From an uncultured Desulfobacter sp. (GTDB lineage Bacteria > Desulfobacterota > Desulfobacteria > Desulfobacterales > Desulfobacteraceae): DNA of 64,000 bases. Position numbers and translations under genes: made by a program. The stretch covers positions 6,272,001-6,336,000 of the forward strand of contig OY762069.1 in NCBI GenBank assembly GCA_963665095.1. Reading direction: 5' to 3'. The notes beneath the pieces are model-generated. The model was not told the origin of the DNA. It worked only from the letters and a program-made list of their open reading frames with translations, and searched no databases. Shown piece by piece: positions 1 through 64,000 of this stretch. How positions within the stretch are numbered: the first letter of the stretch is position 1; each line of letters begins with the position of its first letter.

Positions 1-1683
1 CGGGATATGATGATTAAAATTAATCAGACAGCCAATATGCTGCATGATCTTGGTGTCGGCCCCACCGATGTGGTGACCTATCTTCTGCCAAGCCTGCCCC
101 AGACCCATTATGTTTTATGGGGCTCAGAGGCTGTGGGGATTGCCAATCCCATCAATCCGCTTCTTGAGGCTGAAACCATCCGGGATATCTGTACGGCAGC
201 CGGCACAAAAGTACTTGTGGCCCTGGGAGAATTCCCTGGTACTGACATCTGGAACAAAGTGGAAGCGATCAGAAAAGATATTCCAACCCTTACCAGTGTC
301 ATCCGGGTATTTGGACCCAGTGACGAGGCCGAGGGTATTTACGGTTTTGAGGAAAAAGTGGAAACCTACCCGGGCGACCGTCTGATATTTGACAGGGATA
401 TTGACCCGGATGATATTGCCTCTCTCTATCACACCGGCGGTACCACCGGCCGGCCCAAGCTTGCCAAACGCTCCCACTATAACGAGCTTTTTCTGACCTG
501 GGATTTGAAAACCGTTACCGGCCTTGCGCCCAAAGAGACCGTCATGGTGGGGCTGCCCCTTTTTCACTGTAACGGCACCTGCATTACAGGACTTTTGCCG
601 TTCTCTGTGGGCGGGCATGTGGTTATTCTTTCGCCCATGGGGTATCGGGATGTATCCATCATGAAAAATTTCTATAAAATCGTGGATCATTATAAACCTT
701 CCTTTTTTTCCTGCGTGCCCACCGTACTTTCCGGCCTTATTGAAATCCCTGTGGGGGATGCGGATATCTCATCCCTGCAGTACCTGATCTGCGGGGCTGC
801 CCCCTTGAGTGTGGAACTTTTTAACCGGTTTGAGGCCCACTCCAAAATGAAAATCCTGGAAGGCTACGGGCTCACGGAATCCACCTGTGCCTGTGCGGTA
901 AACCCCAAGGACGGGGAGCGGAAAATCGGGAGCATCGGGATTCGCCTGCCTTACCAGGAATTGAAAGTTGTAATCACCGATGATGAAGGGAACTATGTCC
1001 GGGATGCCCAACCCAATGAGATTGGCTGCGTGTGCATTTCCGGCCCCTGCGTTTTCAAAGGCTATGTGGAAGAGGAGCACAATCAGGGTATCTGGGTGCA
1101 GGACGGGTGGTTCAACTCCGGAGATCTCGGCCGGCAGGATGAAGACGGCTACTTTTTTCTCACAGGAAGAAAAAAAGAGCTGATTATCCGCGGTGGCCAC
1201 AATATTGACCCGGTGATGATTGAGGAGCCCCTTTATAAAATGAAGGATATCAAGATGGCTGCTGCCATTGGCCGGCCGGATGCCCATGCCGGAGAAGTGC
1301 CGGTGGCCTATGTGGAGGTGAGTGAAAACTCAGGCCTTACCAGCGACGATATCATGGCATGGGCCAAAACCCATATCGGGGAGCGGGCTGCCATTCCAAA
1401 AGAGATTATCGTCACGGATCAGATTCCTTTAACCGCCGTTGGGAAGGTGTTTAAGCCCGCACTGAAATGGGATGCCATCCGCCGGGTTTACGAGCAGGAG
1501 CTGGCCGGTCTCAAAGATCTGGCACAATCTGTCACAGTAACTGTGGCCGAAGACAAGAGCCATGGCGTAAATGCCACAATAAACGTCACACCTTCCGACA
1601 GCACAACACCTGAGGAGATCCGTACAAAGATCAGCGATCTTCTGGCCCGCTACACGGTCCATTATACCGTAATCATCGATTAA
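1..1683 (+). CDS. Acyl-CoA synthetase / AMP-binding enzyme (5' end outside the window)
   Basis: AMP-binding motifs YHTGGTTGRPK, EGYGLTE, SGDLG, RKKELIIRGGHNI and AVGKV. The frame is open from base 1. Confidence 0.92.
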   Translation, partial: RDMMIKINQTANMLHDLGVGPTDVVTYLLPSLPQTHYVLWGSEAVGIANPINPLLEAETIRDICTAAGTKVLVALGEFPGTDIWNKVEAIRKDIPTLTSVIRVFGPSDEAEGIYGFEEKVETYPGDRLIFDRDIDPDDIASLYHTGGTTGRPKLAKRSHYNELFLTWDLKTVTGLAPKETVMVGLPLFHCNGTCITGLLPFSVGGHVVILSPMGYRDVSIMKNFYKIVDHYKPSFFSCVPTVLSGLIEIPVGDADISSLQYLICGAAPLSVELFNRFEAHSKMKILEGYGLTESTCACAVNPKDGERKIGSIGIRLPYQELKVVITDDEGNYVRDAQPNEIGCVCISGPCVFKGYVEEEHNQGIWVQDGWFNSGDLGRQDEDGYFFLTGRKKELIIRGGHNIDPVMIEEPLYKMKDIKMAAAIGRPDAHAGEVPVAYVEVSENSGLTSDDIMAWAKTHIGERAAIPKEIIVTDQIPLTAVGKVFKPALKWDAIRRVYEQELAGLKDLAQSVTVTVAEDKSHGVNATINVTPSDSTTPEEIRTKISDLLARYTVHYTVIID

Positions 1684-1735
1684 GGCAGTTGGAAAACCCT
1701 GCTGCATCTGACCCATCTGCCCCACACATCAACCA

Positions 1736-1768
1736 GGGCCGGCCGTAGACATTCGGCCGGCCCGTTTT
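1736..1768 (+). terminator. Putative intrinsic terminator
   Basis: GGGCCGGCCG-8 nt loop-CGGCCGGCCC followed by GTTTT, just after the synthetase stop. Confidence 0.65.
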
Positions 1769-1949
1769 CATGTTTATAGTATTGCTGTTGTATTGATTCG
1801 TGAAAAGCGTTATGTGTATCGTGTCATAACGTTTTACATGCAGGTTGTATCAAGATCGCATTTTAAGGAGCATAACGGCGTTATCGTGGAGATGGCCGGA
1901 ATTTCCAGGATGGCCGTAATAGAATTTGAAGATACAGGAGCGCCGGCCA

Positions 1950-4900
1950 GTGCCTCATAGACAATTTCATATTCCAGTGCTGCCGGATGTTCTGGCCAGA
2001 CCCAGGCTTTACCTGACGCTGTCATCCTGCCCTCACTGCCGTATTATCCTGGTGACCGGGCAGGCTGCCCAGGGAAAGTCCACCCTGGTCGCGGACTATC
2101 TGAAGCGTGAAAAGGCTCCCTGCCTCTGGTTTCACCTGAGCGCGTCCCTTTCAGACAGCGGGACGCTTTTTGATCTGATTTCCCAGGGGATGGAATCCTT
2201 AAACGGCCCTAATGGGCAGACCTCCTCGTTGCCTCATGTCTCTCTGGGAACCCGTCAGGATTTGTCCAGGCAGTCTGAAATCCTTGTCGCCGCCATGACC
2301 CGCATGCCCGGCCCCTTAAATATTGTCCTGGATGATATGGAGTCCCTCGCACCGGATGCGCCGTCCCTGGCACTTATTCAAACTTTGGTGGCGGAAAGCC
2401 CCCGCCATGTACGTTTTTTTCTGCTCTCCAGAACCCGGCTGCGACTGAATCTGAGCCGGTTCAAAATGAACCAGGAGCTTCTGGAACTTGGCAACCAGGA
2501 ACTGGCCTTTACCCTTGAGGAGATCCAGGCATTTTTTGCTGAAACCGCACAACCAGAATCCGGACCGCTTGACCTGGAAGATGCACAAAAAGTGATGACC
2601 GCAACCGGTGGCTGGGCCGGGGGCCTGATTCTGGTGTCTGAAGCGGTCCGGCAGAGCCGGAATCTTAACGGGCTCCCTGCACAGATCTCCACAGAAATTA
2701 TCTCTTATTTCAGCCAGGAGATTTACCAGAACCTGGCCGCAGATGTTCGTGCATTCCTCAGGCAGACTGCCTTGTTTGACGAGCTGGATACCCGGATGCT
2801 TTCCCTGATTTTTCCAGGGACTGACCCTGTGGAAATGCTGACCTGGCTGGAACAGCGGAATCTGTTTATCCAGAAAATCATACCCCACAGCCAGTGGCCG
2901 GTTTTCAGATACAACAACCTTTTCCGGGAGTTTCTTCTGGCAGACCTGAAACACGCCTGTAAGCGGCAGGAGATTGAGACGCTGAACCGGCAGATCGGAC
3001 AGGTCTTCTGGGAAGAGAAAGACCATGAAAAGGCCATCAGTTTTTTCATGGCTGCCGGTGCCTGTGATATGGTTGCAAAAATTTTAAGGATCAAGGGAAA
3101 GGATTATGTGATTACCGGGAGAACGGACCGTCTTGCCCGTTGGATTGATGCCCTGCCGGAACGTATTTCCCGGGAAGATCCCTGGCTGATCCTTTTTAGA
3201 ACCGTAGCCGAACGAATTCAGGGCGGTAAAAAAAATATTCAGGTCTTCAGCAGGACGCTTGAGATGTTCAGGGAACAGGGGGATATCCGGGGGGGACTGC
3301 TCAGTCTGGCTTATCTGATTGAAGCCTGCGTGTTTATCCGACGTCCGCCTTGGGAGCTGCTCAGGCATATTGAGGCCGGAGAAAAGCTCATGGCAAGTCT
3401 GGGGGGAGAATACCGTTTTACCTGGGCTAAAATTTTGCTCTGGCAGCAGATCGGGTTGGGGTATATCGCAGGCACCGGCGATATTTTCAAAGGGATCTCC
3501 GCCTGCCGCAACGCCATTCTCCTGGCCCAGGGCATCCAAAACCCGGCACTGGTGCTCAGCGCTTCGGTTATTATGACCCTGGGACTGGTTCAGTCCGGAG
3601 ATTTTGCCGCAGCCAGGGAAATATTGGGAAAAACCCGGACCATATCACAGGAGGAGAGTCAGCCTGAGTACCGGGCCCTTGAAAATATCACCAATATCGA
3701 TCTGGCTTTGAAGCGGGGGGACACCCGTCATGCAGGGGAGCTTCTTGCGCGGTCCGAGGCTGACATTGAAAAATTCGGACTGATTTTTCTTTATCCGGGG
3801 CTTGTGGAGGCCCAAGCGCTGTACCATGCCTGTTCCGGCCGGCATGGCCAGGCGGTTCAGGCGGCAGATCATCTCATTGATTTTTCCATTCTCACAGGCA
3901 ATGATTTTTATCAGGGGATTTCCCACCGGGTAAAGGCTGTGGCCTGTCTGCTCAATGGTGATCCAGGCGGCGCCTGTGCCGAAGCCGAAAACGCAGTGAA
4001 AGAACTGGGGCGTGCCCGCAGGGGGGAATTTCACATTATTCAGGCGCGGCAGATTTACGGTATTGCATTGTACCGTCAAGGGCAAAACAGGGACGCGTGT
4101 GAGGCGCTTGAACCGGTATTGGAATATTTTAGAGGCATTCACTCCAACTTAAGTTTCTGCGAAACGGCCTTTATCCTGGGTGCTGCGCTGGTTGACAGCG
4201 GTGAAAAATCCAACCGGGATGCTGCAGCCCGGTATTTTACCCAGGGATTCGAACTGGCAGTAAAAAATCAGTACAGCTATTTTCCCCTTCTTGATGCAGA
4301 ACTTATGGCCGGGGTAATAGTGAGGGCCTGGGAAACCCTTGTCTCCCCTGAAGTGCTTTTGACCTCTTTTATCACTGATTTTTTAACGCCGGAAACGCAT
4401 GCTGCGATCAGGGGCCTTTTATCGGAAATTTATGCAAAGAAAGATGCTGAACGGTTCACTCCTTTGTTCAGAGCGGCCTGCCCCAGGCTTTTCATCTCCA
4501 CGCTTGGCCCCTTCTCTGTGATCCAGGGCGGATCTGTCCTGCCCACTTCAGGGTTTGGCGGTCCCAAGCCCCTGATGTTTCTAAAAGTTCTTTTGCTCAA
4601 TGGAAGCAAAGATGTGCCCAAAGAGGTGCTGATGGATATTCTCTGGCCCGGTGCCGACGAAAGTGCCGGGGAAAAAAATTTAAAAATCAACATCCACCGC
4701 GTCAGAAAAGCCTTGGAGCCCTTTGCGGTTAAGCAGTTCGGCCACATTTATCTGATCCAGAAAGGCGGCAGGATTTCTCTGGCACCGGATCTGGTGCATG
4801 TGGATACAGAGGCATTCACCAGCCTTGTCAGCCGGGGGCGGACCCTTGAATCCGAAGGGGACAGGGACGGTGCCCTGGACTGTTATTCAAAGGCTGCCGG

Positions 4901-5240
4901 GTTTTATAAAGGGGATTACTTCAGTGATGACCCCTATCTGGAAGAAACAATCCTGGAGCGGGAAATGTATCGGAGAGCATGTATCGATATTCTGGAGCGG
5001 TCTGCAGAGATCCACAAGGCCCGCAACCTCTGGCAGAATAGGGTGGATACCTGGCTGCGGATTCTGGAGATTGATGCCTGCCATGAGGCTGCCTGTCAGA
5101 ACCTGATGATCCTGTACGGCCATGCGGGCATGAAAGCCGAAGCACGCCAGATCTATGCCAGGTGCTGTAAGGCACTTGAAGCGGAACTGGACATTGAACC
5201 GGACAACCGGACCCGGGAGATTTACAGCCGGCTGGCATAA
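1950..5240 (+). CDS. MalT-like ATPase/TPR transcriptional regulator with C-terminal wHTH and BTAD (SARP-type) domains
   Basis: P-loop GQAAQGKST, Walker B IVLDD, TGGW motif and helical repeats. C-terminal TLGPF...VPKEVLMDILWP and YKGDY...E..CQNLM..LEAELDIEP. GTG at 1950 has AGGAG upstream; the ORF track starts at TTG 1926. Confidence 0.85.
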   Translation: MPHRQFHIPVLPDVLARPRLYLTLSSCPHCRIILVTGQAAQGKSTLVADYLKREKAPCLWFHLSASLSDSGTLFDLISQGMESLNGPNGQTSSLPHVSLGTRQDLSRQSEILVAAMTRMPGPLNIVLDDMESLAPDAPSLALIQTLVAESPRHVRFFLLSRTRLRLNLSRFKMNQELLELGNQELAFTLEEIQAFFAETAQPESGPLDLEDAQKVMTATGGWAGGLILVSEAVRQSRNLNGLPAQISTEIISYFSQEIYQNLAADVRAFLRQTALFDELDTRMLSLIFPGTDPVEMLTWLEQRNLFIQKIIPHSQWPVFRYNNLFREFLLADLKHACKRQEIETLNRQIGQVFWEEKDHEKAISFFMAAGACDMVAKILRIKGKDYVITGRTDRLARWIDALPERISREDPWLILFRTVAERIQGGKKNIQVFSRTLEMFREQGDIRGGLLSLAYLIEACVFIRRPPWELLRHIEAGEKLMASLGGEYRFTWAKILLWQQIGLGYIAGTGDIFKGISACRNAILLAQGIQNPALVLSASVIMTLGLVQSGDFAAAREILGKTRTISQEESQPEYRALENITNIDLALKRGDTRHAGELLARSEADIEKFGLIFLYPGLVEAQALYHACSGRHGQAVQAADHLIDFSILTGNDFYQGISHRVKAVACLLNGDPGGACAEAENAVKELGRARRGEFHIIQARQIYGIALYRQGQNRDACEALEPVLEYFRGIHSNLSFCETAFILGAALVDSGEKSNRDAAARYFTQGFELAVKNQYSYFPLLDAELMAGVIVRAWETLVSPEVLLTSFITDFLTPETHAAIRGLLSEIYAKKDAERFTPLFRAACPRLFISTLGPFSVIQGGSVLPTSGFGGPKPLMFLKVLLLNGSKDVPKEVLMDILWPGADESAGEKNLKINIHRVRKALEPFAVKQFGHIYLIQKGGRISLAPDLVHVDTEAFTSLVSRGRTLESEGDRDGALDCYSKAAGFYKGDYFSDDPYLEETILEREMYRRACIDILERSAEIHKARNLWQNRVDTWLRILEIDACHEAACQNLMILYGHAGMKAEARQIYARCCKALEAELDIEPDNRTREIYSRLA

Positions 5241-5666
5241 TCCGGGAAAATAGAGCGCCAACGCCGCCCTTCTGGTCTGGGCACAGGGATTTTATTCATT
5301 GCAGGCAACCCTGGCTTAAGCGCCGGATGATAGCAGGTTCAAGTTGCGTTAATACATTATTACAGGATGCATTTGCCATAAAAAAAATTATCATTAAAAC
5401 AAGTTATTCGCCTGGGCTATAGGCTATACAGGCCAGATATCATTGTGTTCATTGGGAATCTGTGAAGAACAAAATTCAGAACGAAAAACTTTCTTTGATT
5501 GTCAAATTTACATTGAAATTTTCAACTATAAATGTTTAATCTTCAGCTGGAATCTGATCCTGAACCATAAAAAGATGTCCATTTTATGTAAGCAATATGC
5601 TGCTAGGATGGAAATATAATATTCAAAATCAAAACATGGAAAATTTTCCACTCCTTTTCCACGTTT

Positions 5667-5753
5667 TATAGATAATATCATGATAGCTGGAAAATTAGGC
5701 CACTTATATAGATTGATATCATGACAATTTTCCATCTATCACAACTGTTAACC
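5667..5753 (+). other. Candidate attI-like site at the start of the cassette array
   Basis: Core site GTTAACC (5747-5753) is the exact reverse complement of GGTTAAC, which closes cassette 1. No attC hairpin lies upstream, but there are imperfect direct repeats TATAGAT..ATATCATGA at 5667-5683 and 5707-5724. Confidence 0.45.
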
Positions 5754-5774
5754 TAATAAAAATAAAAGCCCGTC

Positions 5775-7052
5775 ATGAATGATATTATAGCTACAGCAGA
5801 GACAGATCTTATCCCTTTAATTAATCGAGCAGTTATGAATGTCCGTGAAGATATGAGGGATAATCCATATATTTTAGAAGCAATAAAAGTATTGCCTGTC
5901 CAGGGATATCGAAGTGCAATTGGCGCTTTCTGGAATGCTGTTGTAGACGATTTGAGAAATAAAATTATCTTCAGAAGCCTGACTCTTTTCAATAAAGAAA
6001 TTCAACCTCAACGTGAAATAAAAACATACGAAGATTTCCAGAATTATATTAACGATGATCAGTTGATTGAAGGAGCATATAAAATTGGGGTTATAGGATG
6101 GGAAGCATATAAAATCCTCAAACATTCTAAAGAAACACGGCATATTTTTTCAGGCCACCCAAGAAGTAGTGAGCCTTCATTGGTAAAAGTATTAGCTGTC
6201 ATTGATGATTGTATAAAATATGTGCTAAATGAAGAATATCCGACACAAATAATTGATATTGATGATTATATTGAGACTCTAAAGGCAGAAGCGTTCGATA
6301 GAAATACATATGCAATTGAAAATGCACTAGGTGATTTACCTGAAACTTACAAGAATGAACTTATAAATAGACTGTTCAGAATCTATATCCATCCTGACTC
6401 ATCAAGTACGTTGATATCGAACATTGAGTTTGTATCACCCCTTTTATGGAAAGTTCTGCCAAAACCGATAAAAATACAAATAGTTCGCAGGCTTGATCAA
6501 GAAATCCCAAAAGGAAATGTTGAGGTAACCAACAAGGCATTTGCTTTTATCAAAATCGTGGGTGGCATGATTTATTTATCACACAATGCCAGGCAATATA
6601 AAATTCAACCACTTGTGGATCGACTCAAAGCAAATTTGGATAATTGGGAAGTTGAAAATAAATGCGTAAGGGCTTTGAGCCAATACGCTTCAGTTATAGT
6701 TGACGAATGCATTGATGATTATGTTTCAGCCTTGACATTGACATATGTCGGTTATGTTGGGGGGAGTTCAAGATTTTCTCGGACAGATTTTTATGCAAAC
6801 GGAGCAGCTTCATATATACCGGATATGTTTCAAGTTTTTAACGATAGGATGGCAGCATCATTTATCAGGACGATTAGAGAAAATTCTCTTCTCAAAGGAA
6901 GACTTCGAAGCCCATCAAAGATAAAAAGGTTAAGAAGTCTTGGATTAATTGTGGATGAAAAAGTCTCCGATGCTTTTGAGGAGAGAGAGTTACTCTCTTT
7001 ATTGGTTGATGAATCAAAAGAATCTGATTTTTTCAATGCTATAAAAGGTTAA
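5775..7052 (+). CDS. Cassette 1: hypothetical protein with an N-terminal HEPN-like domain
   Basis: AT-rich 425-aa ORF with EAIKVL..GYRSAI..WNAV and an R-x5-H motif (RHIFSGH). Its stop codon lies inside the attC R'' box. Confidence 0.6.
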   Translation: MNDIIATAETDLIPLINRAVMNVREDMRDNPYILEAIKVLPVQGYRSAIGAFWNAVVDDLRNKIIFRSLTLFNKEIQPQREIKTYEDFQNYINDDQLIEGAYKIGVIGWEAYKILKHSKETRHIFSGHPRSSEPSLVKVLAVIDDCIKYVLNEEYPTQIIDIDDYIETLKAEAFDRNTYAIENALGDLPETYKNELINRLFRIYIHPDSSSTLISNIEFVSPLLWKVLPKPIKIQIVRRLDQEIPKGNVEVTNKAFAFIKIVGGMIYLSHNARQYKIQPLVDRLKANLDNWEVENKCVRALSQYASVIVDECIDDYVSALTLTYVGYVGGSSRFSRTDFYANGAASYIPDMFQVFNDRMAASFIRTIRENSLLKGRLRSPSKIKRLRSLGLIVDEKVSDAFEERELLSLLVDESKESDFFNAIKG

Positions 7053-7063
7053 CAATCCGCTGC
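7047..7063 (+). repeat. attC1, left part (R'' box, spacer and start of L''), interrupted by intron 1
   Basis: GGTTAAC-AATCC-GCTGC, matching the start of intact attC2 (TAACAATCCGCT). Confidence 0.75.
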
Positions 7064-7368
7064 TCGTGCCCAGATTGTTGAGTCGCATTTTATCCTGACT
7101 TAAATTTTCTAATTATTTTGAACAGATTAAATCTTTTCCATATTATTTAAGACAGCTACAGAAGTCGCTGCGCTCCTTCTCAGTAGGTTTTTAAGGCATA
7201 GGCAGAACAGCTTGAATAAAGCAGAAAGGGGAAGCAGGTAATCCCCACTTCCCCTGGCGCATTATTCAATGCTGCCTGCTTCCGGCTATCCCTTACCAGG
7301 TTGCTCCTCAGCAGAGCCCGGCTCCGTTTCACCGAAATCGTAATATTCTGCTCTATGGCTGTTTTTTC

Positions 7369-8178
7369 TTAAAAAATCTCCGATGAAGCAATGCGGACAT
7401 GCTCTGCAGATACCGTCATTGATTTTTCTGCCGCAGCAGCAATCAATGAGCCTCTGGCAAGATTATTCGCCTTTCGTAAAAGGCCGCCGGAGCCTTGATG
7501 AATCGCAGTCACCGCCTGGTCAGAAAAAAAGTTGGTGTCAACACCGCATAGTTTTAAATGATGGATCAGGTAAGTTTTCATTCCAGCCACATCCAGACCA
7601 TCCAGATGGCTTTTAGCCACAATCCTGGATGCAAACGGGATTGACGTCCGGTACTGAAGCTTATCTATCAATGTCGGCTGACCTGCAAGGATCACAGGCA
7701 GCCAGGGCATGGCGTCTTTTTCAAATTGAACCAGGGTGTGAAGTTCGGCAAAGACTTCCATGCGAAGCAGAGATGCCTCATCTATAATCAAAACGGTTTT
7801 GATCTTTTTTCCCAGGACGAATTCACGTATTTCATTTTTAATAATGGAGATCATAACAGCGCGGGACGTCGATGTCCGCTCTATGCCCAGTTCTTCAACA
7901 ATCTGCCGGTAAAGTTCCATGATGGAACCGCTTGAGGCCGTAACATAAAAGACTTTGTATTCCGAAGGGTGTAGGGATGAGGCGGCATACCTTAAGGCGG
8001 TGGACTTTCCGCTGCCCACATCCCCTGTGATAACCGCACTGCAGCCAAGTCTTAAGGAATAATCAATCCGATTTTTAACGCCCGAGACCTCCGGGGTAAC
8101 CAGGATATCATTAATTTCTATCTGCGCCGGGAAGGCCTCCCTGGATAAGCCAAAAAAGGTGCGATACATTTCACTCAT
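7369..8178 (-). CDS. ExeA-family AAA ATPase (transposition helper)
   Basis: Walker A GDVGSGKS, Walker B LIIDEA and LAGQP. Its start overlaps the transposase stop. Confidence 0.9.
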   Translation of the reverse strand: MSEMYRTFFGLSREAFPAQIEINDILVTPEVSGVKNRIDYSLRLGCSAVITGDVGSGKSTALRYAASSLHPSEYKVFYVTASSGSIMELYRQIVEELGIERTSTSRAVMISIIKNEIREFVLGKKIKTVLIIDEASLLRMEVFAELHTLVQFEKDAMPWLPVILAGQPTLIDKLQYRTSIPFASRIVAKSHLDGLDVAGMKTYLIHHLKLCGVDTNFFSDQAVTAIHQGSGGLLRKANNLARGSLIAAAAEKSMTVSAEHVRIASSEIF

Positions 8179-9431
8179 AACAGTTGCCCTCCCTTGTAAT
8201 TTGAGGGTTCAGGCATAATCCGGATATCATTTTCGTTCCAGCGGTGCCGCTTGACCCGGCAGTTCACAGCAAGGTCCACCGGGGTTAACAAGCCATAAGA
8301 CTTTGCTTTATAGATAACTTCAGCCTGCAAAGGGGTGTCCTCATGGTACTTTACATCCACATGTCTGCCGATCAGCGCAACCGGGGCCTCAAACATGTTG
8401 CCGTCAAGGGTTATGGTTCGGTCCTTTGCCACCTTGCGCCGGGCGGTTTTGCGGAAGTGGTCTTTCAGATCCGGTGGGGCGGTACGGATGCACTCCATGG
8501 CCGAGGTAAATCTTTTAAACGGTGATTCGCCTGTGGAGCTGTGTTTACGCTGATGGTACTCATTATGAAGCCACTTCTCAAATGCCCCATTCAGATCATC
8601 CAGGGTCTTACCTGTAAATCTTTGCAGAAACTGAAGCCGAACCGTTCTGAACCAGCGCTCGATTTTACCTTTCCCCTGGGGCTTATATGGCCTTGCATGG
8701 ATTAAAGCGATGGACAGAGACGCTGCTACATATTTTAAATGATGGGATCTGAACGCAGGACCGTTATCTACATACAGCTTGCGGGGAAGCCCACGGCTCA
8801 AAAAAGCCTGCTCCAGCACCATAAGATAGGTCTTCAGATTCTCAGATAAATAAAAACCTGCAGCCGTAACCAGCCTGGAATGATCGTCCATAATGGCAAT
8901 CAGGTACGTTTTTCTTTGCTTATCCTGAACCAGGACTGTAGGGCCGTGCATGACGTCGCTTTGCCACATATCATTGGGGTGCGGGGCTTCAAACTTTCTT
9001 CTATCCTCTGGCCGGGCCGTGTTCATTAGCCCCCGGCCGCGTAAAAAACGGTATACACTGGATGGACTGTATGTCTGGCATGTAGTTTTTTGAAGTGAAC
9101 AGATCAATGTATCGACTGTCGCATCAGGCTGGTCTAACCGGAGTTTGATTAGTTGAGATGCAGTCTCGTCATCGAATACCCTTGATTTTCCCTGGTCTGA
9201 ACGGTCTTTGGGGTAAAGAGACTCTATTCGACCGTTATACTGCCGGACCCATCCCAGAATCGTACTTCTGGAAAGCCTGGTCCTTCCAGAATACGGGATG
9301 GACCATTTGCGGGCGCACTTCTGCTGTAAAATTCGTTCTTTTTCACCGTAATCAAAATTTGTTCCGGTCACAAATTCACAAATGACCCCAAACCTGAACA
9401 CGGCAACCTCATTTTTCTGATTTTCTGTCAT
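8175..9431 (-). CDS. DDE-type integrase/transposase (rve core, Mu-like C-terminus)
   Basis: WQSD, MDDHSR, YVDNG and GKIER motifs, with an N-terminal HTH. Confidence 0.92.
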   Translation of the reverse strand: MTENQKNEVAVFRFGVICEFVTGTNFDYGEKERILQQKCARKWSIPYSGRTRLSRSTILGWVRQYNGRIESLYPKDRSDQGKSRVFDDETASQLIKLRLDQPDATVDTLICSLQKTTCQTYSPSSVYRFLRGRGLMNTARPEDRRKFEAPHPNDMWQSDVMHGPTVLVQDKQRKTYLIAIMDDHSRLVTAAGFYLSENLKTYLMVLEQAFLSRGLPRKLYVDNGPAFRSHHLKYVAASLSIALIHARPYKPQGKGKIERWFRTVRLQFLQRFTGKTLDDLNGAFEKWLHNEYHQRKHSSTGESPFKRFTSAMECIRTAPPDLKDHFRKTARRKVAKDRTITLDGNMFEAPVALIGRHVDVKYHEDTPLQAEVIYKAKSYGLLTPVDLAVNCRVKRHRWNENDIRIMPEPSNYKGGQLL

Positions 9432-9534
9432 ACTTCCTCCTTAAAATTTGGTTCTAAGGGCTTGTATGACAGTATGATCCTTCGGTAAATCACAGCCTTC
9501 GGTAGGGTGGTTTAAACCTGATCCAGCCCCATGG

Positions 9535-9981
9535 TTAAATTGAACTGGTAACCGGGATTTTACCCATACCGATTAGCTTGATAAAACCAGCAACCACACC
9601 TTTGTCCCAACTGTTGGACAGGTAGGCCGCTATATTTCGTTTCAATGCAGTAAACCAAAAATGCTGTCGGTTCCAGGAGAGTTCCGGCAGATACCGGTCA
9701 GTGTATAGACGACTCATAATGCTGGTAAGGATTTGCCAGATACTGGCCTGGAACCTCTTGAAAAAACCATATGGCTTCAATTTGAATACGGTTTTGCAAT
9801 AGGGGCAGCGATATCGCTTCAAATACACCCCTTGATCAAATCCATCAAAAAAGGAGAGTACAAAGCCGTGTCCCCACAGCCTGGAGTCGTTGCAATGTGG
9901 ACATCGTGACGGTTTTGGCCATGTAAAATTTTTGCCCTGCTTGAAAATTTGCTTGATATCAGCTTTGACCTTTATTATCAT
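9535..9981 (-). CDS. Transposon-associated Zn-ribbon protein (DUF6431-like)
   Basis: CPHC..LWGHG..RYRCPYC, first gene of the element. Confidence 0.7.
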   Translation of the reverse strand: MIIKVKADIKQIFKQGKNFTWPKPSRCPHCNDSRLWGHGFVLSFFDGFDQGVYLKRYRCPYCKTVFKLKPYGFFKRFQASIWQILTSIMSRLYTDRYLPELSWNRQHFWFTALKRNIAAYLSNSWDKGVVAGFIKLIGMGKIPVTSSI

Positions 9982-10173
9982 TTTTATGGTTGTTTTGGGA
10001 TTTTATAAATCCCGGTCTTAAGGGCGAGGCTCTGCAAAGCTTTTCGCCCTTTTCATTTTTGTCAGAATGCTTTGATCAGAACCTGTACAGGATAATTTGA
10101 GAAAAATGGAACTTTGTCAATTTAATATGAAAAATTTGGCGGGTTTTTGTTCAGGTTATTTCGGGAATCTACA

Positions 10174-11073
10174 CACGGCTTTCGTTCAAAGCACAACCAG
10201 CACATGGCTGTCGCTGAGATACGTCAAAAGTGTTACGAGCTGAATATAAACTGGATTTTAAGCGCAGATATTACCGGTCTATTCGATAATATTGACCATG
10301 GTCTACTCCGGGAGGCGATACGAATCAGGGTAAATGATGGCGGCATCTTACGGCTGGTCGGCAAGTGGCTGAACGCCGGTGTACTCGAAGGTGACAACAT
10401 TGAATATCCAGATAAAGGAACGCCCCAGGGCGGTGTGATTTCACCAGTACTCAGTAACATCTTTCTGCATTACGTGCTGGACGACTGGTATGTCAAGACG
10501 GTTCAACCGCGTATGAAGGGCAAGTGTTTCCTGATTCGATTTGCCGATGATTTTATCATCGGGTTTCAATTGGAATCAGACGCCCAAAGACTGATGGAAG
10601 TGCTGCCAAAGCGTTTTGAGCGGTATTCCCTGTCTCTTCATCCACAAAAGACACGTCTGATACCTTTTGGAAAGCCGACGCAAAAGGGTAAACCCCAAGG
10701 GACCTTTGATTTTCTTGGGTTCACATATTACTGGGGCAGAAGCCTGAAAGGCAACTGGGTGATCAAAAAGAAGACCGCGCGTAAAAGGCGCAATCGCTTT
10801 ATGCGCATGCTATGGAGTTGGTGCAAGGCAAACAGGCACGAGACCTTACGCGAGCAGCATGAAACACTGTGCAGTAAGCTTAAAGGGTATTATCAATATT
10901 TCGGAGTACGGGGTAACTATAAGGTACTGGAAGTGGTGTACGAATACGCCTTAAAAGCCTGGAAACATTGGCTTGGCAGAAGACATCGGAACGGCAAGCT
11001 CAGCTTCAGGAAGTTTGGTAAACTTCTTGCCCGCTATCCGTTACCGTCGCCACGGATTGTACACAATATCTGA
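10174..11073 (+). pseudogene. ltrA: Group II intron reverse transcriptase/maturase, N-terminally truncated
   Basis: Begins abruptly at HGFR (RT2) immediately after the transposon end. Has ADITGLFDNI, GTPQGGVISP, RFADDF, FDFLGF and an X domain; no endonuclease domain. Confidence 0.9.
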
Positions 11074-11230
11074 AATGACCTGTAGGGTAGCAAAGTTATA
11101 CGCCAATCGGGGTGTCGCCTGGTTGGTTGACGGCTCGGTAAAAAGAGCCTGAATCGAGGAACCGTATGAGGGAAATCTTCACGTACGGATTTGTGGGGAG
11201 GGCGTCGGGTAACCGATGCCTTTACCCGGA

Positions 11231-11340
11231 AGCCGACCCGGGGGGCTAGCGGCTTTTCGAAAGCCCTTGGTTTTCGAAAAAACTTGGCTTCGATAACCTG
11301 CTTGGTTATATGCCCCGGCCGGCTGAGCTCCCCGTTCTCT
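11231..11340 (+). repeat. attC1, right part
   Basis: AGCCGACCCGGGGG...CCCCGGCCGGCTGAGC-TCCCC-GTT, colinear with and similar to attC2. Confidence 0.8.
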
Positions 11341-11355
11341 AAACGGAGGATCTAC

Positions 11356-11781
11356 ATGAAAAAAATCTTTATAATTTTAATGATGTTTATCATGTTTTTA
11401 CCGAATATTTGCATATCAGGAACATCTGACCCATATAGTTCAATCATGCATTTAGGCGAGATAGCAAGAAATGCTATCCCAAAAGAAAAACCGGGAAGAT
11501 TAAGAGCGTATCTGCTTCCTGTAGGTCAAAAAAAGAAACAATCTATAAAAGATCTGACTGAAGCCTTGAGTCTTGAAAAAGGAAGAAGTGGATATTTTGC
11601 ACTGTTGTCATATGATCAAGAAAAATTAGTATCAACAATTCTGGCAGTCCTTCCCACTATCGAAAATAGATGCTTTTGCAAACTTTCTGTAATATATGTT
11701 GGGTCTAAACGGCATAAAGATTTAATCTCAAACGCCTTTTTACATACAGGTGCTACGTTTATATTTAAAGAATATAGATAA
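11356..11781 (+). CDS. Cassette 2: small hypothetical exported protein
   Basis: GGAGG ribosome-binding site, ATG at 11356 and a MKKIFIILMMFIMFL signal-like N-terminus. Confidence 0.7.
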   Translation: MKKIFIILMMFIMFLPNICISGTSDPYSSIMHLGEIARNAIPKEKPGRLRAYLLPVGQKKKQSIKDLTEALSLEKGRSGYFALLSYDQEKLVSTILAVLPTIENRCFCKLSVIYVGSKRHKDLISNAFLHTGATFIFKEYR

Positions 11782-11796
11782 GGAATCGAAATAAAA

Positions 11797-11925
11797 ACAT
11801 AACAATCCGCTACCGGCCGACCCGGGGGGCTATCGACTTTTTGAAAGTCCTCGGTTTATGAAAGGACTTTGCTTTTACAACGCGCTCGGTAACTTGCCCC
11901 CGGTCGGCTAGGCTTATCGTTGGCT
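11797..11925 (+). repeat. attC2 (intact, about 129 bp)
   Basis: ACATAAC-AATCCGCT..GCCGACCCGGGGG...CCCCCGGTCGGC..TTATC-GTTGGCT, with an internal AAAGTCCT/AGGACTTT stem. Confidence 0.8.
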
Positions 11926-11973
11926 TTCAAAATCCCGACAAAGAATCATGAATCAAATTTTCGTTTGAACTTC

Positions 11974-12006
11974 TTGACAGAATTTAAAATAAATGTACAA
12001 TTGTAC
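11974..12006 (+). promoter_or_regulatory. Sigma70 promoter of the toxin-antitoxin cassette with overlapping palindromic operator
   Basis: TTGACA-16 nt-TACAAT, with perfect palindrome GTACAATTGTAC at 11995-12006. Confidence 0.7.
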
Positions 12007-12008
12007 TT

Positions 12009-12401
12009 ATGAGGATAATAGCAGATACAAATACATTTTTGGCAGTTACTTTATACGAACCGGAAAGAGACCGCATTATCAATCTTTCTATAGGGCATGA
12101 ACTGATCGCACCAGAAGTACTACCGTTTGAAATTGGTAATGCTTTATCTGCCATGCTGAAAAGACAAAGAATAAGCAAAGAAGAACTGCCTGATATTTGG
12201 CATGCAACTCAAAAGATACCTGTCGATCTGCGAAGTATTGATATTCCTCAAGCTCTTGAGATTGCCTCTGAATTTAATATCTATGCTTATGATGCCTATT
12301 TTCTGACATGCGCTCTTTCTCTGCACAGCCCGCTACTTACCCTTGATCGTAGAATGATCGAAGTCGCAAATAATTTAGGTATACAGACTTTGGAGGTATA
12401 A
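12009..12401 (+). CDS. vapC: Cassette 3: VapC-family PIN-domain toxin
   Basis: IIADTN, E at PFEIGNA, YAYDAY and LLTLD acidic PIN motifs; 130 aa. Confidence 0.88.
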   Translation: MRIIADTNTFLAVTLYEPERDRIINLSIGHELIAPEVLPFEIGNALSAMLKRQRISKEELPDIWHATQKIPVDLRSIDIPQALEIASEFNIYAYDAYFLTCALSLHSPLLTLDRRMIEVANNLGIQTLEV

Positions 12402-12403
12402 CA

Positions 12404-12628
12404 ATGAAAGTATTTACATACTCAGAAGCTCGACAAAAACTATCCACGGTCTTGGATATGGCACGATCTGAAGAAGTGGTGATAAAACGTCGAGGGGGAG
12501 AAATGTTTACCGTGCTATTTAAACAGGCCCCAAAATCTTCCCCATTTGATGTGCCTGGAGTAAAAACTAAAGCCTCTACAGGTGATATTCTTGATGCTAT
12601 TCGAGATTCACGCTCACGGAATATTTAA
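12404..12628 (+). CDS. Cassette 3: Phd/YefM-family antitoxin
   Basis: TYSEARQKLSTVLD..EEVVIKRRG, 74 aa, 2 nt after vapC with a GGAGG ribosome-binding site. Confidence 0.85.
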   Translation: MKVFTYSEARQKLSTVLDMARSEEVVIKRRGGEMFTVLFKQAPKSSPFDVPGVKTKASTGDILDAIRDSRSRNI

Positions 12629-12630
12629 TC

Positions 12631-12690
12631 AAATAACAAGCACACGGCATTGCACCGGACTCGCGGTGCTCGCCGGTGAATTTTACGTTA
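12631..12690 (+). repeat. attC3 (short type); its R' box is interrupted by intron 2
   Basis: AAATAAC...TGCACCGG..CCGGTGAA-TTTTAC-GTTA. Joined to GAT at 13525 it gives a canonical GTTAGAT. Confidence 0.7.
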
Positions 12691-13524
12691 TCGCGCCGAG
12701 CAAAGCTCGGCGTATCTTGCAGGGTGAAAGTCCCTGTCGGATGAAATCCAGTAATGGGTTTCAGCAAGGGTTAGCCACCCACCCGTATCGAGCCTTGGAC
12801 CCATGGCGGAGATATACCGGCTATTGTAAGTTAGGACGCTAAGTAAACTTGGCTGGAAACGAGCTGCACCCGGAATCCCGAATAAAAGTGCAGATGGACT
12901 CACCCAACTGAAAGATCAATAAAAAGGATATCGAACAAGATGGGTTAAGCGTAGGCAGAGCATCCTGTAGGCCGCAGGGGAGACCGCGTTCCCTGAAGTG
13001 CTGGTACAGCTTCGAGAGAGCAACCCGCGGACGCCGAGGGTTTTAACGGTCGCCGAAGGCAACACAGAAGCATCCGTAATCGGCGAGGATGTGAAGGTCC
13101 GCCGGAGTCAACAGGCCGTGGCATGCAGGAAGAGATACGCTGTAGAACTCGGGAAGCCCCATTGTGCTCCTGGCATGAATTATACAAAATTCAGGTGGGT
13201 CGTTGCAAAGCGGCTATATGCCATTGGGGTGTCTTATCAGGCATAGTACTCAGAGGTTGGGAAAGCCGGCCACACACATGCGTACACCATGCATGTAAGG
13301 GAAAGGACCTGACGGAAGGACGTAGCCCACAAAGGAAACTCGTGCCGGACATGTAGGGCTGGATAACATGAGCCAACCTCACTGCGGGGAATAGCAATTG
13401 GATCTTGTAACGGGTAACTGTGAAGGTCCGCGCGGAAGCGAGTCTAACCGAAGAACTGGATGCGGGAAAACCGCACGTCCGGGACTGTGCGAGGGGCGCT
13501 GGGTGACTGGCGTTCCTACCGCGA
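12691..13524 (+). mobile_element. Group II intron 2, ORF-less (intron-encoded protein deleted internally)
   Basis: Domain I landmarks (GGTGAAAGTCC, TAAGCGTAGGCAG, GAAGGCAAC, GGCATG, GAACTCGGGA), domain V GAACTGGATGCGGGAAAACCGCACGTCCGG and domain VI ending TACCGCGA. Only PTSLRGIA codons of the protein remain. Confidence 0.85.
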
Positions 13525-13597
13525 GATCTTCTAAAAACAACGTTGATGGCATAAAGTATGAGTTTAAAAAAATATGGTCTTACAATGCGGAGCAACT

Positions 13598-13903
13598 ATG
13601 GTTACTTGCTATCTAAAATATGTGATTGATCCTTATAAAATCAAAGAGTTCGAAGTTTATGCAAAAATGTGGATACCTTTGGTAAATAAATTTGGTGGAA
13701 CTCATCATGGATATTTTCTACCGCATGAAGGAGCGAATAATATTGCGGTCGCTTTATTCAGCTTCCCATCTCTTGCAGATTATGAAACCTACCGAAATAA
13801 AATGTGGAAAGATTCAGACTGCATGAAAGCATTTGAACATTCTGAAAAAACCAGATGTATCGTTAGTTATGAACGTAGTTTTATGAATCCGATTTTTGAA
13901 TAA
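13598..13903 (+). CDS. Cassette 4: NIPSNAP-family protein
   Basis: MVTCYLKYVIDP..FEVYAKMW..GGTHHGYFLPHEGANNIA..FPSLADYE, with GGAG upstream of ATG 13598. Confidence 0.85.
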   Translation: MVTCYLKYVIDPYKIKEFEVYAKMWIPLVNKFGGTHHGYFLPHEGANNIAVALFSFPSLADYETYRNKMWKDSDCMKAFEHSEKTRCIVSYERSFMNPIFE

Positions 13904-14015
13904 AAAAAACAAAGGGCTTAGGGCACGACGCAGTGCGGAGCAGGACAGCCAGGGTAATCACATCTTATTACTTCTGAACGTATTGAAAGGAGGGCTTGCC
14001 ATGGTCCTGCCCAAA

Positions 14016-14080
14016 GTCCAACGAAACGCTGAAGTCCGATCCGGGTAATTTAGCGGCTTTTTGAAAGGCCCTGTTGGGAC
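14016..14080 (+). repeat. attC4, truncated/degenerate
   Basis: GTCCAAC-GAAAC-GCTGAAGT-CCGATCCGGG..TAGCGGCTTTTTGAAAGGCCCT matches the left half of attC1/attC2; the right arm is missing. Confidence 0.55.
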
Positions 14081-14113
14081 CTGTCAGGCGCAAGTCCCAC
14101 ATGGGTCAATCCG

Positions 14114-14139
14114 GGTCCCGGTTTTTTACCCCCGGGACC
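14114..14139. terminator. Hairpin between the convergent cassette array and fdhE
   Basis: GGTCCCGG/CCGGGACC stem. Confidence 0.4.
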
Positions 14140-14164
14140 TCAGATAACCGTTGAATTATCATTT

Positions 14165-15082
14165 TTACTCTAAAGAATTCCAGAACGTTTCAGCCAGGGG
14201 GAAGTACCCCTTTTCTCGGGCCTGGATTGCAAGTCCGATCATGCCCATGGCCGCAACGTCCATATTGACCGGATCAATGTGCTGACGAAGGTCAATGGTC
14301 AGAAGATAGGATTTGCATGCATTACAGACATTCACCCGCTCTCCTGCCTTGACCGGGCTGTTCTGGTCAAAAAAGTACGCCAGGCTGTCATGGTCCTTGT
14401 TACCGCACTTGGGGCAGATGTGCCGGCTGAAACGCCATTCGTGGGCGCACGCAGGACACTGGAGAAAGCGCTTCCCCCCTTCGCCGATAAGGCCTGCAAT
14501 GGCGGCGTATGATCCGCAGACCGGGCAGTATCCGTGCAGCCACTGGAGATCCTCTATCAGGGGCGCAAAGGCTTTGGCCTGGATCTCCATGAAAGGGCCG
14601 GCAATCTGTGTCAGGGCAAATTTGAAAATGTCGGGTGTCGTGCCTGCCTGTTTTGCAAGCGCCTCCATTTTTTCGGTGTCGTCGTTTACGAAGGCCTGGA
14701 CGCATTCGACCGGGTCAATGCTGTTGTCGGCAAGTGAAGTTTTAATTTTTTCAATATCGGTCCGGATGCCTGGAAATGCGTCGGCCATGGCCGGCAGAAT
14801 CATCAGGGCCGCCTGGGTTAACTCCTGGTGAAAATCCAAAAGCCCTGTAAGGGTAAACAACGGGGCACCGTTGGAAAAACGTTCAGGATCAAACTCAGGA
14901 AAATCGGTATTTTCAGCCTCTTTCAAGGGCTGGGTTTCCTTGAATTCGGCTTTTGCTACCAGCAGGGGGCCAAAGGCTGAAACAAGAGAGGATAGCGCAG
15001 GTTTGCGTGCAGCTAAGTTATCAAGGGCTCTTTTTATTCCCTTTGACGACTGTTCGTGGCAGATTCGTTCTTTCTGGTTCAT
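14165..15082 (-). CDS. fdhE: Formate dehydrogenase accessory protein FdhE
   Basis: CPVCG, CPACAHEW, CPKCG and CNACKSY motifs, downstream of fdhAB. ATG 15082 has GAGGA upstream. Confidence 0.92.
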   Translation of the reverse strand: MNQKERICHEQSSKGIKRALDNLAARKPALSSLVSAFGPLLVAKAEFKETQPLKEAENTDFPEFDPERFSNGAPLFTLTGLLDFHQELTQAALMILPAMADAFPGIRTDIEKIKTSLADNSIDPVECVQAFVNDDTEKMEALAKQAGTTPDIFKFALTQIAGPFMEIQAKAFAPLIEDLQWLHGYCPVCGSYAAIAGLIGEGGKRFLQCPACAHEWRFSRHICPKCGNKDHDSLAYFFDQNSPVKAGERVNVCNACKSYLLTIDLRQHIDPVNMDVAAMGMIGLAIQAREKGYFPLAETFWNSLE

Positions 15083-15174
15083 GGTTGACATCCTCTTAAA
15101 CCGGTAAAGGCCGTCCACAGGATGTGACGCGGCCTTTACCCAAATTATAGGGCTGATATTGCAGCTCTTGGCGG

Positions 15175-15924
15175 TTAAATTTTCATTCCGGCATTCACCA
15201 GGGGTTTTGCAATACTCGCAAAAAACTCTTTCCTGGTCAAGAATGAGGGCACCGGTTTTGCCTGGGCCATGACATAATCGGCATAAAAATCTGGCTCATC
15301 CGTGATCAGGTAGATCACGTTGACACTCTCCTCATCCACGAGCTGGGCTTGGGGAAACTGTTTTTTCACTTCAGTCAGCCGTGAATGGGCCAGTTTGACC
15401 ATATCCTCCCTTTTGCCGTAATTCATGGTCCCGGTGGGGCAGGTGGCCACGCACATGGGCAGAAGACCGTTGCTCACACGGTCATAGCAGGCGTCGCATT
15501 TGACCACGGCACCGGTGGCAGGGTCCCTGCGGGGAATGTCATAGGGGCAGGTGTCCCGCATCTCCTGAAACTGGTCCTTGGACAGCCTGGCAGCCTTGTC
15601 CGTATAAATCACCATACCCGTGACATCATCCAGGAGGACCGCACCGTCCACATAGGCATCAGCAACGGATTTGCATGGCGCATCCGTGCAGTGCCGGCAC
15701 TGGTCCGGGAAAAAATTCCAGACCACCTGGTTCCGTTTGTCATCCTTCAGATGTTCCCTGAACCGGACCACCTTATAGTTAAAGGGGTTCAGATCCGGCG
15801 GGTTCTGATGGGTTCCTTTCTGTTTTGTCTCAATGGCCGGAAGATTATGCCACTCCTTACAGGCCACCTGGCATCCCCGGCATGCAGTGCATCTTGATAC
15901 ATCTATGAAAAAAGCATTGGCCAT
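15175..15924 (-). CDS. fdhB: Formate dehydrogenase iron-sulfur subunit
   Basis: CTACRGCQVAC, CRHC..PC and KCDAC...CVATCP motifs; AGGAG ribosome-binding site. Confidence 0.92.
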   Translation of the reverse strand: MANAFFIDVSRCTACRGCQVACKEWHNLPAIETKQKGTHQNPPDLNPFNYKVVRFREHLKDDKRNQVVWNFFPDQCRHCTDAPCKSVADAYVDGAVLLDDVTGMVIYTDKAARLSKDQFQEMRDTCPYDIPRRDPATGAVVKCDACYDRVSNGLLPMCVATCPTGTMNYGKREDMVKLAHSRLTEVKKQFPQAQLVDEESVNVIYLITDEPDFYADYVMAQAKPVPSFLTRKEFFASIAKPLVNAGMKI

Positions 15925-15995
15925 TTGTATACTCCTTGTTTTGTCAGCGGACGAGACAGTGCCCGCCCGGGCTGAAATCATATTCTAAAGGCGTC

Positions 15996-18900
15996 CTATA
16001 CTGCCAGTTCCTTTAATTTGCCGGCCTTTTTAATATTAACCAGGCAGGCTTTATATTCAGGAATGGTGGTGTTGGGATCCCCTGCGGACGGGGTCAGCCG
16101 GTTGGTAGAATCCCCGACGCCCTTGGTGGTCCAGCCAAAACAGAATGGCATGCCCACTTCGTGGACTGTTTTTCCCTGGATTTTAAACGGCCGCATGCGG
16201 ATGGTCACCATGGCAATGGCCTCCACCTCTCCCCGGACGCTTTCAACCACCACGGGTTCACCGTTCTCAATGCCCTTTTCCTTTGCCAGCTCCGGGCTCA
16301 TCTCAACGTAGAGCTGGGGCTCGGCCTCAAGCAGGGGCGGTGTGTTCCTTGTTTCGCCGCCGCCGCACCAGTGCTCGGTCATGCTGTAGGTGGTCAGGAC
16401 AATGGGGAAGGCCGGGTTGCCGGCACCGCACAGTTTGTCCATCTCCCCGTCCAGAATCACCGCACACGGATTGTTGAGCTGTTTTGAGAAAGGATGCGCC
16501 TTTACAGGCGTTTCAATGGGCTCGTAATGTTCCGGGAACGGACCTTCGGCGCGTCCCGGGCCAAAGAGCTGGCCATGGCCTTCCTTGTGCATGATAAAGG
16601 GATATCTCCCCTTGCCGGAGGCTAAGGGCGGCCATCCGCCGTCGGGCACATCCCCGATCCACTTGGCACCGTCCCAGCGAATTACGGCCTTGTCCAAAGA
16701 CCAGGGCTGGCCGTTCACATCCACGGATGCCCGGTTGTAAAGGATTCTGCGGTTCACAGGCCAGCACCATGAGAAGTTGGGATAAAGGCCGATCTTTGCC
16801 TGCTCCGGGGTCTGGGAAAGGTCCCGGCGTTTGGATTTATTGACCTTGTTGCCAAGCTCCTCTTCGGTGTATCCGCCGGCATAAAGCCAGTTCAAAGAGA
16901 GCGTGGAGCCGTCATCCTTGAGCGCACCAAAGCTTGGCACCTGCTGGCCTTTTTTGTAGAGCTTTCCCTTGATGGTGGTGTCTTTGGTGAACCAGCCGTT
17001 GCACTTCTGGGCAATGCGTTCTGGGTCGTAGGTTTCAGGGAAATCAAGGTTGAGCAGGGGCTCGGGATAGGTTCCCCCTTCCTTTTTATACAGATTCCTG
17101 ACTGTATTGGTGATTTTTACGCACATATCGCCCAGGGCAAGACACTCGCCCTGGGGCTTGGTGGCCTGGTAATGCCAGAGCTGCCAGCGGCCTGAGTTGG
17201 TGATGGAGCCGTCTTTTTCCGCCCGGTTGGCGCTGGGCAGAAGGAAACACTCGGTCTTGATCTTGGACGGATCAACGCCGGGTCTGTGCCAGAAATCCGT
17301 TGACTCGGTGTGGTGCACCTCTGCAAAGCATGCCCAGTCCAGATTATCCATGGCCTTTCTCACCTTGTTGGAGTTGGGAACACTCTGGGCCGGGTTGGTA
17401 CCCCAGATGAATCCGCCCTTGATCTGGCCTTTGTACATCCGGTCAAAGATATACATATAAGAGTAATCCTCGCCGGCATCCGCCTTGGGAATCCAGTCAT
17501 ACCCGAATCCGTTCTTTTTGGTGCCCTTGTCCCCGTACCAGGCTTTAAGCAGGCTGGTGATATAGGCAGGCTTGTGCTGCCACCAGTTGGCGCTTTGGGG
17601 ATCATGACTCACCGGGGTGCATGCCTTGTTGTAGTCATCCAGGGTCTTCCACTGGGCTTTGGGCATGTTCAGGTAACCGGGAAGGATATGCCACAGGATA
17701 CAATGGTCGGTGGATCCCTGGACATTGGGCTCCCCTCTCAGGGCTTCAATGCCGCCGCCGGCCACGCCGATGTTGCCTAAAAGCAGCTGGATCAGGGCGG
17801 AGGCCCGGATGTTCTGGACACCCACGGTGTGCTGGGTCCATCCCAGTGCGTAGCAGATGGCGCCGGCCTTGCCTTTTTTGCCAGTCTCGGCAAAGGTCTG
17901 CCATACCTTGAGCAGGTCTTCCTCTGATACCCCTGTGATGTCCGATACCTTGTCAATGGTGTACCGGGAGTAATGGGTTTTCATGAGCTGGAACACCGAG
18001 CGTTTGTCCTCAAGGGTCTTATCCCTTACAGGCACTCCGTTGCCGTCGGTTTTAAAGGTCCAGGTGCTCTTGTCGTACTTTTTTTTGTCTGCGTTGTACC
18101 CGGTGAACATGCCGTCCTTGAATTCAAAGGCATCGTTGACGATAAACGAGGCATTGGTGTACTCGGTGACATAGGGGGCAAAGTACTTTTTGTTTTCAAT
18201 GATGTAATTGAGGAACCCGCCCAGGAAGGCGAGGTCGGTCCCTGATCTTAGGGGAACATGGAAATCAGCCCTGGCTGATGTCCGCGAAAATTTGGGATCT
18301 ACATGAATGATTTTTGCACCCTTGTCTTTGGCGCGAAGGATCCATTTGAAACTGACGGGGTGATGCTCTGCGGCATTACTTCCCATGATGAAGACACAAT
18401 CGGTATTTTTAAGGTCAATCCAGTGATTGGTCATTGCGCCGCGCCCAAACGACTCTGCCAGAGCCGCTACAGTTGCGCTATGTCAGATCCTGGCCTGATG
18501 ATCAAAGTGGACAAGTCCAAGCCCCCTTGCGGCCTGGTGAACCATGGCACACTCTTCATTGTCCATGATGGAGCAGCCCAGGTGGAAAATGGATTCCACG
18601 CGGTTGACGGTTTCGCCTTTGGCGTTGACCTGTTTAAAATCCCTGTCCCGGGTCTCCTTGATTCTGGCTGCCAGCCGGTTCAGGGTCCAGTCCCATGATT
18701 TTTCCTCCCACTTGCTGCTGTTCGGGGCCCGGTAAAGGGGTTTGAGCAGACGGTGGTGGCTGTTGATCATGGAGAGCTGGGCCGCACCCTTGGCACACAA
18801 GGACCCTTCACTGACCGGATAGTCCGGGTCTCCTTCCGTGCTGACGATCTGCCCGTTTTTCACATGGGCGATGTAATGGCAGGTTACCGCGCAGAAGGGA

Positions 18901-19049
18901 CAGATGGAGATAACTTCCTTTGCTCCGTCAATCTTCATGCCGGCCGCATATGTCTTCACCGGCGAAAGGTTGATTCCCAGCTGCCCGAGGGGAACCATGG
19001 CAGCCCCCATGCCTGCAAGCTTTAGAAAACGACGACGTGTAAATTGCAT
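15996..19049 (-). CDS. fdhA: Periplasmic formate dehydrogenase alpha subunit, selenocysteine-containing (FdnG type)
   Basis: Tat signal TRRRFLK and CPFCAVTC. In-frame TGA at 18483-18485 in HQARI-U-HSATV joins two ORF-track ORFs into one 1017-aa protein. Confidence 0.95.
18449..18467 (-). promoter_or_regulatory. Bacterial SECIS hairpin
   Basis: GCGGCTCT-GGC-AGAGTCGT hairpin starting about 15 nt 3' of the in-frame UGA. Confidence 0.7.
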
Positions 19050-19253
19050 CTTTCCGGATCTCCTTTTTAGTTTATAGTTTCCGGGATACTTAACCAATAT
19101 GCCAAACATGCATAGCGAATCACAAAAAAAAACGATCTGTGAAAGATGCCATACCACAGGTGTGGATACAAAAAAGATACAACAAAAAGCAGCGGAAATT
19201 TCAGGTCCGGCCTGGAAGAGATTAGGGTGGAAAATTTACGCTGACAAAGCCGG

Positions 19254-21278
19254 TCACTTCGCTTTTGGCGCCACTTCCACGCGACTGCAGTGAAAGGCGC
19301 AGGTCTCTCCCTGGTCGGTCAGTCGCTGGCTGGTCAACTGGTTGATGCCCTTGCCCTTGTCCATGAATGCGGGCCAGTGCAGGCCCTCGGCCACCACCAG
19401 GCCGGGCTGGGTATCTAAAGTTATTCGGGCATCAAGAAAACATTCCCCGCGGCTGTTGAATACCCGCACAGGGGCGTCCTGGGAGATGCTGCGCTTTGCT
19501 GCATCATCCGGGTGGATCAACAGGGTTGCTCTGCCGGCAAGTTGTCTGATTTCCGGGATCTCATTAAATGCTGAGTTCAGAAACAGGGGGTGGGGCGGTG
19601 TCATCAGCTCCAGGGGGTAGGTCTCTTTGTCTTCAGGATCCCGTAAAACTTCTCCGCAGGGCAGGGGATCCAGGCCCAGGTCCTGCCAGGTTTCTGAAAA
19701 GAATTCCACTTTGCCCGAAGGGGTGTTAAAGCCCTGGGCATAGGGATTGGCCGGGATATTCAGGCGGACGGCCCGGCCCTGCATGAGCGGGTCATGGTCT
19801 GTTTCTTCCAGCGGGGGACGGCATTTTTTTAAAAAATCCTGGATAAAGTCCTCTTCACTGAGGCGGAACACTGCCTCCTTAAACCCAAGGCGTTGTGCAA
19901 GGGCCTGGAAAATAGTCAGATTGGTGCGGCTTTGCCCCACAGGCGGGATGACCGGCCGGGACAGGCGCAGGTAGTTGTGACCGTAGGCTTTGTAAATATC
20001 GCTCATCTCCAGAAAGCTTGCCGAGGGCAGGATGATGTCAGCCATCCGGGCTGTATCTGTCATGAACAGCTCATGGACCACCACAAAAAGATCCTCTCTG
20101 GCAAGTCCCTTTTGCACCAGGGCGGATTGGGGGGCCACAGCAGCCGGGTTGCTCATGAAATTATAAAACAGTTTCACCGGGGGATCATCCAGGCAGGTCA
20201 GGGCATTGCCCAGTTCCACCATGTTGATTGTCCGGGTGTCAGGGGGGCACAGATCCGGCCGGGTCAGCCGGGTGATGTCTGCGGGACCCCCGCCCAGGCT
20301 GCGGGTAATGCCGCCACCCGGTTTTTCAAATGCCCCCACCAGGGCGGGCAGGCAGGCAATGGTCCGCATGGCCATGGCGCCCCGCAGCTGGCGGGCCGGC
20401 CCCCAGCCGGTCCGGATATAAGGGGCCCGGGCTTTTCCGTATGAGAGCGCCAGATCCCGGATATCCCGGGCTGCCACCCCGCAGATGCCCGCGACCAATT
20501 CCGGCGGGTATTCAGCCGCCCGGTCTGCAAGCCGGTCATAGCCTATGGTCTGCTGTTCAATAAATTCCCGGTTGATCAAATCCTCTTTGATCAGGATGTT
20601 CATCATGCCAAGGGCCAGGGCTGCATCGCTCCCGGGCTTGACCATGAGATGCATATCGGCCTGCTTTGCCGTAGGGGTCTGGTAGGGGTCAATCACCACA
20701 ATGCGGGCCCCTTTTTTTCTGGCTTTCAGGAAAAAGGACCAGGCGTGGATATTGGTGGTCAGCGTGTTGCTGCCCCAGATGATAATGAGGTCTGAATTGA
20801 CGGATGATTCAATGTCCGTACTTGGCCCAGAGCCCAGGGTGGTTTGAAATCCTTCAGTGGCAGCCGGTCCGCAAATGGTAAGAAGCAGTTTGCTGGCCCC
20901 GAGTTTATGGAAAAAGGGCTGGCCGGCATTCCGGTGTATGATGCCCATATGGCCGGCGTAAAAATAGGGCAGGATGGCTTCCGGCCCATGGGTTTTCGCC
21001 ACGTCACAGATCCGGTCCGCGACCAGGTCCAGGGCCGCATCCCATGAGATGGGCTCAAAACGGCCTGACCCTTTGGGGCCTGTTCGTCTTAACGGGGTGA
21101 GAATCCGGTTTTCATTGTGTACATGGCCGGGAAAAAATTTTGCTTTCCTGCAGAGAAACCCCTGGGTGAACGGATGATCCGGGTCTGCCTTTACCTTTGT
21201 TATTTTCCCGTCTTCCACTTTCACAAGCAGTCCGCAGGCATCCGGGCAGTCCTTTGTACACACGGCCGGTTTCCACAT
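19254..21278 (-). CDS. Cytoplasmic molybdopterin oxidoreductase (DMSO reductase superfamily, uncharacterised subgroup)
   Basis: CTKDCPDAC...C iron-sulfur motif, TIC ligand loop, C-terminal IHPDDA..VFNSRG; no Tat signal. Confidence 0.88.
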   Translation of the reverse strand: MWKPAVCTKDCPDACGLLVKVEDGKITKVKADPDHPFTQGFLCRKAKFFPGHVHNENRILTPLRRTGPKGSGRFEPISWDAALDLVADRICDVAKTHGPEAILPYFYAGHMGIIHRNAGQPFFHKLGASKLLLTICGPAATEGFQTTLGSGPSTDIESSVNSDLIIIWGSNTLTTNIHAWSFFLKARKKGARIVVIDPYQTPTAKQADMHLMVKPGSDAALALGMMNILIKEDLINREFIEQQTIGYDRLADRAAEYPPELVAGICGVAARDIRDLALSYGKARAPYIRTGWGPARQLRGAMAMRTIACLPALVGAFEKPGGGITRSLGGGPADITRLTRPDLCPPDTRTINMVELGNALTCLDDPPVKLFYNFMSNPAAVAPQSALVQKGLAREDLFVVVHELFMTDTARMADIILPSASFLEMSDIYKAYGHNYLRLSRPVIPPVGQSRTNLTIFQALAQRLGFKEAVFRLSEEDFIQDFLKKCRPPLEETDHDPLMQGRAVRLNIPANPYAQGFNTPSGKVEFFSETWQDLGLDPLPCGEVLRDPEDKETYPLELMTPPHPLFLNSAFNEIPEIRQLAGRATLLIHPDDAAKRSISQDAPVRVFNSRGECFLDARITLDTQPGLVVAEGLHWPAFMDKGKGINQLTSQRLTDQGETCAFHCSRVEVAPKAK

Positions 21279-21353
21279 GTTGCACCTCCTGGTTAAGATC
21301 TTTTTTGCCTGTTTATATCATGTCCCATTTTCCGGGTGAACATCCAGGAATAT

Positions 21354-22196
21354 TTATTCAGGGCAGTATCCGTATTTTTGCCTGAGTTGTCTTAAAACGA
21401 TTGAATCAGGGGCGTACGGTATATGGGGCGGCACCGGGTCCGGCAGGTTGAGTGTCCGGAAAAAGGGCGTTTCCAGCGCTTTCATGTTGTACGCTTTGAT
21501 CATCAGGGATTCCAGATTGACCACATCTTCAATATTATAGGCCAGAAGCGTTTCAAGTATTTTTTCCTCTCCGGTCCGCCTGAACTCCTTCCAGAGCAGG
21601 ACGGCAAAATAGCCGTCCACCCCGTCCAGGTCCCCGCGGTCCAGCCCCAGGGCATTTTCACATTTTTTCAAACCCCCGGAAAACCCAAGGCTTTTTAAGA
21701 CATACCGCAGGTCAATGTGGGTCTGGTTCATGGCGATTTTGAAATAGGATTCAATATAGGGGATATCAAAGGTTTTACCGTTGTAGGTGATGATGAGATT
21801 ATATTTTTTGATATCCTTTTTGAATTCATTCAGGTTCCGGCCCTGGACATAGGTCTTGATGGTACGGCCGTCATAGGTGGCAATGGTGGTAATTTCGGCA
21901 TCCCAAAGGTCCAGACCTGTGGTTTCAATATCAAGAAACACGGCTGTGTTGCGAAATTGGGGAAACAGGCGCCAGTGCTCCCTGGACGGCAGCCTGTCGG
22001 CAAAGTATCCGGGATTATCCGCCCCAAGGTGGGCCTGTGACTCCCGGGTATATTTTTCGATACGCTGCTGCTGTTTCTCCGGTAAAAGGGCGGTGCCGGT
22101 CAGGGCCTCGTCCCAGGTGGTGACACCGCATTCCCAGATTTTCTGCTCAGATTTTTCCCCGATACCGGGAATGTGTTGAAATGAATGTATCAGCAT
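21354..22196 (-). CDS. RNase H-like (DEDD/YprB-type) exonuclease domain protein
   Basis: FLDIETTG, TYNGKTFD and YNIEDV motifs, with an N-terminal HhH-like IPGIGEK. Confidence 0.82.
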   Translation of the reverse strand: MLIHSFQHIPGIGEKSEQKIWECGVTTWDEALTGTALLPEKQQQRIEKYTRESQAHLGADNPGYFADRLPSREHWRLFPQFRNTAVFLDIETTGLDLWDAEITTIATYDGRTIKTYVQGRNLNEFKKDIKKYNLIITYNGKTFDIPYIESYFKIAMNQTHIDLRYVLKSLGFSGGLKKCENALGLDRGDLDGVDGYFAVLLWKEFRRTGEEKILETLLAYNIEDVVNLESLMIKAYNMKALETPFFRTLNLPDPVPPHIPYAPDSIVLRQLRQKYGYCPE

Positions 22197-22394
22197 TGGC
22201 CGCTTCTGCTCCTTTATATTAGTAGTGAGCCCTGTTTATCATAAAATGCAGCTAAAGTGAGGCGTAAAAACGGATCCATACCGGCCCAAAGCCAAAGCCC
22301 TCTGCCGGACCAACCGGACAAAAGGGCCTTGGGGGGAGCCGAATGCTAAATATCAGGGTAGGTCTGGTCACCAGAAACGCCGTTCAAACACTAT

Positions 22395-23465
22395 TTAGGG
22401 CAGCGGTGTCTTTGTATATGCCACATTGGCATCTGAGGATGAATGGGCAGACATGGGCTTCCCGGTTTTAAGATCATTTACAAAATCCGGATTGAGCAGG
22501 ATGGACTTGCCTGACAGGGCAATATCTGCATCGGCAATGGCTGCATCGGCCGATTTTCTGTCATAGATCCTGCCGCAGATCAGGATGGGCAGATCCGTGA
22601 CCTCCCGGGTGAGCCGGGCCATGGTGTAATCTGTGTTAAAGGCCTTTTCGCTGAAGTCATAGGTGGATACGGAGATGGCGTCCACCCCTTCTTTATCGAT
22701 GATCTCAATTCCCTTTTGCCATTCATCTGCATCGGCAAAAAGGGAAACTCCCATATCTGGAATGCCCCAGTTGGAGATGCGGAACAGCAGCATGACATCA
22801 TCGGGCACCACGGCCTTAACCGCCCGGATGATCCTTTGGGCAAACCGGAAGCGGTTTTCCACAGTGCCGCCGTATGCATCATTGCGCTGGTTGGTATGAC
22901 TGGAAAGGAATTGACTGATCAGGTACCCGTGGGCACCATGGATCTCAATGCCGTCAAAGCCCGCGGCAACCGCACCCCTGGCACTTTCAACAAACCCGGT
23001 GATAACATGGTCGATGTCAAACAGGCTCATCTCTTCAGGTACCGGATAGGGTTTTCCGGTTAAAGGGTTTGCCTGTACCGGCGCAATAGGACTCGGGGCA
23101 ATGGAGCGATGCGCCGGGTTCACTTCCGGCCAGGCCATGCGGCCGCAGTGGAAAAACTGAATTACCGCTTTTGATCCTGCCGCCTGGATCTCTTTAATCA
23201 CAGGCTTCCAGGCTTCAATCTGTTTTTCATTGGTGATTCTGGCCTGGCCGGGATACCCCTGAGCACTCTCATAGTCCGTGACCAGGGCTTCTGTGTATAC
23301 AATGCCTGCCCCGTTTCTGGCACGTGTGACCAGAAAGTCCAGAACATCCTTTCTGGGAATGCTGTTTTCATCCCCTGACATCCGTGTCATCGGGGCCACT
23401 CCAATCCTGTTTTTGATGGTATGATTTTTTATTTTAAACGGTTGAAAAAGCTTGTCTGTATTCAT
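22395..23465 (-). CDS. NADH:flavin oxidoreductase (Old Yellow Enzyme family)
   Basis: NRIGVAPMT and GFDGIEIHGAHGYLISQFLS..N.R.D.YGG..ENR. Confidence 0.92.
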   Translation of the reverse strand: MNTDKLFQPFKIKNHTIKNRIGVAPMTRMSGDENSIPRKDVLDFLVTRARNGAGIVYTEALVTDYESAQGYPGQARITNEKQIEAWKPVIKEIQAAGSKAVIQFFHCGRMAWPEVNPAHRSIAPSPIAPVQANPLTGKPYPVPEEMSLFDIDHVITGFVESARGAVAAGFDGIEIHGAHGYLISQFLSSHTNQRNDAYGGTVENRFRFAQRIIRAVKAVVPDDVMLLFRISNWGIPDMGVSLFADADEWQKGIEIIDKEGVDAISVSTYDFSEKAFNTDYTMARLTREVTDLPILICGRIYDRKSADAAIADADIALSGKSILLNPDFVNDLKTGKPMSAHSSSDANVAYTKTPLP

Positions 23466-23859
23466 TGTAAGTTTCCCCCGCAATATATGCCTTAATTGGG
23501 TTTTTGTCTGTTATGACATGTTTAAATGTACCACATTGTAGAAGATAATACGTAAATACAGTAAGACAAGCCATGGTGTGAAACAGCCAGGAGGCCCCTG
23601 CCTTGTCCGTCACACGCTTCCCGGGCTATTTAAAGAAAACAGGACATTGGATCAACTTCGGATAAAAATTTGACGCCTGCTGGTCAGATATAAAATCAAT
23701 GCAGGTCTTATCTAATTTTGAACTATATTATATCATTGGTATCTTGCGATGGTCAATAGATATAACTATTTAATTTTATTATATATTTTTATTTACATCT
23801 GCATTATTTTCAATTATCTTCCAGTCTGGATATCTTAAATTTTTAAGGGTATTGAGACT

Positions 23860-24582
23860 ATGGGCATGACAGATAAAACCAGATCAGGTACAGACCTGCC
23901 CCTTGGAAAATCCGTGCAGCAGATTGGCCGGATGGCCCCTGTTGAAGCTGCCGGGACCGTTGAAGGCATTGCGGACCGGTTCGGGGACCGTGCCGCGCTT
24001 GATGTTTTAGACCAGCTTTCACCGGTTGTTGTTGCTGCCATGCTGCGCCGGCATGACTTTTCCTGCCCCGCAGTTGTCAGCTATCTTGTGACCCCGCACA
24101 TGGCAGCAGAGGTGTTAAAGGCAGATCCTTTGTTCTGGCGGGATATTCCCGATCCAAAGCGCCCTGAAAATTTTAGGAAAATCCGGGAAAACGCCCTGGA
24201 ATTGATCATCATATTTATGTCGGCAGCAAAGGATATAAATGCGGAAGGTGATATCATTGATCATATCTTCAGGGATGACCGCAGCCGGAACTATCTGCTT
24301 CTGCCCTTTTCCGGGCAGGAGGGGTACCGGTTGAGCACAGGATTATTTGATGATCCTGAAACCGAAACCGGGTCCGTGGCGCACCTCTATGAAATCCTGA
24401 GAAAGGCAGCCCCGCGTGCTGCGGATCTGGTCATGGATTTTATGAACCAGAATCAGACCTCCCTCATTGATTTTGTCACAGACCTCTGGGCCGATGCCTC
24501 TTTGGGCCTGGACAGCGGTTCCCGGGATCCAGACCTGGAAGATATGATGTTTTTACCCATCCGGGTAAAGGAGCCTGCATGA
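23860..24582 (+). CDS. Hypothetical protein, putative AtcB-like
   Basis: First gene of a translationally coupled triad ending in a PX7W J-domain protein. N-terminal GD.AAL.VLDQL.P..VAAMLR..D..LVTP resembles AtcB from memory only. Confidence 0.5.
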   Translation: MGMTDKTRSGTDLPLGKSVQQIGRMAPVEAAGTVEGIADRFGDRAALDVLDQLSPVVVAAMLRRHDFSCPAVVSYLVTPHMAAEVLKADPLFWRDIPDPKRPENFRKIRENALELIIIFMSAAKDINAEGDIIDHIFRDDRSRNYLLLPFSGQEGYRLSTGLFDDPETETGSVAHLYEILRKAAPRAADLVMDFMNQNQTSLIDFVTDLWADASLGLDSGSRDPDLEDMMFLPIRVKEPA

Positions 24583-25100
24583 ACCAGAGTTGTGATTCCC
24601 GCAGCCTTGTGCCCGGGGACGACCGCCTGCTTGTTTTCCGCGCGCTTGACAATGGCCTTTCATCCGGTGTGATCCAGGCAGGTTTCATTTGCCGGGAAAA
24701 GGCTGTTTTGGAAGGAATGTCATTTGTCTTTGCCCGCCGCTATTACACCCTTGTGCACGAGACCTGCCTCCGACAGGCATCCCAGTGCGTCCTGGGCATT
24801 GTGAATCTGGGACTTTCGGAACGGTCTGGTGGCCGGCTTTCTGTTGCCGCAGATCTTTTAACGTCCCGGGGCAGCCTTGGGATGTTCCGGGAGGGGTGGA
24901 CCCGGGTTCTCAAACTGGTCCGGGCCGCAGGCCATGCCGCACCACACCGGTTTAAAACAGACTATGAGCTTGAGCGGGAGTTTGCTGAAGATTTCACTGC
25001 GGTTCCCGGGCGGCCATGGTGCGGCCGAAATCATTATGCGGCCACCATGCTGAAACTGTACTATATGAAAACCAGAAGCAGGGAGGAGTCGGGTAGATGA
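24579..25100 (+). CDS. Hypothetical protein, putative AtcC-like
   Basis: ATGA overlaps with both neighbours. RALDNG..GVI...FARRY...IVNLGL resembles AtcC from memory only. Confidence 0.5.
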   Translation: MNQSCDSRSLVPGDDRLLVFRALDNGLSSGVIQAGFICREKAVLEGMSFVFARRYYTLVHETCLRQASQCVLGIVNLGLSERSGGRLSVAADLLTSRGSLGMFREGWTRVLKLVRAAGHAAPHRFKTDYELEREFAEDFTAVPGRPWCGRNHYAATMLKLYYMKTRSREESGR

Positions 25101-25378
25101 ATTATTTTGACATTCTTGGCGTGCCTCAGGATGCCTCACCCGCAGAGATTAAAAAAGCCTATCACAGGCTTGCGTTTCAACACCATCCCGATTATTCCGC
25201 CCGAAAACGAAAGAAAAAAGAATTTATCCGGATCATCCAGGCATATCACACCCTCATTGATCCGGTGAAACGTTCAGAATACATGAATTCACAATCTTCT
25301 GCAGTCACCTCTGCACCCCGGGATTTCCTGACAGAATACTGGAACCAACTATTCCGGCAGGGCGGCATCACTAAATAA
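25097..25378 (+). CDS. Short J-domain co-chaperone, AtcJ-like
   Basis: NYFDILGV..EIKKAY..HPD; 93 aa; C-terminal P-RDFLTEY-W is a PX7W motif. Confidence 0.85.
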   Translation: MNYFDILGVPQDASPAEIKKAYHRLAFQHHPDYSARKRKKKEFIRIIQAYHTLIDPVKRSEYMNSQSSAVTSAPRDFLTEYWNQLFRQGGITK

Positions 25379-25434
25379 TTGGGGTCAGAGTAAAATTAAA
25401 TTTGCAAATTTAATTTTACTCTGACCCCAATTAT
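25375..25434. repeat. 60-bp perfect palindrome (REP-like, possible bidirectional terminator)
   Basis: ATAATTGGGGTCAGAGTAAAATTAAATTTG|CAAATTTAATTTTACTCTGACCCCAATTAT, with no spacer. Confidence 0.9.
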
Positions 25435-25448
25435 ACCAATTATATTTT

Positions 25449-26222
25449 TCAGGCAGCTCTATAGGTGTCTTCCACCGGCACTACCAGGGGGTATCCCTTA
25501 TGGTGAATGATTTCAACCGGCAGCCCGTATACCTCGGTCAGCAGGTTCGGACTGATTTTGTTTATTTCTCCTGCCCCGAACACGGTGTGGTTTTTCAGAC
25601 AGATATACCGGTCTGCATACCTCAGCGCTGAATTCAGGTCGTGCATGGTCATGATCACGGCAAGGTTGTGGTCCCGGACAATGTGCCGGACCAGGCTTAA
25701 AATCCGGGTCTGGTTTTTGAGATCCAGGCTGGAAGTGGGTTCGTCCAGCAGCAGGATATCGGTTTCCTGGACCAGTGCCCGGGCAATGGCCACCTGCTGC
25801 AGTTCCCCGCCGGAGAGTTCATACAGGTTTTTCAGAGTCATGTGCGTCAGGTTTAGCTGTTCCAAAACTGATCCGACTTTTTTTAAGTCCTGTTTTGTGG
25901 CCGTGAACCGGATATGGGGGTACCGTCCCATGAGTACGGCATCAAACACCGTGATTTTTCCCGCTTCGTTATACTGGGCCACATAGCTGATTTCCCTGGC
26001 AATCTGCTGGATGTTCATTGCCTTAAGGGATTTGTCTTTTACCAGCACCTGACCATTTGAGGGAATCAGAATTTTATTCAGACATTTGAGCAGGGTTGTT
26101 TTACCCACGCCGTTGGGCCCGAGAATCACGGTGATTTTACCCCTGGGAATGGCAAAGCTGATATCCTCAAGAATTTTTGTGGATTTATACTTAAATTTAA
26201 GATTGTTTACTGTCAGGATCAT
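25449..26222 (-). CDS. Iron-siderophore/cobalamin ABC transporter ATP-binding protein
   Basis: GPNGVGKT, LSGGE, LLLDEPT and MHDLN motifs. Confidence 0.92.
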   Translation of the reverse strand: MILTVNNLKFKYKSTKILEDISFAIPRGKITVILGPNGVGKTTLLKCLNKILIPSNGQVLVKDKSLKAMNIQQIAREISYVAQYNEAGKITVFDAVLMGRYPHIRFTATKQDLKKVGSVLEQLNLTHMTLKNLYELSGGELQQVAIARALVQETDILLLDEPTSSLDLKNQTRILSLVRHIVRDHNLAVIMTMHDLNSALRYADRYICLKNHTVFGAGEINKISPNLLTEVYGLPVEIIHHKGYPLVVPVEDTYRAA

Positions 26223-27289
26223 CTGGGGTTGCCTTTAATAATAAGGTAAATAAAAACCGGTGCCCCTAAAAATGCTGTGAAAATGGAAACCGGCAGCACA
26301 TGGGGCAGCATGACAAGACGGGCCACCATGTCTGCGGCCAGAAGAATCACGGCCCCTGCAAGTATGGTGGCTGGCAGAAGAAACCTGTGGTCATCCCCGA
26401 TAATACGACGCACAATATGGGGGGCGGCCAGGCCCACAAAACTGATAATGCCCACAAAGCTGATGATCAAAGCGGTCATCAGGGAGGCGGCCAGCATGCC
26501 GGCCAGTCTGACCCGTTCCACCCGGATTCCAATACCTTTGGCGCTCTCATCCCCTAAAGCCATGCCGTTGTAAGATCGTGCATTCCAGAGAAAAAAGCCC
26601 AGGAGGATCACCACGCAGGGTGCCACCAGGGCAATGTCGTTCCAGTCAGCCCTTGCCAGGTCCCCGAAGGTCCAGAACACCATGGCGGCCAGCTGCACAT
26701 CATCGGCAAAAAACTGTAAAAGCATGGTGCCTGCGGTAAAAAGAGAGCCTAAGGCGACGCCGGTCAGTACCATGACCTGGGGGGAGGCCCCTTTTTTACC
26801 GGATATGAAGATGATGATCAGCGCCGTGAGAATGGAAAAGGAAAATGCCGTTGCCACAGTGATAACCGGGTTTGAAATGGCCACGGCATCACCGGAAGAC
26901 GATGCCATCACGCCTGTCCCCATAATAATCACTGACAGGGCCGCGCCAAATGCGGCCGCATGGGATATCCCCAAGGTAAAGGGCGAGGCCAGGGGATTTT
27001 TTAAGACCGACTGCATAACGGCACCGGATGCGGCAAGGCCTGCCCCGCCTAAAACAGCGATAACGGTCTGGGGCAGGCGGATATTCCATACAATCAGATC
27101 TGCCTTCCGCGACGGTGCATCCAGCATCAGTGTCTGCACCACGTCCAGCAGGGGCAGCCGCACCGCTCCCTTGCTCAGGGATACAAGGAACAACAAGACC
27201 ATCAGGCAGAAAAAGACACACAGCAGCCACGATTTTTTCCGGATATACCCGATATAAGCGTCAGGAATAACAGCGTTGTCAAAATGCAT
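26219..27289 (-). CDS. FecCD-family ABC permease
   Basis: IRLP, Q..LKNPLASPFTLGIS, LGDE.A..IG and FVGL..PH motifs. Confidence 0.92.
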   Translation of the reverse strand: MHFDNAVIPDAYIGYIRKKSWLLCVFFCLMVLLFLVSLSKGAVRLPLLDVVQTLMLDAPSRKADLIVWNIRLPQTVIAVLGGAGLAASGAVMQSVLKNPLASPFTLGISHAAAFGAALSVIIMGTGVMASSSGDAVAISNPVITVATAFSFSILTALIIIFISGKKGASPQVMVLTGVALGSLFTAGTMLLQFFADDVQLAAMVFWTFGDLARADWNDIALVAPCVVILLGFFLWNARSYNGMALGDESAKGIGIRVERVRLAGMLAASLMTALIISFVGIISFVGLAAPHIVRRIIGDDHRFLLPATILAGAVILLAADMVARLVMLPHVLPVSIFTAFLGAPVFIYLIIKGNPR

Positions 27290-27294
27290 GGCAG

Positions 27295-28407
27295 TTATTT
27301 ATCCCCAAGGTCAACCGGTTTGAACGCCTTACCGTAAAACAGCTGGTCCATGTCCTTGTATACCCTTGCAGATAAAAGAAACTCATAGATGTCATCTGCT
27401 TTTTTTTCAGGATCGATATCGGCAAACTGTTCCGGATAGAGAATCTTACCCACATACCAGGCATCCGCCAGAATGGAACCGGAATTCTGGGCGTACCAGT
27501 TATAAGGCAGCACCCCGTACACCCGTCCGGCTGCCACAGCATCCAGGGCCTGGAACACGGGATCTGTTTTCAGTTCGTGGAGCCCGCCATGGTTGTCCCC
27601 CATCTGAAGGGTGGAAAGATCCAGGAAAAGGACATCCGGGTTTTCCTCCAGCAGTTTTTCCTTGGAAAAGCTGGAGTGGGATAAATTTTGTACTTTGACT
27701 TCAGATGCCCTTGCGATGTTGTCGGCATTGACAAACTCAAAGGCCGGATAGATAGGTTCGGTGGACTGGAACCCGTGGGGGCCCTTATATGCAATGCCAC
27801 CCACAAAACAGGATTTTTTATTTTTTACCGATGCCGTGCGTTGGTCCAGCTCTTTGATGTGACTGTCAAAAAACGCAATCAACTCCCTGGTGCGTTGTTC
27901 CCTTTGCAGGACCTGCCCGATAATCTTCAAGCTGTGATAAAATATATCCCTTTGAGTTGAGAGGCTGCCATATTCCAAAGACACCACAGGAATCCCAGTT
28001 TTCTGGGACAGCTTCACCGGGTCATAGCCCATGGTGGGATAGGTTTTGAAAATTACCTGGGGCTGTGTGGCGAGACCTAATATTTTTTCCGGATCATCTT
28101 TGCCCCTGAACTCCCCAAATACCGGCAGGGTTTTAAACCCGGGGTTGGCAATTTTATAGGGCCTTGCATCGAATTTCTTCCTGGCCGTTTCCATATCGTC
28201 CACTGCCACAACCATGTCCTGGGCCTTGAAATAGGTGATCAGCCGAAGTGCGCCCGGGCCGGAACAGATAATATGTGATATCTGATCCGGTACTGTCACG
28301 GTTCTGCCGGTGCTGTCTGTTACGGTTCTTGCGGCCCAGGCAGTTGCAATGAAAACCAGGCCCGCCAGGATTAAAGACGCTGTTACCAACAGTTGCTTTG
28401 CTTTCAT
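27295..28407 (-). CDS. Fe/B12-type ABC substrate-binding protein
   Basis: Signal peptide, VTDSTGRTVTVP, EKLLEENPD and AVAAGRVY. ATG 28407 has AAGGAG upstream. Confidence 0.88.
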   Translation of the reverse strand: MKAKQLLVTASLILAGLVFIATAWAARTVTDSTGRTVTVPDQISHIICSGPGALRLITYFKAQDMVVAVDDMETARKKFDARPYKIANPGFKTLPVFGEFRGKDDPEKILGLATQPQVIFKTYPTMGYDPVKLSQKTGIPVVSLEYGSLSTQRDIFYHSLKIIGQVLQREQRTRELIAFFDSHIKELDQRTASVKNKKSCFVGGIAYKGPHGFQSTEPIYPAFEFVNADNIARASEVKVQNLSHSSFSKEKLLEENPDVLFLDLSTLQMGDNHGGLHELKTDPVFQALDAVAAGRVYGVLPYNWYAQNSGSILADAWYVGKILYPEQFADIDPEKKADDIYEFLLSARVYKDMDQLFYGKAFKPVDLGDK

Positions 28408-28546
28408 ATCTTTCACTCCTTGAAATAAAAAAAGCCGTAGAAGTACAGGTCTGTTACGTTCAACAGAAGCTGAAAGCCTTCGTGGCTTAAGGATTTTGTA
28501 TATAGGGCAAAACTTACTTGTGCTGCCTTCAGACAGCGTTGAGCGT

Positions 28547-28575
28547 ATCCTATTGAACCGTCATTCAGCTGTCAA
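28547..28575 (-). promoter_or_regulatory. Sigma70 promoter of the ABC operon
   Basis: TTGACA-17 nt-TAGGAT on the minus strand. Confidence 0.6.
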
Positions 28576-28815
28576 GAGATCTTGGATTCAGGTGGGAAAT
28601 TAAAACCGGTAATGGGGGAAATTTAAAGATACGATCTGCTGGTTGAAAATGATTCGAATTTTAGATAAAAGACAGGAGGTTGTTGAATTTTTTGCAGGGT
28701 TTGGTGTTTTATTTCATGATTTATGATGATAAAACAAGAAGCCTGGTAAAAGAAGAGATGGCCCGACCGTGTTTTTATGTGTGAGGCTGAAAAAGAGTGA
28801 AAGGAAACGGCGATA

Positions 28816-30075
28816 GTGCCCAAAATGGAAACCTGTTTCAAATTGGATTTAACCTGTATTCAAGAAAGAACCGTGGCCCACGGTGTTTATCAGACTGGAA
28901 TTTTTGATGACCACCGGCTTCATACGGCCCTTCAGCCCATTTACAGCCTGGCCCATAAACGTATTGTCGGCCATGAGGGACTCACCCGGGTTTTCGATGC
29001 CCGGAACAATTCTGTTTCTCCGGCAGACCTTTTTACCCGGGATATTTCCGATGCCCGGATGATCCAGCTGGATCGCCTTACCCGGTGGCTGCATCTCCAG
29101 AATTTCAAGCTGCTCAATGACCCCTTGAACTGGCTGTTCCTCAATGTCACCTCCGAGACCCTTGCCTGGGGCCGGGAGTATGGTCCTTTTTTCAAGACCG
29201 CGCTGGACGCGACTGGCATTCCCGCCCACAGAATTGTGATCGAAGTAGTGGAGCATCCCTTTGAAAATGAAGATCATATCAAAGATGCGGTGGAGTGCTA
29301 CAGAGAACTGGGATGTCTTATTGCACTGGATGATTTTGGGGCCGGCCACTCCAACTTTAACCGGATATGGACCTTAAAACCCGATATTGTCAAGCTTGAC
29401 AGATCCTTTCTGACCCGGGCCGATAACAGTCAGGGGATTCGGAATATGCTGCCGGGGATCGTTTCTCTGCTACATCAGGCAGGCGCCCTGGTCCTGATGG
29501 AAGGGGTTGAAAATCAGGATCAGGCACTGCTTGCCATTGGCAGTGATGTGGATCTGGTTCAGGGATTTTACTTTGGAAAACCCTTTACCGATTTGCTTTC
29601 CCCACCGGACAGATTTGATCAGTTCGCATCCCTTATGGCTTTGTATCGACGTGAAACCAGTCAAACAGAAACCCGGTTTAAGGAAAATATTCTTAGGTAT
29701 CATGATCTGTTCAGCTGTGCTGCAGGTCGTCTCCGGGACGGAGCGTCCATGCCTGATGCCTGCAATCAACTGCTCGAAGATTCGCGTGTGGTTCGTTGTT
29801 TCAGACTGGGAACCAACGGGGTTCAGATCGGCAAAACTCTGATTGCCGAGCGGCATGCAGGATTTAATGATCAGCGTTTTAAACCCCTTGAAGATGCCAG
29901 GAGTGCCGACTGGTTTCGGCGCCACTATCTGAGAAGGGCCATATACCATCCTGAGCAGATTCAGGTCACCCGGCCATATCTTTCCATTACCGGCGCCCAC
30001 ATGTGCATCACCCTGTCCATGAAATTAACATCCCCCTCGGGCGAGAATGTCCTTTGCTGTGATCTGATGGCTTAA
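28816..30075 (+). CDS. EAL-domain c-di-GMP phosphodiesterase with C-terminal EAL-associated domain
   Basis: QPI..EGL.R, LFLN, IEVVE, LDDFGAG, KLDRS, EGVE and QGF motifs; C-terminal TRPYLS..CITLS. Confidence 0.88.
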   Translation: MPKMETCFKLDLTCIQERTVAHGVYQTGIFDDHRLHTALQPIYSLAHKRIVGHEGLTRVFDARNNSVSPADLFTRDISDARMIQLDRLTRWLHLQNFKLLNDPLNWLFLNVTSETLAWGREYGPFFKTALDATGIPAHRIVIEVVEHPFENEDHIKDAVECYRELGCLIALDDFGAGHSNFNRIWTLKPDIVKLDRSFLTRADNSQGIRNMLPGIVSLLHQAGALVLMEGVENQDQALLAIGSDVDLVQGFYFGKPFTDLLSPPDRFDQFASLMALYRRETSQTETRFKENILRYHDLFSCAAGRLRDGASMPDACNQLLEDSRVVRCFRLGTNGVQIGKTLIAERHAGFNDQRFKPLEDARSADWFRRHYLRRAIYHPEQIQVTRPYLSITGAHMCITLSMKLTSPSGENVLCCDLMA

Positions 30076-30303
30076 GGCGGACCAACAGAGATTTTAAACC
30101 GGCAGGAATGATTTGATCCGTAACCTGTCTCAGCAAAATGATTGCAATCCCTTTTTCAATGGCAGAAAGTTATCCCAAACAGCCAAGCCATGGTTTGAAG
30201 CAGATGTTTGGTTCCAGGTGATTGCCTTGTTCATCCATTCTTGATAAATAGGCGGCCGTGTCCTATATAAAATTCAACAATTAAATTCAAAGTAATTGTT
30301 TTT

Positions 30304-31797
30304 ATGATACGGGAAAAACTGGACAAAGTATTAGCAGTCTCGACACTGAAACATATGGGGATAAAAAAGCCGGTTCCCGGTTTCAATATTGGAATTCCCT
30401 TGCTCTCAAGCGTATTTTTAATCCACCAGCGGGAAAAAGAGATAGTTGCATCCAACGCAGACAGGATTGAAAGATATAACAGTGAAACCCTGATGGATGA
30501 CCTGATAGACATAGGCGTCCCTGTTAATATCAACTATGCCATTGTCCTGGAGCAGATTCAAAAGGAAAACTATATCTCCATTGATGAGGATGACTGGTAC
30601 TATGAAGAACGGCTGGGGTCAATTCTAATAAGACTGTTCAGTCTCATATATCCGACCATGCCCGGGCTTGGCATTATTGCCTATTTTAACCAGACTGCAG
30701 AAGAGATAGAGTCCGGGAGAAAGTCTCTTGAACTTGCCATTGAACAGGTGAATAATCAATTACAGATTGAAGGCATTGCCCTTAACTTAACCAAACTGAA
30801 TAAAAGCTACCTGCTTGGCATTAAAAAAATTGTGCTGGCCCAGTCCAGACAGGCCCCTCCCCCAAACAGAAAACACCTGCTGGCCCGCGTGGTTGAAGAG
30901 CGGGAGAAAAAAAGGGCTCAGGCGTTAGAGACAATTTCAGATCAGATGGCCATGAGACCCTACCTGCCGGTCCTGCCTGTAAACGAGCGGCTGGTTAAAG
31001 ATCAAATTAACCAGAAATTTTCTACCAACCTTGATATTTCAGAAATCATTTTAAGTGATATGGCAATGGTTTTAAATATTTTAAAGGCAGCTAACCTGAA
31101 ATCATCTAGAAAAAAACTGGGTGCCATCTCCCACGCTATCATGCTTCTTGGGCATGAAGAGCTTAAAAATATCGTCAATAAATTTGTTTCCCTTGAAACC
31201 ATCAAAGATCCGAAATATCTTGCAGAGTTCGAAAATAACTATTTCAGCGCGTTTATGGGGTACCGTATTGCAGTCAACTATCTTTCCAGGCGCGATATAA
31301 AGGATTTTGAAGAGATTTCTATTTGCGCCATGATCCATAATCTTGGCCAGATCATTGTACTTGCGTACTACCCTGAAGCCTATTTTGAAATTAAGAATCT
31401 CATTGAATCGAAAAATATCAATAAAAGAAAAGCCGCAAGAAAAATAATTGGTACGACCTACGACAGTGTCGGTATTTACTTTGCAAACCAGTGGGGATTC
31501 CCCTTCAGAATTGTGGAAAGCCTGAAGACTTGCTACTTTAACCGCGTGGGCAAAACCAAAGAGGATGTACTGGTCAACTTCCCTTTTTGCGCCACGGAAC
31601 TTTGTGCCTTTGCAGGCGGTGTCCTGGATCAAAAGCAGACACGGCGTCTCAGGGAACTTATTAACAGCCTGAATATGTTTTCAAAAGAAATTTCAACGCT
31701 GATTGAGAAAGCCTGGGCAGACACCACCCGGTTTTCAAGCGACCATGGCATCAATTTAAAAAAGAAATTTCTATCTAAAATTGCTGCAACCGGTTAA
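30304..31797 (+). CDS. HDOD-domain protein
   Basis: LP.LP..IILSD...ILKAAN..ISHAIMLLG, IHNLG and QWGFP. Confidence 0.8.
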   Translation: MIREKLDKVLAVSTLKHMGIKKPVPGFNIGIPLLSSVFLIHQREKEIVASNADRIERYNSETLMDDLIDIGVPVNINYAIVLEQIQKENYISIDEDDWYYEERLGSILIRLFSLIYPTMPGLGIIAYFNQTAEEIESGRKSLELAIEQVNNQLQIEGIALNLTKLNKSYLLGIKKIVLAQSRQAPPPNRKHLLARVVEEREKKRAQALETISDQMAMRPYLPVLPVNERLVKDQINQKFSTNLDISEIILSDMAMVLNILKAANLKSSRKKLGAISHAIMLLGHEELKNIVNKFVSLETIKDPKYLAEFENNYFSAFMGYRIAVNYLSRRDIKDFEEISICAMIHNLGQIIVLAYYPEAYFEIKNLIESKNINKRKAARKIIGTTYDSVGIYFANQWGFPFRIVESLKTCYFNRVGKTKEDVLVNFPFCATELCAFAGGVLDQKQTRRLRELINSLNMFSKEISTLIEKAWADTTRFSSDHGINLKKKFLSKIAATG

Positions 31798-32075
31798 TTG
31801 TTTGGGTCGATTACATTAAAGCGGTTTGAAATTGGGGGCGTCTTGACCCGGCCTTTAATGGGTGACCCCATTGTTTTGTTCGTTGTAGATTTTTCTTGAC
31901 AAGACCAGATGGTTTGCCTAAATTTTGATTCAACACTTATAATCAAAAATATTCTTTTTTCTTCCATATTATTATTGATTATTGGATCTTTTCATTTTGG
32001 ACTGCGCTGATTGCTGCGTTTCAGTTTCTTATGTGTCTTTTCTTGGAAGAGGATCGATTTGCCAGGAGGGATAGT

Positions 32076-33803
32076 ATGAGAAAATACATGCCTTTTTTCA
32101 GTTTCAACGATATGGGCATAGCGGTAAAAACATCTCTGGTCAGCAGTTTTGTCGTTCTGGTTCTTTTAGCTACAATTGCAGGGGTCATTTTATCCATGGA
32201 GTCGAAGATGGTCGAACATATTATTGATTCTTTTGCCGCAAAGGAGATGGAAACAACCCGACGAATCGTCAAAGAGGAGAAACTTGCCCTGGCAAAAAGG
32301 CATAAGGTTAATGTAAAAATTTGTGCTGGCCTGGCTGCGCCATTTGTCTACAATTTTGAGCAGGAAGAGTTGGCTACGTTTTTGAAAACTTTTTTAAGCC
32401 TGCCTGATATTGTGGCGATTTCGGTGACAGATGCCGAAAATAAACCATTTTCCGCAATATGGCGAAAAGACAATGAGATATTGTCTGCTGACAAACTTGA
32501 ACCGGGTATGGTCGTTGATGAAAAATTGTCGTTTGTAGAAGATATTCTTATGGGAGGCGAAAAGATCGGCTTAGTGCGTCTCTACTTTACGGATGAACTG
32601 ATCAACAAAGTCCTGGAGGACAACAAAAACGAAAGCCGGCAATCCGTTGAACTTTTCAGAAAGAGCATCGATGCCAGGGCCAGCAAGGATCTTACGATTA
32701 AAATTTTTGCATTCTCTGTGGTTATTGTTGTCCTGGTATGTACGATTTTTTTAACTCTGAAAGCGATTGTTCTCAAACCCCTGCACAGGGTGACCTTGGG
32801 GCTTAAGGACATTGCCCAGGGAGAAGGCGATCTGACCAAACGGCTCGAAAGCAAATCAAAAGATGAAGTCGGGGAACTGGCAAAGTGGTTTGATCAGTTT
32901 ATAGGCAAGGTCCATGAAATTATTACGGGCCTGGCACAAGGCACTGACAAACTTGACCACTCTTCGGAGACGCTCAAACGGGTTTCAGCACACATGACGG
33001 TCAATGCCGATCATGCCTCTGAAAAAACCAGGGAGGTATCCGAACGTTTCGTATCGGTCTCCAAAACAATGGCTTCCGTGGCCAATGAGATGGAAGAGGC
33101 GTCTTCGAATATTTCAACAGTGGCGGCTGCAACCGAGGAGATGACTGCCACAATTACCGAAATTTCAAGCAGTACCGGAAAAGCAAATACAGCAACGGCA
33201 GACGCGGTCGAATATGTCGGCATGGCTACCCAGCAGGTCGGAGAGCTTGATCTGGCCGCCCAGCAGATAGGGAAAGTTCTGGAGACCATAACTGATATTT
33301 CAGACCAGGTGAATTTACTATCGCTGAATGCTACTATTGAGGCGGCCCGGGCCGGGGAGGCCGGAAAAGGATTTGCTGTGGTCGCAGGGGAAATTAAAAC
33401 CCTGGCTGTCCAGACATCTGAGGCGACAAGCGAAATAAAATCCCGGGTGGACAGTATCCAGTCTGCAACCGGGGTTACCATCGATAAAATCAAGTCCATT
33501 TCAACAATTGTGAACGATGTCGATCAGATCGTATCGACGATTGCCGCTGCTGTGGAGGAACAATCCGCTACTACCCAGGAAATTGCAGGGAATGTCGGCT
33601 ATCTTTCTGAAAGTATAAATAATGTCAATCAAGATGTAGCCGACAGCAATACGGCCATATCCGATATTGCGATCCAGATTGTTCAGGTGACGAAAACCTC
33701 CGACGATATCTCATCTGAAAGCAGCAAGGTCAGCACAAATGCCGAGGATTTAGCTGAGTTGTCCAGGCACCAGAGTGAAGTGGTTAACCGGTTTAAAATT
33801 TAG
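32076..33803 (+). CDS. Methyl-accepting chemotaxis protein
   Basis: Two transmembrane segments, HAMP ([16 protein letters not shown]) and signalling motif [30 protein letters not shown] precedes ATG 32076. Confidence 0.93.
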
Positions 33804-33900
33804 AACCGCAGATGAAATAAATTAAGCAGGAATTACGCCGAGCCTTGGCTCATGTACACGGCGTATCAAATGTTCAATAAAATATAATGAGGAGAATATT

Positions 33901-34617
33901 ATGATCAGACTGGCAATGGTACTTATTTCATTGGTTTTATCGGTATCTGTTGTGTCGGCAAAGGAAATTACCCTTGTGGCTGGACTGTCACTGCCGCCAT
34001 ATATCATCCAGGAAACCAACAACGGCATGGAATATGATATCGTAAAAGAGGCCCTGGCCAAAAACGGACATACACTTAAATTAAAATCCGTACCTTTTAT
34101 CCGGGTCAGTTTTGAATACAAAAAATTCGACGGGGCGATTACCATTAACGAGGCCTCCGGCGTAAAGGGGAACTATTCCGATGTGACCATGGTGTATCAG
34201 AATTTTGCCATTTCACTTAAAGACAAGGCTGTCCCGATCAGTACGATTCAGGATTTGGGAGACAAAAACATTGTTGCTTTCCAGAATGCGACAAAGTATC
34301 TGGGAGAGGAATATAAAAAAATTGTCGAATCCAATCCCAACTATAAGGAACAGGGCAAACAGGAAGTTCAGGTCAAACTGCTTTATTCCGGCCGGGCCGA
34401 CGCCATTGTATCGGATATCAATATTTTTAAATACTACCGTAAAGCGGTCACGGGGGTGGATACCAGCGCTGAAGTGGTTTACCACAATATTTTCCCGGAA
34501 ACCGAATATAAAGTGCTGTTCAATGATCCGGCCATTCGAGACGAGTTTAACCAGGCACTGGCTGATCTGAGATCTTCCGGGCGGTATCAGGAGATTATTA
34601 ATAATTATATTAAATGA
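33901..34617 (+). CDS. Amino-acid-type periplasmic substrate-binding protein (family 3)
   Basis: Signal peptide, LPPY..G.EYDI, GRADAIV.D and FNQAL..L..SG.Y. Confidence 0.82.
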   Translation: MIRLAMVLISLVLSVSVVSAKEITLVAGLSLPPYIIQETNNGMEYDIVKEALAKNGHTLKLKSVPFIRVSFEYKKFDGAITINEASGVKGNYSDVTMVYQNFAISLKDKAVPISTIQDLGDKNIVAFQNATKYLGEEYKKIVESNPNYKEQGKQEVQVKLLYSGRADAIVSDINIFKYYRKAVTGVDTSAEVVYHNIFPETEYKVLFNDPAIRDEFNQALADLRSSGRYQEIINNYIK

Positions 34618-34705
34618 TCAGACATCCTGGAATAAATCGGATCCAGGAAGATATGATTTTTTCAGTGACTTGGTTTGATTTATATTTAAAGCCGTAATAA
34701 TTTGA

Positions 34706-34747
34706 GGGGATACGATACGTAAATTTACATTCAGGTATCATATCCCC
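34706..34747. terminator. Hairpin between convergent genes
   Basis: GGGGATACGATAC/GTATCATATCCCC stem. Confidence 0.45.
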
Positions 34748-34780
34748 CGAGCGAATGTGCTATTGTCCGAGATGAAACTT

Positions 34781-35653
34781 TTAAATCAGGTTCTCTTTTT
34801 TAAGTGTCTCCACAATGGCTTTGGTGGAGCGGCTGCGGTTCATGGTGTAAATATGCAGACCCGGTACACCTTTGGCTAAGAGCCCTCTGCACTGCTCTGT
34901 GGCATAGTCAATGCCAAGATCAAGCACAGCATCCTTATCGTCTTTGTCCACGGCATCCATTTTTGCCTGCATGGCAGCAGGAATACTGGTGCCGCATACC
35001 GAAGTCAGGATCTTTGTCAGTTTCAGCGTATATACAGGCATGATTCCGGGGATAATGGGAATGGTGATACCGGCATCGCGGCATTTGTCCACATAGGAAA
35101 AGAATAAGTCATTGTCATAAAAAAACTGGACCACCGCATATTCCGCACCGGCATCCTGTTTCATTTTCAGATAGTTAATGTCAGCCTCAAGGCTTTCAGC
35201 CTGAACATGGCCTTCGGGATAACCGGCACATCCCAGGGTAAAGTCATAGTTATCTTTGATGAATTTAATCAAGTCGCAGGCATAGGGAAAGCTGTCCGGA
35301 TGGGCCTTGAAGTTTTCATCTTTGGGCTGGTCTCCCCTGAGGACAAAAATCGTTTCAATGCCAAGGGCCTTATATTTGTCCAGAACACCTTTGATTTCAT
35401 CCGGGCCAAGGCCGAAACCGGCAATGTAGGCCACGGTGGGAAGCTTTCTGTCCAGAAGGGTCTTAACGGTATCGTAGGAACCTTCCTTGGTGGAACCGCC
35501 GGCACCGAAAGTGACGCTGAAGTAGTCCGGAGTCAGAGGGGTCAGGGTATCAATAACAGTATTAAAAGAGGCCTGGGTTTTTTCATCCCGGAAGGGAAAG
35601 AACTCAAAGGACAGGGCTGGCTGTTTGTCTTTGTAAAGTTGTGCAACGCGCAT
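34781..35653 (-). CDS. metF: Methylenetetrahydrofolate reductase
   Basis: SFEFFP, SVTFGAGGS, LRGD, AGYPEGH, QFFYD and HIYTMN. Confidence 0.93.
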   Translation of the reverse strand: MRVAQLYKDKQPALSFEFFPFRDEKTQASFNTVIDTLTPLTPDYFSVTFGAGGSTKEGSYDTVKTLLDRKLPTVAYIAGFGLGPDEIKGVLDKYKALGIETIFVLRGDQPKDENFKAHPDSFPYACDLIKFIKDNYDFTLGCAGYPEGHVQAESLEADINYLKMKQDAGAEYAVVQFFYDNDLFFSYVDKCRDAGITIPIIPGIMPVYTLKLTKILTSVCGTSIPAAMQAKMDAVDKDDKDAVLDLGIDYATEQCRGLLAKGVPGLHIYTMNRSRSTKAIVETLKKENLI

Positions 35654-36132
35654 ATTTGAAATCTCCTTTTTCTAAAATTTTGTTTATCTTCTTTTTTTAT
35701 CTTCGCCACCATGCTGGTGAAAAAATTCATTGTATGCTGCATGGAAAATGTCTTTCGGTTTCACAGCACCAAACCAGAATAACAAAGCAAATTATATGCC
35801 TTTGGATCAATCTGGCAACGAAGGAAAAAAACAGGATGGCTCATGGGGACAGACTGGTTTGATGACATAACTGAAACTGTTAAAAATTCAGATGGTTAGT
35901 TAAGATAAAATCCATAAGACATCATAAAAATTTTATTAAGCCTGACCCAAAACGGTCGGAGTCACAAGGCGCACCATTGCACTGAATCGCATAATTGACA
36001 CCCCTGTGTTGCAATTGCGCATTTTCCGGTTCGTGGTAAACGATACGTGATTCAAAAGACTTTTTTCGAATCCCGTATCGTGCATCCTTAAAAATTATAG
36101 AGGGCAACGGACAATACAATACTTAGATATGG

Positions 36133-37767
36133 TCAGGTCCGTGACAAAATCCTGCCTGATCGGCACCCGGTGTGTCTGCCTTCACGTACTGTGATCTCTC
36201 CGTTCACCAGAACATAATGGACCCCACTGGCTGTCTGATGCGGGGCCGTAAAGGTCGCCTGATCCTGAATGGTATCCGGGTCAAAAATGGTAATATCGGC
36301 CATATATTCTTCCCTGATCAGGCCGCGGTCCCTGAACCCCAGTTTTCGGGCCGGCATGCCTGTCATTTTGGCAACGGCCGTTTCCAGGGTCAAAAGGTTT
36401 TTCTCCCTGACATATTGTGCCAGGACCCTGGCAAAGGTGCCGTAGCTGCGGGGGTGGATGCTGCGTGTCAGGGCCTCAGGCGTCGGCGACATGGACATGC
36501 CGTCGGATCCGATCATGGTGGCCGGATGGACCAGAAACCGTTCCAGATCCTGGTCGCTCATGGTGAACCCGATGAGGGAAAGCCGTCCCTGCTCCTGGAT
36601 AAACAGATCACACACAACCTCCAGCGGGGTGGTGTGGCGGGTTTGTGCGATCTCTTCGATATTCTTGCCTTCCAGTTCAAGGTTCGATCTCGTAGTAAAT
36701 CCTGTAAGCAGCGCTTTGTCCCATGTCATCCCGTCCATGAAGTATTCCCAGTTATAGGGCGGCTGTGCCATGTCCCGAATAATCTCCCCGCGGGTGTCAG
36801 CCATTGAGAGCAGGTCAATGAGATGCTCCGGCCCCTTGTTCTTGGCCCAGGTGGGAAACAGTTCCAGAAGACCTGTGGACCAGGCCGGGTAGGGGTATTC
36901 GTCAAAATCCACAGGGATGCCTTTGCTGCGGGCATGGTCAAGCATCTCCATGACAAGCACGGATTTGCCCCAGTTGGCAGGCAGGTCACATTTAAGATGG
37001 GATATTTCCAGAGAGACCCCGGACCGGGCACTGATTTCAAGGGCCTCTTTAACAGCCTCAATCATTTCATTGCCTTCACTGCGCATATGAAGTGAGAAGA
37101 TGCCGCCGGCTTCTGCCACCACTGTGTTTATTTCCGCCAGTTCATCCATGCCGGCAAAGGCGCCGGGATGATAAATCAGTCCGCCGGACATGCCAAAGGC
37201 CCCCTGGTCCAGTTCCCGCTGGAGCAGGCGTTTCATCCCGGCCATCTGTTCGGCATCGGCAGGCTGTTCTTCAAACCCCATCACCGCACAGCGAAGTGTG
37301 CCGTGGCCCACCAGGGGGGCGATGTTTACTGAAATACCGTCGCTCAAAGCGCTCTTCAGATAATCCATCATGCTCTGCCAGGGCCACTTACTGGTTCCCT
37401 GTGGAATTTTTGGCATGCTGCCGGCCGTTCCCAGCACCATAAGGGCCTCTTTTAAAAATTGGGAGGAGACCGGTCCCATGCTGATGCCGCAATTGCCCAC
37501 CACCTCAGTGGTCACCCCCTGGAGCAGTCGGCTATGGGCATCGGGAAACTGCGCAAGGGTGGCATCCGAATGGGAGTGGATATCAATAAAACCGGGACTT
37601 ACCACCAGTCCTTGGGCATCAATGTTGTTTTCAGCATGCGCTTTGATATCCGCTTCAATTTTAACTATTTTTCCATCGGCAATGCCGATGTCAGCTATCT
37701 GTTCAGCCATTGGGGCAGGCTGGCCGGATCCGTCAATGATCCGTCCGTTTCTGATAATGCAGTCCAC
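36133..37767 (-). CDS. N-acyl-D-amino-acid deacylase (D-aminoacylase)
   Basis: PGFIDIHSHSD, QGVTTEVVGNCG, HMRSE, SHLK and HPRSYGTF. Confidence 0.9.
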   Translation of the reverse strand: MDCIIRNGRIIDGSGQPAPMAEQIADIGIADGKIVKIEADIKAHAENNIDAQGLVVSPGFIDIHSHSDATLAQFPDAHSRLLQGVTTEVVGNCGISMGPVSSQFLKEALMVLGTAGSMPKIPQGTSKWPWQSMMDYLKSALSDGISVNIAPLVGHGTLRCAVMGFEEQPADAEQMAGMKRLLQRELDQGAFGMSGGLIYHPGAFAGMDELAEINTVVAEAGGIFSLHMRSEGNEMIEAVKEALEISARSGVSLEISHLKCDLPANWGKSVLVMEMLDHARSKGIPVDFDEYPYPAWSTGLLELFPTWAKNKGPEHLIDLLSMADTRGEIIRDMAQPPYNWEYFMDGMTWDKALLTGFTTRSNLELEGKNIEEIAQTRHTTPLEVVCDLFIQEQGRLSLIGFTMSDQDLERFLVHPATMIGSDGMSMSPTPEALTRSIHPRSYGTFARVLAQYVREKNLLTLETAVAKMTGMPARKLGFRDRGLIREEYMADITIFDPDTIQDQATFTAPHQTASGVHYVLVNGEITVREGRHTGCRSGRILSRT

Positions 37768-37794
37768 TATATTTTTCCTGTTTCTGTAACTTGA

Positions 37795-38766
37795 TTAGAT
37801 GTTGCCCGCCTTATGACAGGCCACCCAGTGGCCTGCCTCCATCTGCCGCAGTTCCGGAACCACCTGTTGGCACGCCTCGGTGCTGAAGGGACAGCGCGGA
37901 CTTAACCGGCAGCCCGGGGAGAGCTCAATCAGGCTGGGCGGGGTTTCGGAGAGCAGCAGCCTCCCGCGGCCCCGCTGGTGGGGTGACAACGGGGGAGACG
38001 AGGAGTCAAGCCCCCGGGTGTACGGGTGAAGGGGGTGTTTCATGACCAGATCCACAGGGCCGATCTCCATGAGTTTGCCCAGGTACATGATGGCCACCCG
38101 GTCACTGATGTATCGCACCACATTGAGATCATGGGTGATGAAAAGATAGGAGAGGCCAAACTCCTGCTGCAGGTCCAGCAGCACATTGAGCACCTGGGCC
38201 TGGACAGAAATATCCAGGGCTGAGGTGGGCTCGTCCAGTACCAGCAGCTGTGGCTGCAAAAGCAGGGCCCGGGCCACGCTGACCCGTTGCAACTGTCCCC
38301 CGCTCAACTGATGGGGATATCTTTCCAGGCACTCACGGCCCAAGTTAACTTTTTTCAGCACCTGTTTGATCTTGGAATCCGCAAGATACCTGGCCGTGCC
38401 GTTGGCAAGCAACGGCCTGCGCAGCGACCAGAGGATGGTGGCCCGCGGGTTCATGGAGACGGACGGATCCTGGAATACAATGCCCATCTGTTTACGCAGA
38501 TTTTTTTCCATGCGGTGGGTGGCATTGACCACATCGGTATTTTCAAAGAGGATACTGCCGGAGGTGGGCGTGATCAGTTTCATGATGAGCCGTGCCACCG
38601 TGCTTTTGCCGGAGCCGCTCTCTCCCACCAGTCCCAGTGTTTCGCCTTTGCCGATGGAAAAGCTGATATCATCCACCGCCCTGACCTGGGAGGAGACACT
38701 TTTAAACAGCCCTTTACGGAGTTCAAAATACTTTTTCAGATTGAAAACATTGACAAGTTCGGCCAT
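37795..38766 (-). CDS. Oligopeptide ABC ATP-binding protein (OppF/DppF type)
   Basis: GESGSGKS, YPHQLSGGQ, HPYT and C-terminal Cys motif. Confidence 0.92.
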   Translation of the reverse strand: MAELVNVFNLKKYFELRKGLFKSVSSQVRAVDDISFSIGKGETLGLVGESGSGKSTVARLIMKLITPTSGSILFENTDVVNATHRMEKNLRKQMGIVFQDPSVSMNPRATILWSLRRPLLANGTARYLADSKIKQVLKKVNLGRECLERYPHQLSGGQLQRVSVARALLLQPQLLVLDEPTSALDISVQAQVLNVLLDLQQEFGLSYLFITHDLNVVRYISDRVAIMYLGKLMEIGPVDLVMKHPLHPYTRGLDSSSPPLSPHQRGRGRLLLSETPPSLIELSPGCRLSPRCPFSTEACQQVVPELRQMEAGHWVACHKAGNI

Positions 38767-38769
38767 GGC

Positions 38770-39870
38770 TTATTCTCCTGTCATCCGGTCTGATACATGC
38801 CAGCAGGCCGCCTTGTGTGTGGGGGTGAGCTCCTGCATCCCGGGCATTTTTTCAGCACAGATCTTTGTGCGGTCCGGGCAGCGGTCGTGAAAGGGGCATC
38901 CGGGAAAGGGGATAAAGGGATCGGGCAGGGTGCCGGGGATGGTGAGAAGCCGCCGGTCGTGCTTGGTGCCCGAGGGCAGGGATTCCATGAGCATCCGGGT
39001 GTAGGGGTGGCACGGGGCATCAAATATATCAAATACACCGCCTTCCTCCACCATGACACCGGCGTACATGACGCCTACCCGGTCGGCAATCTCCGCCACA
39101 ATGCCGAAATCATGAGTGATCACCCATACGGACATGCCCAAAGTATCCCGGATGGAAAGAATCAGCTCCAGAATCCGGGCCTGGATGGTGACATCAAGGG
39201 CGGTGGTGGGTTCGTCGGCAATGAGCAGGTTCGGGGATCGCGAGAGCATCATGCCGATCATCACCCGCTGGCGCATGCCCCCGGACAGCTCCTGGGGGTA
39301 GCTTCCAATTCTCCGGTCAGGATCGGAGAGCCGGACCTGTTCAAACAGTTTGAGCACCTGCTGCCACGCCTGGGGTTTGGGGATATTGTCCAGCCGGATG
39401 GCCTCGTACACCTGCCGGCCTGACCGGTACAAAGGATTCAGGGAGTTCAGCGGATCCTGGAAAATCATGCTGATCTCCTTTCCCCGGATGGTGCACATCT
39501 GATCTTCGGTGAGATCCAGAAGGTTTTTATCCTTATACAGCACCGTACCCGCGATGCGGTGATGGGGCGCGTTGATCTGGTTGATCAGGCGCATGACCGC
39601 ATGGGCGGTACTGGATTTCCCGCAGCCGGACTCCCCCACCAGGGCATAGATCTCGCCTTTGCGGATATCAAAGCTGACGCTCTTGACTGCCGTGGCCATG
39701 CCCGATGGGGTGCTGAAGGCAATTTCAAGGTCCGCGATGGAGAGCACGGCCTGGCCTTCGTTGGAACTTATGGCCGGGTTCAAACCGGTGCCGGGTGAAT
39801 CCGGAACTGCTGAGTCCGGGTCGGTTGACCCTTGACAGGTTTCCCTATGGATTGGATGGGAATCGTTCAA
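38770..39870 (-). CDS. Oligopeptide ABC ATP-binding protein (OppD/DppD type)
   Basis: [16 protein letters not shown] and [12 protein letters not shown] start at 39870 chosen from GAGAGG; start uncertain. Confidence 0.88.
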
Positions 39871-39883
39871 AATAATGCGCCTC

Positions 39884-40723
39884 TCATACCTTGAGGCGCG
39901 GGTCCAGCACATCCCGCAACCCCTCTCCCAAAAGGTTGAACCCCAGGACAATGTAAATAATGGCAAGGCCCGGAAAAATGCTGATCCACGGGGCTTTGCG
40001 CACATAGGTCATGCTCTCTGATAAAATGACGCCCCAGTCCGGGGCAGGGGGCTGGGCCCCCAGGCCTAAGAATCCCATGGCTGTGGTGTCAATAATGGCG
40101 GTGGGCAGCGCCAGGGTGGCCAGCACAATGATCACAGGAAAAACATTGGGCAGAATATAGCGCATAATGATGCTGAAATCACTCTCCCCCATGGCCCGGG
40201 CCGCCTCCACATAGGGCATGTTTTTCAGCGCCTGGGTCTTGGAGCGGACAATTCGGGTAAACTGGGCCCAGGAGACCGCGGCAATGGCAATGATCACATT
40301 GGTCAGGCTGGGTCCTAACACCGTACAGATGGCAATGGCCAGGATGATGGTGGGAAGCGCCCAGATCACATCGGTGATAAAGATGATCACCCGGTCCTGC
40401 CATCCGCCGTAAAAGCCTGCCAGAAGGCCCAAGGTAACCCCCACCAGCACCTGGATGGAGACGGCAATAACGCCTACTTTCAACGCAATCCTGGAACCGT
40501 ACACCACCCGGGAAAATGCATCCCGGCCGTAATTGTCCGTGCCGAAATAATGCACGGAAGAGGGCGGTTTCAGCGCGCTTAACACATCCATTTCATCAAA
40601 GGTAAAAGGCGCAATGATATCTGCAAAGATGGCCGTAATAATCACGCTGAGCATGATAGTAAAACCGGCCACAAAGGTTTTGTTTTTAAAGGCCGCTGCA
40701 AAGGCGGCAAAGGTCTGTTTCAT
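39884..40723 (-). CDS. Oligopeptide ABC permease (OppC/DppC type)
   Basis: HYFGTDNYGRD, EAARAMG and FLGLGAQPP.PDWG. Confidence 0.92.
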   Translation of the reverse strand: MKQTFAAFAAAFKNKTFVAGFTIMLSVIITAIFADIIAPFTFDEMDVLSALKPPSSVHYFGTDNYGRDAFSRVVYGSRIALKVGVIAVSIQVLVGVTLGLLAGFYGGWQDRVIIFITDVIWALPTIILAIAICTVLGPSLTNVIIAIAAVSWAQFTRIVRSKTQALKNMPYVEAARAMGESDFSIIMRYILPNVFPVIIVLATLALPTAIIDTTAMGFLGLGAQPPAPDWGVILSESMTYVRKAPWISIFPGLAIIYIVLGFNLLGEGLRDVLDPRLKV

Positions 40724-41667
40724 GCCCTGCGTCCCCCCAGTTCCGCCCGGATTCGGGGATCAAGAAGTCCTGTGAGAATATCGCCGGCCGTGGTGCTCAA
40801 CACCGTGAAAATGGAGATGAAGAGCACAATGCCCTGGACCACGGGGAAATCCTGGGCGGAAATGGCTTTCCACAAAAGTCTTCCCATGCCGGGCCAGGCA
40901 AAGATGGTCTCGGTGATCACGGACCCGCCAATGAGCCAGGGCACATACAGAAAGAACATGACCGTGACCGGTACCAGTGCGTTTCTCAGTACATGGCCCA
41001 GGATCACGGCTTTCTGGGTCAGTCCCTTGGCAATGGCCGTGGTGACATGCTTTTCCCGCAACACCTCCAGCACCTCGGACCGGGTCAGGCGCAGGGTGTC
41101 TGCCAGCATGGGCAGGGTAACGGTCATCACCGGCATGATCAGCGAGATGGGCCCCCGGTAGCCTGACACCGGCAGCCATTTCAGGCGGATGCTGAAGATC
41201 AGGATTAAGAGGATGCCCAGCCAGAAATAGGGAATGGCCCGCAGAATGGAAGTGATAAATACCGCACCTCTGTCAAAAAGCGACCCCTGCCGGATGCCGG
41301 CAATCAGCCCTAAGGGCACGGCAATAACGTACTGGATCAACAGTCCTGTCAGGGTGATCTGCAGGGTAAAGGGCAGGCGGGCCATGAGCAGGACGGAAAC
41401 GGACTGGCCGTTGGTGATGGATTTGCCCATGTCCCCGGTAAGCACATTTTTCAGCCAGAACAGGTATTGAACCACTGCCGGTTTGTCCAACCCCCATTTC
41501 TGTCTCAGCTGGGCTATCTTTTCAGCCCCCATGCGGGGATCACCGATGAGCTGGATGGGGTCCCCCGGCATCATGTGCATGATGGTAAACAGAATCATGG
41601 TGACGGCCAGCACGATAAATATGCCCTGGAACAGGCGCCGGATCGTGTATACGGCAAGGTCGTTCAT
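40720..41667 (-). CDS. Oligopeptide ABC permease (OppB/DppB type)
   Basis: MPGDP, GLDKP, TAIAKGL..HVLRNA and ETIFAWPGMG. Confidence 0.92.
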   Translation of the reverse strand: MNDLAVYTIRRLFQGIFIVLAVTMILFTIMHMMPGDPIQLIGDPRMGAEKIAQLRQKWGLDKPAVVQYLFWLKNVLTGDMGKSITNGQSVSVLLMARLPFTLQITLTGLLIQYVIAVPLGLIAGIRQGSLFDRGAVFITSILRAIPYFWLGILLILIFSIRLKWLPVSGYRGPISLIMPVMTVTLPMLADTLRLTRSEVLEVLREKHVTTAIAKGLTQKAVILGHVLRNALVPVTVMFFLYVPWLIGGSVITETIFAWPGMGRLLWKAISAQDFPVVQGIVLFISIFTVLSTTAGDILTGLLDPRIRAELGGRRA

Positions 41668-41683
41668 TTAAACAAAATCTCCT

Positions 41684-43042
41684 TTATCGTCCCTGTTCCC
41701 GTTCAAAGGCCAGGGTGCTGCCGTGGAAATGCAGAAGCAGCATAGGGTCTGCTGCTTTCCCGGTCTCCATCTCCAGAAAATAGTGTGCCCCGGAGTCAAT
41801 CCAGCAGGCATGGTCTGACCTGGGCAATAGAGGCCAGCTGCCACTGGCGCCTTTAAGCTCTCCTTCCAGTGTCAGCCGGCCGTCATTTAATTGTACGATA
41901 GTAAATGTTGTCTGTTCTCCGGCGTCGCCTCCCGGCCCGTTGACCCAGGTCCCGGTCCAAAGATCGGCAAGGGGGGCGGGCATGGCATGCCATCCCGGCA
42001 TGGGTGTCATCTCCCGGCCCAGAACATGGCTGATCAGGTGTCCAAGGGGAATGTTGATATCCCGGGCACTGTCAGCATCACTGTTGCACAGCCAGATTAC
42101 AGCGGTCTCCTCCCTGTCAAACCATGAGACCCGGCAGTGGTAGCCGATGGTGGATCCGGTGTGCCACCGCTCCTTTAACCCCAGGCGATCACTGAAAAAC
42201 CAGCCCAGTCCGTAGTGGCTGGTATCTCCATTGTTAAGGGGGGATGGCGTCAGGATCTGCTGCCATGATGCGGGGGATAAAATGCCTTTATGGTGAATGG
42301 TGTCAAGCCAGGTGAAAAGATCCGGACCATTGGAAATCACACTGCCGTCGGCCCATCCCACCACGGCCCGGTTGTAAGGGCTGGGCACCAGCTGACCGGC
42401 CCTGTTTCGGTGGTAGCCTTTGGCCATGCCGGCCGGCCTGACGTCGGAATTGCCCACCCGGGTATGGGTCATGCCCAGGGGCGAAAAAAAATGATCGTGC
42501 AGATACGCGGCATATGGCATGTCTGCAGCCCGCCGCACGATCTCTTCCAGAATGACATAGCCGGTGTTGCAGTAGCTCCAGCTGCTGCCGGGCACTGATT
42601 CCAGACTCTGGTATCTGTCTGCGATCAGTTTCAGCAGGCCGGCCAGATCCAAATCCGGGCTCTCGTTTTTGCAATAGGCCCTGCGAAATTCCGGGGTAAA
42701 GTACTCCGGGATACCTGACGTATGGGTCATCAAATGGCGTATGGTAACCTTATCCCCAAATGCCGGGAAAAGGGGCAGATACCGGGCAATGGGATCATCA
42801 AGGGCCAGTTTGCCTGCTTCTGCCAGGTGCATGGCGGCCGCACAGGCAAACTGTTTGGATACCGAGGCGATCAGGTAGGTGGTGTCGGCTGCTGCTGGCG
42901 TTTCCGCCTCAATATCCGCCACGCCATAGCCCCGGCTGAAAAGAATCTTGCCCTTTTGAGCGATGAGGATGGAAGATCCGGGTCGGGTGAACGGGCTGAA
43001 CCGCCGGATCAGCCCGTCAATCTCCTTAAGTGATACATGCAT
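41684..43042 (-). CDS. Serine hydrolase, beta-lactamase/D-aminopeptidase family
   Basis: SxxK (SVSK), LMTHTSG, YCN and HTG. Confidence 0.88.
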   Translation of the reverse strand: MHVSLKEIDGLIRRFSPFTRPGSSILIAQKGKILFSRGYGVADIEAETPAAADTTYLIASVSKQFACAAAMHLAEAGKLALDDPIARYLPLFPAFGDKVTIRHLMTHTSGIPEYFTPEFRRAYCKNESPDLDLAGLLKLIADRYQSLESVPGSSWSYCNTGYVILEEIVRRAADMPYAAYLHDHFFSPLGMTHTRVGNSDVRPAGMAKGYHRNRAGQLVPSPYNRAVVGWADGSVISNGPDLFTWLDTIHHKGILSPASWQQILTPSPLNNGDTSHYGLGWFFSDRLGLKERWHTGSTIGYHCRVSWFDREETAVIWLCNSDADSARDINIPLGHLISHVLGREMTPMPGWHAMPAPLADLWTGTWVNGPGGDAGEQTTFTIVQLNDGRLTLEGELKGASGSWPLLPRSDHACWIDSGAHYFLEMETGKAADPMLLLHFHGSTLAFEREQGR

Positions 43043-43059
43043 GGGTAAAGGGGCTTTCC

Positions 43060-44601
43060 CTACTCTTTGACCACATCGTTCATGATGGGTGTACCTTCCA
43101 CAGCCAGCACAAAGCTTTTAATGTTCTTGCGAACCGCCACATAGTTGACCGAAGAGACCAGGGGAATGGCAAGGCCTTTGTCCAGGACCAGATCCTGGGC
43201 CTGTCCGTAAATTTCAGCGCGTTTTTTAGGATCGGTTTCCGCGCGGCCCTTTTCAATGATGGCGTCGATGTCGGGATAGGAGTAGTTTTCACTTTCCGTA
43301 TGGAACAGGTAGGTGAGCATATCGCCATCCGCCCATACATAGCGCCGGGCACCCAGGTCATATTTTTTATCGCGGACCGCCTGCTTGATGTATTTGCCTT
43401 CGTATTCGCGCAGGTTCACCTTGACTCCCAGTTTTTTATACAGGGCCTGAACCACAGGGGCGGTCTTTTTGGAGATGGGGTAATCAATACCGATCATGGC
43501 GGTCAGCTCAAGGGTTTTGCCGTCCTTATCCCGGTATCCGTCCTTGTTGGTGTCTTTCCAGCCGGCCTGGTCCAGAAGATCGCAGGCTGCCTTGAAATCA
43601 TATCCGTATTTTTTTGCCAGCATATCCTCTGCAGCTTTGCTGTACCCCAGCATGGAGCGGGAGAAGATGGCATCTCTGACCTGGGCGTTGCCGTTGAGCA
43701 CCGTGATCAGTATGCTTTTGTCAATGCCGCGCTGCAGGGCACGCCGCACCCGGATGTCCTGGAGCATGGGGGCTTCAGGGTTCATATAAAACATGGTGCA
43801 GCCGGGCTGCAGATATGAGAAAAGCTGGATGTTGTCGTCGGCTTTCAGCTCATCAATATTTTCCAGGGGCACATTGAAAACAATGTCCACGGAACCGGCC
43901 TGGATTTCGGAGACCCGGGTAAAATCATCGGCAATAAACCGCACGGTCACCTTGTCCACTTTCATGGGACCTTTGTTTTGTACGCCCGGGTCAAAGGTTT
44001 TGAAGTTGGGGTTGGGAACCAGGGTGATGTGGGAGCCCTGCACCCATTCGTCCACCATCATGGGACCGTAGGTAACGGCCTTGCGGTTAAATGCTTCGGC
44101 AGAGACCTTGGCGGCTGCTGCGGCATTGGTGAGTCCGCCGTATGCGGTTTCAAGGGAGAGCAGAGCCGGGATGGGAGAGGCTTTCCAGTGCATGGTCACG
44201 GTGTCGCCTTCCACAGTAAGGTTTTCCAGGGCAGAGAGATCTGCGGCATAGGGGCTGATTTTCAGGTACCGGTCAAAGGAGGCCTTGACTGCATCGGCTG
44301 TGACCGGATCGCCGTTGGAAAACTTCATGCCCTTGCCAATGGTAAAGGACAGAAGCGAGGAATCGTCTGACAGGGACCAGGAAGAGGCGTATCCGGGTAC
44401 GGTGGCACTCATGTCCGCATTATAGCGTATGGGGGATTCCACCAGCAGGCGGTGGACCACGTTTTCCCACTCGATCTGCTGGATGTCGGTGCCTTCAATC
44501 TCTTCGGCCGTTGCGATGACGATCTCTTTGGCAAAGATCCACGAGGCCGACAGGCAGACCAGGCAGACAGCAGCGATTAAACTTCTCATACATTTTTTCA
44601 T
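43060..44601 (-). CDS. Peptide ABC substrate-binding protein (family 5)
   Basis: Signal peptide, KFSNGDPVTADAV, DIRVRRAL and LLDQAGW. Confidence 0.92.
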   Translation of the reverse strand: MKKCMRSLIAAVCLVCLSASWIFAKEIVIATAEEIEGTDIQQIEWENVVHRLLVESPIRYNADMSATVPGYASSWSLSDDSSLLSFTIGKGMKFSNGDPVTADAVKASFDRYLKISPYAADLSALENLTVEGDTVTMHWKASPIPALLSLETAYGGLTNAAAAAKVSAEAFNRKAVTYGPMMVDEWVQGSHITLVPNPNFKTFDPGVQNKGPMKVDKVTVRFIADDFTRVSEIQAGSVDIVFNVPLENIDELKADDNIQLFSYLQPGCTMFYMNPEAPMLQDIRVRRALQRGIDKSILITVLNGNAQVRDAIFSRSMLGYSKAAEDMLAKKYGYDFKAACDLLDQAGWKDTNKDGYRDKDGKTLELTAMIGIDYPISKKTAPVVQALYKKLGVKVNLREYEGKYIKQAVRDKKYDLGARRYVWADGDMLTYLFHTESENYSYPDIDAIIEKGRAETDPKKRAEIYGQAQDLVLDKGLAIPLVSSVNYVAVRKNIKSFVLAVEGTPIMNDVVKE

Positions 44602-44604
44602 CTT

Positions 44605-45732
44605 TTAACTCTCCTCATGTGTTGGTGTATTGTGGTTGCCGATGAACGATCTGACGGCCTGCACAAGGTCTGACAGGTCGTCATGCAAGGGGTCGAGCAC
44701 CGGCAGTTTTGTGGTGTTGCTCAGTTGTTCGGCATACCGGACAAGATCTTCCCGGAAACCGCCTTCCCCATTCAATGTCACGGCAATGACCTTGGCACCG
44801 TACATCTCTACCAGGCGGATTTCATCTTCAACGGCAGGCAGGCGGCAGCCGAATTCTTCCACCGTGTCAAAATAGGGTCTGAACGGGGCATGCTGCAGGA
44901 CCACGCCTTTGGCATTGGCAGAAACAAGGAATTCCGACCCGCAGGGGCCCAGAGGATTTCGCAGGGAGGACTGGCCCTCCAGAAGGATCAGATCCGGGTT
45001 GACCTCCCTGGAGCAGGCCACCACGGCTGCTTCCAGTTCCCCGCTGACAAAGTCATTGGGTGTGGCATCCAGGATAAAGCCGTAAGGATATCCCTGCAGC
45101 CATCCGGTCTGGCCGGTGTAGATCATCTCTGCTGAAATCCGGTTCTCCCGGCACAGCTCCATGACTATCCGGCAGGTGGTGCGTTTGCCCAGGGCGCAGT
45201 CCGTTCCGAGAACCGCCAGGGTAGGGGTGGTGATCCCAAAGATATCGCCGCACCAGTGTGCCAGCTGGTCAAAGGGTTTGCTGCGCCGGAAATCAATGAG
45301 CTTTACCTGGTGTTTTTCCGCAGCGGCCACAAAGGCGGGAATGTCCGATAGAAACATGTGCATGCCATTGACAATGGAGATCCCTTCTGCGATCACGTCC
45401 AGAATCAGGGTTTGCCACGCCTCGTTGAGCCGCCCGCCGCTGATGGCCACGCCAATGACGGCAAAATCGGGCGTCACCCCCGTGTCCTTTTTGAGTGCCC
45501 GGACACTTTCGTATACGGGAATGCCTCTGTGGATGCCGTCCAGTACCTCACCGGCATCCCGCCCTGCAAATTTCTCATCAATGACGGCAATGACGTCAAA
45601 CCGGTCTGTTCCCCGGATCAGGCCGTGGCCGGTTTTCGCGTCGTTTCTGTCCAGCAGGCCCCTGGTCAGGATCACAGCGGTGCCCATTTTCAGCGATGCG
45701 TCATTTTTTGAGGTGGTATCTGTCTCTTTCAT
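44605..45732 (-). CDS. DUF1611-family protein (DgcN-like N-acetyltransferase)
   Basis: AKT.HGL, NGMH, GTDCALGKRTT, TGQTG, DFVSG and EGQSS; adjacent to a dipeptide epimerase. Confidence 0.85.
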   Translation of the reverse strand: MKETDTTSKNDASLKMGTAVILTRGLLDRNDAKTGHGLIRGTDRFDVIAVIDEKFAGRDAGEVLDGIHRGIPVYESVRALKKDTGVTPDFAVIGVAISGGRLNEAWQTLILDVIAEGISIVNGMHMFLSDIPAFVAAAEKHQVKLIDFRRSKPFDQLAHWCGDIFGITTPTLAVLGTDCALGKRTTCRIVMELCRENRISAEMIYTGQTGWLQGYPYGFILDATPNDFVSGELEAAVVACSREVNPDLILLEGQSSLRNPLGPCGSEFLVSANAKGVVLQHAPFRPYFDTVEEFGCRLPAVEDEIRLVEMYGAKVIAVTLNGEGGFREDLVRYAEQLSNTTKLPVLDPLHDDLSDLVQAVRSFIGNHNTPTHEES

Positions 45733-45805
45733 TATTATTTACTTTATATAAAAGGTTAATGTAAGCCCCTTTTTATGGGGCATGGTCTTAAGTTGATGTC
45801 GGACA

Positions 45806-46873
45806 CTAAATCATACTGACGCCAAGACCTGGTTGGTCTGTAAGGCGGAGGACACCGTTTTCAAGGATAAATCCGCCTTTTACCATATCCTTGGCAAGGT
45901 CCAGGCTGCCGTCCAGGTCCAGGTATTGGGTGGCCGGGCTGGCAAATGCCGCATGCAGGGCCGCCGTGATACTCACAATACTTTCATCCATGCATCCCCA
46001 CATAAGCCCGATGCCGGCATGCTGGGCCATGCGTGCGATCTCGAGTCCCGGGGCAATGCCGCCGCACTTCATCAGCTTGATGTTGAAAAGCCCGAACGGC
46101 CTGGGCGCCGGGAGCAGGGCAATGGCATCCGCGGGCACCTGGAGGCATTCATCTGCCATGGCGCTTTCACGGATCTCTTCCGGCAGGGGGAGCATGTCAC
46201 AGGTCCGGTCTTTTGCCAGGGGTTGTTCCACCAGTTCCAGGCCCTGGTTGTGTGTGCCTTTCCAGAATTTGAGATACTGGTCCGGCGTATACCCCTGGTT
46301 GGCATCCACCCGGATAAAAACATCACTGCCTGCATGTTCCCGAAGTTTGCAAACAAGTTCAATATCTGCATCCACATCAATGCCTGTCTTTACTTTGAGC
46401 CGGGTAAAGCCCCGGCCAATGTATTCATCCGCCTCCTCCAGTGCCTCCTTAAGCGGTTTGATGCCCATGGTAATGGAGGTGGGCATGGCTGTGTGGACCT
46501 GTCCCAGGATTGTTGCCAGAGGTTTTCCGGCAAGCTTGCCCACAAGGTCGTGCAGGGCGATGTCCAGGGCGGCCAGGGCCGCAGGGAAGCCTGTCAGCCG
46601 GGCTTCAAGCTCCCGGAGCAGGGCAGGGGCCAGGACCACTTCTCTGCCCTCAAGGACGGCCCGGGCAGTTTCGTTCAGGGCCTTTTCACTCGCCTCAATA
46701 CTTTCGCCTGTCACATCTTCTGCCGGGGAGCCCGCACCAATGCCGGTGACCCCGGTCTCTGTCTCCAGTACCACAAACAGGTTTTCCACATGGGAAAAGG
46801 TTTCATAGGCGATGGTGTAGGGCCGGGTCAGTTCCAGGTCCTCTTTCCAGATTTTTATATGCTTGATTTTCAT
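45806..46873 (-). CDS. L-Ala-D/L-Glu epimerase family, enolase superfamily (DgcA-like)
   Basis: KVK, VDANQGY, EQP, ADE, NIKLMKCGG, GCMDES and DLDG. Confidence 0.9.
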   Translation of the reverse strand: MKIKHIKIWKEDLELTRPYTIAYETFSHVENLFVVLETETGVTGIGAGSPAEDVTGESIEASEKALNETARAVLEGREVVLAPALLRELEARLTGFPAALAALDIALHDLVGKLAGKPLATILGQVHTAMPTSITMGIKPLKEALEEADEYIGRGFTRLKVKTGIDVDADIELVCKLREHAGSDVFIRVDANQGYTPDQYLKFWKGTHNQGLELVEQPLAKDRTCDMLPLPEEIRESAMADECLQVPADAIALLPAPRPFGLFNIKLMKCGGIAPGLEIARMAQHAGIGLMWGCMDESIVSITAALHAAFASPATQYLDLDGSLDLAKDMVKGGFILENGVLRLTDQPGLGVSMI

Positions 46874-46951
46874 GGTTTCTTCTCTTTTATAGGGTTGGCG
46901 TATTGCATGCAGGGATGGTTAAGACGCCCTGTCCGGGGAGCCGGATTTTGT

Positions 46952-47446
46952 TCATGAAAGGTCCTCCCACCCTTCAATTTCAGGGGGAAGCAGGGTCCAT
47001 TTACCCCGGGTCTGGGTCACCATAAATGACTCGGAGTGACTCACACCGTCCAGTTTGCTCATTTCATCGGCATAGAATTTAAACATCCATTCAATGCCCT
47101 CGGTGACTATCACCTCAGCCAGGATGTCATAGCGCCCTGTCACGGCAATGGCCCAGCTGACCTGCCTGAATTCCATGAGCTGGTCAATGATTTTGGGCAT
47201 CTTGATGACATCATCCACCCGTATGGCAATGATGGCAACCAGCATATCCTTGACCTTAATGGTATCCACAAGGCCTGCTACCTTTAAAATTCCCTTTTCT
47301 TTCAGGCTTTTAAGCCGTGACTGGATGGTGGGCGCAGAGACATTGAGCTTTTCGGCAAGTTCTTTGGCAGGCATGCGCCCGTCTTCCGAAAGCAGTTTGA
47401 TCAATTGTCTGTCCAGAGCGTCTGTCTCAGTGCGTTTGTCAGCCAT
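46952..47446 (-). CDS. Lrp/AsnC-family transcriptional regulator
   Basis: DALDRQLIKLL.EDGR...ELA..L.VS and VTGRYD. Confidence 0.9.
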   Translation of the reverse strand: MADKRTETDALDRQLIKLLSEDGRMPAKELAEKLNVSAPTIQSRLKSLKEKGILKVAGLVDTIKVKDMLVAIIAIRVDDVIKMPKIIDQLMEFRQVSWAIAVTGRYDILAEVIVTEGIEWMFKFYADEMSKLDGVSHSESFMVTQTRGKWTLLPPEIEGWEDLS

Positions 47447-47459
47447 GTCAGAGCCGCCT

Positions 47460-47495
47460 TTGGTTGGTTAAAATAAATTGGTTGGTTAAAATAAA
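47460..47495. repeat. 18-bp tandem duplication upstream of the Lrp gene
   Basis: TTGGTTGGTTAAAATAAA twice. Confidence 0.85.
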
Positions 47496-47789
47496 TATGT
47501 CAATTTTTGTAATTAATAAAACAACAATTTGGTTGTAATATTTTTTACATTATTAAAATCTTGTCAAGTAATATTTTATAAAAATAAAATTTATAAGCAA
47601 AGAACAATAAAAGAGCAAGAAACAAGAGCGGCCGAAAGCAAAGGCGTTATTATTTCCCTTTGTCTGCTTCCGGTTCTGTTCTTCGAACATGATAAAATCA
47701 AGAGCATCATTTCCTGTTGCCGGAACAAGCGGCCCGGGATATTTGCGAAAATGCTGAAACCGTTATCCGGGATCACTGGGATGATGTAT

Positions 47790-48150
47790 GTGAAAAAGTG
47801 AAGGCTTTTCAGTTTTCCTTTTGGGCCGCTTTTCACCTCTATTGGGAGTATATTTCCGTCAAATACATACAGGTAATCAATCTTTGCTGAACTGTTCTTT
47901 TTGTCCCTGGCCCAGTGATACATCCTGCCTGCTTCAGAAACTCCGGCTGCAACGATTTCCCGGCCGACAAACTGTTCCGCCAGTGCCCCTTTGTAAATAT
48001 TAGATAAATCCCTGGCTCCGAGAATATCATTGTCCGATACCCCGCTGTTATATTGTACCAGGCCGATATCTAAAAAAAGAGGCTTCATTTTTTTGGTTGA
48101 TATGTCTGCGCCTAAAGGAAGATGATTGGTGGTGTTAAAACTTAAACCCA
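47790..48150 (-). pseudogene. C-terminal fragment of an AAA ATPase/DUF4143 protein
   Basis: K.LFLDIGL..GALAEQFV..YHW.R..IDY..PIEVKSG; the N-terminal ATPase part is missing. Confidence 0.7.
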
Positions 48151-48338
48151 GGATCATTGGTGTTGTCAAAAGCGTTCAGTCTGGAGGGTCAAGAAGGGTA
48201 CGCATAATGCAGAAGAATTTTTCCGGGTTGACTCACTGAAGGTCGAAGACTATGCCGGTAAACAGGCCATTGACTCTGGCGTCTATATCAGTCTGTAGAT
48301 ACACCCTGGATCGGGTCTTTACCTGAAAAGCCCGGGCA

Positions 48339-49988
48339 TTATTTAATCTGGTACTGAAATGAGCGGGCCTTGCCCTGGCGTTTGATCTGGAGATCAATGG
48401 CACTGTCCAGGTTACCCTGGGTGAACTGATTGTATAACTCGGCAGCACTATCTAAAGAATTAAGCGGTTGTCCGTTCAGACCTGTAATCAGATCCCCCTG
48501 CCTGAGGCCCAGTTTTTTGTAGAGTATGGAATTTTTTTCAAGGCCGCTGATCCAGAACCCGTCTGTCTGGCCTCCCTGCGAATGGGGTTTGATCTGGATC
48601 TGCCGGCTTAAAGTGTCCAGGTTGTTTATCAGGTCGTTGATATCTTTTTTTGCCAGTGTCACGGGTTTTGACATATTGCGGCGCGGGGTGCCCGGGGGGG
48701 CATGCGTACTGGACACCAGGGATTGATTCTGAGCAGGGATCGGTTCCTTCATTGATAACAGTTCTATTTTTCCGTCAACCTGTAAAAGAACCTGCATCCT
48801 CATGATATCCAGAATTATGGCCCTGTCCACTGTGTCCCCCATGGTATAGAGGCGTTCTGATCCTTTGGCTGTCTTAATGATGGCCGTGGGCTCAACTCCG
48901 GTGACAGTGCCAAGCAGTTCAAGGTCAAGGCGGGTGTTGCTTATTGTCCCGATGTCATCCTTTTGCTGTGTCAGGGCCGTATTTTTTTTATTGTTTGGAG
49001 AGGGTCTCTTTTTTATCGGAAGAGAATTGTGCGCGATGCCGTCTAAATCTGACGGTTTCTCCTGCTTGGCAGTATTTGATGCAGGGGGGGCTTCCCGGGG
49101 TAATAAATCCGGTAAAGGCGCAAGAGTGATGGCCGGGTCTTCAAAAGAGCCTGCCATTGTAAAGCTAATCGGACGTATGTCAGGTAATGCATTGGGGCCT
49201 GGAGATGTTTCCGGCTTTTTATCTTTTGGCAGGTGAGCAAGAATTTGAACAGAAATATTAAGCCGGGATTTAACAAAAGAAGGGGCCGGCGTGATCTCTC
49301 CTGACAGCTGAATATCTGCCTGTTTCCCAATGAAGCGGCAGTGCTTGATTCTGATCGGGCCCTGGCCGGTTCTCTCAAAAGCGATTACGGACTTTGGGAA
49401 AACTGTTTCTTTAAATCCAGGTATCTTCCTGGCCAATGCAAGGTCCAGGCGTTCTGCGGTTATTTCTCCCAGACATTTTTCCACACAGCCATCAACGATA
49501 ACCGTATGGATTGTGCTGTTTACCGCCCCCTGGCATGAAACGCCGGGAATATCCAGATCTGACAAAAATTTTTCTGGATGTATTCCTGTGAACTGGGAGA
49601 CAATTTCCACCCTGTTAAAGCCTATGTCTCTGGTGGTTGCTATGCCGGTAACCTCTCCTTTCAACATGCTGGCTGAGTAGGCGATTTGTAGGGACCGGCT
49701 GAAAAGTTGTTTTATATTCAGGGCGCTTCTAAACCGGTCCAATTTCACTTGAATCAGGTTTAAAGGCTGTTGATTTTTCAAGGAAACCAGCATTGTACCG
49801 GCATTGAAGCCTAATGGGAAAGATAAAGCGGGATCAGATATGTCAAGGGCGAGGTCCGGTTCAATTGAAGTGCTGGCCTGCTCAAGATAATCTGCCACAA
49901 CCTGACCCGGGTGCATGCGGTAAAGGAAAAACAGGATGCAGACAGTGGAAAAGATCGTGAAGAAAAAAAATTTATATCTGGAGGTCAT
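48339..49988 (-). CDS. GspN-like/GspC-like (HR + PDZ) fusion protein
   Basis: N-terminal transmembrane segment with a beta-rich GspN-like region, Pro-rich linker, LELLGTV..AII..Y..GD (GspC HR) and LGLRQGDLI..LNG (PDZ). Start uncertain. Confidence 0.65.
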   Translation of the reverse strand: MTSRYKFFFFTIFSTVCILFFLYRMHPGQVVADYLEQASTSIEPDLALDISDPALSFPLGFNAGTMLVSLKNQQPLNLIQVKLDRFRSALNIKQLFSRSLQIAYSASMLKGEVTGIATTRDIGFNRVEIVSQFTGIHPEKFLSDLDIPGVSCQGAVNSTIHTVIVDGCVEKCLGEITAERLDLALARKIPGFKETVFPKSVIAFERTGQGPIRIKHCRFIGKQADIQLSGEITPAPSFVKSRLNISVQILAHLPKDKKPETSPGPNALPDIRPISFTMAGSFEDPAITLAPLPDLLPREAPPASNTAKQEKPSDLDGIAHNSLPIKKRPSPNNKKNTALTQQKDDIGTISNTRLDLELLGTVTGVEPTAIIKTAKGSERLYTMGDTVDRAIILDIMRMQVLLQVDGKIELLSMKEPIPAQNQSLVSSTHAPPGTPRRNMSKPVTLAKKDINDLINNLDTLSRQIQIKPHSQGGQTDGFWISGLEKNSILYKKLGLRQGDLITGLNGQPLNSLDSAAELYNQFTQGNLDSAIDLQIKRQGKARSFQYQIK

Positions 49989-50341
49989 TATCTGTTGGGC
50001 CGGCCCGTGAAAGTTCCCGGGCCATCCGCCTTTTTTCGAGTTGTCACACAATCGGTTTCAGGCCATTAATCTGCTGCCAGATATAGAAATATTATTATTT
50101 AAAGTAAATATTTTTTTTGAAATGAAAAATCTCATGCTGCTGTGACGGTGAAGTTATTTGGTCCGGATTCTTTTTCCACATTGATAAGGTTAGGAAAAAT
50201 ATTTTATATCTTCCGGGGTATTTCAAAATTTGAAATATCCCGGATGGGGAGGTTCCCATGGTGGATAGATGTTATGCGGAAAAGATTCAAATTTCCTTTG
50301 AGTTATGGCAGAAAAAGAAAAGACATTTTAAGGAGAGAATT

Positions 50342-51598
50342 ATGGAAAATGATATTTTAATATATAATAGTACCCTTTTAACCATGGATGAGGGCCTGCC
50401 TGTGGTTGAAAACGGGTTTGTTCATATTTCAGACGGCAGGATTGCTGACTTTGGACCGGCAGGGCCGGACCTGGAAAAGCAAGTTTTACAGGGCAGGCGT
50501 ATAGATGCCCGGGGCGGCATTATCATGCCCGGTCTTGTGAACGGGCATACCCATGCCCCCATGTCCATGTTCCGGGGGCTGGCCGATGACCTGCCCCTGG
50601 ATGTCTGGCTCAACGAACATATTTTTCCGGCCGAGGCAACCCAGGTGACCCCGGAATCGGTGGCGGCCTGGACCGCCCACTCCTGCCGGGAGATGCTTGC
50701 CGGCGGCATCACCACCTGCTGTGACGGGTATTTTCTGGAAGCATATGCTGCGAAAGCTATGGCGGACTCCGGCATCCGGGCCGTGGCCGGTCAGGGGGTG
50801 ATTGATTTCCCTGCCCCGGGAGTCCCGGACCCGACAGGGAATATAAATCATGCAAAGGATTTTATTGAAAAAAGCGGCCGGCTCTCCTCCCGGGTAACCC
50901 CGGCTGTCTTCTGCCACTCCCCTTATACCTGTTCTAAAAAGACCCTGGTGGCAGGCAAGGCCCTGGCCCGAAACACAGGGGTGCTGTTCCAGGTCCATGT
51001 TGCGGAAACACAGGCTGAATCCGGCATGATCAAAGAAAATGACGGCCTGTCCGTGGTGGCCTATCTTGACAGTTTAGGCATCCTTGATGCAGACACGCTT
51101 CTGGTTCACAGCGTCTGGGTGGATCAATCTGATATTGAAATAATTCAGAAGCGGGGCTGTGGTGTGATTCACTGCCCGGAATCCAACATGAAGCTGGCTT
51201 CCGGCGTGGCCCCGGTACCGGACATGGTGGATGCCGGTGTGACCGTGGGGCTTGGTACGGACGGCTGCGCCTCCAACAATGACCAGGATATGTTTTCGGA
51301 GATGGGCACAGCCGCAAAACTGCATAAGGTGATCCGCATGGATCCCTGCGTCATGGATGCACGCACCTGTCTGAAAATGGCGACCATTGACGGAGCAAAG
51401 GCGCTTGGACTGGGGAAGGTGACCGGTTCCATCTGCAGAGGCAAGGCTGCGGATATCATTGTGGTGGATACGGCCGGACTTCACATGACGCCCATGCATG
51501 ATCCTTACTCCGCGCTGGTCTATGCGGCAAGGGCCTCGGATGTATCCTGGGTGCTGGTGGACGGTCAGGTGCGGGTGGAGAACAAATGCCTTGTATGA
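50342..51598 (+). CDS. Amidohydrolase, MTA/SAH deaminase (MtaD) family
   Basis: PGLVNGHTH, HSPYT, HVAET, HCPESNMKLASG and GTDGCASNN; AGGAG upstream. Confidence 0.85.
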   Translation: MENDILIYNSTLLTMDEGLPVVENGFVHISDGRIADFGPAGPDLEKQVLQGRRIDARGGIIMPGLVNGHTHAPMSMFRGLADDLPLDVWLNEHIFPAEATQVTPESVAAWTAHSCREMLAGGITTCCDGYFLEAYAAKAMADSGIRAVAGQGVIDFPAPGVPDPTGNINHAKDFIEKSGRLSSRVTPAVFCHSPYTCSKKTLVAGKALARNTGVLFQVHVAETQAESGMIKENDGLSVVAYLDSLGILDADTLLVHSVWVDQSDIEIIQKRGCGVIHCPESNMKLASGVAPVPDMVDAGVTVGLGTDGCASNNDQDMFSEMGTAAKLHKVIRMDPCVMDARTCLKMATIDGAKALGLGKVTGSICRGKAADIIVVDTAGLHMTPMHDPYSALVYAARASDVSWVLVDGQVRVENKCLV

Positions 51599-51665
51599 TC
51601 AGCCATGCTTGTGCATGTGACGGGTCCTGGGGGAGATCTGTTTTTATAATGACCTGCCTCATAAA

Positions 51666-51706
51666 TAAAAAAGCCGACTGTCTGCCCCAGGGGCAGACAG
51701 TCGGCT
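51666..51706 (-). terminator. Strong intrinsic terminator
   Basis: AGCCGACTGTCTGCCCC/GGGGCAGACAGTCGGCT stem with a T-run on the minus strand. Confidence 0.85.
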
Positions 51707-51811
51707 GGATAATGTCTATCAGCAAAGTTTCAGGATCAGGTGTCAGATCAGATTCAGGTTCAGTATAAGAGCATTCAGCGTCAGCATCAACATCAACCAT
51801 TATCCAAATGT
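51666..51811 (-). ncRNA. Candidate small RNA with repeated CUGA motifs
   Basis: GGATAATG/CATTATCC closing stem enclosing 9 CTGA and 2 TTGA, followed directly by the terminator. Possible promoter TTGACT (51842-51847) with an AT-rich -10. Confidence 0.5.
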
Positions 51812-51891
51812 TAGAAACTATATATTATTCGGTAGAATCCAAGTCAATAATAAATTTGTGAATGATTGTAAAAAAACTATTCGGCTTTGTA

Positions 51892-52893
51892 TCATGGGAT
51901 TCCTTCTTCCTTTTTATTTGCTGTTGTATTGGTTCCTGCCACGGCAGGGATGCCAAAGGATTTAAAATAATCTGCCAGGCGCTGGGTCTCCTGATGTATG
52001 GTTTCTGCATCCGGCATGTTTTTATCTGCCATGGGGTAGGGCCGGCCCAGGGCTTTATATTTTTCAAGCCCCAGTGGGCGGTAGGGCAGCAGCTGTAGCT
52101 GGATGATGCGGTTGGCAAGTGTCTCCGTGATATACTTGGCTGTAGCGCTGACATTGGTCCTGTCATTGTTTACCCCGGGAATCACGGGGATGCGGATGAT
52201 CAGCGGTACCCGGTTCTGTGCCAGAAAAGCAATGTTGGATACAATCTGTTTGTTATCCACCCCGGTAAAGGTCCTGTGCTGCACAGGATCCATATGCTTG
52301 ATATCTGTGATGATCAGGTCTGCAGTGGGAAAGACCTTTTCAAGGATCTTCTGGGGACAGTGAAGGGCGGTTTCAAGGCAGGTGTGGATGCCTTCACCCC
52401 GACAGGCAGTGAGCAGTGCCCGGGTGAATTCCCACTGGACCAGGGCTTCGCCCCCGGACACCGTGACCCCGCCACCGGATTTTTCATAGAACTCCCGGTC
52501 TTTGACAATAACGGCCATGACCTCATCCACGGTCATTTTTTTGCCGAAAAAAGAGACCGCATTGCCCGGGCAGGCATCTGCACATTCAAAACACCCGGTG
52601 CAAAGATCCTGGTTGATGCCTGATATCTGGCCGTTGGTATGCACCAGGGCGTTAGCCGGACAGGCCGGGATGCAGAATCCGCATTTATCTGTTCCCAGAC
52701 ACCGGTCCGGGTGGATGGCGGGTTCGGGTTTCAGGGCCTGGCTTTCCGGATTGGAACACCAGAGGCAGCGCAGGGGACATCCTTTAAGGAACACCTCGGT
52801 GCGGATACCTGGGCCGTCATGGATGGTAAAGTGCTGGATGTTGAAAACAATCCCCTGCCTGGATGGGCCCGTCCGGGCCGGTGCGTCCGGCAT
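51892..52893 (-). CDS. Glycyl-radical enzyme activating enzyme (radical SAM with ferredoxin insert)
   Basis: HDGPGIRT..FLKGCPLRCLWCSNPE, two extra Cys clusters and GGVTVSGGE. Confidence 0.95.
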   Translation of the reverse strand: MPDAPARTGPSRQGIVFNIQHFTIHDGPGIRTEVFLKGCPLRCLWCSNPESQALKPEPAIHPDRCLGTDKCGFCIPACPANALVHTNGQISGINQDLCTGCFECADACPGNAVSFFGKKMTVDEVMAVIVKDREFYEKSGGGVTVSGGEALVQWEFTRALLTACRGEGIHTCLETALHCPQKILEKVFPTADLIITDIKHMDPVQHRTFTGVDNKQIVSNIAFLAQNRVPLIIRIPVIPGVNNDRTNVSATAKYITETLANRIIQLQLLPYRPLGLEKYKALGRPYPMADKNMPDAETIHQETQRLADYFKSFGIPAVAGTNTTANKKEEGIP

Positions 52894-52896
52894 GGG

Positions 52897-55425
52897 TTAG
52901 AAATCAAGCTCCGTGCGGCCGATGATGTCATACTGCAGCGGCTTGCTCAACTCCACAAAATAGGCGGAGTAGCCTGCCACCCGCACCACCAGGTGCCGGT
53001 ACTTTTCCGGGTGCTTCAGTGCCTCCAGAAGGGTCTCACGGCTCACAATATTGAACTGGGAGTGCATGCCTTTCCGGTCAAAGTACACGTCAATGAGCGA
53101 GATCAGGTTATCCCGCCCGGCGTCACCGGATACGCAGGCAGGGGTGAATTTCCAGTTAAGAAGGGTGCCGTTGCCGGCCCGGATGTGGTCCAGCTTGGTC
53201 ACGGATTTGGCAATGGCTGTGGGGCCTTTGATGTCGTGGGACCCGCCGTCGGTATGCACGGCCCCTAGACAGTCAGACACCGGTTCCAGGGCCTTTCGCC
53301 CCTCCACCGAGGCCCATTGCAGCAAACCTATGGCCACGTTGGCGGATACCGAATAAACCCCTGGCAGGTAGATGCCGCCCCGGGCGTTGCGCCGGCCTTC
53401 AATGTGCATGCAATAGGTGTCTGTGGCAAACCGGGCCAGCTCGTCTGCATAATCATCGTCATTGCCGTAATGGGGCACCTTGTCTGAGTTGACCAGGGTG
53501 TAAAGGGCTTCCGATCCCTGCCAGTTGTTCTCGCAGGCCTCCAGGAGATCCGCTCCTGTGAACCGTTTTTTGTCAAACACCAGGTGTTTGATGGTGGAAA
53601 GCCCGTCCGCCACCGTGCCCACGCCCACCGCCTGGGGACCGGTGAAGTTGTATACGGCACCGCCGGCGGTAACATCTCTTCCCCTTTCAATGCAGTCGTC
53701 CATGATGGCGGACAAAAAAGGCAGGGGTTTGAGTTCCTGGTGGACCTGGTCCATAAGTTCCGTAGCACTGACCATCTGGTCGGTCCAGTATTTCATCTGT
53801 TTGTTATAGGCGGCTTTTACCTGGTCAAAAGAGGTGAACTCCCTGAGGCTGCCTGTGGCAGGACCTAAACGAAGTCCTCTGCCCCCGCATTCATCCCAGC
53901 GTATGCAATGGGCGCCGCAGCCGATGCACCGGCCGTCATTGATGGCAAGTTCCAGTACCTTGGCAATGGAGAAATAGGCAGAGTCGTGCCAGCCGTACTC
54001 CTTGCCCCCGGCGTCAATCTCCACGCACCCCACCACATGGTAGTTACGGGCGTCTTCCAGGCTCCGGCCGGCTTTCCGGGAGGCCGGGATGGCCGCCTGG
54101 TCATTGAATAGCTTGGGCTGGCCCGTGCCGATGCGGATAACATTCACCGCCTTTACCTTGAACTGCCAGGGTGTGTTTTCATGGAACCGCACGGCCAGCC
54201 AGGGAACGCCGATGCGCAGATGGGCGTCGGCATCCAGGACCATGTAGCTTAAGTCATTGGTGGCGTCATTGCCATCCTTGTCCACACCGCCCACGGTGAG
54301 ACTGTCCCCGCCCATGCCGCGGCCGGAGTTGGCGATCACCGTGAGCCGGTCCCGGAGCTTGGTCCACCACAGGTCCTTGATAAAGGAGATTTCAATGAGC
54401 TCCTGGATCTCTTCCCTGGTTGCCCGGCCGGCGTTGATGTCGTTTTTGTAAAAGGGATACATGTACTGGTCAAAGCGGCCGAATGATACCGAGTGCCCGT
54501 TGGATTCAACCAGGATCAGGGTGGTGGCCATGTACCACAGCTGCAGGGCCTGGCGGAAGGTTTTCGGCGGCGTTTCAGCCACATGGGTGCATGTTTCGCT
54601 GATGGTGACAAGCTCTTTTTTCCAGTCCGGGTCTGATGTCTTTTCCGCCATTTCACGGGCAAGTTTGGCATACCGCAAAAGATAGTTGGTGGCCGCATCC
54701 AGCACAATCAACTCGGCCTGGTAAAAGGTCCGCTTTTTCAAGTTTTCCGGAAGCGTTACATCCAGTTCCATCATTTTTTTGCGAACTTGGGCCTTAATAC
54801 CGGAAAAGCCAAGTTCAAACAGTTTTTCATAATTGCCCTGGGTATGTCCCACCCCGCCGAAAAGGTACAAGTTGAGCAGGAACAGCCCCTTGCCCAGGTT
54901 GGAACCCTTAACCTCGTCCGGGCTCATCCTGGCCCGTACCGACTCCTCAACGGTTTTGCCCTTCCAGAAACCGGCAATGCCGGCAAGCGCTTTCTCACTT
55001 CGTTTCGAGATATAATAGTTGTCATGGAGCCGGTCCTTCCATGGATGGTTTTTCATCTCATCCATGATCCAGTCATAGGAGAACTCCGGGAAGATGGGGG
55101 CAGATTTCATAGGGGCGGCCATCTGGCCGACGATCAGTTCGTCTTTTTGGATGGAGATGGCCACGTTTTCAAGCACATGGGCAAAGGCCCGGGCACATTT
55201 GATAAGCTGGGGCTTGTCCCTGTGCATCTTATAAGCTTCAGTCACGAGGCAGGCCCGCTGGTGATCCACGGTGAATTCGGTGTCCAGCACAAATTTTCTG
55301 AACCGGTTGACCCGCTCAAAAGGAGAGGGCGCTTCATTCATCCCGGATTCCCCCACCGGCCAGACCCTGTCAAACGGTTCAATCCCGCAGGGCATCTCCT
55401 GCTTGTCTAATTCAGGTACTCCCAT
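52897..55425 (-). CDS. Glycyl radical enzyme (PFL2/dehydratase-lyase type, substrate unknown)
   Basis: Cys loop VVGCVE, Gly loop VRVAGYSAYF, GRFDQY and YGNDD. ATG 55425 follows GGAGG. Confidence 0.93.
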   Translation of the reverse strand: MGVPELDKQEMPCGIEPFDRVWPVGESGMNEAPSPFERVNRFRKFVLDTEFTVDHQRACLVTEAYKMHRDKPQLIKCARAFAHVLENVAISIQKDELIVGQMAAPMKSAPIFPEFSYDWIMDEMKNHPWKDRLHDNYYISKRSEKALAGIAGFWKGKTVEESVRARMSPDEVKGSNLGKGLFLLNLYLFGGVGHTQGNYEKLFELGFSGIKAQVRKKMMELDVTLPENLKKRTFYQAELIVLDAATNYLLRYAKLAREMAEKTSDPDWKKELVTISETCTHVAETPPKTFRQALQLWYMATTLILVESNGHSVSFGRFDQYMYPFYKNDINAGRATREEIQELIEISFIKDLWWTKLRDRLTVIANSGRGMGGDSLTVGGVDKDGNDATNDLSYMVLDADAHLRIGVPWLAVRFHENTPWQFKVKAVNVIRIGTGQPKLFNDQAAIPASRKAGRSLEDARNYHVVGCVEIDAGGKEYGWHDSAYFSIAKVLELAINDGRCIGCGAHCIRWDECGGRGLRLGPATGSLREFTSFDQVKAAYNKQMKYWTDQMVSATELMDQVHQELKPLPFLSAIMDDCIERGRDVTAGGAVYNFTGPQAVGVGTVADGLSTIKHLVFDKKRFTGADLLEACENNWQGSEALYTLVNSDKVPHYGNDDDYADELARFATDTYCMHIEGRRNARGGIYLPGVYSVSANVAIGLLQWASVEGRKALEPVSDCLGAVHTDGGSHDIKGPTAIAKSVTKLDHIRAGNGTLLNWKFTPACVSGDAGRDNLISLIDVYFDRKGMHSQFNIVSRETLLEALKHPEKYRHLVVRVAGYSAYFVELSKPLQYDIIGRTELDF

Positions 55426-55472
55426 ACCCCCCTCCTTGTTTTTGTTTGTTTCTGGAACCTTATGTCCAAACA

Positions 55473-55826
55473 CTATTTCATTAATTCCAGGGCCCTTGCA
55501 AACCACATAAACTCCTTGAAACTGCCCTCAACAATGACCTTTTTTTCTGTCAGCGCCGCCACAATGGCCTCATCATTTTTACAGGTCATGGTGTTAAAGG
55601 CTGTGTCCTGGTCACACCACACCATGGCCGCATCAAAGGTGTCTATATTTCTGGATGAGCGAATCAGACCGTTGCTGAAAACATATTGTCTGCCGGTATT
55701 CTTCCGGCTGGTTGTGATGGTGACGGAAAGTTCCTTGCCCTGGATAAATTTTTTAAAGACCGGATTGTTTCGGGCTGCTTTTTTCAGTTTTTGCGCCAGA
55801 ATAAATAGAACAAGATGGAATTTCAT
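55473..55826 (-). CDS. Small SCP2-like (sterol/lipid carrier fold) protein
   Basis: 117 aa, C-terminal AL..KKVIVEGSF..FMWF pattern; lies between tetR and the glycyl radical enzyme. Confidence 0.55.
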   Translation of the reverse strand: MKFHLVLFILAQKLKKAARNNPVFKKFIQGKELSVTITTSRKNTGRQYVFSNGLIRSSRNIDTFDAAMVWCDQDTAFNTMTCKNDEAIVAALTEKKVIVEGSFKEFMWFARALELMK

Positions 55827-55852
55827 AGAGCCGAATCCTTATGGGATTTTGG

Positions 55853-56554
55853 TTAGGGGTGACGTTTGTCCTCAGGCACGGTTTTTAATATCGGCCGACT
55901 GTTTATTAGGTCAATGCGCTGGCGTGTATTTTCCAGGGTGCGTGTGATGATTTCCTCTTTCAGGGTCAAAGGGGCGCCATGCAGGTACTGTAAAAGCGTA
56001 TTGTTGATGCCGGCGACATATCCGTGCATCTGCGACCAGATAATGATAAATTCCTGGCGCAGCAGTTCTTCTGTCCTGGTATCGGGCGGGTTGTCCAGAC
56101 AGGCCGCCAGGATATCCATGAAAAAGACAACACATTCAAGGGCCGAGGCCAACTGTTTTTCCGCTGTCTCTTCCACCGGGGTGCCGATATAATCATTGTA
56201 TTTGGGGACATGCCAGGTAAAAAGCAGATTGTAAAAATTGGCCTGGGAAAGTCCGAAATCCACATAGGTCCGGATGATGGCCTCAAGGCGCTTTGGGGGG
56301 GTGTCACAGGTGTCAGTTGCCCTTTTAAAGGAGTCAAGGAGCTGCTCAAACCCTTTAATGAGCAGGTGAAGATAGAGATCGTCCTGGCTGTGGAAATAGT
56401 TGTAGATTGTCTTTGCGGCAATGGAGAGCCGGGTGCCCAGTTTTCTCATGCTGAAACCGTCATAGCCGTCGGTCACAATAAGATCCAGGGCATGATTCAT
56501 AATGGTTTCTCGAACAACATCAATCTCTTCGGGACTGCGGTGAACTTTAGGCAT
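55853..56554 (-). CDS. TetR/AcrR-family regulator
   Basis: GYDGFSMRKLG..L.I...TIYNYF.S.DDL; C-terminal WSQMHG. Confidence 0.92.
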   Translation of the reverse strand: MPKVHRSPEEIDVVRETIMNHALDLIVTDGYDGFSMRKLGTRLSIAAKTIYNYFHSQDDLYLHLLIKGFEQLLDSFKRATDTCDTPPKRLEAIIRTYVDFGLSQANFYNLLFTWHVPKYNDYIGTPVEETAEKQLASALECVVFFMDILAACLDNPPDTRTEELLRQEFIIIWSQMHGYVAGINNTLLQYLHGAPLTLKEEIITRTLENTRQRIDLINSRPILKTVPEDKRHP

Positions 56555-56583
56555 GTCGCCTCCTTTTCAGGGATATAATTTTT

Positions 56584-56612
56584 ACCGTAACACCGTTACT
56601 TTTTTGCGTCAA
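56584..56612 (-). promoter_or_regulatory. Promoter and palindromic TetR operator of the glycyl radical operon
   Basis: TTGACG-17 nt-TACGGT with a TGn extension; palindrome GTAAC-ACC-GTTAC at 56587-56599 overlaps the -10. Confidence 0.65.
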
Positions 56613-56786
56613 GGGGAGGCTGGCCTTTTATGAGAATGGGAAACTTATTGTTTTTTTTGAAGAATATTATTGCTGTGCAGAACTGTCTGCCTGGTGCCGA
56701 TGATGGCGGAGGAAAGAGTTGGTTACAATCGGCACCAGGCGGTGTTATTTGTCAGGGTGACGTGCTGCAATGGGCGGTCCGTGCTG

Positions 56787-57527
56787 TTATTCAAGATGCC
56801 CGAATTTTTGCTCAAAAGCGCAGAAAACGATTTCTGCAGCCTGGGATTCGTCCTTTATATGTTTTTTGTTGATCACCAGGTCAAACTCTTCCGGGGCGGC
56901 GTTGTTTGAATTATAGATTGTTTTAAAGAAATCCGTCTGTTCTTTATCCAGTTTTTTGAGCTGATTCTCTGCCTTTTGCGCCGTTATGCCAAGCATTTTG
57001 GACAGTCGCGAAATCCTGTATTCCGTATCAGCAATTACTCTGACCGCAAGCACACTTTCCCTGGGCAGGATCAGGTGGATGCCCCTTCCCACAAAGATGG
57101 TGGGCTCCATACCGGCCAGGACAGCCGCAGTTTTCGCCAGATGTCTGGCATAATCACTTTTTAAATAGGTTTTTTCGCTGATCAGCATGGTAAACAGTTC
57201 GCTCATGATGCCGGGATATTTTTCATCAAAAAACTCCACAGCTTTTTTCGTCAGATCTTTTTCCTGGGCCATGAATTCCAGGATTTCCCGGTCAATGACT
57301 CTCATGGGCAGGCGGTCCGCTAACAGATCCGCGATTTTCAGCGCCCCGACCCCGATCTGGCGGGAAAAGCAGATGCAGGGAAAGATTGCATTGGCAGGCA
57401 GTTTTTTAGACTCTTTTTCAGGTGACTGGCCCCATTTTCTAATGTTGACTTCTGCCCAGGCAGCGGCGCTCAGTCTTTTCTTCCCGTAATCACCGGGTAT
57501 ATAGCCGGTTTTTGTGTCATCAGTCAT
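56787..57527 (-). CDS. Cytidylate kinase-like family protein (paralog 1)
   Basis: ICFSRQIGVG, IDREIL, IFVGRG and FDLVIN; 246 aa; GGAGG upstream. Confidence 0.85.
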   Translation of the reverse strand: MTDDTKTGYIPGDYGKKRLSAAAWAEVNIRKWGQSPEKESKKLPANAIFPCICFSRQIGVGALKIADLLADRLPMRVIDREILEFMAQEKDLTKKAVEFFDEKYPGIMSELFTMLISEKTYLKSDYARHLAKTAAVLAGMEPTIFVGRGIHLILPRESVLAVRVIADTEYRISRLSKMLGITAQKAENQLKKLDKEQTDFFKTIYNSNNAAPEEFDLVINKKHIKDESQAAEIVFCAFEQKFGHLE

Positions 57528-57874
57528 GATATCTCCTCCTCCTGTTTGTGAAAGATCCGATAAAGCGCGGACGCTTTCTAATTTCTGGTGTGGACCGAAC
57601 CAGCGATGCATAAACCGGGGACGGTCCGTGACCGTCAAAAAATCTTTATACCATCAAGAGGAGCAATAAAAATGCCATGGAGAAGCCAGATTTGATTTTA
57701 ATATAACTCTTTAAATTGATTGTTTATCCGCATGTTGTGAATGGCGCTTTCGCCCAGGCAGGCAGGCTGAAGTGTCGGTTTTTTTGCCGTTGTGAAAAAG
57801 CGGCTGACAGGCACAAAAGCAGACGGTTGCCGTTCTGTGACCGGTACAGCAGCGAATATTGGCTGTTGCAGGGG

Positions 57875-58615
57875 TTATGTCAGGTGTCCGAATTTATGCT
57901 CAAAGGCGCAGGAAACGATCTTCATGGCCTGGGATTCCTCCGTCAGATATTTTTTGTTAATCACCAAATCAAACTCTTCCGGGCTGGCGTCATTTTTATT
58001 GAATATTTTTTGAAAAAAGGCAGTCTGTTCCTGATCAAGCATGTTCAGCTGGTTTTCAGCCTTTTGTGCCGTGATCCCGAACATTCTGGATAGCCGTGAG
58101 ATCCGGTATGCCTTGTCTGCAATCACTCTGACCGCAAGTATGCTTTCCCGTGGCAGGATAAGGTGAATCCCTCTGCCCACAAAGATAGTGGGTTCCATGC
58201 CGGCCAGAACCGTCGCTGTTTTTGCCAGCTGCATGGCATAATCACTTTTTAAAAACGGCCTTTCTTTGATCACAGAGGAAAAGATGTTGTCAGCGACGCC
58301 GGGGTGTTCTTCCTCAAAAAATGCCTCTGCCTTTTTTGTCAGGTCTTTTTCCTGCGTCATGAATTCCAGTATTTGCCGGTCAATGACCCGCATGGGCAGA
58401 TGTCTGGCTAAAAGATCTGCAATTTTCAGGGTGCCGACTCCGATCTGCCTGGAGAAGCAGATACAGGGATAGATGGCATTGGGCGGCAGTTTTCTCGGCT
58501 TTTTATCCGGTGCCTTGTCCATGTTTTTAATATGGGTGTCTGCCCAGTCAGCGACATGCTGCCTTTTCTGGCCGTAGTCACCGGGCAAATAGGTCGTTTT
58601 TTCGTCTTTGGTCAT
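57875..58615 (-). CDS. Cytidylate kinase-like family protein (paralog 2)
   Basis: Same motifs and same 246-aa length as paralog 1. Confidence 0.85.
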   Translation of the reverse strand: MTKDEKTTYLPGDYGQKRQHVADWADTHIKNMDKAPDKKPRKLPPNAIYPCICFSRQIGVGTLKIADLLARHLPMRVIDRQILEFMTQEKDLTKKAEAFFEEEHPGVADNIFSSVIKERPFLKSDYAMQLAKTATVLAGMEPTIFVGRGIHLILPRESILAVRVIADKAYRISRLSRMFGITAQKAENQLNMLDQEQTAFFQKIFNKNDASPEEFDLVINKKYLTEESQAMKIVSCAFEHKFGHLT

Positions 58616-58842
58616 AGTCTGTTTCCCCCTTTCATTTAAATACGGGCTGCATACGGCACAATATTTCTACCGTATAATTACAAACCGTATCCTGGGCCAA
58701 ACAACCGGGATGGTCTGAGATTTCCATTATTTTCAGACTACTGAAAAAGCAATAAAAATGCCATATCAAAAACGTCAAACCGGACAATAAAACCCGGCCT
58801 TGACGAATTATCAATTGTCAGCCATAGTAGGCTTTCGAAAAT

Positions 58843-58940
58843 AACCTTTGCTGGGGGCGCTTTAAACGGCTGAGAAGAAAACGTGCAAGTTTTCTGACCC
58901 TTGGAACCTGATGCGGATAATACCGACGCAGGGAAGCGGA
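58843..58940 (+). promoter_or_regulatory. TPP riboswitch
   Basis: GCTGGGGG..GGCTGAGA..ACCCTTGGAACCTGATGCGGATAATACCGACGCAGGGAAGC upstream of thiM, with TTGACG-17-CATAGT at 58800-58828. Confidence 0.95.
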
Positions 58941-59123
58941 TATAAAAACGGCTGGTCTGCCGTTTTATTCACGCCTTATTAATTCCCTGTAAAACAGCTT
59001 TTTTATTCCTGCCCGGGTTCCGTGGTGCCGCTTTTAATCCTATCCCTGACAAAATTCACGGGCTGACTTGAACGCCGGATAGAAGGACAGTTTGAGGCAG
59101 CCTGAAGGAGAGCCTGTTTATCT

Positions 59124-59990
59124 ATGCATACAGATGACATTGTAAAAAAGACATACGGTCTTTTGGCCCGGCTGAAAAAGGAAAACCCTCTGATTCATGT
59201 GGTCACCAACTTTGTGGTGATGAACCAGACGGCCAATGCCCTGCTGGCCTTAGGCGCCTCTCCCATGATGTCCTGGGCGGAGCCCGATGCAAGGTGTATG
59301 TCCGGAATATCTGATGCACTTTGCATCAATACCGGCACACCGGTTGAATCCCGTCTCGCTGTGATGAAAACTTTGATGACCATGGCTGAAAGGTTGAAGA
59401 AACCAGTGGTTCTGGACCCGGTGGGGGCAGGTGCAGGGCCATACAGGACGGACATTGCCAGGGCGCTTAACGCCATTGCACCGGCTAAGATCCTCAAGGG
59501 GAATGCCTCTGAGATCTGTGCCCTTGCCGGAAGCATGCAGGTCTCTAAGGGCGTGGAGAGTACAATTTCATCTGAACAGGCCAGAGAGATCCTTTTGGGG
59601 CACGGACGGCCCGCCGGTTCAGTGCAGAAAGTCCCAAAGGGTGCTGCTGCACTTTTTGCATCGGCGTCGGCCCTTGTTGTTTCGGGAAAGAGTGATTTTG
59701 TGATGGGGCAGGGCCAGGTGGTGCATATTCACAATGGTTCTGATCTCATGGGGATGGTGACAGGCACCGGGTGCATGCTGTCAGCCATTTGTGCGGCGTT
59801 TTATGCCGTGGCGGAAAACGCTTTTGATGCGGCAGTCAGTGCTGTGGCCATCACCGGGATTGCCGGCGAACTTGCCGGTGAGAGGGCAGCCGGGCCCGGC
59901 TTTTTCATGGGGCATTTTATTGACAGCCTTTACAGTCTTGACGAACAGACCATCAGCCAGCGCCTGAGGGCTGACATTCATTGCATTTAA
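59124..59990 (+). CDS. thiM: Hydroxyethylthiazole kinase
   Basis: PLIH.VTNFVVMN.TANALLALGASP.M, LDPVGAGA, KGNASEI and VTGTGC. Confidence 0.95.
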   Translation: MHTDDIVKKTYGLLARLKKENPLIHVVTNFVVMNQTANALLALGASPMMSWAEPDARCMSGISDALCINTGTPVESRLAVMKTLMTMAERLKKPVVLDPVGAGAGPYRTDIARALNAIAPAKILKGNASEICALAGSMQVSKGVESTISSEQAREILLGHGRPAGSVQKVPKGAAALFASASALVVSGKSDFVMGQGQVVHIHNGSDLMGMVTGTGCMLSAICAAFYAVAENAFDAAVSAVAITGIAGELAGERAAGPGFFMGHFIDSLYSLDEQTISQRLRADIHCI

Positions 59991-60024
59991 CAAGGTAAGG
60001 CCTGCCGGCCTAAAGGAAAAATCA

Positions 60025-61266
60025 ATGACATATTTACAGAATAAAATAGAAAGGGCTGATCAAAAATCAGTTGCATTTGGAAAACTTTTTGCCTCCTTTG
60101 GCCCGGCATGGGTCATCAGTGCCGTGGCTGCCGGACCCGGCACCACCTTAAGTGTGGCCAAGGCCGGGGGGACTTATGGGTATGGTTTTTTGTGGGTGGT
60201 GATACTCAGCGTGGTGCTGGCCTTTGTCTGTCAGTACATGGCGGCCAAAACCGCACTCATCGGCGGCAGGGGTATCGTCTCTATCGTGGAGGAGAAATGG
60301 GGCAGGCTGCCTGCCTGGTTTGTGGCCCTGGATGCCCTGGCGGTGATCTGGCTGTGCAATGTGGTTCTCTTAAAAATTCTTGTGGCGGTGACAGGTTTTG
60401 TCACAGGTGTCAATACCCCCTGGTGGGGAGTTGTCTTTGTTGCATTGTTCTATGGCCTTGTGGCCCATGGCGGGTATAAGACTGTTGAAATGCTTTGCAA
60501 AATCATTGTTTCAATGCTTGTGGCCTGTTTTATCGGTACCTTGTTCATTGCCCGGCCGGACTGGGGGCAGGCCCTGGCCGGCCTGATACCGGATCTGACC
60601 CATTTCGGCAGGGCCGAGGTGCTGATGATGACAGCCATCATGGGCGGTTCCATTCATGTGACGATTCTGTCCATGCAGACCTATACCGTCCATGAAAAGG
60701 GATGGTGTGCCAAAGACTTGAAATCCGCCCGCACAGACACGGCTGTCTCTTTGCTGGGTGCTTTCGGGATTTATTGTACTGCCATTTACCTTACCGGGGC
60801 CTGCGTACTCCATCCGGCAGGCATCAAAGTAAACACCCTGTTTGAAATGGCAGATGCCATCACCCCGCTTTTAGGATCCTATGCCCACGGGTTTTTCTGC
60901 CTGGGGATCTGGTGTGCTGTATTCTCAACAGTCATGCCAACATTTATTGCCGCAGCTTATGTGCTGGGCGATAAAATGAAATGGGACATGCATCCCAAAA
61001 GTCCGGGATATAAACTGGTGGTCCTTGCCGGCTGTCTCATTGCCCTGCCCGGGGCCTTTCTCACAGGCCGACCTGTCAATCTTCTGCTCATCATGCTGGC
61101 CCTGTCATTCATGGGTACCCCGCTGTTTGTGGGCATTTTCTTATGGCTGCTCAATGACCGGGCCTGGGCCGGAGCAAATAAAAACGGATGGCTGTTAAAC
61201 ACAGGCGGTGCAGCCGCCCTGCTGGTGACCCTGTTTCTGGGCATTAAATGGGTGCTGCAGTTTTAG
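60025..61266 (+). CDS. NRAMP-fold (SLC11-like) membrane transporter, probably thiamine-precursor related
   Basis: GPAWVISAVAAGPG..AG..YGY..LW pattern and many transmembrane segments; 34 nt after thiM. Confidence 0.75.
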   Translation: MTYLQNKIERADQKSVAFGKLFASFGPAWVISAVAAGPGTTLSVAKAGGTYGYGFLWVVILSVVLAFVCQYMAAKTALIGGRGIVSIVEEKWGRLPAWFVALDALAVIWLCNVVLLKILVAVTGFVTGVNTPWWGVVFVALFYGLVAHGGYKTVEMLCKIIVSMLVACFIGTLFIARPDWGQALAGLIPDLTHFGRAEVLMMTAIMGGSIHVTILSMQTYTVHEKGWCAKDLKSARTDTAVSLLGAFGIYCTAIYLTGACVLHPAGIKVNTLFEMADAITPLLGSYAHGFFCLGIWCAVFSTVMPTFIAAAYVLGDKMKWDMHPKSPGYKLVVLAGCLIALPGAFLTGRPVNLLLIMLALSFMGTPLFVGIFLWLLNDRAWAGANKNGWLLNTGGAAALLVTLFLGIKWVLQF

Positions 61267-61327
61267 ATCCCATGCCCGGTATCTGCACGCTGTTTTTTTG
61301 GGGGCTTCCCCATTGCCATATCCGGCC

Positions 61328-62095
61328 TTATTTTTTCAGTGATGCCAGAAGCTGATCCACCCGTTTGTGGTTGTCCTCGGATCCGATGTATGTTCTGAAC
61401 AGCCACTCCTGCTGGGTCATGACGTTATCCAGATCCATATTCAGCACCGCATTGGAGAGCTGCTTGGTTTCACTCAGGCACATCCGGTCATAGGTGGCCA
61501 TGTTGACGGCGATCTTCAAAACCGCGTCCAGCATTTGCCCTTCAGGGAACACCTGGCTGACATATCCCATTCTTTCCGCCTCTTCAGCGCCGTAAATACG
61601 TCCGGTCAGGGCTACTTCCTTTGCACGGCCCAGGCCAATAATTCGCCACAAAGGATCCATGACCGGCGTCAGGGAGAGGGCAATCTCACGCTGCCCGAAT
61701 TTTGCGCGGGTGGATGCATACCGGATATCGCACATCAGCGACAGGTCAAACCCGCCGGCAATGGCAGGGCCCCCCACAGCGGCAATGACTGGCTGACGGC
61801 AAAAAAGGATGGCCCGGTAGGCGCGGTGGAAAAGCCGGATATAGTCTTCATTGCTGTTTTTTTCAAGGTTACGGATGTAATTAAGATCAAAGCCTGAACA
61901 GAAATATTTTTCACCACCGGTGAGGACCACCACATTTACGTCCTGATTGCCGGAAAGCGCATTGAACATCTCCTCAATCTCAAGAAGAACTTCAGGAGAG
62001 ATGGAATTTCTTTTTTCGGGCCGATGGATGGTGACCACCGCCACTTTCGCTGCGACTTCCTGATCAATGGAGAGTTTCAGATATTTTGGTTCCAT
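61328..62095 (-). CDS. Enoyl-CoA hydratase/isomerase family protein
   Basis: RPEKRNS, FCSGFDL, PVIAAV.G.AIAGG and FGQRE. Confidence 0.92.
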   Translation of the reverse strand: MEPKYLKLSIDQEVAAKVAVVTIHRPEKRNSISPEVLLEIEEMFNALSGNQDVNVVVLTGGEKYFCSGFDLNYIRNLEKNSNEDYIRLFHRAYRAILFCRQPVIAAVGGPAIAGGFDLSLMCDIRYASTRAKFGQREIALSLTPVMDPLWRIIGLGRAKEVALTGRIYGAEEAERMGYVSQVFPEGQMLDAVLKIAVNMATYDRMCLSETKQLSNAVLNMDLDNVMTQQEWLFRTYIGSEDNHKRVDQLLASLKK

Positions 62096-62559
62096 AATAA
62101 TTCCTTTTTGCTTTAAAGACGCTGCCTTAAAAATGACTGATTGCCGGCAACAGACTGCTTTTTATTAGCTTAAAATAAAACAGGCGTAAACCCCAAATTG
62201 ACCTCAGCTTTATGGCCGCAAAGACAATATCAGGGGAACAGCGGTTTCATATGGGGTCGATGTCAGTTACTGTAACTTACAAAAAGTATTATAAGCTATT
62301 AAAACTAATCTATGGAGACATGTAATTCGTAACTGACGAAAATTATAATGAATATCTGATTCTGCACTACGCAATACTCTTTTTTTCAATCCTTTCGGTC
62401 GAATTTGGTACAAAAACTTTTTTGTTTATGCTCTTGCATTTTCAAAGATATGGAAGTAGATATATAATATATCCATAAATTGTTACACTTTTTTCATAAA
62501 AAGGCATGCTTCATATGAAATGAAGTATCTGATTTTAAAACATTAAAGGGAGATGTGAA

Positions 62560-63825
62560 ATGTATCACCAGATTAGTTTTAGAAAGCTTTTATTGGTAAT
62601 GGCTTTGTCGTTGGCCGTTGTTATGGCGTATAGCCCCTGTGGGGCAGACGACTGTACGGCCATTCCTAAATCAATGACCATGGATTATACGGGAATACCC
62701 GTGACCAATCAGGCCATCACTTTTACAGTGGAAGGGGTGTCTGACTGCGATACCCCGCTCTACTACTACTTCTCCTATTGCCCTAATTATGGCGAAAGCG
62801 ATTATGATGCCAACACCTGGGTGAATATGCGTGATGTTTTCTGGTCCACTGATAACAGTATCACCTACAGCTTTACAGATGCTGGGTCTTACGTGGTTGT
62901 CGCCTGGGTCTCAACCGAAGAGGCAACGCCGAATCCGATTCAAATGGTGGGCGCAACAGTGACCGTAACTGACAGCGGCAGCTCAGGCGAGTGTATTTTT
63001 GACGCCACCGCACTGGATGTCACCGTTTCCGACGCCACCACAGGAGTAGCGATTTCAGGGGCAACTATTACAGCGTACGATCAGACCGCTACGACCAGCA
63101 GTAGTGGTATGGCAACCATCGCCCACCTGCCCACTGCCACAGAGATTACCGTGACGGTTTCAGCTGACGGCTACACCACTCAGACCTCCCAGGTATATAT
63201 GGAATGCGGTGAATCTCAAACCCAGGGGTTTGCTTTGCTGAGTGAAACTGAAGCCGCAGAAGGCGATATCAGGATCATTCTGACCTGGGGTGAGAATCCA
63301 AGAGATCTGGATTCTCATTTGACCGGCCCCATGACCTCCGGAGATGACCGGTTCCACGTCTACTATAGCAATACCAATAGAAGCTGGTATAACGATGGCG
63401 AGACTGCTGATGAAACCATTCCGGCCTGGCTCGACGTAGACGACGTATCCAGCTACGGTCCGGAAACCGTCAGTATCGAGAAGAAAGATGACGGTACCTA
63501 TGTGGCCGGTACCTATCGTTATTATGTGCATCACTATTCCGGTACGGAAAATATTCCCACCAGTGGTGCCATAGTAAAGGTTTACAATGGCGGCACAGAA
63601 ATCCGTTCCTTTTCACCTCCGACAACTTCAGAAGCCGTTGCCAGTTCATGGGTCTGGTCTGTCTTCAGTTTAACCCTGACCGCAGACGGAACGGTTTCCA
63701 TAACACCGGTGAATACCTATTCCGGCACTCACTACTCCAGTGACACAGAGATTTTCCGGTCTGCAGCTGAGGAGGCGCAACTACCTGAACAGTATTATAT
63801 TTTTTCAGGAATGCCTGAAAAATAA
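62560..63825 (+). CDS. Secreted Thr/Ser-rich protein with carboxypeptidase-regulatory-like and YfaP-like domains
   Basis: Signal peptide, V.DATTG..I.GATI..VSADGY and IILTW..DLDSH..LDVDD..GPET. Confidence 0.7.
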   Translation: MYHQISFRKLLLVMALSLAVVMAYSPCGADDCTAIPKSMTMDYTGIPVTNQAITFTVEGVSDCDTPLYYYFSYCPNYGESDYDANTWVNMRDVFWSTDNSITYSFTDAGSYVVVAWVSTEEATPNPIQMVGATVTVTDSGSSGECIFDATALDVTVSDATTGVAISGATITAYDQTATTSSSGMATIAHLPTATEITVTVSADGYTTQTSQVYMECGESQTQGFALLSETEAAEGDIRIILTWGENPRDLDSHLTGPMTSGDDRFHVYYSNTNRSWYNDGETADETIPAWLDVDDVSSYGPETVSIEKKDDGTYVAGTYRYYVHHYSGTENIPTSGAIVKVYNGGTEIRSFSPPTTSEAVASSWVWSVFSLTLTADGTVSITPVNTYSGTHYSSDTEIFRSAAEEAQLPEQYYIFSGMPEK

Positions 63826-63847
63826 GAATTAATCTTCATCATCCCAT

Positions 63848-63892
63848 GGCCGCCGTATTGGAAATCTATTTTCCGATACGGCGGCCTTTTTT
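63848..63892 (+). terminator. Intrinsic terminator
   Basis: GGCCGCCGTATTGGAAA/TTTCCGATACGGCGGCC followed by TTTTTT. Confidence 0.88.
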
Positions 63893-64000
63893 ATCTTTGG
63901 GTATGAAAAGGACTCGCTGCACAAAATAAAATGTCAATTGTAGCTATGCAGGATTGTTTCTTATCAACCTCCTGCAAGATTTTTTTCCCAGAAGAGTGAG

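What the first reader, a model, noticed from the sequence alone, without database searches (positions are those of the whole stretch)
7064..13524. Two group II introns enter attC sites on the top strand with non-canonical TCGYG...GA ends
Seen: removing 7064-11230 restores GGTTAAC-AATCC-GCTGC|AGC, a canonical L'' box that pairs with GCTGAGC leaving one extra base. Removing 12691-13524 restores GTTA|GAT, a perfect GTTRRRY. Both introns start TCG(T/C)GCC, end with a 7-nt ACC...GA instead of AY, and have an AAC rather than AGC domain V triad. In intron 2 the putative EBS1 TAAT (13077-13080) can pair with the exon end GTTA. Known: the well-studied IIC-attC introns insert on the bottom strand. Inference: a different intron lineage that targets two distinct positions of attC sites and blocks cassette recombination at those sites.
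Basis: partly seen in the sequence, partly recalled or inferred. Interest (0 to 1): 0.75.

Follow-up and report, generated by a model that had tools for sequence, protein, structure and literature searches.

The report
Class E introns invading attC sites
Two defective self-splicing mobile introns sit in the gene-sense strand of integron recombination sites, each lineage at its own fixed position, and both carry a rewired catalytic core whose unusual bases come as matched compensating pairs.

Summary
Real, with corrections. Both elements are group II introns, co-oriented with a cassette array that has no integrase nearby. Intron 1 (7064-11230) splits the L'' box of attC1; an IS481-like element (7076-10173) removed about 1.15 kb of it. 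Intron 2 is ORF-less and ends at 13526 (…ACCGCGAGA), not 13524, so the restored core is GTTA|TCT. The two introns are two separate RT clades near labelled class E introns, not IIC-attC. Relatives keep the same positions: EBS1 pairs with the exon end (5.65/6 versus 3.96 permuted) and sites are strongly attC-enriched, though a hairpin is not obligatory. The UCGYG…GA ends and AAC triad are compensated: J2/3 U goes with AAC in 30 of 30 introns, and gamma-gamma' pairs in 28 of 28. Near-identical multi-copy relatives show recent mobility. Only intron 1 destroys its attC; intron 2 leaves the hairpin and would ride with the next cassette. Class E fragments in a cassette array are in print (PMC7923331), and this scan noted similar introns on other DNA; the positions and core covariation were not found in eight searches.

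The parts
5747..5753 (+). GTTAACC core at the start of cassette 1, exact reverse complement of attC1 R''
   Evidence: sequence
5775..7052 (+). Cassette 1 ORF, 425 aa, no Pfam or NCBIfam family
7047..7063 (+). attC1 5' half: R'' GGTTAAC 7047-7053, spacer, L'' nt 1-5 GCTGC 7059-7063 (= IBS1 of intron 1)
7064..7075 (+). Intron 1 5' remnant (12 nt, TCGTGCCCAGAT), identical to the start of full-length relatives L005/L006/L027
7076..10173 (-). IS481-like element, TGT...ACA ends, three ORFs (148 aa unknown 9535-9981; DDE transposase 8175-9431; AAA ATPase 7369-8178). 14 near-full copies in the genome; no target duplication here, 4-5 bp at the 12 other copies printed. It replaces about 1,150 nt of intron 1
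   Evidence: NF033577 208.7 bits, below cut-off 224
10174..11073 (+). 5'-truncated RT/maturase ORF of intron 1 (FADD motif, no endonuclease domain)
11157..11230 (+). Intron 1 domains V-VI: AAC triad 11160-11162, 5-nt DV loop, branch A 11224, end ...ACCCGGA
11231..11340 (+). attC1 3' half: L'' nt 6-8 AGC, L' GCTGAGC 11322-11328, R' GTTCTCT 11334-11340
11356..11781 (+). Cassette 2 ORF, 141 aa, no family hit
11797..11925 (+). attC2, uninterrupted, same family as attC1
12009..12628 (+). Cassette 3: PIN toxin (12009-12401) and Phd/YefM antitoxin (12404-12628)
12631..12690 (+). attC3: L'' ATTGCACC 12649-12656, L' GGTGAAT 12675-12681, R' GTTA 12687-12690 (IBS1 CGTTA). The AAC lies 11 nt from L'' instead of 5
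12691..13526 (+). Intron 2, ORF-less, 836 nt: alpha 12770-12778, EBS1 TAACG 13044-13048, alpha' loop 13076-13086, EBS3 A13110, J2/3 TTA 13234-13236, about 1.26 kb of DIV/ORF missing relative to L034, AAC triad 13454-13456, branch A 13518, end ...ACCGCGAGA
13527..13529 (+). Last three bases (TCT) of the restored R' core GTTATCT; T13527 = IBS3
13598..13903 (+). Cassette 4 ORF, NIPSNAP family; intron 2 lies at the 5' end of this cassette
14016..14156 (+). Probable attC4 (R'' GTCCAAC, R' GTTGAAT); its bottom strand does not fold into one canonical hairpin at minimum energy

Best explanation
These are two non-autonomous remnants of two endonuclease-less, class E-type group II intron lineages that have each specialised on integron attC sites and reverse-splice into the top (cassette-sense) strand. 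Lineage L (intron 1) inserts between L'' nucleotides 5 and 6. Its EBS1 pairs with the 6 nt before the site and is re-tuned from intron to intron to the local L'' sequence, EBS3 reads the next base, and the R'' AAC sits at -13/-14. The insertion splits the attC and should stop excision at that site. Lineage R (intron 2) has a nearly invariant EBS1 (UAACG) that pairs with CGTTA of the R' core. It inserts 3 nt past the crossover, leaves the hairpin intact and becomes part of the next cassette. In both lineages the ribozyme core carries compensating changes: U1 with a penultimate G, gamma U with a terminal A, and J2/3 U with the triad's central A. Shown: boundaries, pairings, covariation, attC enrichment, recent multiplication of lineage-L relatives. 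Inferred: splicing at these junctions, the U-A base triple, the effects on IntI recombination, and any role of the hairpin or the protein in site choice.
For: Boundaries fixed by multi-copy relatives and empty sites. EBS1-IBS1: mean 5.65 of 6 pairs over 20 distinct EBS1 hairpins versus 3.96 permuted, 0 of 5,000 permutations reaching it. EBS3-IBS3: 29 of 31. attC score >=14 at 10 of 26 lineage-L sites (AAC-anchored background 10 of 1,500), 11 of 21 genomic lineage-R sites (GTT-anchored background 14 of 600) and 22 of 38 metagenomic lineage-R sites; GTT at -4 in 35 of 38. AAC at -13/-14 in 21 of 26 lineage-L sites versus 2.9% background. Core covariation: J2/3 U with AAC and G with AGC in 30 of 30; gamma-gamma' Watson-Crick in 28 of 28; 5 changes each on the RT tree; U1 with penultimate G in 12 of 12. 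Recent mobility: 8 of 9 copies in one genome within 1 nt of each other at different sites, and 5 of 7 identical in another. RT trees.
Against: Only 3 and 4 phylogenetically independent contrasts on supported branches, all in the predicted direction but not significant (sign test p 0.25 and 0.125); states were read by hand. L239 has J2/3 TTA with a tail ending GAC (possibly a chimera, unresolved), and 2 of 31 EBS3 pairs mismatch. attC is not obligatory: 1 of 8 scored sites of the most-copied lineage-L intron is a clear attC, and a nested subclade with TTGCG starts has 0 of 6. The attC score is my own heuristic, not IntegronFinder. EBS2 pairing with the R'' AAC is only about 3 bp, so how AAC is read is open. 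Class E monophyly has UFBoot 54 (0.992 in FastTree); lineage R joins Ac.ma.I1 at only 70. No RNA data and no empty allele of either exact junction.
Confidence: 0.72

Rival explanations
1. Pure sequence homing. Neither lineage recognises attC structure; EBS1/EBS3 (plus a protein preference for AAC) match motifs that are common in attC sites, and insertions persist there because arrays are tolerant intergenic space.
For: The most-copied lineage-L intron sits mostly at non-attC sites that still match EBS1 and often carry AAC or ACC. Lineage-R sites L106, L114 and L162 score low as attC.
Against: A 5-bp EBS1 plus one base is too little to give 22 of 38 strong attC calls against about 2% at GTT-anchored random sites. 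The background was anchored on GTT, not on CGTTA, and came from this genome only.
Confidence: 0.3
2. Structure-guided insertion like class C. Lineage R reads the top-strand attC hairpin 9-10 nt upstream through its protein, a mirror image of IIC-attC on the bottom strand, and EBS1 only sets the register.
For: Invariant short EBS1, no consistent EBS2 pairing, and a fixed distance to L'. IIC RNPs bind a DNA stem-loop upstream of IBS1 (PMC10190682 passages). EBS2 is dispensable for IIE splicing in vitro (PMC3753933 passages).
Against: It cannot apply to lineage L, which inserts inside the stem's 5' arm. About 40% of lineage-R sites lack a strong hairpin by my score (16 of 38).
Confidence: 0.35
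3. The odd ends and triad are decay or mis-called boundaries of dead introns.
For: Both window copies are defective (IS deletion; ORF loss; a C-to-T change in DV at 13457 against most other copies). An earlier scan note on an AAC triad was marked in doubt.
Against: The same states occur in intact, recently multiplied relatives and covary across the class. Boundaries are fixed by empty sites and by EBS1/EBS3 pairing.
Confidence: 0.05

Closest known systems
H.ha.F1 and H.ha.F2, class E intron fragments in a Halorhodospira halochloris CALIN (Sonbol and Siam 2021, PMC7923331; passages, sections 7 and 12, supplement 1 with sequences cut at 400 letters)
   Same: Class E introns in an integrase-less cassette array with attC-like hairpins upstream. 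By eye, the start of H.ha.F1 closely resembles intron 2 at about 13049-13160, and its protein tail resembles lineage-R IEPs.
   Different: Those are 5'-truncated, so no insertion point, EBS1 or termini were defined. The L''-splitting lineage and the core covariation are not described in what I read.
Group IIC-attC introns (S.ma.I2 type; PMC7923331, PMC4424553, PMC3001079, PMC8876359 passages)
   Same: Endonuclease-less group II retroelements that target attC. This genome has them too, at TTGT|GTGTG on the bottom strand.
   Different: Class C RT, bottom strand, R'' position, GUNYG...AU ends, opposite orientation. The window introns have class E-type RTs, use the top strand at L'' or R', have 5-6-bp EBS1 and UCGYG...GA ends.
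Class E (IIE) introns: Ac.ma.I1, Sr.me.I4, the R. etli Mim1 RT (class labels from the PMC4244168 table and PMC5894124 passage); Cl.be.I2 biochemistry (PMC3753933)
   Same: RT placement, no endonuclease domain, alpha' in a terminal loop, 5-nt DV loop. The R. etli intron L170 already has AAC with J2/3 GUA.
   Different: Ac.ma.I1 has GUGCG...AC ends and J2/3 GGA; L170 has GUGCG...GC. Neither was scored as an attC insertion.
UHB.I2 (CL1 class, PMC7923331 section 7)
   Same: Cassette-sense insertion at the 3' end of an attC; non-consensus ends (UUGCG..GU).
   Different: CL1 protein, AGC triad, insertion after the attC rather than inside R' or L''.

Membership tests
Group II intron | Domains V-VI with bulged branch A, and domain I | tested here: met
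   RF00029 at 11157-11231 (40.4 bits, gathering 40) and 13451-13525 (22.2 bits, below gathering); RF02005 at 12743-13118 (83.5 bits)
Group II intron | RT/maturase encoded in domain IV | tested here: met
   Truncated RVT_1 at 10174-11073; intact relatives pass TIGR04416; lost in intron 2
Group II intron | Consensus 5' GUGYG, 3' AY, and AGC/CGC triad | tested here: not met
   UCGYG, GA and AAC, each with a covarying partner
Group II intron | EBS1-IBS1 and EBS3-IBS3 pairing at the junctions | tested here: met
Group II intron | Self-splicing and retromobility | not testable with these tools
   Indirect only: near-identical copies of relatives at many sites; no raw RNA reads
Group IIC-attC | Class C RT | tested here: not met
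   Both lineages group away from this genome's IIC-attC RT
Group IIC-attC | Bottom-strand insertion at TTGT/T in R'', opposite to the cassettes | tested here: not met
   Top strand, at L'' 5|6 and R' GTTA|
Bacterial class E (IIE) | RT groups with labelled class E proteins | tested here: inconclusive
   Lineage L groups with Sr.me.I4 and R. etli Mim1 at UFBoot 100; lineage R with Ac.ma.I1 at 70; whole class 54 or 0.992. Only three labelled references, matched by plasmid and length
Bacterial class E (IIE) | No endonuclease domain | tested here: met
   Proteins end after the maturase domain; only RVT_1 precomputed for 120 of 120 listed homologues
Bacterial class E (IIE) | alpha' at the tip of a stem-loop in DId3 and a 5-nt DV loop (PMC3753933) | tested here: met
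   alpha' loop 13076-13086 complementary to alpha 12770-12778; DV loops GAAAT and GAAAA in the sequence
Integron attC site | R''-spacer-L''...L'-spacer-R' with one extrahelical base | tested here: met
   Restored attC1: L box 7 of 7, score 16. attC3: L box 7 of 7 but R'' mis-spaced. Heuristic score, not IntegronFinder
Integron attC site | Recombination by IntI | not testable with these tools
   The only IntI over the cut-off is at G000:910169-911113, far from this array

The most novel reading that the evidence does not exclude
Active group II introns have, several times independently within class E, rebuilt the supposedly invariant catalytic core in two steps (AGC/GGA to AAC/GUA, then G1...AY to U1...GA with a U-A gamma pair). 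Two such lineages have partitioned the attC site: one splits L'' and locks cassettes, and the other inserts just past the crossover, spares the site and spreads as cargo of excised cassettes.
Probability: 0.45. Interest if true: 0.76.

Novelty: new variant of a known kind. Interest (0 to 1): 0.6.

Why it matters
The AGC triad, the J2/3 G and the GUGYG/AY ends are treated as near-invariant and are shared with the spliceosome's active site. Natural, mobile introns with matched substitutions give a direct test of the catalytic-triplex and first/penultimate-base models, with intermediates (L170, L124) already in hand. For integrons, attC targeting was thought to be a class C speciality. Two more lineages with opposite predicted effects, one locking a cassette and one hitchhiking on it, bear on how cassette arrays freeze or carry passengers. 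Such introns also score at or below the Rfam cut-off (40.4 and 22.2 bits), so they are probably under-annotated.

Tried and rejected
This loop varies among relatives while the target stays CGTTA, and it is complementary to the alpha loop. 3) A canonical ...GAGAT end by sliding the junction one base: possible in this window alone, because the intron and the 3' exon both begin TC. Rejected because relatives with a G or A after GAGA show matching EBS3 changes and EBS1 fixes the 5' site. 4) One lineage, or a single origin of the U/A core: an RT tree forcing the 17 U/A-type rows together is rejected (p-AU 4.9e-79); swaps of RNA and ORF were not excluded. 5) Strong EBS2 pairing to R'': only about 3 bp in lineage L and none consistent in lineage R. 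6) Intron 2 as a chimera: both ends match the same full-length relatives L034 and L147. 7) An empty allele of the exact junctions: no contig skipped either intron in four runs, and the downstream cassette gave only one short 48-nt match among 40 relatives. 8) A helper protein for intron 2: no lineage-R RT in G000 at E<=1e-110. 9) My first strict attC test called only 9 of 32 and 7 of 21 sites and missed attC3 itself; it was replaced by a graded score. 10) Minimum-energy folding of intron 2 (z -2.7) recovered DV/DVI but not the EBS1 hairpin; not used. 11) The 93-row tree did not finish; 62 rows and 42 rows were used. 13) Promoter scan of 5200-5800: 3 sites versus 2.7 expected.
Full report
Setting. 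The window is G000:C1:6272001-6336000. Positions 5747-14156 hold an array of four cassettes (a 425-aa unknown, a 141-aa unknown, a PIN/Phd toxin-antitoxin pair, and NIPSNAP) separated by attC sites. The only integron integrase over the NCBIfam cut-off is at 910169-911113, so this array is a CALIN. The closest RT relatives are mostly from Desulfobacterales MAGs.

Intron 1. The span 7064-11230 is mostly not intron. Positions 7076-10173 are an IS481-like element with 14 near-full copies in the genome. The 12 other copies printed have 4-5-bp target duplications; this one has none. Full-length relatives have about 1,165 nt between their start and the point where the window's RT resumes, so about 1,150 nt (domains I-III and the start of the ORF) were lost, probably by IS-adjacent deletion (inference). 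The remaining 12 nt match the start of L005, L006 and L027. The boundaries are right: empty sites of this attC family read GCTGCAGGCC or GTTGCAGCC, and four contigs of another run join ...CGCTGC at 11231. Nine near-identical copies in one genome and seven in another diverge exactly at TCGCG and after ACCCGGA.

Intron 2. Domains I-III, V and VI are present. About 1.26 kb of domain IV is missing relative to L034, and both ends match the same full-length relatives. First, EBS1 is the loop between GCCGA and GAAGGC. In intron 2 it is TAACG (13044-13048), pairing 5 of 5 with CGTTA. In lineage L the same loop follows the exon end: mean 5.65 of 6 pairs over 20 distinct hairpins versus 3.96 when exons are permuted, with 0 of 5,000 permutations reaching it. 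Second, the 3' end is 13526. Relatives continue GAGA in 20 of 23 genomic ends (the other 3 end GAC) and 40 of 41 metagenomic tails. The EBS3 base pairs with the base after GAGA in 29 of 31 cases, in three pair types, versus 22 of 31 under the shorter boundary; the figures in genomes are 12 of 14 versus 5 of 14. L034 has a head-to-tail GCGAGA|TCGCG junction, and a contig of run X7 stops at 13526. Related sequences are not independent, so the permutation values overstate.

Target preference. With a graded score of my own (L box, inner stem, R'', R'), 10 of 26 lineage-L sites with TCG or TTGTG starts reach 14, against 10 of 1,500 AAC-anchored random sites. For lineage R, 11 of 21 genomic sites reach 14, against 14 of 600 GTT-anchored sites, and 22 of 38 metagenomic sites (38 of the 80 loci had enough flank; GTT at -4 in 35). 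Lineage L has AAC at -13/-14 in 21 of 26 sites (background 2.9%) and always cuts after L'' position 5 when the site is an attC. The preference is not absolute. A nested TTGCG-start subclade has 0 of 6, and the most-copied intron has 1 of 8 clear attC sites. Lineage L therefore seems to read sequence (EBS1, EBS3, plus AAC by weak EBS2 pairing or by the protein). For lineage R, a 5-bp EBS1 seems too little to explain the enrichment, so a hairpin contribution as in class C (PMC10190682 passages) remains possible.

Effect on recombination (inference from attC chemistry). Intron 1 separates R'' and L''(1-5) from the rest of attC1, which otherwise folds as a long hairpin (-26.0 kcal/mol), so that site should be dead. 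Intron 2 lies 3 nt past the G|TT crossover. The L''/L' stem is the same with or without it (-13.8 versus -13.2) and R' changes only in its last base. It should not block a sound attC and would leave with the downstream cassette. attC3 itself has its AAC 11 nt from L'' and may be poor regardless.

The core. Both lineages have J2/3 = UUA. In 30 introns on the tree, J2/3 position 2 is U whenever the triad is AAC and G whenever it is AGC (30 of 30). J2/3 position 1 (gamma) is complementary to the last base in 28 of 28 (U-A, G-C, A-U). U1 goes with a penultimate G in 12 of 12, and G1 with A in 5 of 6 (states read by hand). J2/3 and the triad form the catalytic triplex, and gamma pairs with the 3' splice site (PMC6224600 passages), so these are the expected partners. 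That J2/3 position 2 contacts the central triad base, and that the first and penultimate bases interact, is recalled from the structural literature. Each trait changes five times on the tree, always together, but only 3 and 4 contrasts lie on supported branches (sign test not significant). Intermediates exist (AAC with GUA and C-ending: L170, L090, L124, L130). A single origin of the U/A state is rejected on the RT tree. One discordant locus, L239, is unexplained. Eight of nine copies within 1 nt in one genome show that this core is compatible with recent mobility. Both window copies are non-autonomous, and no lineage-R protein was found in G000.

Class. FastTree (62 rows) puts both lineages in a clade with three labelled class E proteins (0.992), sister to class D. 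IQ-TREE (42 rows) gives 100 for lineage L with Sr.me.I4 and the R. etli protein, 70 for lineage R with Ac.ma.I1, and 54 for the whole class. Labels come from the PMC4244168 table (parts 1 and 4 read) and a PMC5894124 passage. They were matched by plasmid and protein length: firm for Ac.ma.I1 (432 aa), probable for the other two. The RmInt1 identity of L173 rests and a recalled length. They are not IIC-attC; this genome has those separately on the bottom strand.

What is in print. PMC7923331 (passages, sections 7 and 12, supplement 1 with sequences cut) reports 5'-truncated class E fragments in a CALIN and a CL1 intron in cassette orientation, without the positions or termini found here. PMC4424553 (passages) lists only AGC or CGC triads and attC targeting by class C. 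PMC4028801 (passages) says class E/F boundaries are often mispredicted; its boundary figure was unreadable. PMC3552965 (parts 1-3; supplements listed only) and PMC3001079, PMC8876359 and PMC5737381 (passages) add nothing on this. Eight searches found no description of L''-splitting or R'-core class E introns, or of the AAC/UUA/GA set. Simon 2008 and Leon and Roy 2009 were not held and Toro 2002 was not seen; they may already show some of these features. This scan's notes record sense-strand attC introns and swapped-core introns on other DNA. They are unchecked, and one was marked in doubt, which prompted the independent-contrast test.

Verdict. A real feature, a new variant of a known kind: class E-type introns with a compensated non-canonical core and two distinct attC entry points. 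Interest 0.6.

Noticed in passing
G000:C1 924183, 2929636, 3345635, 3901492: Canonical IIC-attC introns at TTGT|GTGTG on the bottom strand of the same attC families, so this genome's arrays host at least three attC-entering intron types.
   Followed up: partly
G000:C1 935504-936291 and 937747-939512: Two more lineage-L copies at the same L'' position, both internally deleted (788 and 1,766 nt), near the intI at 910169-911113; a lineage-R 3' fragment at about 5207008-5207071.
   Followed up: partly
L005/L035 (G011) and L034: One attC is hit by both lineages: an L-type intron in L'' and an R-type intron in R' of the same site.
   Followed up: partly
L034 about 5765; L176 about 2642: Head-to-tail intron junctions (...GCGAGA|TCGCG and ...CCCGGA|TCGCG), which independently mark both termini.
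   Followed up: partly
L134 (NZ_OX359238.1): An intron with the same U...GA/UUA/AAC core sits in what looks by eye like an IS66 transposase gene, not an attC; the core variant is wider than the attC specialists.
   Followed up: partly
L103, L104, L105, L108, L109, L117, L118: ORF-less lineage-R introns of 715-845 nt occur in at least seven genomes; L104 (90% identical) lacks the same part of the ORF region, suggesting a spreading non-autonomous form.
   Followed up: partly
window 7076-10173: A three-ORF IS481-like element with an AAA ATPase, 14 near-identical copies in the genome plus 13 copies of a related end at 80% identity.
   Followed up: partly
window 12631-12648: attC3 has six extra bases between AAC and L'' compared with its sibling at G000:912519, just downstream of a toxin-antitoxin cassette.
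   Followed up: no
window 58843-58951: TPP riboswitch.
   Followed up: no
window 25375-25434: Perfect 60-bp palindrome, 30-nt arms with no spacer; possibly an assembly artefact or a REP-like element.
   Followed up: no

Follow-up and report, generated by a model that had tools for sequence, protein, structure and literature searches.

The window, the whole 64,000-nt stretch of an uncultured Desulfobacter genome analyzed here, encodes on its minus strand a predicted small RNA (sRNA) of ~146 nt (51667-51812) with 11 YUGA motifs in a single stem-closed loop. We somewhat favor the reading that it is a free-standing sRNA acting as a CsrB-type YUGA decoy, likely descended from a family-wide base-pairing sRNA linked to tungsten/molybdenum (W/Mo). 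The closing stem would display a loop that is for the most part unpaired and has 4-11 YUGA motifs, to which several copies of an RNA-binding protein would bind, and the loop would titrate this protein off its targets as CsrB does CsrA. The ancestral loop would have base-paired with ribosome-binding sites, under a W/Mo-linked promoter. Taken together, the comparisons indicate that the RNA is a real, family-restricted sRNA under selection, and that its YUGA loop is a derived state within a family-wide frame.

Anatomy and surroundings of the predicted RNA

On the minus strand, GGATAATG (51805-51798) pairs with CATTATCC (51714-51707) in an 8-bp stem around an 83-nt loop; the 5' arm (GGAUAAUG, 51798-51805) and the 3' arm (CAUUAUCC, 51707-51714) are assigned by folding and by homologue comparison. 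The loop contains nine CTGA and two TTGA, which start at 51796, 51790, 51784, 51778, 51763, 51757, 51751, 51746, 51739, 51733, and 51722, in steps of 6, 6, 6, 15, 6, 6, 5, 7, 6, and 11 nt. Re-reading the strand confirmed the original prediction of such a cluster within a stem, including a spacing of mostly 5-7 nt (8 of the 10 steps, the others being 15 and 11). The motifs are arranged as a first array of four copies with a 6-nt period (51775-51796) and a second array of seven copies in steps of 5-11 nt (51719-51763). Between them lies a partly conserved 10-nt linker, UGCUCUUAUA (51764-51773). An intrinsic terminator (51667-51706) with a U-run directly follows the stem, as had been predicted, with a hairpin (51706-51672) of 16 rather than 17 bp and a 3-nt loop.

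The region folds with a z of -5.5, of which the terminator supplies much of the energy. Closing stem and terminator are present in both the MFE and the centroid structure, and in the latter the loop forms no hairpin of its own. In 90-nt stretches on both strands of the 6.9-Mb genome, this is the densest YUGA cluster with 9 CTGA (runner-up, 7), and its 11 YTGA are unique (runner-up, 9). Base shuffles of the loop (n = 20,000) gave at most 6 YTGA, and dinucleotide shuffles reached 11 in 1 of 5,000. The covariance model R1 matches the genome at contig positions 6323666-6323812 (E 6.5e-14), and no second copy of the YUGA RNA was found in this genome. Contigs aligned to the region bear out its DNA sequence.

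The -35 box TTGACT lies at 51842-51847 on the minus strand, is preceded by AT-rich sequence, and is kept in homologues. It is followed after 17 bp by a probable -10 box, TATATA (51819-51824, minus strand), whose role is suggested by conservation. The earlier call of TTGACT with an AT-rich -10 thus holds for the -35 box, whereas the -10 box is incomplete: it lacks the last T of TATAAT, reads TATAGA or TATACA in homologues, and was not reported by a consensus promoter scan. Because of this, the promoter call rests on conservation, all 15 YUGA-type homologues having TTGACTTG and, 17 bp downstream of it, TATA(G/T/C)A, and we infer a transcript start near 51812 (±3 nt). Just before the -35 box, at 51848-51870 (minus strand), is ATCATTCACAA, which occurs in several, not all, of the YUGA-type genomes and which we take to resemble half a Rex box.

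The convergent neighbor is a TRZ/ATZ (MtaD-like) amidohydrolase gene (50258-51598, plus strand) that marks the locus of both loop types described below. Upstream and on the same strand lies a glycyl-radical activase gene (51892-52893), which is found in this position in this genome only and from which read-through into the RNA is possible. The activase gene adjoins a glycyl-radical enzyme gene (52897-55425, minus strand) whose product scores 1117 bits against the NCBIfam cut-off of 1000 for (2S)-3-sulfopropanediol dehydratase, placing a gene of this type and its activase immediately upstream of the RNA.

Homologues and selection on the YUGA motif

A BLAST search of 40 relatives identified the YUGA-type (A-type) RNA in 13 of 24 genus genomes and the covariance model added one. 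With the window's own copy, 15 of the 25 genus genomes thus have a single A-type RNA, with 4-11 motifs per loop, so that homologues keeping the motif exist and the original notion of a free-standing RNA of ~145 nt with a reiterated motif gains comparative support. Flanking genes vary among these homologues, which marks the putative sRNA as a unit independent of its neighbors. Promoter boxes, closing stem, and terminator are kept in 15 of 15, with the 5' arm of the terminator missing from one (G010). The A-type loop consists of two YUGANN arrays and the 10-nt linker, and 54 of the 79 steps between motifs measure 6 nt and 14 measure 14 nt. The closing stem has a predicted pairing probability of 0.86-0.99 in 14 of the 15, and UGA is predicted to be unpaired at 0.64 on average. 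Seven base pairs of this stem are invariant in 12 of 12 aligned A-type RNAs and eight in 18 of 18 aligned RNAs of the second, B-type form; as the seven A-type pairs never vary, they are uninformative on pairing. Two-sided, compensatory changes occur in A-type RNAs at the eighth stem pair (G-C, A-U, U-A, or G-U in 13 of 15) and at three terminator pairs.

Counted by parsimony on the rpoB tree, UGA columns underwent 0.61 changes per column (18 columns) and spacer NN columns 3.0 (10 columns), the latter at the neutral level of four-fold sites (2.82). The difference between UGA and spacers is significant when columns are treated as independent (Mann-Whitney p = 3e-5). Three rows of the loop alignment were adjusted in phase by one base, and a row (G024) whose last unit is out of phase inflates the UGA count. 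UGA is conserved even though this genome shares just 52-55% third-codon-position identity with the other A genomes. Inner units are near-invariant and the outermost one decays (A is present in unit +3 in 9 of 15); a close strain has changed CUGA to GUGA at 51763. Conserved UGA, neutral spacers, and variable copy number point to a protein-binding array rather than a pairing seed, which would put constraint on the spacers as well, or a peptide. The protein sponge of the original prediction therefore has the mutation pattern to be expected of it, but its YUGA loop is derived, most other members of the family with this frame having a B-type loop.

The same rates bear on the suggestion that the array is without function, produced by slippage as a gene or terminator decays, or that it acts as DNA, its repeats being bound by a transcription factor. 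Copy number does vary, and such hexamers arise readily in coding DNA. Neutral decay, however, would strike all six unit positions alike, whereas the rate of change at UGA is five times lower than in the spacers; all 15 homologues retain promoter boxes and closing stem, and an enclosing stem with covarying pairs is nothing a DNA site would need. The RNA has been lost from some members of the clade; we nevertheless regard this explanation as quite improbable. Four members of the YUGA clade are without the RNA, two of them being incomplete genomes. In one 100%-complete member (G008) the loop is gone and terminator remnants flank the amidohydrolase gene on either side; in another, 95% complete, neither an RNA match nor the amidohydrolase was found. 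The YUGA RNA is dispensable.

Translation of the array into a short peptide, acidic and then Leu/Ile-rich, would make YUGA a by-product of GAN and YTG codons. One frame does run through both arrays in 11 of the 15 homologues, reading acidic and then hydrophobic over 18-40 residues, and several changes are synonymous in it. Yet the rates are flat across codon positions (1.43, 1.20, and 1.53 changes, against 0.26, 0.11, and 2.22 in rpoB), the four-fold third positions are the very ones conserved, loop lengths span all three classes modulo 3, and there is no space for a ribosome-binding site. The ATG noted originally is present in 2 of 15 homologues only, both of them frame-shifted or stopped early, and the acidic MVDVDAD reading frame once considered as the product is not conserved. 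A peptide thus seems most improbable.

The linker, whose sequence UGCUCUUAUA we take to be similar to phage and Aquifex boxA sequences, raises the alternative that the RNA is a NusB-S10 decoy mimicking boxA. The boxA likeness of the linker is weak. It does retain the boxA positions that PMC3177189 gives as critical (G2, C5, and pyrimidine 6), with G2 in 14 of 15 homologues, C5 in 15 of 15, and U6 in 15 of 15, and the boxA of the family's rRNA leader, GATCTTTGAAAA, itself contains two TTGA. Against this, the linker has A at position 8, reported to weaken binding (PMC3177189), and from position 8 on it differs from the consensus GYTCTTTAANA (PMC5725501), and also from the host's own GATCTTTGA. 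The repeats are not boxA-like, the seed of the B-type form has U at position 2, and the boxA of the rRNA leader does not differ between A and B genomes. We consider such a decoy very doubtful.

Searches beyond the genus gave little. An Rfam search in E-value mode of the window region and six homologue loci gave chance hairpin-type matches only, in agreement with the original statement that the RNA could be matched to no described family. A loose pattern scan of genome contigs gave at least 120 loci, and about 50 of the 80 listed were an unrelated Collinsella hairpin; this is a recurrent long intergenic hairpin with arms GAGAGTGGATAATCTCCC and GGGAGATTATCCACTCTC, often followed by a second hairpin. 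Viral contigs contained no match to the B pattern and two to the A pattern, both without stem or terminator. An order-wide search of 150 genomes outside the family with a second model, R2, returned one weak match without the frame. A YUGA pattern applied phylum-wide to 400 genomes, in a strict form that misses the window's own copy, gave 22 rows in 15 other genomes; most of the 16 loci inspected lay inside long reading frames and none had this stem and terminator. The literature searched, mostly as abstracts and with PMC11109978 taken without its supplement, holds no description of the A or the B form.

The anti-Shine-Dalgarno-like form and the origin of the YUGA loop

Model R1, although built on A-type RNAs only, also detects the frame in other genomes of the family, where it encloses the B-type loop. 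These RNAs share the stem, have a terminator related to that of the A type and in most copies a -35 box TTGACA, and contain AGGA, a small hairpin, and CCCAUCUCCUUGGC in their loop. Of 151 family genomes, 68, spread over 9 of 19 genera, matched model R2; 13 of these are A-type at the same coordinates and two weak matches (E 0.036) were excluded, leaving ~53 B-type genomes, two genomes holding two B copies. Among 50 B loci, 46 were parsed, and CTCCTT was present in 46 of 46, the full 13-mer in 41, with 0-2 YTGA each. Conversely, CTCCTT is absent from all 15 A loops, and no second, B-type copy was found in the A genomes. The B loop is near-invariant, exposed, and anti-Shine-Dalgarno (anti-SD)-like, and is predicted to block ribosome-binding sites. 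In the B RNA of one genus, an additional 5' hairpin (CGGGA...UCCCG) follows the promoter and precedes the closing stem.

Within the genus, 8 of 15 A copies and 6 of 6 B copies share the convergent amidohydrolase, which identifies them as orthologues. On an rpoB tree rooted on two other genera, from which two B genomes without full rpoB were omitted, a single clade with a support of 1.00 holds all A genomes. It lies within the B lineages, the window's genome is the first to branch off in it, and its sister group has a support of 0.48. Alignments of A to B loops reach z values of only -0.8 to 2.2, which do not separate gradual change from replacement. The promoter spacer is altered in the A clade, and, within the genus, a close TupA-like paralogue was found in 0 of 15 A genomes against 3 of the 6 with the B form.

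Evidence for a W/Mo link comes from 87 B loci (50 from genomes and 37 from metagenomes, partly redundant). Fifteen of them have a gene for a TupA-like (tungstate-binding) protein of tungstate uptake 50-60 nt upstream on the same strand; the protein is a relative of PDB 3lr1 and scores under the NCBIfam TupA cut-off. Some stand-alone B copies retain a relic of the tupA stop region, and stand-alone B RNAs and tupA-like genes have a TTGACAAATAC/AT(T/A)ACC-type promoter in common. Upstream of the -35 box, tupA-like promoters also carry GGTTAG/GGTTAT-type direct repeats, with TTACC/TAACC in the spacer, and the repeats are possibly the site of a TaoR-like regulator. A gene encoding HTH_17 and PBP-like domains, which is the TaoR architecture according to PMC11980592, lies downstream in 21 of the 87 loci (26 ORF pieces), and one locus has the order RNA, taoR, and Mo-storage gene. 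A and B genomes are not told apart by whether they have the TaoR-like regulator. A role of the RNA as an attenuator of taoR was ruled out, since taoR has its own promoter.

From this, the B form would be a W/Mo-linked sRNA born from a 3' UTR and pairing with ribosome-binding sites, and it is a candidate for a previously undescribed W/Mo-sparing sRNA of Desulfobacteraceae in sulfate reducers, which depend on W/Mo enzymes. A conserved target of the B seed was not found in the own-genome duplex scan, the Mo-storage gene, or the taoR leaders. The latter are ordinary, and for the Mo-storage gene (a PDB 2ogx relative), which in the window's genome resembled a target of the B seed but was rejected as one, the extended match is not conserved and an ordinary SD remains.

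The A form might be a base-pairing sRNA still, in which UGCUCUUAUA serves as a shortened anti-SD seed and the arrays keep the linker unpaired or recruit a chaperone. The CUCUU of the linker resembles the CUCCUU of the B seed and changes slowly (1.0 changes per column vs 2.8 at neutral sites), the reconstructed ancestor has an anti-SD-like loop, and the linker is possibly a relic of the ancestral seed. However, 4 of its 10 columns change two to three times, and the neutral spacers exclude long pairing across the arrays. Among 5,706 predicted start regions, a duplex scan gave top matches that were long and bulged and had no functional theme. Pairing would moreover have to account for selection on the exact letters UGA, which mere opening of the loop would not impose. 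We therefore hold continued pairing to be unlikely.

A W/Mo role links to selenium enzymes such as formate dehydrogenase, and UGA might then be a codon mimic for tRNA-Sec or release factor 2 that ties the ancestral W/Mo role to selenoproteins. The genome does encode tRNA-Sec and the ancestral form is W/Mo-linked, but release factor 2 reads codons only on the ribosome, and the C favored ahead of UGA would add nothing to the pairing with the anticodon loop. We give this idea hardly any credence.

We thus return to the decoy: the history that we lean toward starts from an ancestral W/Mo-linked sRNA that probably base-paired and whose loop later turned into a decoy for a protein. A more specific version, that one sRNA gene switched mechanism in place, from an anti-SD, W/Mo-sparing RNA derived from the tupA-like 3' UTR to a YUGA sponge for a regulator other than CsrA and Hfq, with promoter position, stem, and terminator kept, is plausible but goes further than we would wager. 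If true, the switch would define a protein-sponge system of a new kind for sulfate reducers, and elsewhere in the family there would be a W/Mo counterpart of the iron-sparing sRNAs. As both loops occur in one orthologous frame within one genus, a change of mechanism is testable via loop swaps.

Candidate partner proteins and known systems

Cold-shock-domain proteins, which have a footprint of ~6-7 nt, are our tentative first choice as partner of the YUGA loop, held with low confidence. They number 4-8 per genome. The next candidate, the single RRM protein present in 23 of 25 genus genomes, is a doubtful one. Leaders of cold-shock and RRM genes contain no YUGA arrays; those of the cold-shock genes of the genus have 5' UTR blocks conserved across paralogues and species. 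One CsrA of the type with a long C-terminus is found in 22 of 25 genus genomes, and neither CsrA nor RRM proteins show an evident A- or B-specific change. Hfq (PF17209) was found in none of five genomes, with positive controls, and an L7Ae-family protein (K-turn or box C/D ligand) in none of four good genomes, a fifth giving a marginal match inside a 679-aa frame. Among the mRNA leaders of the 5,706 predicted genes in the window's own genome, none stands out for YUGA (best, 6). The leader with these 6 YTGA, one of which is its -35 box, is at contig position ~6854620 on the minus strand and belongs to what, by its N-terminus, is presumably ffh. In bacteria in which no Hfq was found, a UGA decoy would be a sign of a post-transcriptional regulator not yet described, for which the RNA could serve as bait.

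The well-studied bacterial protein sponges are, to our knowledge, tied to CsrA or Hfq. CrcZ/CrcY, which are Hfq-Crc sponges with reiterated single-stranded motifs, resemble the YUGA RNA in this reiteration, but their AANAANAA motif is present in 0 of 15 A loops. TRAP and HutP arrays (NAG/UAG repeats) are similar in their short invariant triplets, free spacers, and fixed period, which for TRAP is 5 nt; these are cis leaders, whereas the YUGA RNA is without a conserved downstream gene on its own strand.

Other systems resemble the B form. RsaE/RoxS are C-rich, Hfq-independent anti-SD sRNAs, and FsrA, IsrR, and RyhB are metal-sparing; the exposed CUCCUU seed and metal-uptake promoter of the B form recall these RNAs. 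In contrast to FsrA, IsrR, and RyhB, its metal link is to W/Mo and not to iron, and the window's A form has lost CUCCUU. The Moco/Wco riboswitch has a W/Mo gene context, shared by the B form only, but the frame has no Rfam match and often lacks a downstream gene on its own strand, a convergent gene closing 32 of the 87 B loci. The gcsH motif, reported from Desulfobacteraceae in PMC11109978, comes from the same bacterial family and is a different motif.

The closest likeness in design is to CsrB, CsrC, RsmY, and RsmZ, which are likewise free-standing sRNAs with a terminator and many short motifs in variable number (PMC13407953). Unlike CsrB and RsmZ, the RNA has YUGA instead of GGA (GGA is absent from 12 of 15 A loops and occurs once in each of the other 3), and its motifs stand in one open loop with a 6-nt period where those RNAs present GGA (ANGGA) in hairpin loops. 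The host CsrA, too, carries a long extension at its C-terminus, as is typical of CsrA under FliW control (PMC13407953). With protein-sequestering sRNAs in general, it shares a promoter of its own, as judged by conservation, a terminator, independence of its flanks, a reiterated motif under selection, free spacers, and a predicted accessible loop. Most likely, it works like a CsrB-type decoy while being a member of neither the CsrB nor the CrcZ family, nor of any other in Rfam.
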